From Octopus vulgaris (taxonomy: Eukaryota), in contig OX597830.1 in assembly GCA_951406725.2 (NCBI GenBank), positions 36,332,001-36,396,000 on the forward strand: 64,000 nt of DNA, given 5' to 3'. Within the stretch, counting starts at the first letter, position 1; each line of letters opens with the position of its first letter. Of this stretch, positions 1 to 64,000 are shown one piece after another. The notes below the pieces were generated by a model. That model was not told the origin of the DNA, searched no databases, and saw only the letters and a program-made list of their open reading frames with translations. Made by a program: the position numbers and the translations under genes.

Positions 1-2709
1 CAAAGCGGGAAGATACACCACTCCCGAAACAAAAACATCCACAGAAAACACACACATCAACACAAACACACCATCATCAAACCCCCCAAAAATGTTGACA
101 GCCATAAACACAAACAACCACGACCTAATGGAACACATTAGGTCAAACACTAACATTACTGAAAACGACATAAAAACAAGTAACCACCCACACACAACAC
201 CACCACAACACATTAAAATAATACACGTGACACAGAACACATACAGCACCCTGAAATCTCTTTACCCTGATGCAGTAGGGAGATTTCAAAAGTACTCATC
301 GAAAAAACTGTATAAAAGCCTCATAGAAGAAGACCGTGAGGTGAAAGACAAAGAACTTTCGAAAACAAGTAACCTTTTCTCTCTCCTTTTCCTTTTTTGC
401 ACTTTTATCGGAACATGCTCAGAATAGGTAGTATAAATGTACGTGGCTTGGGGTCGCCTTGGAAACAAGGCTACCTGTTAAATGACATCAAGTCACTAAA
501 TCTGAATATCATAGCCATCAGTGAGACCAGACTCCACAGCTTGCGGGCACTCCAGCACATTTTCGGTACACATTTCAACATTTATTTTTCTCCGTGTCTA
601 CCGAGAATGGGCGGAGGTGGCACTGCGGTGCTTATCCGGAAGAGTCTGGATCTCAAAGTAAGAGCAAATTTCCTAGACCCGGAGGGTAGGCTGGTCGTTT
701 TGGATGTCGATGGCAGCAATGAGTGTGCTTTTCGACTGATAGCAGTTTATGCTCCGTCCTTAACGGGCCGACCAGATTTCTTTCGACGTCTAGAGTCTTT
801 CATGGGAACGTCTCGTCCTTTACTTTTAGTGGGGGATTGGAATGCCACCCTGGACACGCATCTAGACTACGTGGGCAGAGATAGCAATAGAAGGGGATGC
901 AAATGCCTCAAAGACCTGCTCAGACGTTTCCAACTGTCTGACAGGTACCGACTGGACCACCCGAATGTGCCAATGTGGACATGGAGTAACCGCATCGGGT
1001 CGTCCAGATCATACTTAGATAGAGTATTCTGTAGGACAATAGATAAAAATAGTGTAGGTTGTCCACAATTTCATATAGTCAGTTACACAGATCACAAGTT
1101 TGTGACTTGTACACTTGACTTAGATAAGACACATAGGCAGGGTCCTGGCTACTGGAAACTGAACGCGTCTTTTACAGCACGACAGGTTTACAGGGACCGG
1201 ATCAGCACATTAGTTAAGAGAGCTTTTGACGGGTACCATCATCAACAACAGATGGTGGTATTCCCTAAAAAAGCGATTAAAGCAGAATCAGTCAGATACA
1301 GTAGAGCCCTAGCATTAGACCGAAATAGAGTAGAGGGAGAATTTAGTTAAGGTTTTAGAAGAGGCACTTAGAACTGGCATCGCGTCCAACGTACTGGCGG
1401 CGAGATTGGCCCTCGACCAACACCTCAACGCCAAACACGAGGATGCGTTGTCAGAGCTAGGATGCGTGCTCTGAGGAACGAAGGAGTTGGAGCCGCCCAA
1501 GAGGCCCGAGTGGTGGAGACGCAACGAGGCAACAGAGCCACCATCAAGTCTCTTATAGATGAACAGGGGCGCGAATTACTCGAGCCTAAAAGGATGTGTG
1601 GGGTTTTTCAACAACACTTCACCCAACTGTTTGGGACAAGTGGTGAGTCAGAAAGCAGAGTGGACTTTAGTGCCTACCTGCATGCCTTGCCACGACTCTC
1701 AGCAAGGGAGGTGGAGTCTTGTGAAAAGCCTATCACAGCTGCGGACGTACAGGATGCGATGGTAGGCTGCGCGAGAGACAAGTCACCAGGCTTGGATGGT
1801 CTGCCCTACGAATTTTATTTTCATATGCCAGACTTGTTTGGAGGCGTCTTGGCAGCTGTCTACTGCAACTGGCAGCAGAACGGGAGTATTCCTGCTTTTG
1901 TAAAGCGAGGAGCAGTGGCACTGATCAAGAAAGACCCAAACAAGGGGGACGTCATAGATAATTTCAGGCCCATCACTCTGCTCAACGCAGATTTGAAAAT
2001 TTTGGCCAAGGTGTTAGCCGAGAGGTTGGCGCTTGTCATCAAGAAACTAATCGACAAGGCGCAAACATGCGCCGTGCCGGGTAGAAGTATTCATGACAAC
2101 CTCCATCTGATGCGCTACATCATAGACAGGGTAGTTAAAAATCCTGGCATGGGTGGGGCGCTGATCAATTTGGATCAATCAAAAGCCTTCGATAGGGTAG
2201 ACCATCACTACTTGGAGGCTGTCCTCAAAGCGGCTGGTTTCGGTCCAGTTTTCCGCAGTTGGATCGCTGCCTTATACAGCGGCATCCGCTCAGTAGTTCG
2301 CGTAAATGGTCATCTATCCAGACCTTTTAACATCATGCGTTCGGTTCGTCAAGGATGCCCCCTCTCATCGCTGCTGTATGTACTGACTCTTGAGCCACTA
2401 CTGCGGAAACTGGCGACGCTGAGGGGCATCCCACGAGAGCTGGGATGCGGGAGGAGCGTGTCTGCATACGCGGATGACGTCACCGTCATAGTGTCGAGCT
2501 ACGAGCACATCGAGCTGGTCGGCGAGACACTGAAAGAATACGAAGCGGTAACGGGAGCAAAAATTAACCGGGAAAAGTCAGTGGGCTTGCGGCTCGGCAC
2601 CTGGAGAAGCAAGCCCATGCCGTCCAACAGCGTCTCCATCGTGGGACGCTGGACGGACGGACCGGTTAAATTGCTCGGGGTCTGGTTCGGTCCGGACCTC
2701 CAAATGGAG
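1..2709 (+). mobile_element. Tx1/L1-clade non-LTR retrotransposon: 3' part of ORF1 plus frameshifted ORF2, truncated by an assembly gap
   Basis: ORF2 starts at ATG 415 (MLRIGSINVRGL) with APE endonuclease motifs (IAISETRL, LVGDWNA, SYLDRV, YTDH, GYWKLNAS) followed by RT motifs (KSPGLDGLPYEFY, FRPITLLNADLKI, LDQSKAFDRV, VRQGCPLS, AYADDV). An A/C-rich ORF1-like frame runs 92-427. Confidence 0.92.
415..2709 (+). pseudogene. LINE ORF2 (APE endonuclease + reverse transcriptase), split by frameshifts around 1225-1460
   Basis: Endonuclease in ORF 397..1350, RT in ORF 1462..2709; the linker changes frame. Confidence 0.88.
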
Positions 2710-2809
2710 NNNNNNNNNNNNNNNNNNNNNNNNNNNNNNNNNNNNNNNNNNNNNNNNNNNNNNNNNNNNNNNNNNNNNNNNNNNNNNNNNNNNNNNNNNN
2801 NNNNNNNNN

Positions 2810-11917
<9,108 letters not shown>

Positions 11918-11963
<46 letters not shown>

Positions 11964-12032
11964 TATGTATATAGATATATAGATATATATATATATATAT
12001 ATAGATATATATATATATATATATAGATATAG

Positions 12033-12081
<49 letters not shown>

Positions 12082-12082
12082 A
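11918..12082. repeat. (TA)n/(TATAGA)n microsatellite between two LINE copies
   Basis: Read directly. Confidence 0.9.
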
Positions 12083-12407
12083 TCCTTAAATCCTTAAAAA
12101 TGTTTTAGCCCGAAGGCCGCGGCCATGCTGGGGCACCACCGCTGAATGAGCTACACTAGTTTGTGAATCCACCTCTGATACGTGGCACTTGATCAACAAG
12201 GGAGTTCGATGCTGCTTCCCGCATCCGTGTCTCCTGTCGTGAGGTAGGTTCATCTGGGACTCCCAACAAGAAGAGATCCAGTTTAGTTTTAAAGAAACCC
12301 ACATCCACACCATGTAAGTCTCTCAGGCATTTAGGGAGAATGTTAAAGAGCTTTGGTCCTCTGAAACCCAAGCTGTTGCAGTATCTGGACCTGTATTTTG
12401 ATGGTGA
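12083..12407 (-). mobile_element. CR1-group LINE 3' end (copy 3), cut by a gap
   Basis: Minus-strand SRYCNSLGFRGPKLFNILPKCLRDLHGVDV...DEPTSRQ is homologous to copies 1 and 2; tail motif GGTGCCCCAGCATGGCC then (TTTAAGGA)2. Confidence 0.85.
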
Positions 12408-12514
12408 TNNNNNNNNNNNNNNNNNNNNNNNNNNNNNNNNNNNNNNNNNNNNNNNNNNNNNNNNNNNNNNNNNNNNNNNNNNNNNNNNNNNNNNNNNNNN
12501 NNNNNNNNGAGGAT

Positions 12515-14121
<1,607 letters not shown>

Positions 14122-15332
14122 NNNNNNNNNNNNNNNNNNNNNNNNNNNNNNNNNNNNNNNNNNNNNNNNNNNNNNNNNNNNNNNNNNNNNNNNNNNNNNN
14201 NNNNNNNNNNNNNNNNNNNNNTGACAAAGTGCAAACGTATTGAGAGAAAGTTGGGCATAAGATGAAGCAAATGCAGCATGCAATTTCATGCCTTGCACCT
14301 AGAGTAGAAACGAACATTAGCCATATGGATTCTGTGAATCTAGTTGAATTACAAAGTATCTATGAAACTGCCAAGTTTGATTCTTATCCTAAATGGCTGA
14401 GCCCTCATTGGATATAATTTTACAGAAACGCTAAATATACATGGATATGATTTGATATATTTATTTAATAACCTATTTTATATTGGTACAGTTGTAAATG
14501 TACATGTGTGAGGGAGTGTGTGAATAGATCTATTTTTTAAGGTTTGATTCCTTATCTTTGTCACTTGCCTCTGTCACATAGCGTTTTCTCCACCTTTTCT
14601 GCCACTCTTAGGAATTTTCATCACATTTCTACTTGTCTTTCTTTGAGAAATTACCTCTTTCTAAATTCTTACCTGTTATTCTTTGCTTACCTCTCACCCT
14701 TCATCTCTGACTGAATCAATTTCTCTTGGTATAACTTTTCAAATGCCATATAATTCCTTAAATTTTAGTTCTTTTTACATTTCCTTTATTCCATTTCATA
14801 CAAAAACAATTTTTCTTTTATTTTTTGCCGATTTTGCAGATCACTTGATATATTTTGGCGAAAAATTGTAAGTCTTTTTAAATTCCTATATTTTATTTTC
14901 GCTTCGATCTGTTTGCATGAATTGTGATGACTACTTTGTTGAGAATTTCATCAATGAATTTATATAAAACGAATGTTGTATATCTTGTTTATGAATATTT
15001 TTATATATTTTCACACATTGGTACAAGTTATTATTTTTTTATTCTGATACACCAAACTATTATTCTTCAGACTAGAAGAGCCATCTATTATTTTTCCAAT
15101 TAGTAGAACTGTCTTATTGATAGATCTACATATATGTGTTATATATTTTATATATTTACAGTAGGCTTCTATTTATTATAATATTATGGCCAGTGTAGTA
15201 GTTTTCCTTTTAGTATGGTTGGATACTGCTTTTAGTATTTGCAGCTACTATATCACATATTAGTAGAGCCATAAATATATATGTTTATATATATATATAT
15301 ATATATATGTATTATCATTATTATAATTAGTA

Positions 15333-15388
<56 letters not shown>

Positions 15389-15656
15389 TCTATTTTTGAG
15401 ATCAGTTATTTTATGTCACTTTGAAAAGTATATCTATCAAACAAGTGACTAGTGTCGCCATCTCTAGCCGAACAGTTATTCTATGTTGATGAAGGGAAAT
15501 AAACCTGAAAGCATTGATACACAGATATTGCTTTGAGCTGAGTGAGGACATTAAGCTCCCTTATTTGAAAGGGAATAGTGCGTCGTTAGCCAGCTGGAGA
15601 CCATGTTTCCTGTGGCTAAATAACAGTAACATTGGTCCAAATCAGGATTGTCACAT

Positions 15657-15914
15657 TATCATCATCATCATCATCATCATCATCCTCATTTAACGTCCGC
15701 TTTCCATGCTAGCATGGGTTGGACGGTTCAACTGGAGTCTGGGGAGCCCGAAGGCTGCACCAGGCCAGTCAGATCTGGCAGTGTTTCTACAGCTGGATGC
15801 CCTTCCTAACGCCAACCACTCCGAGAGTGTAGTGGGTGATTTTATGTGCCACCGACACAGGTGCCAGACGAGGCTGGCGAACGGCCACGCTCGGATGGTG
15901 TTTTTTATGTGCCA
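15657..15914 (-). mobile_element. Interspersed repeat, probably a retroposon 3' end with (GAT)n tail
   Basis: (ATC)n run directly followed by GC-rich TTTAACGTCCGCTTTCCATGCTAGCATGGG...GGATGCCCTTCCTAACGCCAACC; cut by a gap. Confidence 0.5.
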
Positions 15915-16860
15915 NNNNNNNNNNNNNNNNNNNNNNNNNNNNNNNNNNNNNNNNNNNNNNNNNNNNNNNNNNNNNNNNNNNNNNNNNNNNNNNNNNNNNN
16001 NNNNNNNNNNNNNNGACGGAGGGACGGAGAAAGGAGGGAGTGAAGGGTAGAGGAGAATTTTATAGCAGTAAAGAGAGGATAAGAGAGGGGAAGAGTGGGG
16101 GTGGGGTAATATAAACAACAGGAGAAAAAAAAACAACGGAAATAAATCTAAAATATAAGAAAAAGTTACAGGTGAAAGTTGTAGAGAACGAGGAAGGGGA
16201 ACCGGGAAAAGAAAGGAGACCATTTTTTTTTTCGGTCGCTGGCATTTTGGGGGACTTTTTCATTTGTTTTTTTTTTTCATTTTGTATCGCTTTCTTTTCC
16301 TCTTTCTTTCTTTTGTTAGTTTTTTTTTATTTTTTACTTTATTCTTTTTCTCTAAATACTATCTGATAGCTGATTGAAGAAACCTTGTTAATGTTATTCA
16401 TCGTGTCATTAATGGACATCCATAATACAGACTATTGTTGACTATGGTGGCAAAAATGGACAACAATCGATGTGGCAGTAAACACTAGATTGAGTTTTGT
16501 GGTAGTGGTGGTACGTTTTTTTTTTTCCTCACATTTTTTGTGCCTTTTTTTTTACTCTTGTTTTCTTCCCTTCTTTTTCCTCAAAATCAATTATATATGT
16601 ACACCGACCATTCTAAGAGATTTCCTATCACTAGAAGCCACATGTTTCCAAACCAATATTATTTATATGTCAGCATATATCAGTGTGCATGTGTATGTTT
16701 GCATGTGAGTGCGCTTATATAAGTTTCTATGTATGTATGTATGTGTGAATACACACACACACATACGATAATTATATAGACACGCAGACTGTTTTATATT
16801 TATATAATATATCCCATACACAATTATATAAACATGTGTATATATATATGTATATATATG

Positions 16861-16936
<76 letters not shown>

Positions 16937-18038
16937 TCTGTGTATGTGTGTGTAAGTATGTATGTATTCATGCATTAATATATGAATGTGTGAATATATA
17001 TATACGAAGATGTATGTACGCATGTATGACGTATGCATGTACATATGCACGCATGCATGTCTGTGTGTATGTAAGCATGTATGAATATGTGTATGTGTAT
17101 ATGTATGCATGTATCCATGTATATATGTATGTATGCATGTACGTACGTACGTATGTATGTATGTATGCATGTATGTATGTATAAATGTATGTATACATGT
17201 ATGAATGTATGCATGTGTGAATGTATATATATATATAAATATACATATATATATTTGTGTGTGTATGTGTGTGCGTGTGTGTGTGTAGGTATGCATGCAT
17301 GTATGCATAAGTTGGAGGCGGTGGGCTGGTAGAATAATTAAACAATTGAACAAATATATCTAGTGATCGTTGTCACTTAAAATTTCACCATTGGTCAGTC
17401 TTCTTCTCTCTAAGGTCGATAAATAAAGTACGAGGCAAGTAACGCGATCCATATATTATACCTTGGACTAAATTCATTCATTTTCTGAAAATTTGTGTTA
17501 AATTGTATCGACTTGTTCGACTTAAAGCAAATAACAGCATTGTTATGCCCAAGATAAGCTTTCATTTACTATGTAAGCCCGTTGCATCAGATATCAAGGA
17601 TGGGTCACATTATGCGTAAGAAAGAGTAACTAAACATGCCAGCTTTTCAATTTATATCGCATATCGAAAGACTATTAATAATGATGGCATATATAAAAAA
17701 TATATATGGAATGTTGCAACCATATATTAACAGAGTGAACAACCAGCAAATGTAATCTAACAGCTATTTGCTGACAATGTAGTATATGTTATCCTTTGTC
17801 CATGCGTTCAACAACTAGCCACGATGTCTTTTCTCCCTTCACTTTGAAGAGAGATTATAGGCCACCTCGGCCATTGAGTTCTGAAGAGACGCTGGTGAGC
17901 TAAGCGCTGTAAAGCATAACACTTTATGGACGTGAAACCCAGGGTAACCCCATAGACAGGCCATAACTATCTTTATCTAATTATTCTACTGCTCTATAAC
18001 TTAGAATGTGTTTCTCTTACGGATTTATAATTTACAAA

Positions 18039-18072
<34 letters not shown>

Positions 18073-18398
18073 CAACTATGATGTTGCTGGTAAAACATGT
18101 TCTTTGTCTATCTCCTTATCCTCTTGGAGATTTTAGGTAAAATTAAGCTAATGTGTCCATCTGTTTTAATTTAATTAAATTCTATGTCTTTGTGCAGCTG
18201 AAGATTGCTCTACATTTTAAAATTGATGTAATGATTGCATTGTTCAATTAAATGGAGTCGCATGAAATGATCATACTTCATTACCTCTGGATATCCTTGT
18301 TACTTTTTTTATCTTAATCACCTTACTTTTAAATTGTATGGATAACACCGTACTAAATTCTGGTGCCTCAACTTAAGAACCATATTCATCTGAATCTA

Positions 18399-18454
<56 letters not shown>

Positions 18455-18540
18455 GAAATTTACAGAAAAACAAAAGACAAAGACAGGTGTGTGAACAACA
18501 AACAGGTGTATTGTTTGACGCTCGGGGAAGTGAGAGTATA

Positions 18541-18607
<67 letters not shown>

Positions 18608-19096
18608 GTATGTATGGAAAATAAAACAAGGTAGAAAATGCTAAAATAATTTTATCATAAAGAACATTTTAGTACCGGTTTCCATCTTTGCAACATTTTC
18701 AACTTTGCGTAAAGCATGAAAAACAATTAAATCATGAAAAAATTGAATGAAATCGTTTTTAAAAATATTTCCAAAGTTTTCACATGCAAGGGACATTTTC
18801 CTTTTTTCTGTTTGTCTCTGTCTCTCTTTTTTTACTCATGTGATTTCTAGGTGGCGGACAGCGGGTAGTAGTAGTCCTAATATTTGATATGAATTCTTGT
18901 TTTTTTGATTGTTTAAGCAGCAGTAGCAGTTGAGAAAGGAGGCCGCGGCGAAGAAGAAGAAGAAGAAGAATGCGAGTGTGGTATGACAGTAGTAGGATGC
19001 TGGTAGAATCCTCTTAAATGATCGAGTGACCTAAAAGTGAACAGTTGTGGTTGTAATAGTAGTGATTGAATTTGTTCTGAATACATATATATATAA

Positions 19097-19190
<94 letters not shown>

Positions 19191-19206
19191 TTGTATGTAT
19201 GTATTT

Positions 19207-19277
<71 letters not shown>

Positions 19278-19279
19278 AT

Positions 19280-19570
19280 GTGATCGTGTGAACGACCAGA
19301 TTATCGGATGTTGTTATACATAGCTGGTCACAAATGCGCTTTGTATCATTTTAGCTTTCGAATGACTCCACCCCGCTGGCCATGCGGAGCACTTTTCAGA
19401 TCGGATCGGAAGGTTAGTCTGTCGCAGGGTGACCCGTTTAGAGGTGAGTAGACTGGAGCAACGTGAACTGAAGTATCTTTCTCAAAAAACCAAAACGCAC
19501 CACCCGGTCTAGGAAATGAAATCATGATCGCGAGTGTAACACCCTGACCACTAAGCCATGCGCCCTCCCA
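19280..19570 (-). mobile_element. tRNA-derived SINE
   Basis: Minus-strand head GGAGGGCGCATGGCTTAGTGGTCAGGGTG (A box); homologous to the heads at 26700, 55220 and 57930. Confidence 0.75.
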
Positions 19571-19590
19571 TATACGTATATATATATACG

Positions 19591-19769
19591 TAGGCGTAGG
19601 AGTGGCTCTGTGGTAAGTAGCTTGCTTACGAACCACATGGTTCCGGGTTCAGTCCCACTGCGTAGCACCTTGGGCAAGTGTCTTCTACTATAGCCTCGGG
19701 CCGACCAAAGCCTTGTGAGTGGATTTGGTAGACGGAAACTGAAAGAAGACCGTCATATATATGTATGTG

Positions 19770-19809
<40 letters not shown>
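19591..19809 (+). mobile_element. tRNA-derived SINE (CR1-tail family), 5' half
   Basis: GGAGTGGCTCTGTGGTAAG...GGTTCAGTCCC...GGAAACTGAAAGAAG matches the full copy at 55675; interrupted at its internal microsatellite. Confidence 0.8.
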
Positions 19810-19814
<5 letters not shown>

Positions 19815-20736
19815 GAAATACGACCGTACGTGGAGGTTGGCGACGTAGGTAAGTCACACGGTCGCATCCTTAACGAAATAAGATAAGCCATAAATACAAT
19901 TTATACAATGCAGTGCCAACAGAATATAGATGAATTGATGACAAGCCGTTCCACTGTTTGAGAGAAGATAAGATTTTATTTACAATGGTGTTAAGGTTAG
20001 AAGGTTGTGAGTGCTAGCAAGTGTTGTGTATGTGTGCACGCAACACGTGTTTGTGTCTGTGTGTTCGTGTGTGTGACAGATACAATAAGGGTGAATGCGT
20101 GTGACACAGAAAGTACAGAACATAGAGTTAATGATGGAAATTGGTTTACAGTTCATAAGGTACACGATATGTAAGAGTTCCATATCAAGATGTGTCTCGG
20201 GCGGAGACCGTTGGGCGAATTATTGTCTAGCCGCGGTCGTGGTCTCAATCGCCGAGCTGGTTCTCTTAATATAGAATTCTTCAGATGGACCGTTTCTACT
20301 TGGTGAAGGGATTCACTCTAACAGCGTGGATCTGTGAAGTTGGTGTGTACAAGTCTGAAGTGGACGATGGTGATAGCGACGATGGTAGAGACGACTTGAC
20401 TGTGACTGGAACATGTTGTGACTGGAACATGTTGAGTAGCTCTGTGGTCAGAGGTTAGTCCTTAGAAGGACTACAACCAAAGACCCAAGTATACTGAGAA
20501 CACTCCCTTATATACAAGTAAGGTGGCTCAACAGAGCCTAGGAGAAGGGACCTTAACCAAAGGCCGTGCTTGGTTGGCTTTGGCCAGTGGCGCGAAATAA
20601 GTAGAGACAAATCGCGCCACATGTCAACCAATCAGGTCAGTGGTTACAACAGGAACAACTCGGCCAAAGATGGCTGTAATCTCAAACGAGATCATTCCTG
20701 CCGTGTCTCTCAAACAGTGAGGATATCAGAGACCGC

Positions 20737-20740
<4 letters not shown>
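19810..20740 (-). mobile_element. Solo LTR of an LTR retrotransposon (931 bp)
   Basis: Termini TGTAG...CTACA. On the minus strand a CCAAT box (~20630), TATATAA (20514-20508) and AATAAA (19980-19975) fall in U3-R-U5 order; no coding sequence. Confidence 0.7.
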
Positions 20741-20807
<67 letters not shown>

Positions 20808-21071
20808 TATTACTATTTGTTCGTTCCCGTCTGGGCAATGAAAGGTCTTTGTATATTTTTATTGGTCTGTAATTTCTGACGAAGAATCTAATTTTTATCT
20901 TATGAAGAGTTTTCGTTTTTGTCCTTGGAATTGATTGGACTCCGAAACAATTTGTAGAATGTATATCGGTTCTGTACCAACTTGGATTATGAATTAAAGA
21001 TCGCCTACACTTAAGATTTTTCCTTTCCTTATACTTCATATAATGTTTTTGCAAATACTGAATATATATTT

Positions 21072-21386
21072 ACAGAGATGTACTTGCATAGCGAGTGACT
21101 TGATCTGAGATTGTGTGCTAGAACGAAAACAATTGCAGCGTAGAAGGTGTTTATAAGCAATTTAAGAAACACACAAAACCGTTAGATTCACTTCAACATT
21201 TAAATTTAATTTGTCAAAATATTTTCGTCGCTTTGAGACCGCGACCTGCACGAATTTTGTCAGTGAACAGGTCGCGGTCTCAAAGCGACGAAAATATTTT
21301 GACAAATTGAATTTAAATGTTGAAGTGAATCTAACGGTTTTGTGTGTTTCTTAAATGGCTTATAAACGCCTTCCACGCTGCAATTG
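21072..21386. mobile_element. Asymmetric inverted-repeat element (Penelope-like non-autonomous) with 13-bp flanking duplication
   Basis: Arms 21130-21248 and 21268-21386; left arm extended by ~60 bp; TGAATATATATTT at 21059-21071 and 21385-21397. Confidence 0.7.
21256..21306 (+). ncRNA. Minimal type I hammerhead ribozyme, G3-C8 core variant
   Basis: Stem I TTTGTCA/TGACAAA; core GTGAACA; stem II GTCGC/GCGAC; GAAA; palindromic stem III AATATT; predicted UUU cleavage at 21299. Confidence 0.6.
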
Positions 21387-21486
21387 AATATATATTTTTT
21401 TATATATATCCTTGACTTGGACTGTAGCGACGCACTTGGATGTTTGACAACCCTTTGAAGGATTTTATAGATGTGTGTGTGTGTGT

Positions 21487-21532
<46 letters not shown>

Positions 21533-21688
21533 CGTGCATATATATATATATATATATATAAATATGTCTGTATGTGTGTACGTGTATGTATATATGAATG
21601 GATGAATGAATGGATGGATGGATATGAATTCATTCATATTCCAAGTTGTCATTGCCCCGAGAGACCCATAACTTTTTTCAGAGGGGTT

Positions 21689-21779
<91 letters not shown>

Positions 21780-22013
21780 GTTAATAGACTTTTTTTTAAT
21801 TTCTTCATTTTTAGCTTCTGGCAAAATATTGCACAACCCTTTACATTACAATACTAATTAAACAAAAAGTTAGTGATTAGAAGAATAACTTCTGTTAAGT
21901 AATTATGTTTTTTTTTGTTGGTTTTTTTGTGGGACTGGAAAAGATTTCTCTTTAATAAAACAACAACGTGAAATTATAAGAAAATATACGGCCGTCATCA
22001 TGCTGCTGAACAT

Positions 22014-22060
22014 CAGCCACTGAAGAAGCCTTAGCAGGGTGAAATCACATGATCTGGCTG
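22014..22060 (+). ncRNA. Type I hammerhead ribozyme
   Basis: CAGCCA-CTGAAGA-AGCCTTAGCAGGGT-GAAA-TCACATGA-TC-TGGCTG: perfect 6-bp stem I, intact core, stem III ATCA/TGAT, AUC cleavage at 22054. Confidence 0.8.
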
Positions 22061-22346
22061 TTCCACCGGCTGTAGTAGACGATTCTCATCAGCCAATGCT
22101 ATAAATATGAGTGCTTTTATGCACCACGAGGGCTTATGAAGTACATAACACAGTATTTTCTATTCTAACACAACCTTAACGTTAAGTAAGATTTCGAGAT
22201 TATCTTTTGATATTAATACTGATTCTGGTGCCATTGATTATTTTTTAATAATCTCACTGGCTGTTTGCAACACCAGTGCCTGAACGGAGACTGAGATTCA
22301 CTATATCGTTATCGAAAGATTCGGCTGTTATCCCACTGCTAGACAT

Positions 22347-22393
22347 CTGTCACTGAGGAACCCATAGCAGGGTGAAATCGCGTGACTTGTCAG
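22347..22393 (+). ncRNA. Type I hammerhead ribozyme, degenerate second copy
   Basis: CTGTCA-CTGAGGA-ACCC(ATAGCA)GGGT-GAAA-TCGCGTGA-CT-TGTCAG; U16.1 appears mutated. Confidence 0.65.
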
Positions 22394-22551
22394 TTCCGGT
22401 GGCTGTAGCAGATGATTGTCGTCTGCCAACGACATAATTAGGGGGGCTTTTATGAACCACGAGCCCTTATGAGAGATCCTCTCCAGGTAAATAACGCTGT
22501 ATTCTGTCTTCTCACACAACACCCACGTTAAGTTGGAGATCAGTGAGTTCG

Positions 22552-22599
<48 letters not shown>

Positions 22600-22738
22600 T
22601 GTGTGTGTGTGTGTGTGATATTTATTATTCTTAAACAAGAATATAATTGAGAGTTACTTCGATGTTCCGGCTAGTTAAGACATCGTCGGACTGCGATGCA
22701 TTGAAATATATATACATATTATTTATGTTATATAACAG

Positions 22739-22806
<68 letters not shown>

Positions 22807-22946
22807 TTAAAAAACATAAATATATATACATACATATACACTTATATATTCGTACATATTTTTACCTAACTTTTTTCAATCATTCTTTCTTTTTCCTTCT
22901 CTCTCCCACCCTCTCTGTCACCCTTCCCCTCTTAGTCTTTCTCTTT

Positions 22947-22987
<41 letters not shown>

Positions 22988-23406
22988 TTAGATTTCTCTT
23001 GTCATCGGAATCCAGCTTGTATTTTAAATGATTTACCCTATGTATTTTCTTTTGGGGGGGGTCTTCAATTTTCTCTTCTTCCCATACGAGATTCTTTTCG
23101 TTTATATTTCTTCATGGTGCGTCTTTTTTCCTTTTTGGGTAGTTATACTTTCATTTCTTTTTCCTTCAGCTAACATTCTTACATTTCCATTCAGTTAACA
23201 TTCTTTTATTTCCATTCATTCTTTAATTATTTACTTAAATATTGTAACTATTGTTGCTCTTTTGCAAGGTGGGATTTATGTTTGCCATTTTCTTTTTTTT
23301 TTTTTTTGGCATTTCTTGTTCTTTGGAATGGTTTCGGCAAACAGCAAATACATAGGGAAGTCATGCAACTGTTACAGAACATCTACTACCGATTCTAATA
23401 TACATA

Positions 23407-23457
<51 letters not shown>

Positions 23458-23666
23458 TTCATGTGGATCTGCGTATGTGAGTAAATACATGTAAGTGTAC
23501 ACGCACACACAGTGGCACATAAGTATCGATGTAGGCATGTATGTATCGATGGTTGTTTGAGTGTATATATGTATATACGTATGTATGTATGTTTGTATGT
23601 TTTATATATATATATATATCATCTGAATTCCTTTCTTGTGACTTGAATTTCATGTCGAAGTCGATC

Positions 23667-23727
<61 letters not shown>

Positions 23728-23768
23728 TATGTATATAAGCATGTATGTATATATATATATATATATGC

Positions 23769-23805
<37 letters not shown>

Positions 23806-24069
23806 TGAATGTATACACATATGTATATATGTGTCTGTGTATTTATGTATGTATGCGTGTATGTGTATATGTATGTATGTTTGTATGAATGTATGTTTGT
23901 ACGCATGTATGTATGTATGTATGTGTGTGTATGTATGTATATGTATGTGTGTGTGCATAGGGTTCAAACAAAAACATATGTGAGTAAGTGTGTAATACAT
24001 AAGTTCGGGAGTATTTTCAGAAGGCAGGTAACTGAATGTGTTGATATTGAAAGAAACTATAAAGTTCAG

Positions 24070-24800
<731 letters not shown>

Positions 24801-25604
24801 TAAAAGACCACAACGCAGCCTTCGTTTCATTCTGATGATGAGACAGCAAAGGCCTTGGAAAGCTTACGGTCATAGGAATGCCATTATTTCGAATTAAATA
24901 TAAAGATTATAAGGAAATGCGAAAATCTATTTAATAAAGTAACATAGCTAAATACATCATAAGACATTGCACGAGCTGCTCTATCGATTTCGCCCCTCTA
25001 CCGTCCAACAATGCCAACAATATTGGATTTTTCATCAATCACCACTACCATTAATGTATCAATTATTACCACCATCAGGTCCATAGCTCAGAACTTATTA
25101 TTATGTTTGTGCATTTGAAATCAATTGGCAATTATTTTACAAAACATATAGCCAAAAGCTTTTTGCATCGTTTTAATAAATTACGCGATTGCACACAACC
25201 AAACGTCTCGATTGCTGTTCCAATTCAAACGGTCAGACCTATCATTTTCGAAAGGATGAGAAAGTCGGTGGACGACAAAATGGCGTTCGATGGAAACGGA
25301 ATGTATTTTTGAAAGTTTATGGGAGAGAATGGCGATGCGGTCTAATGTTTTATTTATATTGTTGATATTTAGGGATAGCCAGATTAAATTGGTGAATCTT
25401 CGTTGTCGATGTCACCGTCGTCGTCGTCATCCCCTTTGTCACATGTTTTATCAGAATACAGGAGACACTATTGACATCTTTAAATCGCATATATACATGT
25501 CTATATAGATAGATAGAAAGAGAGAGAGAGAGATACATATATATTTACACACGCGCATACACACACACACATATACAAGGAAACATGCATGCATATATAT
25601 ACAA

Positions 25605-25649
<45 letters not shown>

Positions 25650-25676
25650 AATATATATACACAAATATATACATAC

Positions 25677-25733
<57 letters not shown>

Positions 25734-25777
25734 CACGTACCGAAAGAGAGAGAAACACGTACAAAACGGGTTGTGTG

Positions 25778-25839
<62 letters not shown>

Positions 25840-26258
25840 CACACAACCCGTTTTGTACGTGTGTGTATGTGTGTGTATGTGTGTGTATGTATATATATAT
25901 ATATGTCTACATGTGTTTGCGTGTGGTGCGTGCGTGGGGGTGGGGCATGTGTTGTATACAGACATAGGGAAGCAGAAACCAAGGGTGACAGGGATAGAGC
26001 ATGATTGATGAGGTGTGTCTGCATAAATAAGCGAAAGATCATGCATGTATTTGTGAATGCCTCTCTCCACATTGATATATATATAACTCAGTGTTTGTGT
26101 GTGTGTGTGTGCATGCCGACAAGTTTGAGCGTATTTTCCGAAAGTACTTCCCGCCCTTCCTTCTGGCGCTGGAAGGGAAATCCATAAAAATATAAACATA
26201 CATAAGTACATAAATGCGTAGGTACGTATATATGTGAATGCATGTATTATGTATAAAT

Positions 26259-26368
<110 letters not shown>

Positions 26369-26377
26369 CCTGCTACT

Positions 26378-26708
26378 GATGGTACTCCGTCAGTTACGAC
26401 GATGAGTGCTCCAGTTGATGTGATCGATGGAACAGCCTTCTCTCGAAATTAACGTCTAAGTGGCTGAGCACTCGGTTGAGCACTCTACAAACAGCCGTAT
26501 CCTTAATGTAGTTCTCGGGGAAATTCAGAAAGACACAGAATATGGCAAGGCAGGCCCTTTGATATACGGGTGCAACTCATTTTTGCCAGCTGAATGGAGT
26601 GGAGATACAAGAAATAAAGTGTCTTGCTCAAGAACACAATGCACCACCGGGAATCGAACACAAGACCTTACAATCGTTAGCCGAACACCCTAGCCACTAA
26701 GCCACGTT
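26378..26708 (-). mobile_element. tRNA-derived SINE
   Basis: Minus-strand head CGTGGCTTAGTGGCTAGGGTG...GTTCGATTCCCGG; homologous to 54735-55223. Confidence 0.75.
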
Positions 26709-27427
26709 CCTAAATTTATTTTACGAAGTGGGTTTTTTTTTTCTTCATGGTTTTGTATGAAATCTTTGCAGTTGGTTTGTAAAAAATAAATTTCACAATT
26801 TGTATCTATCTTCTGGAAGAAGTGATACTAGAGAGAATTATTCTCATTTAATTCTAACAGGTGAACGTATTGACTTGTTCACCAAAAACTCGAAATTTTG
26901 ACCGCTAGGTTTATACATCTTCAGTCAGACGGTATTATATTTTTGCTTAGGATTAATGCATGCTATTTGAATGGTTATTTTAAGATTGTACAGTGCTATG
27001 GGTCGTGTTTTCTTTATCAATCCTCTATTTTTATTGAGAAATCCAAATAGATCGAATAGGTTGCTCACTAATATTTTCCTCCTCGTAGTTCTGCTAAGTG
27101 ATATAGTGCCTTGCAGCTGCACTTGTTATAGATGTACAGTGAACTGATAAGAAAGTTTCATGCTTTTATGGTTAATGTAACAGTTAGAGTCGTAATGTTT
27201 ACTACTCTAGGTGTTACACTCAAATTTGTCAAATTGCATTGGACATCCGCGTTTGGCTCACGTTCGCAGCTTTCTACGTTGCCATAACTGAAAACAAAGT
27301 TGTGCCTCGAGTCGACATAAGATATAGAGCAGATACATTCATGGACGATATACTCGTCGTAATGGACGCACTGAAAGCTGTTAGTAAGCCAAATGACAGC
27401 AATGATAAATTAATTAACTGACGGACT

Positions 27428-27820
27428 TTTCTACTCTAGGCACAAGGCCTGTAATTTCTGGGGAAGGGGCCAGTCGATTAGATCCACCCCAGTACGCAAC
27501 TGGTACTTAATCTATCGACCCCGAAAGGACGAAAGGCAAAGTTGACCTCGGCGGAATTTGAACTCAGAACGTAAAGACAGCCGAAATACCTATTTCTTTA
27601 CTACACACAAGGGGTCAAACACAGAGAGGACAAACAAGGACAGACAAACGGATTAAGTCGATTATATCGACCCCAGTGCGTAACTGGTACTTATTTAATC
27701 AACCCCGAAAGGATGAAAGGCAAAGTTGACCCCGGCGGAATTTGAGCTTAGAACGTAGCGACAGGCGAAATACCGCTAAACATTTCGCCCGGCGTGCTAA
27801 CGTTTCAGCCAGCTCTACCA
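27428..27820 (-). mobile_element. Dimeric SINE (Deu/Nin-like domain family) with TSD
   Basis: Two tandem ATC(G/A)ACCCCGAAAGGA(C/T)GAAAGGCAAAGT units; flanked by ATTAACTGA(C/T)GGACT. Confidence 0.75.
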
Positions 27821-28139
27821 TTTATTAACTGATGGACTGTTGAACCAATGAATGAACTGTGTGGTTGTTTGACCTGTTATAAATAACAACTAAATATCCC
27901 TTAAATGACAATCACACCGTATCATCTTTAAGAAACAAAGATACGTTTGATAATATGGTCCTACTTGAATTATACCTGGAAATAATATTAGATGGTTACA
28001 GCTGGATTGTCTTTCTTCATGCTCCTCCTCAACAAAGTTCGGTTTGGGACTAAACACAATAATTATATAAATGCATTTTATTTGTTTATCGATCTTAATT
28101 ATTATTTGGTTTGGTTTACCTACGTTTAAATGAAAGTAT

Positions 28140-28680
28140 TTTATAGTTCAGTTGATTGATTTCACAGTTTGACTTATTGATTTCACAGTTCAAATTATTG
28201 ATTTAATAGTTCAACTGATTGATTTTTAGAGTCCAGCTGACTGCTTTCACAATTCACCTGAGTCATTTCACAGTTCAAAGAAGTGATTTGATAGTTCAAA
28301 TTATTGATTTAATAATTCAAACGATTGATTTCAAGGTTCAACCGATTGATTTCATAGTTCAAATTATCGATTTCACATTTTGATTTTACAGTTCAAATGA
28401 ATGACTTCACAATTCAATTGATTGATTTCACAGTTCGATTAATTGATTTCATTGTTCGGCTAATTGATAGCTGATTGATTTCACGTACCAGTTGATTGAT
28501 TCCATAGTTCTATTGATTGATTTCACACTTCAACTATTTAATTTCACAGTGCTGTTGATTGATTTCATAGTTGAAATGATTGATTTCACAGTTCAAATTA
28601 TTGATTTTACAGATCAAATGATTGATTTCACAGTTCAGCTAAATGATTTCATAGTTCAACTCACTGATTTCACAACTTAA
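28140..28680. repeat. 21-bp minisatellite (consensus ~TTGATTTCACAGTTCAAATGA)
   Basis: About 25 diverged units; the IDFTVQL periodicity in ORF 28492 reflects it. Confidence 0.9.
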
Positions 28681-28851
28681 GTGACTCATTTCGCAGCCAT
28701 ATTTGCTTACTCGTTCTGTGCTGTCTGCGTTATCTAGTATGTCCCTTACTTATTTAAGACGGAAAGATGTGATATGAAGTGGCATTTAACAGAGTCTCTT
28801 ATTTTTTTGTTGACAAGTCAAGCAATGACATAGATATATTTTCTCTCACTT

Positions 28852-28948
<97 letters not shown>

Positions 28949-29458
28949 TTCGTACACATTTGCAGCTTTCTTCCAAGGAATCTAGTGCTCTTAGCTTAGT
29001 TTTTCCTTGGGGTTGGCCAGATTGGAGCAATCTCGAGTATAACCAGCCGAAATTGCAAAAATAATCTGGAACTCGACTAAGGAAAGAAAACTTCGAATGA
29101 CCCGTCCGTGTTTTTTTCTTTTTTGTATCATCTGTCTGGATGTTTTGTTGTCCTTTTTTGTATTCCTTTATGTGTGTGTGTGTGTGTATGTGTCTGTGTG
29201 TGTACCTATTTATCTGTCTATCGATCTGGTCAGTAATCTCTATCACTGTATCTTTCTCATTCTCTGTCTCTATCTATCACTCTATCTACCTTCTTATTTA
29301 TATCTCTCTGTCACTCTCTCTCTCACACTCTCATTCTCTCTCACTTTCTCTCACTCTTCTTCTCACTCTTTCACTCTATTTCTCACTCTCTCACTATAAC
29401 TCTCTCTCTCTCTCTTTCTCTATTTCTATCTCTCTCTTTCTCTCTCTCTCTATTTCTA

Positions 29459-29514
<56 letters not shown>

Positions 29515-30140
29515 GTATGATGCTGTCATTTGTCATTGTTGCATTGTTGTTATTATCACTTCTATTCTGCTCTACCGTCTCCTACTGCTTTTACTTCTTT
29601 GATTCTCAATTCATTTTTACATTTTTGCCGATGATGTTAGTATTGCTTGTAGTGACACCTCCTTCGCCCACTTCTATCCATCATATCCTTGCTACCGTTG
29701 CTTTCTTGCCTCATCAGCGCCTTTCACAACACCACTATAGGCAGAAACTACATCACCACAGATAACCTATGTTTCTTTTTACTACAAAACAATCGATACT
29801 TTACGCAGCTTTCAAATACTATTGACAACACTATTGTTACTGCAACAACGACGGGACCTCTACATCACAGACGGCAAATATTTTCTGCGTGTCGAAAAGT
29901 TAATTTCTCTAATAATTCTGATTTTTAGTGTCACTTATATGTATTTTAATTGTAGATAATTGCTCTTCATAACACAATTTTGCAAGTCAATTTGCTTTGA
30001 TGTTTTTTGTTTCAAAATCTATTACGTGTGATAAATGGCCTCAGTATGTCACGGCTAACGCGCATGCAACAGGTTCAACATAAATGCGCCACATACTAGT
30101 ACGACTTGTCAGAGATGCTAGTTAAATTTCCCTCAAAATA

Positions 30141-30706
30141 TTGGGTTGTCTGGCAAGTTCGTGCCGATTTTTAAAGGAAAGAAAAAGGTCAATAAATACT
30201 TGCCATTTCATTTTTAATCAACCTAATATGAACCATTTTGTTGGACAATGCGTCTCCATCTTTCCTTCAACTTGAAAATACTCTCTTCCCAGAATTGAGG
30301 TGGTTTCATGGCAAAGAATTCATCAAGGTATCTTTTTACGTCATCCAAGGAATTGAAGTTTTTACCATTAAGACTATTCTGCAGAGACCTGAATAAGTGG
30401 AAATCCGAAGGAGCAATATCTGGTGAATATGGAGGGTGGGGTAACACGTCCCAGCCAAGCTGTAGCAATTTTTGTCTGGTTCCCAAGGCATCAAGTGCCG
30501 AAAATGAACTTTCTCATCTTTTATTTTAAAGGGTTACAGAATTAACACAGGTTATAGAAACATAAATCTTTTTTCACGAAAAGATAGCTTAAACTGTGCT
30601 CTAAATGGAGGTGTAGTCAAATCCTATTTTCTGGACTCAGCCATGTTCTAAAAAAAGTTGATAGGTAACCTGCTATAAATCGACACGAACTTTCCGGACA
30701 ACCCAA
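30141..30706 (-). mobile_element. Internally deleted mariner (Tc1/mariner) DNA transposon
   Basis: TIRs TTGGGTTGTCTGGCAAGTTCGTGCCGATTT / AAATCGACACGAACTTTCCGGACAACCCAA with TA on both sides; transposase C-terminus LPHPPYSPDIAPSDFHLF (30223-30486). Confidence 0.93.
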
Positions 30707-31268
30707 TAGCACTCCGTGATTTAAAAAAAGAATATATGGAAGACTGTACAGAACATATTTTATCCCTTACTAGTTTCAGTCATTATACTGCAGCCATGCT
30801 GGGTCACCTCTTTGTGCATTATTCTTGAAAAGAAACTGGATGGTCATCGCTTGCATACATGTGATCATAGGCTTCCTCGACGAAGACTTACAACAGACAA
30901 AACACTCACAACAAAAACAACGACGAAGCCGACAGTTACACAACAACAACAAAACAAAAGCAACAATGGCGGCAACACTGTTGTGATATAGTACTCCAAA
31001 AATGTTCTTCAGGCGGCAATTTAAAAACGATTACTCTCCGACCAATATGGAGAAATGTTCGGAGTCCAGGTCATTTTCGGAGTTATTGACAAAGTCATAG
31101 CGTAAAAATATTAGCACGAATTTCCCAATTTTCGTCGCTCAAATATTAAAATGAATTACTCCACATTACGGAACTTTGTAATGGACGTCGTTTCAGGTCG
31201 GAATCTAATAATGATGATGGTGAGAGGAGGGGTTTGATAATGATGATGATGATGATGATGATGTCATC

Positions 31269-31316
<48 letters not shown>

Positions 31317-31517
31317 GTGATGATGGTGATGATGGTGGTGGTGGTGGTGGTGGTGGTGGTGGTGGTGGTGGTGGCGCTGCTGCTGCTACTGCTGCTGCTA
31401 CAGGGGTTAGTTTCCCCTCTTCATCAATAAATTATTATTGTTGTTGTTGTTGTTGCAGTTGTTTTTGTTGTTGCTGCTGTTGTTGTAGTTGTTATTATTA
31501 TGATGATTATTATTATC

Positions 31518-31592
<75 letters not shown>

Positions 31593-31788
31593 TACCATTT
31601 CTTGCATACTATTAATAACAATATGAAAATATATATAATAAAAAACGTGAGAAAAAAATAGCAAAGACGGAAGAAACAACGGGTGTGGTGTAGAAAGAAA
31701 GATAGAAAATAAAGGTTGTAAAAACAGAATGAAAATGATAAAAAGAAAGAAAATGATTGATAAAAAAAAAAACAGGACGTTATGGAGG

Positions 31789-31831
<43 letters not shown>

Positions 31832-32422
31832 ATGAAAGAAAAAAAGAAGCGAAAAGGGTTATGAGATAGATTGCTTTCAATGTTTAGGGCTGATTGAGTG
31901 GTGCAGACGACAGAAAAAAAATGGTCTAAAATGGCGGCAGCCGAAGCCAATGGAGACGTCACAAAGTTTCACACTAGAAATCAATGACTTGCATTGATTG
32001 CTGATCAAACGAATCGGCCTGCTTATATATTCCACATTAGTGTTGATCGATTGGTACAAAATATATGCTGACATGCATACATACACACACAGACCCACAT
32101 AAACACATACAGGAACACGTTCACTAACACACACACGCATACACATACACACATATAAATATACACACACATGTGCATAAATGCATACATGTAGAGATAT
32201 AATGATATACATATATAAATACTTTATATAGATATATGTATCTGCGTACATATGCATATATACATGTGTACACACTCATACATCTATATATATATATACA
32301 TGTATGTATATGTGTGTATATATATATGTATATTATGTATATGTGTGTATATATATATGTATATTATGTATATGTGTGTATATATATATATTGCGAGTGT
32401 GTGTATATACATATGTGTGTGT

Positions 32423-32480
<58 letters not shown>

Positions 32481-32716
32481 CATATACATATATGTACATA
32501 TATGCACATATATACAATATATATACATCTGTGCATGTATGTGTGTGTATATATATATAGATATATATGTATATATGTGCGTATGCGTGTATGTGCATAT
32601 ATAGAATTATATACTTTATATATGCATGTATATATATTTATACATGCATACTTATAGATACACACATACATATATATATGTATATATATATATTTATATA
32701 TATGTATGTATATATG

Positions 32717-32788
<72 letters not shown>

Positions 32789-33166
32789 CAGAATTGTGAA
32801 TGGTTATGTGCACATGTGAGAGATAGTGTGTCAGAGAGAGACAAACAGAGAGAGTAAGGAGTTAGTGTGCCTGAGGATGGTCGGGTGTACAGCGATGTGG
32901 GGGGGAAAGGCGAGAGAAAGGTCAGCAGCAGTGGGAATAATAACAACCACACTCTCATTCTCTTTATCTCTGCTCCCCTCTCTCTCCCTGTCTCCCTGTC
33001 TCTCTGTCTCTCTCTCTCTCTCTCTCGCTCTCTCACACTATATATATATATATATATATATCAAACTATCTTTCATGCTTTATGTATATTTGTTTCTATG
33101 TGATTCTGTGTGTATGTGCATGTGGGTATATATGAATGGATGTATGTGTGCACATCTATATATATC

Positions 33167-33199
<33 letters not shown>

Positions 33200-33388
33200 C
33201 ATGTATACATATATATATACATGTATATGTGTGTGTGTTTAGAGTATATATATATATATACACACATACATACATTCATACATACATAGACACATACATA
33301 TACATACATATGTTTATATATATATATGTATATATAAGCAAATATACGTAAATGTATGTGTAAGTATATATTTCGATGTATGTGTGTG

Positions 33389-33465
<77 letters not shown>

Positions 33466-33521
33466 TTCTCAAGCACAATCATGCATGCTGGCCTTCTCTC
33501 CTTTTTCCTCTCTCTCTCTCT

Positions 33522-33560
<39 letters not shown>

Positions 33561-33759
33561 AAATACATACACACGCACGCACACACACTGCTTTTCCCTT
33601 TCTCCATCTTTTTTCCTCTCCCTCTCCCTACCTCTCTCCCTCTCCCTACCTCTCTCCCTCCCCCTCTCACGCTTTTTTATTCCTATTTCTCAAATCTTGT
33701 CTCTTACAATTTCCCCTTTGTGTCTTTGTTTCGTGATTTATTAAACTGTTTGGCATTTG

Positions 33760-33764
33760 CTATG

Positions 33765-33796
<32 letters not shown>

Positions 33797-34650
33797 GCTG
33801 GTGCTGGTGGTGCTGGTGGTGCTGGTGATGGTGCTGGTGCTGGTGGTGGTGCTGGTGGTGCTGGTGGTGCTGGTGGTGCTGGTGACCTTGGTGGTGGTGC
33901 TGGTGGTGCTGATGGTGCTGGTAGTAGTAGTAGTAGTGGTGGTGGTGGTGGTGGTGGTAGTAGTGGTAGAGGAGGTGGAGGTGGTGGTGGAAGAGATTTT
34001 TTTTTGCGGTTGTTGCTTTTGTTGTTGGTTGTGACGGTATTTGTGATCATCGTGATCCGTTTGTCATTATTGTTCCTGGTAGAAATGCTGCTGCTGCTAC
34101 TACTGCTGCTGCTGCTACTGCTGCTGCTGCTGCTGCTGATGGTCAAGATGGTAGAATTGTTCTTGTTGTTATTGTTGATGCTCTTCATACAGTTCGTTAT
34201 CATTTCTGTACATGTCTTTTTTCCTCCATGATTGTATATCTGTGCACTTATCATTTCTATTATTGTTGTTGTTGTTGTTGTTGTTGCTGTTGCAATCGTT
34301 GCAATTATAGCAATTTCGACTGCAGTTGTTGCTATCTTTTCTTTGGTTCCTCTTGTTGTAGTTATTCTTGTTTGCTGCTGCAGCTGCTGTTGTTGTTGTT
34401 GTTGTTGTTGTTGTTGTAATTGTTATTGCTGCTACTGATGTTGTTGTTGCTATTTTTATTGTTGTTTTGTTGTAATTGTTGCTATTGTAGTTGATCTTGC
34501 TGTTACTGTTGTTGTAGTTGTTCTTGTTATTATTGCTACTGCTGCTGCTGTTCTTGTTGTTGCTGCAGTTGCTGTGATTGTTCTTGTTGTTGCTGTCATT
34601 GTTGTTTTATGTGTTTTTGTTGTTGTTGTTGTTGTAGTACTTGTTGTTGC
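33760..34650. repeat. Compound triplet microsatellites (GGT/GCT/GTT)n
   Basis: Read directly. Confidence 0.85.
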
Positions 34651-34679
34651 TAAGGTTGCTATCTTGGTTTTGGCTCTCT

Positions 34680-35082
34680 CTTTTACTCTTTCACTTGTTT
34701 CAGTCATTTGACTGCGGCCATGCTGGAGCACCGCCTTTCGTCGAGCAAATCGACCCCAGGACTTATTCTTTGTAAGCCTAGTACTTATTCTAGCGGTCTC
34801 TTTTGCCGAACCGCTAAGTTACGGGAACGTAAACACATCAGCATCGGTTATCAAGCGATGTTGGACGGGGGGGGACAAACACAGAAACACAAACATATAT
34901 ATAAACATATATACGACGAGCTTCTTTCAGTTTCCGTCCACCAAGTCCACTCACAAGGCTTTGGTCGGCCCGAGGCTATAGTAGAAGACATTTGCCCAAG
35001 GTGCGACGAAGTGAACCCGGAACCATGTGGACTGAACCCGGAACCATGTGGTTGGTAAGCAAACTACTTACCACACAGCCAC
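34680..35082 (-). mobile_element. tRNA-derived SINE (CR1-tail family)
   Basis: Reverse complement of the 55675-56100 family, including tail GCGGTGCTCCAGCATGGCCGCAGTCAAATGACTGAAACAAG. Confidence 0.85.
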
Positions 35083-35774
35083 CCCGGGCTGGTGACGTTT
35101 TTTGTTGCTATTGCCTCCTCTATCACTTTTTTGTCGTTGATATTGTAACATATTCGTTGACGTTGCTAATTGTCGTTATGTCATTACTTCTGTCGTTGTC
35201 GATGCAGTTTTCATTTCCCTCCTCCTGTTGCTATTTCTGATATCTTTGTTGTTTCTGTTGCAGTTATTTGTGTGGCTGTTGCTATTGTGATTTCTTTTTC
35301 GGCTGCATTTTGTTGTGACTGTTTTGGGTGTTAGTTTCATCCATTATCTTGTTATTATTGCTATTTCTGTGTTGTTGTTGTTATTGCTACTGTTGTTCAC
35401 ATTTTCCTTATCTTTGCTGATGTTGCTATTTTACTGAATTCTGTTGCTGTTGTTGTTGATAGTGCTGCTGCTGCTGATGGAATTGTTGTGATTGCTGCAG
35501 GTTTTAGCAAGAATGTTACGGTTTTGTCATTGTTGACGTTATCATCGTCGTCGTCGTTGTTGTTGTTGTTTTTGTTGTTGTCGTTTTTGTCGTTGTTTTG
35601 TTTTTGTTTTTGTTCTAGTTTTTAAAGGAATGTGTACAGAACTTGTCAAGACCGCCCAGTTTATCTGCTGCTGATGTGGATATTACTAATGCTGCTGACA
35701 CTACTGTTGTTGCTGCTGTAGATACTATTGCTGATACTGCTTGCTGCTGATATTGCTGTTGTTACTGCTGTCTT

Positions 35775-36313
35775 ATTCTTCTTCCAGTCAGGACTCATGC
35801 CATTAGCCACAAAGAATAATCTCTAATTTGAGCCTACTCTAAGCTACTAAGAATGCGTGTGGCAACTTGAAGATCCACCCACCACGCGCGATAGACTGGT
35901 GGTTGCACGGGTGCGAAAGCTACGCTGTTATCTTCATTCCGTAAACGGCGGCTCTTTTAACGGGTGGAGAGCTGAACCATCCTGGGGTACAGAGGATTCG
36001 CAATCTAGACTAGGGTCTCAAAGTTTACCACACCATGGTGGGTTACACCATGGTGGGTTACACCATGGTGGGTTACACCATGGTGGGTTACACCATGGTG
36101 GGTTACACCATGGTTCCTCTGCTTTGTGGCAGAAGTAGGAAGAAAGAGTGAGAGAAAGTTGTGGTGAAAGAGTACAACGGGGGTGACCACCCCCACGTCG
36201 GAGATCGTGGAGCTTAGGTGTTTTTGCTCAATAAACACTCACAATGCCCGGTCTGGGAATCGAAACCGCGTTCTTACGACCGCCAGTCTGCTGCCCTAAC
36301 CACTGGCCCATTG
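35775..36313 (-). mobile_element. Long tRNA-derived SINE with an internal 15-bp tandem array
   Basis: Head CAATGGGCCAGTGGTTAGGGCAGC...GTTTCGATTCCCAGACCGGGC matches 58185; (CACCATGGTGGGTTA)x5.5 at 36031-36114. The 3' boundary is approximate. Confidence 0.7.
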
Positions 36314-36750
36314 CTGCTGTTGCTGGCAGTATTATTTATTCTATTAACGAGCCGGAAGAGCTAAAAGGACTAAGTAAAGCCCTACAGAGAACGGACGAAA
36401 ATACACAGTGAAGTCTCTGGTTCGGTGCTGACGTTTCGTTCTCTTTAGTTGCTCTTTTTCTTCAAATCCCGGTTCAACCTCAATTGAGTAGACCTATAAC
36501 CAAAAACATTTTTGCCATAACCATCCTTCCATCTCGAACATAACTTATCAAGAACTAAAATACTCAATGGGACCTTTTGAACAGATTATTTGTGTAATTT
36601 AAGAGGAATTTGTCTGCTTTTCTACTTAGAGACACACACAACCCCTGCCTATCAGCCCATCTATCTAACGTTGCTGTTGTTGTTCTTAGTGACATTTATG
36701 AAGACCAATATAGTAGCAGATTCGTCAGAACATCGGACAAATTGTTTTAG

Positions 36751-36931
36751 TTCTGTATTTGAGAGATGAGGGATTATGTACATTATTTACATTATTTACA
36801 TTTGACGGATAATTCTCCTCATCTTGTTTGTTGTTAACACAACGTTTCGGCTGATGTACTCTCCAGTCTTCATCGGGTGTCCTGGGGGAATTTCGAATTC
36901 CTAAAGTATTTTTCCGATGTTGTTGTTGTTG

Positions 36932-37000
<69 letters not shown>

Positions 37001-37169
37001 TCACTGCCTGGAATGAACTTAGAATATTGGGGTTAGTAGCCTGCGCTCTTAACTGCTACGCCATATGTCTGCCGCGGGCACCTGATGAAGGCTGGCGATT
37101 ACATCAGCCGAAACGTTGTGTTAACAACAAACAAGATGAGGACAAATATCCATCAAATGTAAATATTGT
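36751..37169. mobile_element. tRNA-headed, hammerhead-bearing SINE-like element, inverted dimer, copy 1
   Basis: Minus unit: tRNA head (37070-36995), (AAT)n, hammerhead (36881-36836), tail. Plus inverted arm 37077-37169 with a hammerhead. TSD AAATTGTTTTAG at 36739-36750 and 37170-37181. Confidence 0.85.
37077..37122 (+). ncRNA. Penelope-type minimal hammerhead ribozyme
   Basis: GGCAC-CTGATGA-A-GGCTG...CAGCC-GAAA-CGTT-GTGTT; palindromic ACGT stem III. Confidence 0.8.
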
Positions 37170-37554
37170 AAATTGTTTTAGGTCTGGGCTCAGATCCTGC
37201 TGAGGCTAACTTTGCTTTTCATCCCTCCAGCAGCCGATAAAATAGATATCATTTAAGTACCAGTTCGATGGCATCATCTGATCCCCTTCTCCAAATTTCT
37301 GATTTTGTGTCTATGTCAAAAACAATTGTTATAAAGGTGAGTGATTGGCGGTATCGTTAGAGCATCAAGAAAAACATGCTTCAAATAATTTGTTTTGACT
37401 CTTATACGTTGTGAGTTCAGTTCTCGATAAGGTTAACTTTACTTTTCTTCCTTTCCAAATCGATAAAACGCTATTCAGGTGCTAGTGCCGAGGGTACCGA
37501 CAAACTACCGTCTTAACAAATTGTTGACTGTGTGCCGTTGTTATTATTGTTTTA

Positions 37555-37772
37555 CAAGGTGGCGAGCTGGCAGAAACGTTAGCACGCCGGGCAAAATGCT
37601 TAGCGGTATTTCGTCTGTCTTTACGTTCTGAGTTCAAATTCCACTGAAGTCGACTTTGCCTTTCGTCCTTTCGAGGTCGATAAATTAAGTACCAGTTGCG
37701 TACTGAGGTCAAGCTAATCGACTGGCCCCCTCCCCAAAAATTTCGGGCCTTCTGTCTAGAGTAGAAAAGATT
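37555..37772 (+). mobile_element. SINE (Deu/Nin-like domain family)
   Basis: GGCGAGCTGGCAGAAACGTTAGC...GAGTTCAAATTCC...CCTTTCGAGGTCGATAAATTAAGTACCAG...CTAGAGTAGAAAAG. Confidence 0.82.
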
Positions 37773-37779
37773 ATTATTG

Positions 37780-38935
37780 CTTTACTTCTCAGAGCTCACG
37801 GTTTTGCTTGCTCTGGTTGGTTTGTGAGAGCGGACAGCAACCTGTTGTCCGAGGTCTCACATGGTCTCTTTCCGCATGCTAGAAGATTTGGTACTTCGAT
37901 GTTAACACTCAACACCCAAGTATTGTTCTAGAGAATTTCTGTCAAAACATAACTAAATTAGAAGTTTGTTTTAAAAGTAATTTGATTATAAGATGATATT
38001 AAGATGACAGTAAAAGGATTTTGCTGTTATTTACTTTAAAAAGTATTTTGACACTGGTTACAGATTAAAATATTTGGGGGATTACATAGACAATATTTTA
38101 AGTAGGATGTGGGCAGTTCCCAAGAACACTATTTTTTGAATTTCTTCCATTTTGGGATTTCCTGGTATTTGAGCCCCTTTTACTATAATTCCCAGGGCAC
38201 CTATGACAACAGGTATTGTTTTAGTCTTAAGGTTCCACATTTTGCCAATTTTTGCTTCAATATCTTTATACTTGTTCCGTTTTAGGTAGGTCTTGACAGA
38301 TACATTTATGTCGATTGGGACAGTCATATCAATGAGGAAGCATAATTTTTGTTTGAAGTCTTTCAATAAAATGTCTGGCCTATTCACATCTATCTTTCTG
38401 TCAGTTTGAACGGTGAAGCACCAAAGGTGTGAAATGTGGTCATTTTCAAGCACTGGAGATGGTTTGTGTTCCCACCAGTTTTTATCATGGGGCAAGTCCA
38501 AGTCTTCAAATTGCCCACTGAAAATACTGTGCTGTTCTACTATGCCTTTTGAGATACTCTGTAGGCGTATGAAGAGTGCACATAGAGAAAATATGATTGA
38601 TGGTTTCATTTTGTTGTTTGCGTGCACGACATGTTGGGCTACTGCCGTTCTTTAAGATATTGGCCCGGTAGCATTTTGTAAGTAGGTATTGATCATGGGC
38701 TGCTATGATAAACCCTTGTTCTCTGGTTTTGAGACAGAAGGCACTAACCATTGATGGGTAAGGGCTTTGTCAACATCGGAATTATCAGCTCTCTTTGGGT
38801 ATTTTCCACTGAGAGATTTTTCTTGCCATTTATCAGTAAGAATATCAAAGGCAGCACTTCTAGCACGGGTTTTCATATGCTTTAATTCTGGGATTTGTTG
38901 TATCTGGAATCCACTTAGATATTTCTTTGTTTGTT
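37780..38935 (-). mobile_element. R4/Dong-type (RLE) LINE, 5'-truncated
   Basis: Zinc knuckle TCRARKQQNETINHIFSMC...YLKRH and restriction-like endonuclease NRPDILLKD...LIDMTVP...K..KYKD, IPVVIGALG; frameshifted. Confidence 0.88.
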
Positions 38936-39179
38936 TGATGTTTTCTTTTCATGCTTTAAGACAGGTTTTAATATCCAGTCATGACAGTTTTTCAGGTAGA
39001 TGTTTAAGCCAATTGTTGCAATCTTCATTGTTAATTTCAGTTAGAAAAGTCCACGGCCACCATTCTATGCATTATCAACAATTTTTGTATTTTTCTGTCA
39101 AGATTACAATTTTCAGTAATTTATTATTTTCATTATTATTATCATAATTATCACTATCATTATTATTTTTATTAACATC

Positions 39180-39705
39180 TTCTTTCAATTCTGTTTCCAT
39201 TTCTTGCCGAGTGTCTTCATGACACCTAGGGTAGAGAAATGCTCTGTATACCTTGGTAGGCCATTGAAATAAACACACCAGATTGTTCATTTACAAAGTC
39301 GTATTAGAGAAAAAGGGGAAAACCGAAAAAAAAATGGAAAAATGAAAAATAAAAAGTAAACAAATAAAATATAAGGGTGAAAAGGAAAGAAAATTCACAG
39401 CGATGATGCTCTTCTGAATACCAGTTAAGACAATATTTTGCACTTCCTGTATGGATGGTAAGCCAGAGATCATTCTTAAATAATTTTCAGTTCCTCTTTT
39501 GATCATTCCAAGTGTTCCTGCAATCACTTGTATTATAACCGTTTTGAGATGCCACATCTTTTCGATTTCGATTAGCAAATCTTTACATTTTCTGAGCTTA
39601 TCAAATTCTTTTGCCGAAATATTATGTCACAGGGTATGCTCATGTCAATCAATTGTTTTGGTCTTTCACAACAATATTTGGTTTATTTGCTTTGATGGTC
39701 CCAAA
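39180..39705 (-). mobile_element. R4/Dong-type LINE 3' fragment (copy 2)
   Basis: LIEIEKMWHLKTVIIQVIAGTLGMIKRG...EVQNIVLTG; bounded by TAA-like repeats. Confidence 0.8.
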
Positions 39706-39730
39706 GAATTATTGTTATTATTATTATTAT

Positions 39731-40144
<414 letters not shown>

Positions 40145-40980
40145 CACTTTCTCCTTTATCATTTCAGAGTCAGTAAAGTAAGTACCAGTTGTGCATTGGG
40201 GTCAATATAATCGATTAACCCCACCCCCACCCACCTATCCCAAAAAGGAACATATACGTCAAAGAAACCAGATGATTTGAGAAAGAGGGTCTCCTCTTTT
40301 TAGGGGTCTTTTTTTTATAATTCAGTTACTTGAGCATCTGAATGTTCGCTGTCGGATGTGTATGTGTGTGACAGAGAGATAGAGAGCGTGAGAGAGAGAG
40401 CGTGAGAAAGAGAGAGCGTGAGAAAGAGAGAGCGTGAGAGAGAGTGTGTGTGTGTGTGTGTGTGTGAGAGAGTATGTGACAGAGAGAGAATGTGTGAGAG
40501 AGAGAGAGTGAAAGAAAGAGTGGGGGGATGATATGTATTATCTATGTGCTTATGTGTACATGTAAATTTTACAAGTAGTATACATTGATAAGATATAATA
40601 TATTCTCAGAAAGATGCAATGAGTAACAGCAGTTTTATCTTATTTCGCGATCATTAAAATTTTTATAAGATATTTATAAATTATTTATTCTTGCCAGCAA
40701 TGAACCGACGCCATGCAGTTTAATTTATTCATTAAAGCCAAGTTTGTTTCTGATTTAAGTAGCGATTGCTATAAGTCTTTTTCGTTGGTAGAAGTGTGAG
40801 AAGTACTTTTTCTTAGTTCTGTAACCAACTAATTATGAAATTAAACCAAGATAATCTCCTTAGTTTTTCTGCATACACGCCTATTTAAGTTGCACAGTGA
40901 AGTCTTTAAAAGCTGTAGCTCATTCCATAATACATGTACACAAACACACACACCCGTATACATACGTAGAAAAATGCACA

Positions 40981-41049
<69 letters not shown>

Positions 41050-41719
41050 CTGTGTGTGCGCTCGTGTCTGTTTCTCTGTGTGTGTTTGCAAAAACGTAGA
41101 TACCTGAAAAGTTAATGTAATCATTGGCGTTTTTCTTAAATCCGTGAGATTTCCGGTTTCATGCCAGCGTACAGACGTCAGCGAAAAAGGAAGAATTAAG
41201 CTGGCTGGCAAATCTAGTTTGTTCAGTTGAAAAGATCTGACTTAGCAAATCCAGGAGATGACAAATTGAAATTCAGCTCACCTCCTCGTGGATGAATAAG
41301 AACAATCGCCTTAAAATATTATTCATCACATTCCAGATGAGCGTACAATGCTTAGACAGAAGCAAAATTTATATTATTTAGAAATATACCTGAATATATT
41401 CTAAATTACAGCAGAAGTGCTGAATTTTCAGTTTTGCTCTGTAAAAGCATTATAGCGTGTATTAAATAGTGAGTTGGTGTTTATGCAAGATAAACGTATA
41501 ATAACATAGATGCTTGTATGTGCATCTATATATTGATACTGGATGGTGATACTGGTAATGGTGGTACTGATTGGTGCTGGTGCTGGAGTCTCTGGATAAT
41601 GTAGAACTACTTAGATATACTTAGTCTACTGATAGGGCGCGTTGATCAAGGATCAGCTGTCGTGAGCTAAGCAACAACTAGATCACGCATGCATTTAAAT
41701 ACCTATGTGAATATAATGA

Positions 41720-41834
41720 AGGGATGGTCGTGTGGTAAGAAGTTTGCTTCCCAACCACATGGTTCCGGGTTCAGCCTTGTGAATGACTTGATAGACGGAA
41801 ACTGAAGGAATCCCATCGTGCATGTATGTTTGTC

Positions 41835-41915
<81 letters not shown>

Positions 41916-42040
41916 CTTTGTGTTTGTGTTTTCCCTCACCAGCATAACAATCAGTGTTGGTGTGTTTACGTCCCCGAAAACTAGCTGTTCGACAAAAGAG
42001 ATTGATAGAATAAGTAACAAGATTTTTAAAAATAAGTTCT
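41720..42040 (+). mobile_element. tRNA-derived SINE (CR1-tail family), partial
   Basis: GTGTGGTAAGAAGTTTGCTTCCCAACCACATGGTTCCGGGTTCAG; internal (TG)n; GATAGAATAAGTA. Confidence 0.75.
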
Positions 42041-42048
42041 ACAAATTA

Positions 42049-42918
42049 CCGCAAGAAGCCACTTGATGCAATCCTCAGACATCAGTCTGTCGACTGATGT
42101 CAGGTAAAGCCATATCTCCACGTGGTACGTCTTTCTTTTGTAGTGCTTTTCCCCTGTTCGTCGATTTTTGCGATGTCTGAAACGAAGGAACGGCATGCTT
42201 CCATGTAATTCTGTTTTCTGCTGGGGGGGGGGACGGCGGCCGAAACAGTTGTCATGCTTCAAACAGCTTACAAGAACGCTGTCATGAGCAAAACACAAAT
42301 TTACGAGTGGTTTCCACGCTTTAGGAATGGTTACTTGTTGCTTGAAGACCAACCTCGTTCAGGACGACCGTTGATTTCCAGAACGACTGAAAACATCACG
42401 AAAATTCATGAACTGATCTTGGAAGACCATCACCGAACAATTGACGAACTTGTTGATATGACTGGTGTGTCCTGGAGCTCCTGCTGACGAATTTTGAGCG
42501 TTGAATTGTGAATGAAAAGAATTGCAGCAAAATTTGTGCCTTGCTTCCTCACGGAAGATCAAAAGCAATCACGACAGAATGCATGTCGTGAACTGAAAGA
42601 ACAGTTGGAAGTTGATCAGAACCTTTTCTCGAAGGTCATTACCGGTGACGAAAGCTGGTGCTGTGGAATTTGAAGGTGTGGAAGAGGTGAAGAAAAAAAC
42701 GACGGAGGCGTTAAAAGGCATCACTTTGCAAGAGTTCCAGCACTGCTTCGTAAACTGGAAACCAATGCAAAAATAAGAAGCACCACGTCAGAGTACGACT
42801 TCACCTGATGACGCAGGTTGGCAGACTGATTGCTGAGGGTTGCATCGAGCGGCTTCTTGCGGCAGAAGCCTGAACTACAACTGAGAACGTTTCCATTACA
42901 TTTGGGTACCCCCCTCGT
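42049..42918 (+). mobile_element. Defective mariner derivative
   Basis: Transposase remnant AAETVVMLQTAY...EWF.RF...EDQPRSGRP...AAKFVP..LTEDQK...ITGDESWC with a stop and an internal deletion; right terminus ...ACCCCCCTCGT. Confidence 0.88.
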
Positions 42919-43668
42919 GTATGTAGCTGTATATATGTATATAAAAGATATATATTATATATACATACATATCTATATATACACACATAAATATACACAC
43001 ACACACATACACATACACACACATATATACACATATATACATACACACACATACATATATGCATATGCGTATGTGTACATAACTACAATATGTATTGTGA
43101 GTGTATATGTGCGTGTGTGTATACGAATGCCAATGTGCATGTGTGTTTATGTTTGTGTGTCTGTCTGTCTGTCTGTCTGTCTGTGTGCCCGTTCGTGTGT
43201 ACTTTTGTTTTGCGTGTGTATGTCTGTGATTGTGTTTATTCCTCCTTGCGGTTGTTGCGGTATGCGCATGTTTGGGCCGGGAGTAAAACTATATGTTGAC
43301 ACATTACATTTATTTATATGCAAATCTCCATCGGTTAGGGGGTCCTGTTTGTGTTTTTATGTCTGTCTGTCTGTCTGCCTGCCTAGATACATATGTCAGT
43401 AAATGCGCATGCGTGGCAGTACACATTTCAAAATGGTGGCAACCTCAAGAATGCTGTCAGTAAACGTGAGAAGGAAAAAAAATGATTCATTCAAGCCGCA
43501 ATTTTTTTTTATAAGATAGACATTATGTAACATAAAAATGCAAATGGCGTAGAAAAATAAATCGAAAATGTGAAACAAACAACAAAACGGCTTCCAATAC
43601 AAAATATTTCAGCAATAAATACATACACATACACACATGTATGCATACATGAACACACACACACATAC

Positions 43669-43743
<75 letters not shown>

Positions 43744-43782
43744 ACACACACTTGTATACTCACACACATATATGTGTATATT

Positions 43783-43814
<32 letters not shown>

Positions 43815-43819
43815 CATAC

Positions 43820-43862
<43 letters not shown>

Positions 43863-44401
43863 ATTGAGAAAAAATCCCAATATACCATTCAATGTAAAAA
43901 AATGAAGATATCCAATTCTCTCCCTCACCTTAATACAATATGGCGGCTCGTTCTCATTTTGCAATATGTGTGTGTATGTATTTATGCGTGTGTGAATGTG
44001 CATGTGTTTGTATGCATACACATAAATACATCATATATGTTACGCACACACGCATACACGCTCACACGAAGGCACAAATGCCGCATATACACGTCTTTCT
44101 GTATACGCTTCTGTTTGTTTCCTTCTGTCTTTCTCTATGTTTTCCTTCGCACCTTACTATGTACATATCTACCTATATACCTACTCATCTATCTATTTAT
44201 TCATCAATTTCTCTATGTATCCATTATTACATATATGTCATTATATGTATGCCTCTCTCTCTCTCTCTCTTTCTCATTTTCCTCTCACTCTCTCCGTCTC
44301 CTTTCTCTCTTTCTGTACATATATACATATGCATATATATATATATATATGCGCATATATATGTATATATCTTCACACAAATATGTTTATGTATGTATAT
44401 G

Positions 44402-44495
<94 letters not shown>

Positions 44496-44844
44496 TATGT
44501 TTATATATATAAATATATATGTATATATATTAATTTATATTTCCTGCGCTTATCTAACTATTTAACCATCTCAGTGCCTCTTCCTTTATATGCACATACA
44601 CACACACACACATACATACATACATGCACACATACATACATACATACATACATACATACATACATACATACATACATGCATACATATATACATACATAGA
44701 TACATATATTTGTGTGTGTGTGCGTGTGTATGTATACATATATATATATGTATATATATATAGATATATATAGATATATATATGTATGTGTATACATATA
44801 TGTATATATGCATATATGTACGCATGAGTGTGTATCTGAATGCG

Positions 44845-44881
<37 letters not shown>

Positions 44882-45620
44882 CTGTGTGTGTATTGATTTC
44901 CCTCATTTTATACACGTATACCCCCATACCCATTTTGCTTGTCCCTTTCTCGCTCTCCCTTTCCTCTCACCTTTCTCTCTCTCTATCTCTCTATCTATCT
45001 ATCTACCTATCTATCCATCCATTTATCTGTATCTCTTTCTCTCTCTCTCTCTCTCTTTCTATCTGTCTATCTATCTATTTATCTGTATCTCACACTTTAT
45101 CTCTCTCCTTCTCTCTCTACCTCCCTCTCTGTCCCTCCCTCTCTCTCTATCTATCTACCTATCTATCTATCTCTACCAGTCTCTGCATTTCTCCCAATCT
45201 GGGGTTTATACCACACCCACCCAACTTTATCTCTCTATTTTATCTCTCCATTCCCACTCGAACTCTCTATCTATCAATCACTGTCCACGTACCCATCTAT
45301 CCAGCTATCGATCTCTTTACGCACATATACCTTTACAGATACATACATACCTATAAATTCACACATATCTTTATACATATATATATATACACACATATAC
45401 ATAGGTGTGTGTGCATACATATATGTATGTAGGTATATATATATGTATTTACATACAAACATGTTACGTATGTATGCATATATATGTGTGTATGTGTGTG
45501 AGTGTGTGTGTGTACGTATGTATATATATACATATATACATATATGTATCTATGTGTGTATGTATGTCTATAGATATAGTTATATATATATATATATATA
45601 TAATTATATATATGTATGTA

Positions 45621-45661
<41 letters not shown>

Positions 45662-46022
45662 GTTTACATATGTTTCTGCGTGAGTTTACGTATGAGTATG
45701 CATATGTATGCATGTACGCCTTTCTAATTATTTTTTTTGCCATTCATTGATCTCCCTCCCATCCATTTTTATCCACCTAAACTGCTCGCACATTCCCGCC
45801 TTTTTTTCTCTCAATCTCACCCAAATTCGGTGGAGTGAAGGCAGGAATGATACATGGTGGCGTGGGGGGGGGGGGGTCTTCCTTTTTTTTTTCTTTTTTT
45901 GCCTTCCCATATCCCCGAATCTCAATTTCGAATCAGGTAGTTGCAGTACTTTACTGTCGTAAATCGTTGAATATATTAAAATAACAACTGAGCCCTCAAT
46001 TCAGTTACTGTTATATATGCAT

Positions 46023-46079
<57 letters not shown>

Positions 46080-46132
46080 CATATATATATATATATATAT
46101 ACACATATATATATATACATATATATATATAC

Positions 46133-46209
<77 letters not shown>

Positions 46210-47006
46210 TATATGTATGTTGGTATGTATATATGTTGGTATGTATGTATGCATGTATGTATGTACGTGCGTGTGACTGTATCTATAGTCGCATGGATTA
46301 GGGTATTGCAATTGTATATAAAAAACGAGCCATTCTTTTTCTGCGTGAGTATATAATTATATGAGTATATGCATGGATGGATGGATGGGTGTATATACAC
46401 ATATCCGTACAACATATATATATACACACACATTTATAAGATTCTGAATATGTATGCGTGCGTGTGTGTGCGTCTGTGTGTGCATCATATATGCATGTAT
46501 ATATGTACTTGTATATGTATGTGCGTATGCATATATACTTGTATATATATATATATATATATATACATGTGTGTTCATGTGTATGTGTGTGTATGTGCGT
46601 GTGTGCGTGTGTGTATGTATATACACAACATGTGCATATGTTTGCATGCATGCATGTATTTATGTGTGTTTATACGTAAATTTGTATGTATACACACGTA
46701 AATAACATTACATATTCGTAAAAGGAGATCATATTAATATATGTGCATATTCACAGTACATGTACGTAAATGAGTTAGTGTGCATGTATGTATGCATGTA
46801 TGTGAGTGCGTGGGTGTCAGTGCGCATGTGTGGGTATGGGTGTCCGTTTGTGAGCCTGCAATTGTCAGTATTTTTTTTTATTTTCCTGTATTTGGTTGGC
46901 ATATTTATATTAATGTGAAATATCAAATTGCTACGCAGAAATATATATATATATGCAGATAGATATAGATATGTATACATATTTGTATGTATGTGTATAT
47001 ATACAT

Positions 47007-47045
<39 letters not shown>

Positions 47046-47362
47046 TATAATGAGTGTATATGTATATACGAATGCCTATATGTATACACACATTACTTTA
47101 TATACCATTTCTCATAAGTTAGGCATCATTTAAACTTCCTCTATATTCGAAAATCTGTCAGATATATTGGACATAAATACATAAGTATATCTATACATAT
47201 TTACACACACACACACAAGCGCACACACACACAAAACACACATATGTACACACTCACTCATGCACGCACACACACGTGTAATATATATATATATATATAT
47301 AATATTATATATATATATACTTATACATATATATATACTTATACATATATATATATATACTT

Positions 47363-47438
<76 letters not shown>

Positions 47439-47899
47439 GGGCATATACACTCATGTATAGTTGTGTGAATTATGTATTCATAATGTACAAAAAATGTATA
47501 ATCCTATACAATTATCGCTATACACAGATACGTATATACATATGTGTGTGTGTGTGCGTGTTTGTATGTATGTGTGTATGTGTGTATGTATATATATATA
47601 TATATATATATAGGTGCGTGAATATGCGCGTGAGCATAATGAGGTTGTTTGTATTATGTATGCATTAAAAAAATTACCCACAGCCGTTATTGATTACATC
47701 ACACTTATGTATGTGTATGTGTGTGTGTGTATTTAAATGCGTGTATATATATATATATATATGTTCATATATGTAAGTGTGTGTGTGTGTGTATGTGTGT
47801 GTGTACTATTGGAGAGGGGGCACCTCATATTAATCCACTTGTGTGTGATTTGAAGGGGTGTATTGGTTGTGATTGTGGTGATAGTATGAGTGGGGTATG

Positions 47900-48214
47900 T
47901 AGCGGTGCTTGAGTGTAGTGGTGGTAAAAGTTGTGGTAGGGGTGTTGGTAGCGGTTGTGTTTTGTGGGGGTGGTTCTCGTACTGGTAGTTTGGTTGAGTG
48001 GGTGGGTGGGTGGGTGGGTGGGTGGGTGGATGGATGCTCTTTATACTGCTACGGTTGTTACTGTTGCTTGTGTGGGTGAGTGGGTAGCGGAGCGGGGATG
48101 TGATTGCCGGGTTGTTGGGGATTGGGTGGGCTGGGGTGCTGTTTATGTGTGTAGTTTTCTCCGTTCCTATTGTTATTACCGTATCTGGTAAAGCTAGTCG
48201 TTGTTTTGCAATTG

Positions 48215-48250
<36 letters not shown>

Positions 48251-48277
48251 CGACGACGACGATGATGATGATGATGG

Positions 48278-48322
<45 letters not shown>

Positions 48323-49912
48323 CGATGATGATGATGGAGCATTGTTAATGGGGATGAAAGGAATGTAGTTTCGGTGGGGGGGGTCACTGGAGGTGGTGGT
48401 AGTGGTGTTATCGATGGGGGGGGGGGATTGATGGGGTCCATTGTGATGATTGTGGTTGTGGAGTTGTTGTTGCTGTTTTTCTTTTTTGTTGTTGTCGCTG
48501 TTGGTAGTGGTTGTGATGGTGGTGGCGGTAATTGTGATACTAGTGGCGGTTGTGAAGATGGTGGTAGTGTGGGCGCGGAATTAGCGACGGGGTGTGCCAT
48601 AAGTTTTGAAGGTGCAGGTGGTCATGGTGGCGCTGGTGGTAGTGGTGCTGGTGGTGGTGGTGGTGCTGGTGGTGGTGGTGCTGGTAGCGCTGGTGGTAGT
48701 GGTGCTGGTGTTGGTGGTGGTGGTGGTGGTGGTGTGGTGGTGGTGGTGGTGGTGGTGGTGGTGGTGGTGGTGGTGGTGGTGGTGGTGGTGGTGCGGAAAA
48801 GTTAGTTGTGATGGTAAGTAGTACTCGTTGTGGTGGTAGGAGCTATGTTGGTGGTAGTGGTAGCGGAGGTGTTGGTCTTTTACAGTAACAGACAATCTGG
48901 TTGTAGTAACATTTGTATAATTATAGTTGGGTTTCTAGCCTTTATGATGGAAGTGGAGGTGGTGGTGGTCATATTGGTTTTGGTACAGGTGGCGGTTGTA
49001 GTACTGATAGCAGTAGGTGAGGTTGTTGCTGGAAATAATTGTAGTGGTGGTGGTGGTGGTGATGGTGGTGGTGGTCTTCGTCGTCGTCGTCGTGGACATG
49101 GTGATCGTCGTAGTGGCAGTGGTGGTGATGGTGGTGATGGTGATGGTGATGGTGGTGATGGTGATGGTGGTGGTTGAGGTGGTGGTTTTCATCGTCGTGG
49201 ATATGGTGATCGTCGTAGTGGCAGCGGTGGTGGTGGTGGTGGTGGTGGTGGTGGTGGTGGTGGTGATTGTAAAAGTGGTGGGCACGGTAGTGGTCGTTGT
49301 AGTGGCTATTGGTTACTGGTGCTGGTAGGGTGGTAGTGTTACTGTGGTCACAGTGCTGATGGCGGCGATAGCGACGGTGGTGGTGTCAGCGGTAGCAGTG
49401 AAAGCGGTGATGATGGTGGTGGTAGTGGTGACGGTGGCAGTGGTAGTAGTGGTGGAGGTAGTGATGGTGGTGGTGGTGGTGGTGCTGCTGGTGGAACCGA
49501 CATCGATAGAGGTGGCGGTGGTGGTGATGGTTCACGTAATAGTGTTAATGTTGATGGTGGAGAAACAGGGTAGATTGCAATTTAGATATCATCAAGGTGT
49601 GTTTGTTTGTAGTGATAGCCTTGCTGCTGCTGCTGCTGCTGCTGGTTGTGGTGGTGGTGGTGGTTGTGGTGGTGGTGGTGGTGGTGGTGGTGGTGGTGGT
49701 GGTGGTGGTGGTGGTGGGTGGTGGTGGTGGTGGTGGTGGTGATGGTGGTGGTGGTGGTGGTGGTGGTGGTGGTGGTGGTGGTGGTGGTGGTGGTGGTGGT
49801 GGTGGTGGTGGTGGTGGTGGTGGTGGTGGTGGTGGTGGTGGTGGTGGTGGTGGTGGTGGTGGTGGTGGTGGTGGTGGTGGTGGTGGTGGTGGTGGTGGTG
49901 GTGGTGGTGGTA
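47900..49912. repeat. G-rich (GGT)n/(GAT)n/(GGGT)n microsatellite field
   Basis: Read directly; strong strand asymmetry. Confidence 0.9.
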
Positions 49913-50159
49913 ACGATGGAAACCCTTCTCCCAAAAAATAAAACGAAATATAGTAATGCCGATGGAACTGAGAGTACAGGCACTTGTAGAGGTTATTTTG
50001 ACGGCATGTTTGTTCATATCGGTGTTTCTCAAAGGGTAGATTCGTTGCTACAGGCAACTTTTCACATGAGCGCATAGGTCTATAAATACATACATACACA
50101 CATACATACATGAATATATACATATTTGCATTACAATATATAATCATATATATATATAC

Positions 50160-50203
<44 letters not shown>

Positions 50204-50404
50204 GTGTGTATGTGTGTGTGCGTGAGTGTGGAGTTCCCTAGGTCTATCATTTCTTCTGTGATTCTGCCATTTCTATGAGCAATACACCCTCTTCAGGGAA
50301 GCACAATATCGAAGGGTGCACCATTATAGTATTGTGCAGCAACTTAAGAGTTAGATTGTAACATTTGTAAATGTAATTCAAACAATTCGCAGGCGATAAC
50401 AAAG

Positions 50405-50533
<129 letters not shown>

Positions 50534-50597
50534 TACATATATATATATAGATGCGTGTATTTTTGTACATATATGTATGTATGTCTCTATATCTATA

Positions 50598-50653
<56 letters not shown>

Positions 50654-50658
<5 letters not shown>

Positions 50659-51020
50659 CTATATATAAACGGCAGTTTGTCTGTGCGTGTTTCTGTGTGT
50701 CTGTTTGCTTGTACCTCATGACCACGGCTTTCAACCGATTCTGCTGAAACTTGACACACACATAGCCCAATGTCATAATTCAAAACTAACGCAGCGAAAA
50801 TTTTGAAAAGTTCCCCCAGTTTTGAAAAAAATCGATAAATTCGACATGGGGTCCAGAATCAGAAACACAAAATGTCTAGGGACGCAACTCCACCTTTTTT
50901 AAATAAAAAAAAATTTACCATCATTTTTTCCCATTTTTTTGCTACTTTTTGGCTATAACTCTCTAAAAATGCTTTATAGTTATTTCCTTACAAACCTGAG
51001 CAACGCCGGGCGATATGCTA
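50654..51020 (+). mobile_element. Non-autonomous Helitron-like element
   Basis: 5' TC(TC)TATATATAAA followed by (GTCT/GT) repeats; 3' GC hairpin CCTGAGCAACGCCGGG then GCTA; inserted in (AT)n with no TSD. Confidence 0.6.
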
Positions 51021-51687
51021 TATATATATATATATATATATATGTATACATATATATATATATATGTATACATATATATGTATGTATATATGTATGTATA
51101 TATATATGTGTGTGTGTGTGTGTGTATGTGTGTAATGCATCCGTGCTTCATATTTACATACGTGTGCGTGTGTGTGTGCGAGCGTGTGCGTCTTTGTGGG
51201 TGTGTGTGCGGATTTTTTTATTGTTTATGTACCTGAATATTTGCACAAATGCATGCTCACACACTATGTATGCAATCAGGCGGGTGGATATATATTTGTA
51301 TGCACGTTATGCCTGCTGGTGTGTGTGTGTATGTGTGTACACACGTATATATGGGTAAATGATTATATCAACGTACATATATTTATAAATTTATATACAC
51401 ATATACTCATATATACATATGCGTTATATATACGTGTGTGTGTGTGTATTATATATGTGTATGTATACATATTAACTTATAAGTGTGTATATATATTTGC
51501 ATGTGTGTGTGTGTGTGAATGTGTGTGCATGCGTAGTTCTGTGTCTTTATGTGTATATAGATAGGGGCGTGCAACTACGCAAAGTTACGACTGTAATTGT
51601 CTGCATACCTCTAAATTTACATAACACTGAAAGTTGACACACATATATACCCATATATACAAAGCGCATATATACAGGTAGAGGTAT

Positions 51688-51730
<43 letters not shown>

Positions 51731-51809
51731 TATAAACATATTTATATATATGTGTGTATATATATATATAGGTATAAACATATCTATATATGCGTGTATA
51801 TTTATAATT

Positions 51810-51874
<65 letters not shown>

Positions 51875-51994
51875 CACACATGTACATAGATATATATGTG
51901 TATGTATGTGTATATATATATAAAGACATGCACTATATATATATGTATATGCGTGTGTGTGCGTGTCTGTCTGTCAGTGTGTGTGTGTGTGTGT

Positions 51995-52030
<36 letters not shown>

Positions 52031-52558
52031 CATTCGTAGAAATTTTGTTCATCTGTACGTTATTCTGCGTTCGGATTTGAGTTTCATATATAATGTCTTT
52101 GCCTGCGTTGGTGTATGTCGCTGTGCGAGTCTTGTGTGTGTGTGTGTCTATGCGAGTTTAAGTTTCTGTTTCTCTAAACGTAAGTGGGAGCATATCCCCA
52201 AATAAAAAGAGAATAAATAACATTTGACTAATACTTCATCACGATCAGATTTCAAAAGGAATTCAAATACAGTGACGTATTTAATATTCGCTATGTCATC
52301 CATCACACTTGATGTGGCGTTGCTATGGCAATAGCATCACACACACTATTGCTTTGATCTTCAGACATCAATCTGTTTTCGATGTTGGGCAAGAAATATT
52401 TCTATCTTTCTTTTCGGTGTGTGTATACGTGTGTATGTGTGTACGTGCATGCGCGTGTGTTTGTGTGTGTGTGTTTGTGTGTATTGGGGAGAACTATGTG
52501 TGACCCCTTGTGCTTGCATGTGTATGTGTTTGTTGAGAGAAAGGAAGAGGTTAGCGAG

Positions 52559-52624
<66 letters not shown>

Positions 52625-52626
52625 CA

Positions 52627-52687
<61 letters not shown>

Positions 52688-52898
52688 ACAGAGATACAGA
52701 CATATATACGTATATAATACATAGGTACGTAATATCTAAAATATATATACGCAATATATATATTTTCGTTAATGAATTGATATATGTGTGTGTGAATGTA
52801 TGTATATATATGTAAGTATATATATATATATATATAACTATATAGGTATATATACCTATACATACATTTATATATATATACATACCTATATACTTGCA

Positions 52899-52933
<35 letters not shown>

Positions 52934-53832
52934 CTATGCGTAGTACATACAAAGCATAAACACATACATATGCACAGACACACATCCAAACATATATACA
53001 CGTATGCATGCATACGTACATACATACATACATACATACACACATACATACATACATACATACATACATACATACATACATACATACATACATACATACA
53101 TACATACATACATACATACATACATACATACATACATACATAGGTAAGGAGTAGGAATCACGTACGCAATTTGATGAGAATATTCAACATTGTGAAAAGT
53201 TCTGCCGTCTTGTTGAATTATTTGTCAGTCTATATCTATTGCTCATTATCTTCTTATCTTGTAACGAGTTTATCTCGAAAAGATTCTATCAAACATATGA
53301 TCAATCAAGGTAAAGGTTTTGATTATTATTAAGACACAAAGAAATATTTGAATAAGTGTCATATCAAAGTTAATTCACATTTGTTTTATCGCTTTCGTTA
53401 TATGTTCAGTATACATAGATATGTATTTATATATATATGAGTGTGTCTGTGCGTGTGTACATTTTATATAATATACAAATCTGCATATATAGGTATATGT
53501 ACATATATATACATACATATATTTATATATACACGTACATATATGCATATCTATAAATGTTCATATAAATACATATGTATATATTTACATGTATTATAAA
53601 ATAATTATATGTATATCCATGTATACATAGTATATGTATATGAGTTTATATATCATATATACATAATATACATAATATATATATATATATATAAGTGCAT
53701 ATACCTGTTTGTATATATATGTATATATTTATATACATGTATGTATAAATATATATATATACATACATATACATATATACATGTATATGCGTTTATATAA
53801 ATATTATATCAAAATTTAATGTAGGTACTTAT

Positions 53833-53890
<58 letters not shown>

Positions 53891-54734
53891 CACACGAATG
53901 TGTGTTCTACGTGTTAGAGTGTGCGCGTGTGTATCTATACGTGTGTACGTATATTCCTCCCTGTTTCATAAATCAAAGATTTACGCCACTCTGGTCCACA
54001 AATAACGATCACCATTTATATAAAAGTAGAAACTCCAAACTTTTGTTTAAGTTGCCGTTTTTCAATGGTTTTCCTTTCAATGTTCTACCATTATACATAT
54101 TTAATTACCTTTTGAGAAGCTTAGAAACACTGAATGATTTATTAAATTTATAAATACATATTTTTTTCCTGTATTTCCTATTAAACTTCAAAGTTAAAAT
54201 TGACATGGAACCTTAATCCTGTATTATTCTAGAAATTTAAGAAAATAAACATCAATTTCTGCTGATCTTGAAATTTAACTGCTTTTATTATCATCGTCGC
54301 AGATGTTTAATCCCTTCTTAAACTCCTGTAGTTTAAATTTAAGTTCTAATTTCATTAACAATCTTGATTTTTATGCGAGGTTTTCTTGTTTTTTTTGTTT
54401 TGTTTTTGTTTTGTTTTGTTTTTTCAGATATACACTTTTAAACTTTGTATTATATCCAAGAATCATTTTACAGTGTTATTATTCACCCCACAACGAAATA
54501 ATGTGTTACTAGAGATAAACCAGAAAATCTAAATTTAAAATCTACCGATATTCACTGAAAAGATTTTTGCATTATACTTAATGGCAAATCCACAAACTAG
54601 AGGGGGAAAAATCAAAATCCGATATGCGGTCACTTGACCTGAGAGCTATAATAGGTAAATCTTCCTCAACTCATTCACTTCTGCCCTTAAAAAAATATGT
54701 CGGATAGTCTTAAAGAGGTACACAGTGAATGGCC

Positions 54735-55223
54735 CAGTTCTCCGTCGGTTACGACGACGAGCGTTCCAGTTAATCCGATCAAAAGAACGACCTGCTCTTG
54801 AAATTCTTTTCTACTCTAGGAACAAGGCCCGAAATTTTGGGGGTGGGAGCCAGTCGATTAAACTGGTATTTAATTTATCAACCTTGAAAGGATGAAAGGC
54901 AAAGTCGACCTCGGCGGAATTTGAACTCAGAACGTAAAGACAGACGAAATACTGCTAAGCATTTGGCCCGGCGTGCTAACGCTTCTGCCAGCTCGCCGCC
55001 TTAGCCTGCTCTCGAAATTAAAGTGAAATTCAGGGAAAGTCAGCATGACACAGAATGTGACAAGGCTTGCCCTTTAAATTACAGGTACAACTCATTTTTG
55101 CCGGCTGAGTAGACTGGGGCAACGTGAAATAAAGTGTCTTGCTCACGGACACAAAGCGTTGCCGGGAATAGAACTCGTGACTTTAAGATCGTGAGCCGAA
55201 TACCCTGGTCATTAAACCACGTG
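54735..55223 (-). mobile_element. tRNA SINE containing a nested Deu/Nin-like SINE (54806-55003)
   Basis: Host halves match 26378-26708; the insert is flanked by CCTGCTCT(T/C)GAAATT at 54791 and 55005. Confidence 0.8.
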
Positions 55224-55300
55224 CTGAAAACAAACCAATAGTTATAAAATGCTTTTGAAAATAAGTCTGCTCGATCAGCCAATCAGAGCTGAGCTAGGAG

Positions 55301-55485
55301 TAATCCGATCAAAAGAACGACCTGCTCTTGAAATTTTTTCTACTCTAGGAACAAGGCCCGAAACACAGAGAGGACAAACAAGGACAGGGGTGGGAGCCAG
55401 TCGATTAAACTGGTATTTAATTTATCAACCTTGAAAGGATGAAAGGCAAAGTCGACCTCGGCGGAATTTGAACTCGGAACGTAAA
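55301..55485 (-). mobile_element. Partial duplicate of the nested-SINE junction
   Basis: TAATCCGATCAAAAGAACGACCTGCTCTTGAAATT..CTACTCTAGGAACAAGGCCCGAAA is repeated from 54770. Confidence 0.75.
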
Positions 55486-55674
55486 TAGTGCGGCAGAGCC
55501 ATAACAACCACACGACCGCCAAGAATACTAACGTATTCTATGCTCTGTTGTTTTAAATGGTACTGTGAAGAATTGTGTTTCGCTGTCCCAGATCAACCTG
55601 AAAAATATCGGTGGTGATATATATCAGCTTATTAAGATGAAATGTTAAATTGTGTGACTTATATTATGTGACAT

Positions 55675-55837
55675 AGGCGCAGGGGTGGCTGTGTGGTAAG
55701 TAGCTTGCTAACCAACCACAATGTTCCGGGTTCAGTCCCACTGCGTGGCATCTTGGGCAAGTGTCTTCTACTATAGCCCCGGGCCGACCAATGCCTTGTG
55801 AGTGGATTTGGTAGACGAAAACTGAAAGAAGCCTGTC

Positions 55838-55875
<38 letters not shown>

Positions 55876-56100
55876 ATGTGTTTGTGTGTCTGTGTTTGTC
55901 CCCCTAGCATTGCTTGACAACCGATGCTGGTGTGTTTACATCCCCGTCACTTAGCGGTTCGGCAAAAAGAGACCGATAGAATAAGTACTGGGCTTACAAA
56001 GAATAAGTCCCGGGGTCGAGTTGCTCGATTAAAGGCGGTGCTCCAGCATGGCCGCAGTCAAATGACTGAAACAAGTAAAAGAGTAAAGAGTAAAAGAGTA
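55675..56100 (+). mobile_element. Full-length tRNA-derived SINE with CR1-like 3' tail
   Basis: A box TGGCTGTGTGG, B-like GGTTCAGTCCC, internal (TA)n(TG)n, tail GGCGGTGCTCCAGCATGGCCG-CAGTCAAATGACTG-AAACAAGTAAAAGAG. Confidence 0.9.
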
Positions 56101-56891
56101 TATATAACGTATATTCACGAAAAAATTTTTTTAGTGTATTAAAGCATATAATATTTGAAGCAATCTCACATGTAGAACTCGGGGTGTCTTTATCGAGACA
56201 CCTTGCTGGGGAGAAAAAAGTGCGTCTTATGCGACATCAAATACCGTACTTAGCTATACTTTGGGAATTAGAGAACTCGTGAATAATACCGGTAACAGCA
56301 TTTCTTCTTTTATTGATCATGATTAAAAGTGAACACGAATTACTAAAAGACACGTGAAATCGTTACATCAAAGTGGTGTTACCGGCTCAGTGCTCTTTTT
56401 TGGTTGACATTTATCAACAGTACCACGTGTCGAAAGGTCGGCTCATTTGATCTCACTCGGCCATTTTAGACAGTGTTAAAATCCTGTAAACCCAACTGAA
56501 ACAGCATTAGGTTAAAATACCAACGTCCATAGCAGATGTTATCTCTGATCGATTACCACCGTAAGTGACCTATCAATAGTGTACAGACATTAAGTATAAT
56601 ACTTTAGTGCAGTCTTTCTCAACCATTTTTTTTCTTTGATTTCTAATCTATTCCTTTGATTCCTATTCTATTCTACTGGATCCTCATAAACATTCGATGT
56701 TTAAAAACTTCTAATATATATTTATGATTAAATATCACTAGAAATTGTATTTAAAGAACTTTTTAAAATATTTTGTATATTGTAGAAGTATAACCAGTTT
56801 ATACAGTTCTATATTTAAGAGATGAAGGATTATGTACATTATTTACATTATTTACATTTGACGGATATTTGTCCTCAATTTGCTTGTTGTT

Positions 56892-56937
56892 AACACAACG
56901 TTTCGGCTGATACACCCTCCAGCCTTCATCAGGTATC
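56892..56937 (-). ncRNA. Penelope-type minimal hammerhead ribozyme (inverted arm)
   Basis: Minus strand GATAC-CTGATGA-A-GGCTG...CAGCC-GAAA-CGTT-GTGTT. Confidence 0.75.
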
Positions 56938-57293
56938 TTAGGGAAATTTCGAACCTGAGTCCTCATTCCTATGGTATTTTTCGATGTTGTCGTTGTTGTT
57001 GTTGTGATTCAGGTCACTGCCGTGGAGCATATAGCGTAGTGGTTAAGAGCGCGGGCTACTAGCCCCAAGAAGCTGAGTTCGATTCCAGGCATTGACCTGA
57101 AGAAGAAGAAGAAGAAGAAGAAGAAGAAGAAGGAGGAGGAGGAGGAGGAGGAGGAGGAGGAGGAGAAGAAGAAGAAGAAGAAGAAGAAGAAGAAGAAGAA
57201 GAAGAAGAAGAAGAAGAAGAAGAAGAAGAAGAAGAAGAAGAAGAAGAAGAAGAATACCTTAGGAATGAGGACTCAGGTTCGAAATTTCCCTAA

Positions 57294-57339
57294 GACACCT
57301 GATGAAGGCTGGAGGGTATATCAGCCGAAACGTTGTGTT
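57294..57339 (+). ncRNA. Penelope-type minimal hammerhead ribozyme
   Basis: GACAC-CTGATGA-A-GGCTG(GAGGGTATAT)CAGCC-GAAA-CGTT-GTGTT; GUU cleavage at 57334. Confidence 0.83.
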
Positions 57340-57767
57340 AACAACAAACAAGATGAGGAAAAACATCCGTCAAATGTAAATAATGTATAACCAGTTTTTT
57401 TGCAGATAAATTTTAACAAATAAAGCTTATATGGAGCCCCAATGGCCATTTGGCATTTTGTTGACAACCACTGCTTTAGGGATGAAATAATTTTAACACA
57501 TAAAAGTAAAGGACATACTAAAGGATTTAAAATCACCGATGCCTTCGTCCCTCTACGATTTTAATCCCAAGTTCAAGTAATTAAGTGTTTTGTTCCAAGT
57601 AATTAAGTGTTTCACTGTTAAGATCTCCGTAAAAAGAGAGCAAACATCGTTGGGAATCGAACCGAGCAACTGCACTCTACAATATCTGGATCGTGGTGAA
57701 AGGCATCATACAATACACAAGAGTATATTTTATCGGTTAGATGTCATAAAACCTTTGAAAACATACT

Positions 57768-57805
<38 letters not shown>

Positions 57806-57929
57806 TATATTCAGTATGGTTTCATTTGTTTACGATCGTATGGGCTACCATACCAAAATACTCCGCGTCGATGTCGTTCAGATAACTGACGGTTATGTAT
57901 AGTTTAACTGCTGTTAATATTTGTGTAGT

Positions 57930-58480
57930 GGAGGCGCGTGGCTTAGTGATCAGGGTGTCAGCATCATGATCGTAAGATTGTGGTTTCGATTTTTGAACCG
58001 GGCGACGCGTTGTGTTCTTAAGCAAAACACTTCATTTCACGTTGCTCCAGTCCACTCAGCTGGCAAAAATGAGTAACGCTGCGATTGACTGGCGTCTCGT
58101 CCAGCTGGGGAACACATACGCTATAGAAACCGGGAAACCGGGCCCATGAGCCTGGCTAGGCTTTAAAAGGGCGCATTTATTTGTGGAGGCGCAATGGCCC
58201 GGTGGTTAGGGCAGCGGACTCGCGGTCGGAGGATCGCAGTTTCGATTCCCAGACCGGGCGTTGTGTGTGTTTATCGAGCGAAAACACCTAAAAGCTCTAC
58301 GAGGCTCCATCAGGGGGTGGGGGTGGCGACTATGTTGTACTCTTTCGCAACAACTTTCTCTCACTCTCTCTTCCTGTAACGCTGCGATGGACTGGCATCC
58401 CGTCCAGCTAGGGGGAACACATAGGCCACATAAACTGGGAAACTGGGCCCATGAGCCTGGCTAGGCTTGAAAAGGGCGAC
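57930..58480 (+). mobile_element. Two tandem tRNA-derived SINEs with different heads and a shared 3' end
   Basis: Heads at 57930 and 58185; both end GGGCCCATGAGCCTGGCTAGGCTT(T/G)AAAAGGGCG. Confidence 0.82.
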
Positions 58481-58508
58481 GTTTATCGTTTTAATATTTC
58501 TGTACAAT

Positions 58509-58856
58509 TTTCAAACTCCTCCGAGGTCAGCATTGCGTTTCATCCTTTCGGGGTTCGATTAAAATAAGTACCAGTTGAACACTAGGGTCGATGTAATCGA
58601 CTTACACCTATCCCAGAAATTGCTAGTCTTGTGCCAAAATTTGAGGCAAATATTTCTGTACAATTGTAAGGCGGTCAGCTGGCAGAATTGTTAGCACACC
58701 AGGCTAAATGCTAAGCAGCATTTCGTTCGTCCTTACATTCTGAGTTTAAATTCTACCATGATTGGCTTTGCCTTTCGTCCTTTCGGAGTTGAACACTGGG
58801 TTCCATGTATCCGACTCACACAGAATTGCTGGCCTTGTGTCAAAGTTTAAAATCCG
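58509..58856 (+). mobile_element. Two old Deu/Nin-like SINE copies
   Basis: CATCCTTTCGGGGTTCGATTAAAATAAGTACCAG and GCTGGCAGAATTGTTAGCAC...GCCTTTCGTCCTTTCG. Confidence 0.7.
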
Positions 58857-59137
58857 TATTTCTGTACAATGGCACATCATAATTTATAGTTTTATGGCAT
58901 ATTATGATGTGTAAAAGCGTTTCATATTGAAGATTGAACTTATTTATTATATTCCATAATACCGCATAAAGTATTTTTCCGGCATGGACAAACTTTTCGA
59001 GGCGCAGGCCGCATAAGTACAAAAGGCTCATACTTGCAGACAGCAATATGTAATATTCGAGATAATTTTCCATTCAGCGTGCCATTCAGAAAATCCCGTG
59101 ACCTGCAGATTTCCCATGACAGGTTTAGATGCTATAC

Positions 59138-59517
59138 AGGTGCAGGAGTGGCAGTGTGGTAAATAGCTTGCTTACCAACCACATGATCACGGGTTCAGTC
59201 CCACTGCGTGGTACCTTGGGCAAGTGTCTTCTACTATAGCCTTGGGTCGACCAAAGCCTTGTGAGTGAATTTGGTAGACGGAAACTGAAAGAAGCCCGTC
59301 GTGTGTGTGAGTGTGTATATGTGTGTCTGTGATTGTCCCTCAATATCGCTTGTGCTGGTGCGTTTACCTCCCCGTAACTAAGCAGTTCGGCAAAAGAGAC
59401 TGATAGAATAATTACTAGGCTTACAAAGAATAAGTCCTAGGGTCGATTTGCTCGACTAAGGGTGGTGCTCCAGATTGGCCGCAGTCAAATGACTGAAACA
59501 AATAAAAGAATAAAAGA
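59138..59517 (+). mobile_element. tRNA-derived SINE (CR1-tail family)
   Basis: Colinear with 55675-56100; tail CAGTCAAATGACTGAAACAAATAAAAGAATAAAAGA. Confidence 0.87.
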
Positions 59518-59644
59518 CTATATTAGGTGTAGTGGTCGGGGTGTTCTGCTTACGGTCATAAAATTGCTGGTTCAATTCCTTGACCTGGCAACGCACTGTT
59601 CTTAATCACTATTGGAAGGCTATTCCGTCGGGAAGGTCACCCAT

Positions 59645-59768
59645 TTACAGCTGAGTGGACTGGAGTAACGTGAAATGAAGAACACAAAGCGCAACCGACC
59701 TGAGAATCGAAACCACGATCTCATGGTCGTGAGTACAGCACCCCCTAAGCACTAGGCCACGCACCTTC
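59645..59768 (-). mobile_element. tRNA SINE head fragment
   Basis: Minus strand GTGCGTGGCCTAGTGCTTAGGGG...GGTTTCGATTCTCAGG. Confidence 0.65.
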
Positions 59769-59773
59769 GCGTG

Positions 59774-59804
<31 letters not shown>

Positions 59805-59859
59805 TTTGTCTGTGTGAGTAAAGTTATGAAGACTAATGTGTTTATCATTAGCATTACCT

Positions 59860-60033
59860 TACTCATCATACTCATCGTCGTCATCATTATCGTCGTCATC
59901 ATCATCGTCGTCGTCGACGTCATCATCATCATCATCATCGTCATCATCATCGTCATCGTCATCACCACCGTCGTCATCATCAACATCATCATCATCACCA
60001 TCATCATCGTCATCATTATCATCCTCATCTCCG

Positions 60034-60075
<42 letters not shown>

Positions 60076-60365
60076 CCATCATCATCATCATCATCATCCT
60101 CATCCTCATCATCATCCTCATCCCCATCGTCATCGTCATCACCACCGTCGTCATCATCATCATCATCATCACCATCATCATCGTCATCATCATCATCACC
60201 ATCATCATCGTCATCATCATCATCATCCTTATCCCCGTCATCATCATCATCATCATCGTCATCATCCTCATCATTATCCTTATCATCGTCATCATCATCA
60301 TTATCGTCGTCGTCATCATCATCACCATTATCATCATCATCACCATCATCATCATCAACGTCATT
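59860..60365. repeat. Imperfect (ATC)n triplet repeat
   Basis: Read directly; yields poly-D/S/I/M pseudo-ORFs. Confidence 0.9.
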
Positions 60366-61171
60366 ACTAGTATCATTATTGTTATTCACTTTGAAAGTAA
60401 ACGAATTTGAAAAGGAAAAGCCATCAGCCAAATACTGTTAATGCTATTTTCTGATTTCTTTAATATGAAAACATTTTTTTTTTTTCAAAAATCATTTCCC
60501 CCTTCCTACATTCTTTCCTCCATTTTTTATTTTTGTTTGACTTTTCATCCATTTTTTTTTCTTTTTCTCTGTTGTTGTTTTTTTTTTATTCAGTCTATCT
60601 TCCTTGCTTTTATTTATGTATTATTTAGTTGCTACGTAGCTTTTTTCAAATCAACCATTGATATAAGGCAGAACTATTTAGAATTGATAATCCAATTGCA
60701 AAGCAAACTGAACGAATAAAGAGAGAGAAGTAGGGAAAGAGAAAGAGAGAGAGAGAGAGAAAGAGAGAGTTACACGCAGAGAGAGAGAGACAGACAGACA
60801 CATTAGAGACAGAGACAGACATATCAGAGAGAGGGAAAAGACGGGGAAACTGTAATGCATAAAGTTGAAGAGAGGTAGAGAGAGAGAGAGAGAGAGATGT
60901 AGAAAGAGTGAAAGAGGGAAACTGACAGAGGCGGTTTTATATATTTATATACTATGTATATATGTGTGTATGTATTATATTATATATATATATATATATA
61001 TGTATACATATATATATATGTATACATATATATGCATGTATACATATATGTACATATGTATACATATATATACATATATATATATATACATATATATATA
61101 CTTAGAGAGAGAGAGGCATATATATATATATGTACATATACATATAAATACACAAGCACGCACATATATAT

Positions 61172-61202
<31 letters not shown>

Positions 61203-61226
61203 CATAAAAACAGAGAAAGAGAGACA

Positions 61227-61258
<32 letters not shown>

Positions 61259-62096
61259 AAAAAAGAAAGAAAGAAAGAGGGTGAAAATGCTGAAAAAGAG
61301 GAAGTGTGAAAAAGAGCAAGATCGTTGAGAGTTCACTAAAGGAAGTGAGTAAGAAAGTTGTAGAGAGTAGAGTGATGGGGGGAACATGAAAGCAAGAGAG
61401 CGTGCGACAGATGATAAAAGAGTCTATTTTTAATAGCGACAAATGCTATTGAAAATTCTAGAAGATAAAACTTCATTTTAAGAAGTAATATAATAAACAA
61501 TTTTCTTTCCCTTTATTTTCAATGTCATTTTTAAAAGAGAGATTTTAAAATGATATTACCTGCCTTTGATCCCCTTCGGGGCCTTTTTACCCACATTTGC
61601 TTTTTATTTTATTTTTTTTGCTTTTTTAGTTGGTTTTTTTTTTATCTGATACTTTGATTTCGCTTATCATGTTTCATTTACCGCCTCCGTCCACCCATCC
61701 ACTCAACCATCCAGCTCTCTACCCACGCATTTACCTGACTACATGTGTATCATCTACTAACTTTACATTTTAAACAATTTTAAACGGAAATTTTCGGTTT
61801 AAATTTTTTTAATTTCCGTAGACAAAATTCAGGGGGTTTTGCCTGTTTTTTTTTTAAGTTCATAGCAATCGCGTTTTAAGTAATTTGTTTACTAGTTTGT
61901 TTATTGTAAATCTTGGCGAGAGAGAGAGAGAGAGAGAGAGAGACTTTGGGTATTAGTTTATGAGTTTGTGTTAAAAATTGACAGTCATTTGGGCTTCCAA
62001 GAACTTTCCTAAAAATGGTTAAACAAATGACAACTTAAAAAACATGATTCGTTTCTCAATACATATATATGTGCGCGCATATGAACTCACACATAC

Positions 62097-62156
<60 letters not shown>

Positions 62157-62481
62157 CAATAAATGGTGGGGTTGTGTTGACCGCACGTGGAGAAATGATA
62201 GGTAAGGAAGTGATAGGTATGGAAAATTTGGAAATTTTCCATACACCCATTTTCATTAAAATTTTCTTTCAATTTAGCATTCTGCCTTTTTAAAATTTTT
62301 CCTTCCCTATATATATATATATATATATACATAGATACATATACATAGATACATATACGTGTGTGTGTACGTGTGTATGTGTACGTGTGTTTATGTATGT
62401 GTGTGTATGTATGTGTGTTTATTATGTACGTGTGTATATATATGTGTATTTATATATACATACTCATATGCATATACATTC

Positions 62482-62523
<42 letters not shown>

Positions 62524-62561
62524 GCATATAAACATTCATACATATTTACATACATACCTAG

Positions 62562-62608
<47 letters not shown>

Positions 62609-62609
62609 T

Positions 62610-62644
<35 letters not shown>

Positions 62645-62653
62645 TAGACAGAT

Positions 62654-62745
<92 letters not shown>

Positions 62746-64000
62746 CTATCGCTATGTATGTAAATATGTATGAATGTTTATATGCATCTAGCTTAAGGTG
62801 ACCCGCTCTACGCGTGGGTAAGAGTGTGGTTGTTACTTTCTGTTGCTTCTTTCTGTGTTTATCAGCACATTCTCCCTCTTTGTTTCTCTCTCACTTTCCC
62901 ACTCTCTTACTCTACCTTTCTCTCGGACTCTCCCTCGTTTTCTCTTACTCTCTATCTTTCTCTATCTATCTCTCTCCCATTTATAAACAACAAAAGATCT
63001 TGAGTAAGTTGAGAAATAAAATATTTTGAAAGATAAATCATAAATATCAGGCAGTGACAACGGAAAGGTCTGCTTCAAAGCAGACAGCAAAACACTAACA
63101 TTTAAAAGGGACAGACTAACTTGCGAGCTGAATAAAAAATTTTAAAATATTGGAAACCAAAGTTTGAAGGGATAGAATCTGAGGATAGTAGAGTCACCAT
63201 GGCTGGCATTTCTTAACGACAGACAGCAACGTAGTGGCAGTTTAACGGCTGGCGTAAAATTTTGAACTTGATGTAAAAAAAATTCCTAAACACCAAGTTT
63301 TGAAATGATTCTTTCTCACGACAGTAGACTCACCATGGCAAGCATTCAAAACTTCTTCATCATGGACGGCAACACATTGACGATTTAGAGGGTGGTGCAA
63401 ATTTTTTAGCTTGATGTAACAGAGAATTACTAAACACCCGCTCATGTAAATTTTAATCCCCTTCCAGCCCTATTTAGACCCCTTTTCACATTTTGGTTAA
63501 TATAACCCGATTTCATTCGGGTCTACTCAGGCCACATTTTATAAGATGAGGAATTTTGTCCTAGAGGTCACATCTTTCTTTGAGGAAAGAAATAGTTGCC
63601 ATGCAAACTCGCCAGCACTTTTAACATAGGTGTGCATATTTTCAGCTCAACCGACCACATAATGCACACATTACACACACATATATATATATATATACAT
63701 ACATACATATATATATATAATTACAGATATATACACTTTGTATATATACATTATATATACATATTTATATATAGAACACACACACATATAAATTAACCCA
63801 ATAAATATCTGATTCATAATATTTGTTCTCGTGATTGTGTGGTGGTGGTGGTGGTGGCGATGATAATTCTCTCTATGAATGCAGACAGACGTAGAGAGAG
63901 AGAGAGAGGATGTGGAAGAAATAGTGACAGCGCTGGCGATGCGGCGGGGGAAAGATAGTAGACGCTGTCAAACGACGTTATAGAGAGAAAGTGAAAGGAA

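What the first reader, a model, noticed from the sequence alone, without database searches (positions are those of the whole stretch)
21059..21397. Second inverted-dimer family with a compensatory G3-C8 hammerhead core
Seen: 119-bp inverted arms, a ~60-bp one-sided extension, flanking TGAATATATATTT repeats, and a terminus (TATTTACAGAGATG) resembling that of the hammerhead SINE (TATTTAAGAGATG). At the centre lies TTTGTCA-GTGAACA-G-GTCGC(9 nt)GCGAC-GAAA-ATATT-T-TGACAAA. This has full minimal-hammerhead topology, but CUGANGA is replaced by GUGAACA. Established: C3 and G8 form a Watson-Crick pair in the active hammerhead, so C3G plus G8C is compensatory. Inference: a natural core-variant ribozyme that CUGANGA pattern searches would miss.
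Basis: partly seen in the sequence, partly recalled or inferred. Interest (0 to 1): 0.78.

Follow-up and report, generated by a model that had tools for sequence, protein, structure and literature searches.

The report
Hammerhead ribozyme with swapped core pair
This stretch is a short inverted insertion of a young Penelope-like retrotransposon whose thousands of copies carry a hammerhead RNA motif with a G-C pair where the textbook core has C-G; related families use C-G or U-A at the same place, so it is likely a working self-cutting RNA that standard pattern searches miss, though cutting is untested.

Summary
The locus is not a SINE or ribozyme dimer. It is an inverted insertion of the pseudo-LTR of a young Penelope-like element (PLE). 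I found the parent: RT plus GIY-YIG ORF, one full tandem copy with two same-sense motifs. The 60-bp extension is the PLE tail (ORF codons 11-31), and the 13-bp flank is a target-site duplication. Only the + arm holds a whole hammerhead. G3/C8 is the family norm: 5,534 exact 22-mer copies versus 490 with another base at position 3 or 8. In ten related PLE families the 3-8 pair is always Watson-Crick: C-G 5, U-A 4, G-C 1. Published G-C swap mutants regain activity, and natural U3-A8 is known. I found no report of natural G3-C8, but three key papers were not held. Cleavage is untested, and 0 of 102 sampled copies begin at the cut site. The scan noted G3-C8 candidates earlier in two other genomes (unchecked). 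New variant of a known kind.

The parts
21059..21071 (.). Left target-site duplication (its last 2 nt coincide with the element end)
   Evidence: similar duplications at 16 of 35 inverted pairs vs 6.9% of mismatched controls
21070..21129 (-). PLE tail, 60 nt, codons 11-31 of the parent ORF
   Evidence: translation matches the parent ORF start in L135; tail on exactly one arm in 32 of 35 inverted pairs
21130..21248 (-). Minus-strand arm, 5'-truncated at C8; holds only the 3' part of the hammerhead; start codon reads ATT
21249..21386 (+). Plus-strand arm: whole hammerhead, 5' UTR and ORF codons 1-10, no tail
21256..21262 (+). Stem I, 5' strand
   Evidence: pairs with 21300-21306
21263..21269 (+). 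Variant core G3 U4 G5 A6 A7 C8 A9
   Evidence: family counts
21270..21270 (+). Extra unpaired G between positions 9 and 10.1
   Evidence: invariant in 11 of 11 aligned motifs; typical of PLE min-HHRs (PMC4209133)
21271..21289 (+). Stem II (5 bp, G10.1-C11.1) with 9-nt variable loop
21290..21298 (+). G12 A13 A14 and palindromic stem III AAUAUU
21299..21299 (+). U17; predicted cut 3' of this base
   Evidence: inferred from hammerhead numbering; not tested
21300..21306 (+). Stem I, 3' strand
21355..21384 (+). First ten codons of the PLE ORF, ATG 92 nt after G3
21385..21397 (.). Right target-site duplication (its first 2 nt coincide with the element)

Best explanation
The locus is a short inverted insertion of the pseudo-LTR of a young Neptune/Nematis-type Penelope-like retrotransposon, and its one whole hammerhead motif is a natural G3-C8 core variant that likely still self-cleaves, slowly, in the parent RNA. 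Shown: the parent ORF (RT motifs, linker zinc finger, GIY-YIG) lies between two same-sense copies of the motif 4.3 kb apart; the family is fixed for G3 and C8; sister families hold C-G or U-A at the same pair. Inferred: the element's endonuclease nicks AT-rich DNA and its RT starts inside the ORF at two sites about 60 nt apart, which gives one arm with tail and one without, in opposite directions. Inferred: the G-C swap keeps the 3-8 pair that holds nucleotide 8 in the active site, and the weak AAUAUU stem III is completed by pairing of two motifs or with help from the element's protein. This particular copy is a passenger: its arms would fold back on each other and silence the motif.
For: Parent element: GIY-YIG ORF upstream of the motif in sense, 10 of 10 long copies fetched carry GTGAACA downstream of the ORF, full tandem with motifs at L460 735 and 4996, tail = ORF codons 11-31. 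Family: 5,534 G3+C8, 324 G3 with other base 8, 166 with other base 3, reversed-pattern control 0; in copies picked by the ORF start instead, G3 58 of 61 and C8 59 of 64. No other base at 5% or more at either place in contigs of 4 runs labelled as 4 organisms. Covariation: sister family CTGATGC in 36 of 36 contexts, third family U3 30 of 30 and A8 30 of 30; 6 sense-strand motifs in 36 metagenome relatives by a scan that left positions 3, 8, 9 free: 4 C-G, 2 U-A; 11 of 11 aligned rows pair at 3-8 and at four stem II pairs. Subfamily changes fall in loop II (4 of 8 sites) rather than core and stems (1 of 42, wobble-compatible), p 0.0014, two CpG-decay sites left out. Literature: C3G/G8C partly restores a PLE hammerhead (PMC11167929, parts 1-2 read) and is the only rescue in the CUGA motif in a full double-mutant scan (PMC9901934, passages).
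Against: No cleavage shown. 0 of 102 arms begin at the cut site and 78 of 102 span it, so the copied RNA was uncut, as also reported for Poseidon (PMC11167929). The double hammerhead is predicted at -25.4 kcal/mol, barely below two monomers (-24.8) and above a competing fold (-30.6). G-C arose once on the tree (quick tree), so it is one event, and a young family is uniform by descent. G3-G8 mismatches are over-represented among deviant copies (42 of the first 100 listed) and once occur on both arms of one insertion (L369), so a mismatched RNA was copied. The intact sister family has C at the normally fixed A9, which may mean relaxed constraint. 12 of 19 relatives with a 3' flank gave no motif. 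Pfam and PDB gave no RT hit; RT motifs were read by eye.
Confidence: 0.72

Rival explanations
1. The motif is a hammerhead descendant that no longer cuts at a useful rate; it is kept for another job at the 5' end of the PLE RNA (protein binding, promoter or translation signal) or simply rides along, and G3-C8 is a tolerated accident fixed in one master element.
For: Copies come from uncut RNA; cleavage was not needed for insertion in vitro (PMC11167929); Naiads spread without hammerheads (PMC8557442, passages); sister family and L195 have C9; mismatched G3-G8 copies recur; weak dimer energy.
Against: The 3-8 pair forms in the active fold, and it is Watson-Crick in all ten families through three different pairs; U4 G5 A6, G10.1-C11.1 and G12 A13 A14 A15.1 are invariant in 11 of 11 rows.
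Confidence: 0.22
2. One reading: a non-autonomous SINE-like family whose two inverted arms form a hammerhead dimer at this locus.
For: Inverted two-arm form is common (35 of 66 insertions); 9 of 35 pairs hold two whole motifs.
Against: Arms are on opposite strands; here and in 24 of 35 pairs only one motif is whole; the transcript is predicted as one long hairpin; junctions differ from copy to copy, so each is an independent insertion product of the PLE.
Confidence: 0.03
3. A MITE or other DNA-transposon remnant whose hammerhead-like text is chance.
For: Long terminal inverted repeats, AT-rich duplication, thousands of copies, no Rfam hit.
Against: Ends are unequal, duplication length varies, arms translate to the parent ORF start, a full RT-endonuclease parent exists, descriptor chance is 1 in 40 shuffles.
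Confidence: 0.01

Closest known systems
Minimal type I hammerheads of metazoan Penelope-like elements (Cervera and de la Pena 2014, PMC4209133; parts 1-2 and supplement passages read)
   Same: Place in the pLTR, extra base between 9 and 10.1, G10.1-C11.1, short palindromic stem III, thousands of mostly single or opposite-strand copies, known U3-A8 core variant.
   Different: Core pair is G3-C8; none of the 9 GUGA strings in that supplement is a core. Stem I is 7 bp.
Poseidon element of Anolis (Frangieh et al. 2024, PMC11167929; parts 1-2 read)
   Same: RT plus C-terminal GIY-YIG, AT-rich targets, tail that lies inside the ORF start between two RT start sites, insertion from uncut RNA.
   Different: There G3-C8 is an engineered rescue mutant, here it is the natural state; there the ORF starts inside the hammerhead, here 92 nt after G3; here the tail is 60 nt (30-40 cited) and the protein has the linker zinc finger of Neptune/Nematis.
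Neptune and Nematis EN+ PLE clades (Craig et al. 2021, PMC8557442; introduction and passages read)
   Same: Linker CX3CX2C motif, CCHH endonuclease, tandem and inverted pLTRs, one-sided tail, (TA)n bias.
   Different: Core variant; clade not resolved between Neptune and Nematis because no named reference was on hand.
Natural U3-A8 core variants (Perreault et al. 2011, PMC3088659; passages)
   Same: Compensatory change of the same core pair in nature.
   Different: U-A only in the passages read; G-C needs two transversions.
Non-LTR retrozymes (PMC7229834 passages; bioRxiv 10.64898/2026.07.22.740005 part 1)
   Same: Short non-coding hammerhead-bearing repeats linked to PLEs.
   Different: Those are head-to-tail tandems with canonical cores; these are single or inverted pLTR insertions.

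Membership tests
EN+ Penelope-like element (Neptune/Nematis type) | Single ORF with RT and C-terminal GIY-YIG endonuclease | tested here: met
   GIY-YIG PF01541 E 1.6e-5 at residues 888-978 of a 998-aa frame; RT motifs by eye at 291, 441, 574, 613; no Pfam or PDB RT hit
EN+ Penelope-like element (Neptune/Nematis type) | CCHH zinc finger in the endonuclease and CX2-5CxxC linker | tested here: met
   motifs at 869, 889, 907, 938, read by eye against PMC8557442
EN+ Penelope-like element (Neptune/Nematis type) | Tandem pLTR-ORF-pLTR and inverted 5'-truncated copies | tested here: met
   L460 tandem; inverted upstream copies; 35 of 66 short insertions inverted
EN+ Penelope-like element (Neptune/Nematis type) | One-sided tail and variable target-site duplication in AT-rich DNA | tested here: met
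   32 of 35 pairs; 16 of 35 vs 6.9% control; tail 60 nt, longer than the cited 30-40
EN+ Penelope-like element (Neptune/Nematis type) | RT phylogeny placing it in Neptune rather than Nematis | not tested
   tree has no named reference
Minimal type I hammerhead | U4 G5 A6 A9 G12 A13 A14, A15.1-U16.1, H17 and stems I-II | tested here: met
Minimal type I hammerhead | C3 and G8 identity (CUGANGA) | tested here: not met
   G3 and C8 in 5,534 of 6,024 pattern matches; so a variant, not a canonical member
Minimal type I hammerhead | Watson-Crick pair between 3 and 8 | tested here: met
   11 of 11 rows, three pair types
Minimal type I hammerhead | Palindromic stem III allowing a dimer | tested here: inconclusive
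   palindrome present; dimer only 0.6 kcal/mol below two monomers and above a competing fold
Minimal type I hammerhead | Self-cleavage after position 17 | not testable with these tools
   only contigs were available; 0 of 102 genomic arms start at the site
Rfam hammerhead families | Score at gathering threshold | tested here: not met
   0 matches in the window, including its canonical motifs
Non-LTR retrozyme | Head-to-tail tandem of hammerhead-bearing units | tested here: not met
   30 single and 35 inverted of 66 insertions
MITE | Equal terminal inverted repeats, fixed duplication, DNA-transposon parent | tested here: not met

The most novel reading that the evidence does not exclude
The first natural G3-C8 hammerhead, fixed in a recently active retrotransposon family of about 6,000 copies and sitting in a clade where the catalytic 3-8 pair flips among C-G, U-A and G-C: direct evolutionary evidence that Penelope hammerheads are selected for the active fold, and a sign that a further layer of genomic hammerheads is invisible to CYGANGA searches.
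Probability: 0.5. Interest if true: 0.68.

Novelty: new variant of a known kind. Interest (0 to 1): 0.55.

Why it matters
Whether PLE hammerheads work or merely ride along is open (PMC8557442, PMC11167929). The 3-8 pair belongs to the active fold, so three different Watson-Crick pairs across ten related families point to selection for catalysis. A natural G-C swap would turn a classic laboratory rescue mutant into a wild type and add a term to search descriptors, which so far use C or U at position 3 in the papers read (PMC4209133, PMC13481778). The three sister families in one genome give a ready comparison set for kinetics.

Tried and rejected
Rfam: nothing. PDB sequence search with the parent ORF: nothing. 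G3-C8 pattern in viral contigs: scan stopped at 120 stretches, 0 of 120 had stems I and II; uninformative beyond those. Sequencing runs: no RNA holder listed on record; contigs show no joint or end at the cut site or at the upstream AG, no evidence either way. Idea that G3-G8 copies form an ancestral intermediate clade: rejected, the 20 fetched are spread over several loop-II subfamilies and one insertion has C on one arm and G on the other. One minus-strand U3-C8 hit (L203) was treated as chance (0.35 hits per shuffled pass) and left out of the alignment. First alignment had a wrong slice for the third family and was replaced; two rows with shorter stem III are out of register for stem I, which lowers the stem I count (69.8%). 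Papers not held: Lunse et al. 2017, Przybilski and Hammann 2007, Hammann et al. 2012, Arkhipova et al. 2017.

Full report
Observation. On the + strand lies a complete minimal type I hammerhead layout from 21256 to 21306 with core GUGAACA, an extra G, a 5-bp stem II, GAAA, palindrome AAUAUU, U17 at 21299 and a 7-bp stem I; the isolated stretch folds into stems I and II (z only -1.5). A descriptor found 5 sites in the window (this one and 4 with C3-G8) and 1 site in 40 shuffles. Rfam found none. Correction: the minus arm begins at C8, so only one motif is whole, and the 339-nt RNA is predicted as one hairpin.

The family. G000 (2.8 Gb) holds 5,534 exact copies of a 22-mer spanning the core, reversed control 0. 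With the other 20 letters fixed, 166 have another base at 3 (none C3-G8 among the first 100 listed) and 324 have G3 with another base at 8 (first 100 listed: G 42, T 41, A 17, counted by hand). All 30 best BLAST loci have G3 and C8, but 19 of them share flanks and are passengers of a larger duplicated unit. To avoid choosing on the core I picked copies by a 22-mer at the ORF start (10,314 matches) and examined 70 loci covering most of the first 100 listed on contig C1: 102 arms in 66 insertions, G3 in 58 of 61 and C8 in 59 of 64 arms that cover the sites; 5 loci belong to the duplicated unit. Contigs of 4 runs labelled as 4 organisms show no other base at 5% or more at either site.

The parent. 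An inverted pair 2.5 kb apart encloses a GIY-YIG ORF in sense with the tailed motif. The endonuclease has 7,786 candidates (150 scored), with open frames up to 1,025 aa; 10 of 10 long copies fetched carry GTGAACA downstream. L460 is a full tandem: motif, ATG 92 nt after G3, ORF with two frame breaks, motif, tail, (TA)n, the two motifs 4,261 nt apart. The window's arms translate to the start of this ORF and the extension is codons 11-31. The protein has RT motifs (by eye), a CX3CX2C linker and a CCHH GIY-YIG domain, the marks of Neptune/Nematis PLEs in PMC8557442 (introduction, passages). One search found 62 homologues; the best named one is listed as an Octopus vulgaris RT-domain protein. Among 35 inverted pairs, 32 have the tail on exactly one arm and 24 have one whole motif, 9 two, 2 none; 16 of 35 show a flanking duplication of 9 nt or more that is not pure TA, against 6.9% of mismatched controls. 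This is the known PLE insertion pattern; two internal RT start sites explain the tail in PMC11167929 (parts 1-2 read), and I infer the same here.

Covariation. A sister family with intact 1,312-aa ORFs (about 35% identical at the N-terminus) has a homologous motif upstream of its ORF with C3-G8 but C9, in 36 of 36 contexts (overlapping loci may count twice). A third family (3,165 candidates) has U3 and A8 in 30 of 30 copies. In 36 metagenome relatives a scan with positions 3, 8 and 9 free found 6 sense-strand motifs just after the ORF, 4 C-G and 2 U-A, plus one minus-strand hit treated as chance (0.35 per shuffled pass). A seventh, U-A, was picked by eye from a relaxed scan; 12 of 19 loci with a 3' flank gave none. 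In the alignment of 11 motifs (10 families) the 3-8 pair is C-G 5, U-A 4, G-C 2 rows with no mismatch, four stem II pairs are 100% paired, and the covariation score is 0.757 against 0.211 in shuffles and at most 0.132 when slid; the structure was drawn from these sequences, so the controls are lenient. The quick RT tree groups the three G000 families (SH-aLRT 100) with the G-C family as sister to the other two, and scatters U-A over four branches: G-C is a single origin. Within the family, subfamily changes hit 4 of 8 loop II sites and 1 of 42 core and stem sites (a U-A to U-G change), p 0.0014, after leaving out two CpG-decay sites; I did not test core against the downstream UTR, which is also fairly constant.

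Mechanism. Established: C3 and G8 pair in the active hammerhead; the swap is the only rescue within the CUGA motif in a full double-mutant scan (PMC9901934, passages) and partly restores a PLE hammerhead, which needed its protein to cut (PMC11167929). Inferred: the natural swap keeps the fold; stem III is completed by a second motif or with protein help; cutting would be slow. Against: 0 of 102 arms start at the cut site and 78 span it; the double hammerhead is hardly favoured (-25.4 against -24.8 kcal/mol, competing fold -30.6); G3-G8 mismatches recur across subfamilies and once on both arms; the sister family's C9 departs from the core rule.

Novelty. Natural U3-A8 is reported (PMC3088659 passages; PMC4209133). 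In searches (listings only, plus the papers named) and in the Cervera supplement (PDF text, 9 GUGA strings, all outside cores) I found G3-C8 only as an engineered variant (also PMC3884650, passages). Lunse et al. 2017 on about 150,000 PLE-linked variants (number recalled), Przybilski and Hammann 2007, Hammann et al. 2012 and Arkhipova et al. 2017 were not held, and their alignments could already contain it. The scan's own notes list two unchecked G3-C8 candidates behind Penelope-like RTs in other genomes and nothing for this genome; I did not test them.

Verdict. A known kind of element and ribozyme with a well-supported new core variant; function likely but unshown. Interest 0.55.

Noticed in passing
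L132 2638-2644 and 7227-7233; L195 2497-2503: A sister PLE family with many intact 1,310-1,312 aa ORFs carries a hammerhead with C at the normally fixed A9 (CUGAUGC); an unrelated metagenome PLE has the same C9 with U3-A8. A second recurring core variant.
   Followed up: partly
L155 and L164-L193: Third PLE family (3,165 candidates) with a U3-A8 core, 5-bp stem II and 4-nt palindrome, tail ending at a fixed place in the ORF.
   Followed up: partly
family copies, 19-26 nt upstream of G3 (L137 about 5720): 5' ends of short copies pile up here (33 of 102 arms). Where the short copy keeps AG before ATGCAGC, the base in front is G in 20 of 31, but C or T in 17 of 17 long copies. This may be a transcription start with a copied cap G; the same place also looks like a splice acceptor (CTAAC, pyrimidines, AG). 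Contigs showed no joint.
   Followed up: partly
window 36749-37173 and 56805-57387: Another inverted two-arm family with canonical C3-G8 minimal hammerheads (37082, 56932, 57299), a one-sided extension and flanking duplications; looks like a second PLE pLTR family rather than a SINE. In the 56805 copy a tRNA-like stretch lies between the arms (about 57020-57090, by eye).
   Followed up: partly
window 21982-22533: Two diverged direct copies of a hammerhead-bearing unit about 333 nt apart (cores at 22020 and 22353) with a longer stem III; resembles a tandem retrozyme.
   Followed up: no
L003-L030 (19 loci), L041, L043, L416, L448, L449, L453, L454: One inverted insertion has been multiplied as a passenger inside a larger repeated unit with identical flanks; the carrier element was not identified.
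   Followed up: no
L350-L369: C8-to-G changes are far commoner than the mirror change at position 3 and arise on several subfamily backgrounds; a mutation hot spot or RT error bias is possible.
   Followed up: partly
window about 4000-8200: About 4 kb of almost pure (TA)n.
   Followed up: no
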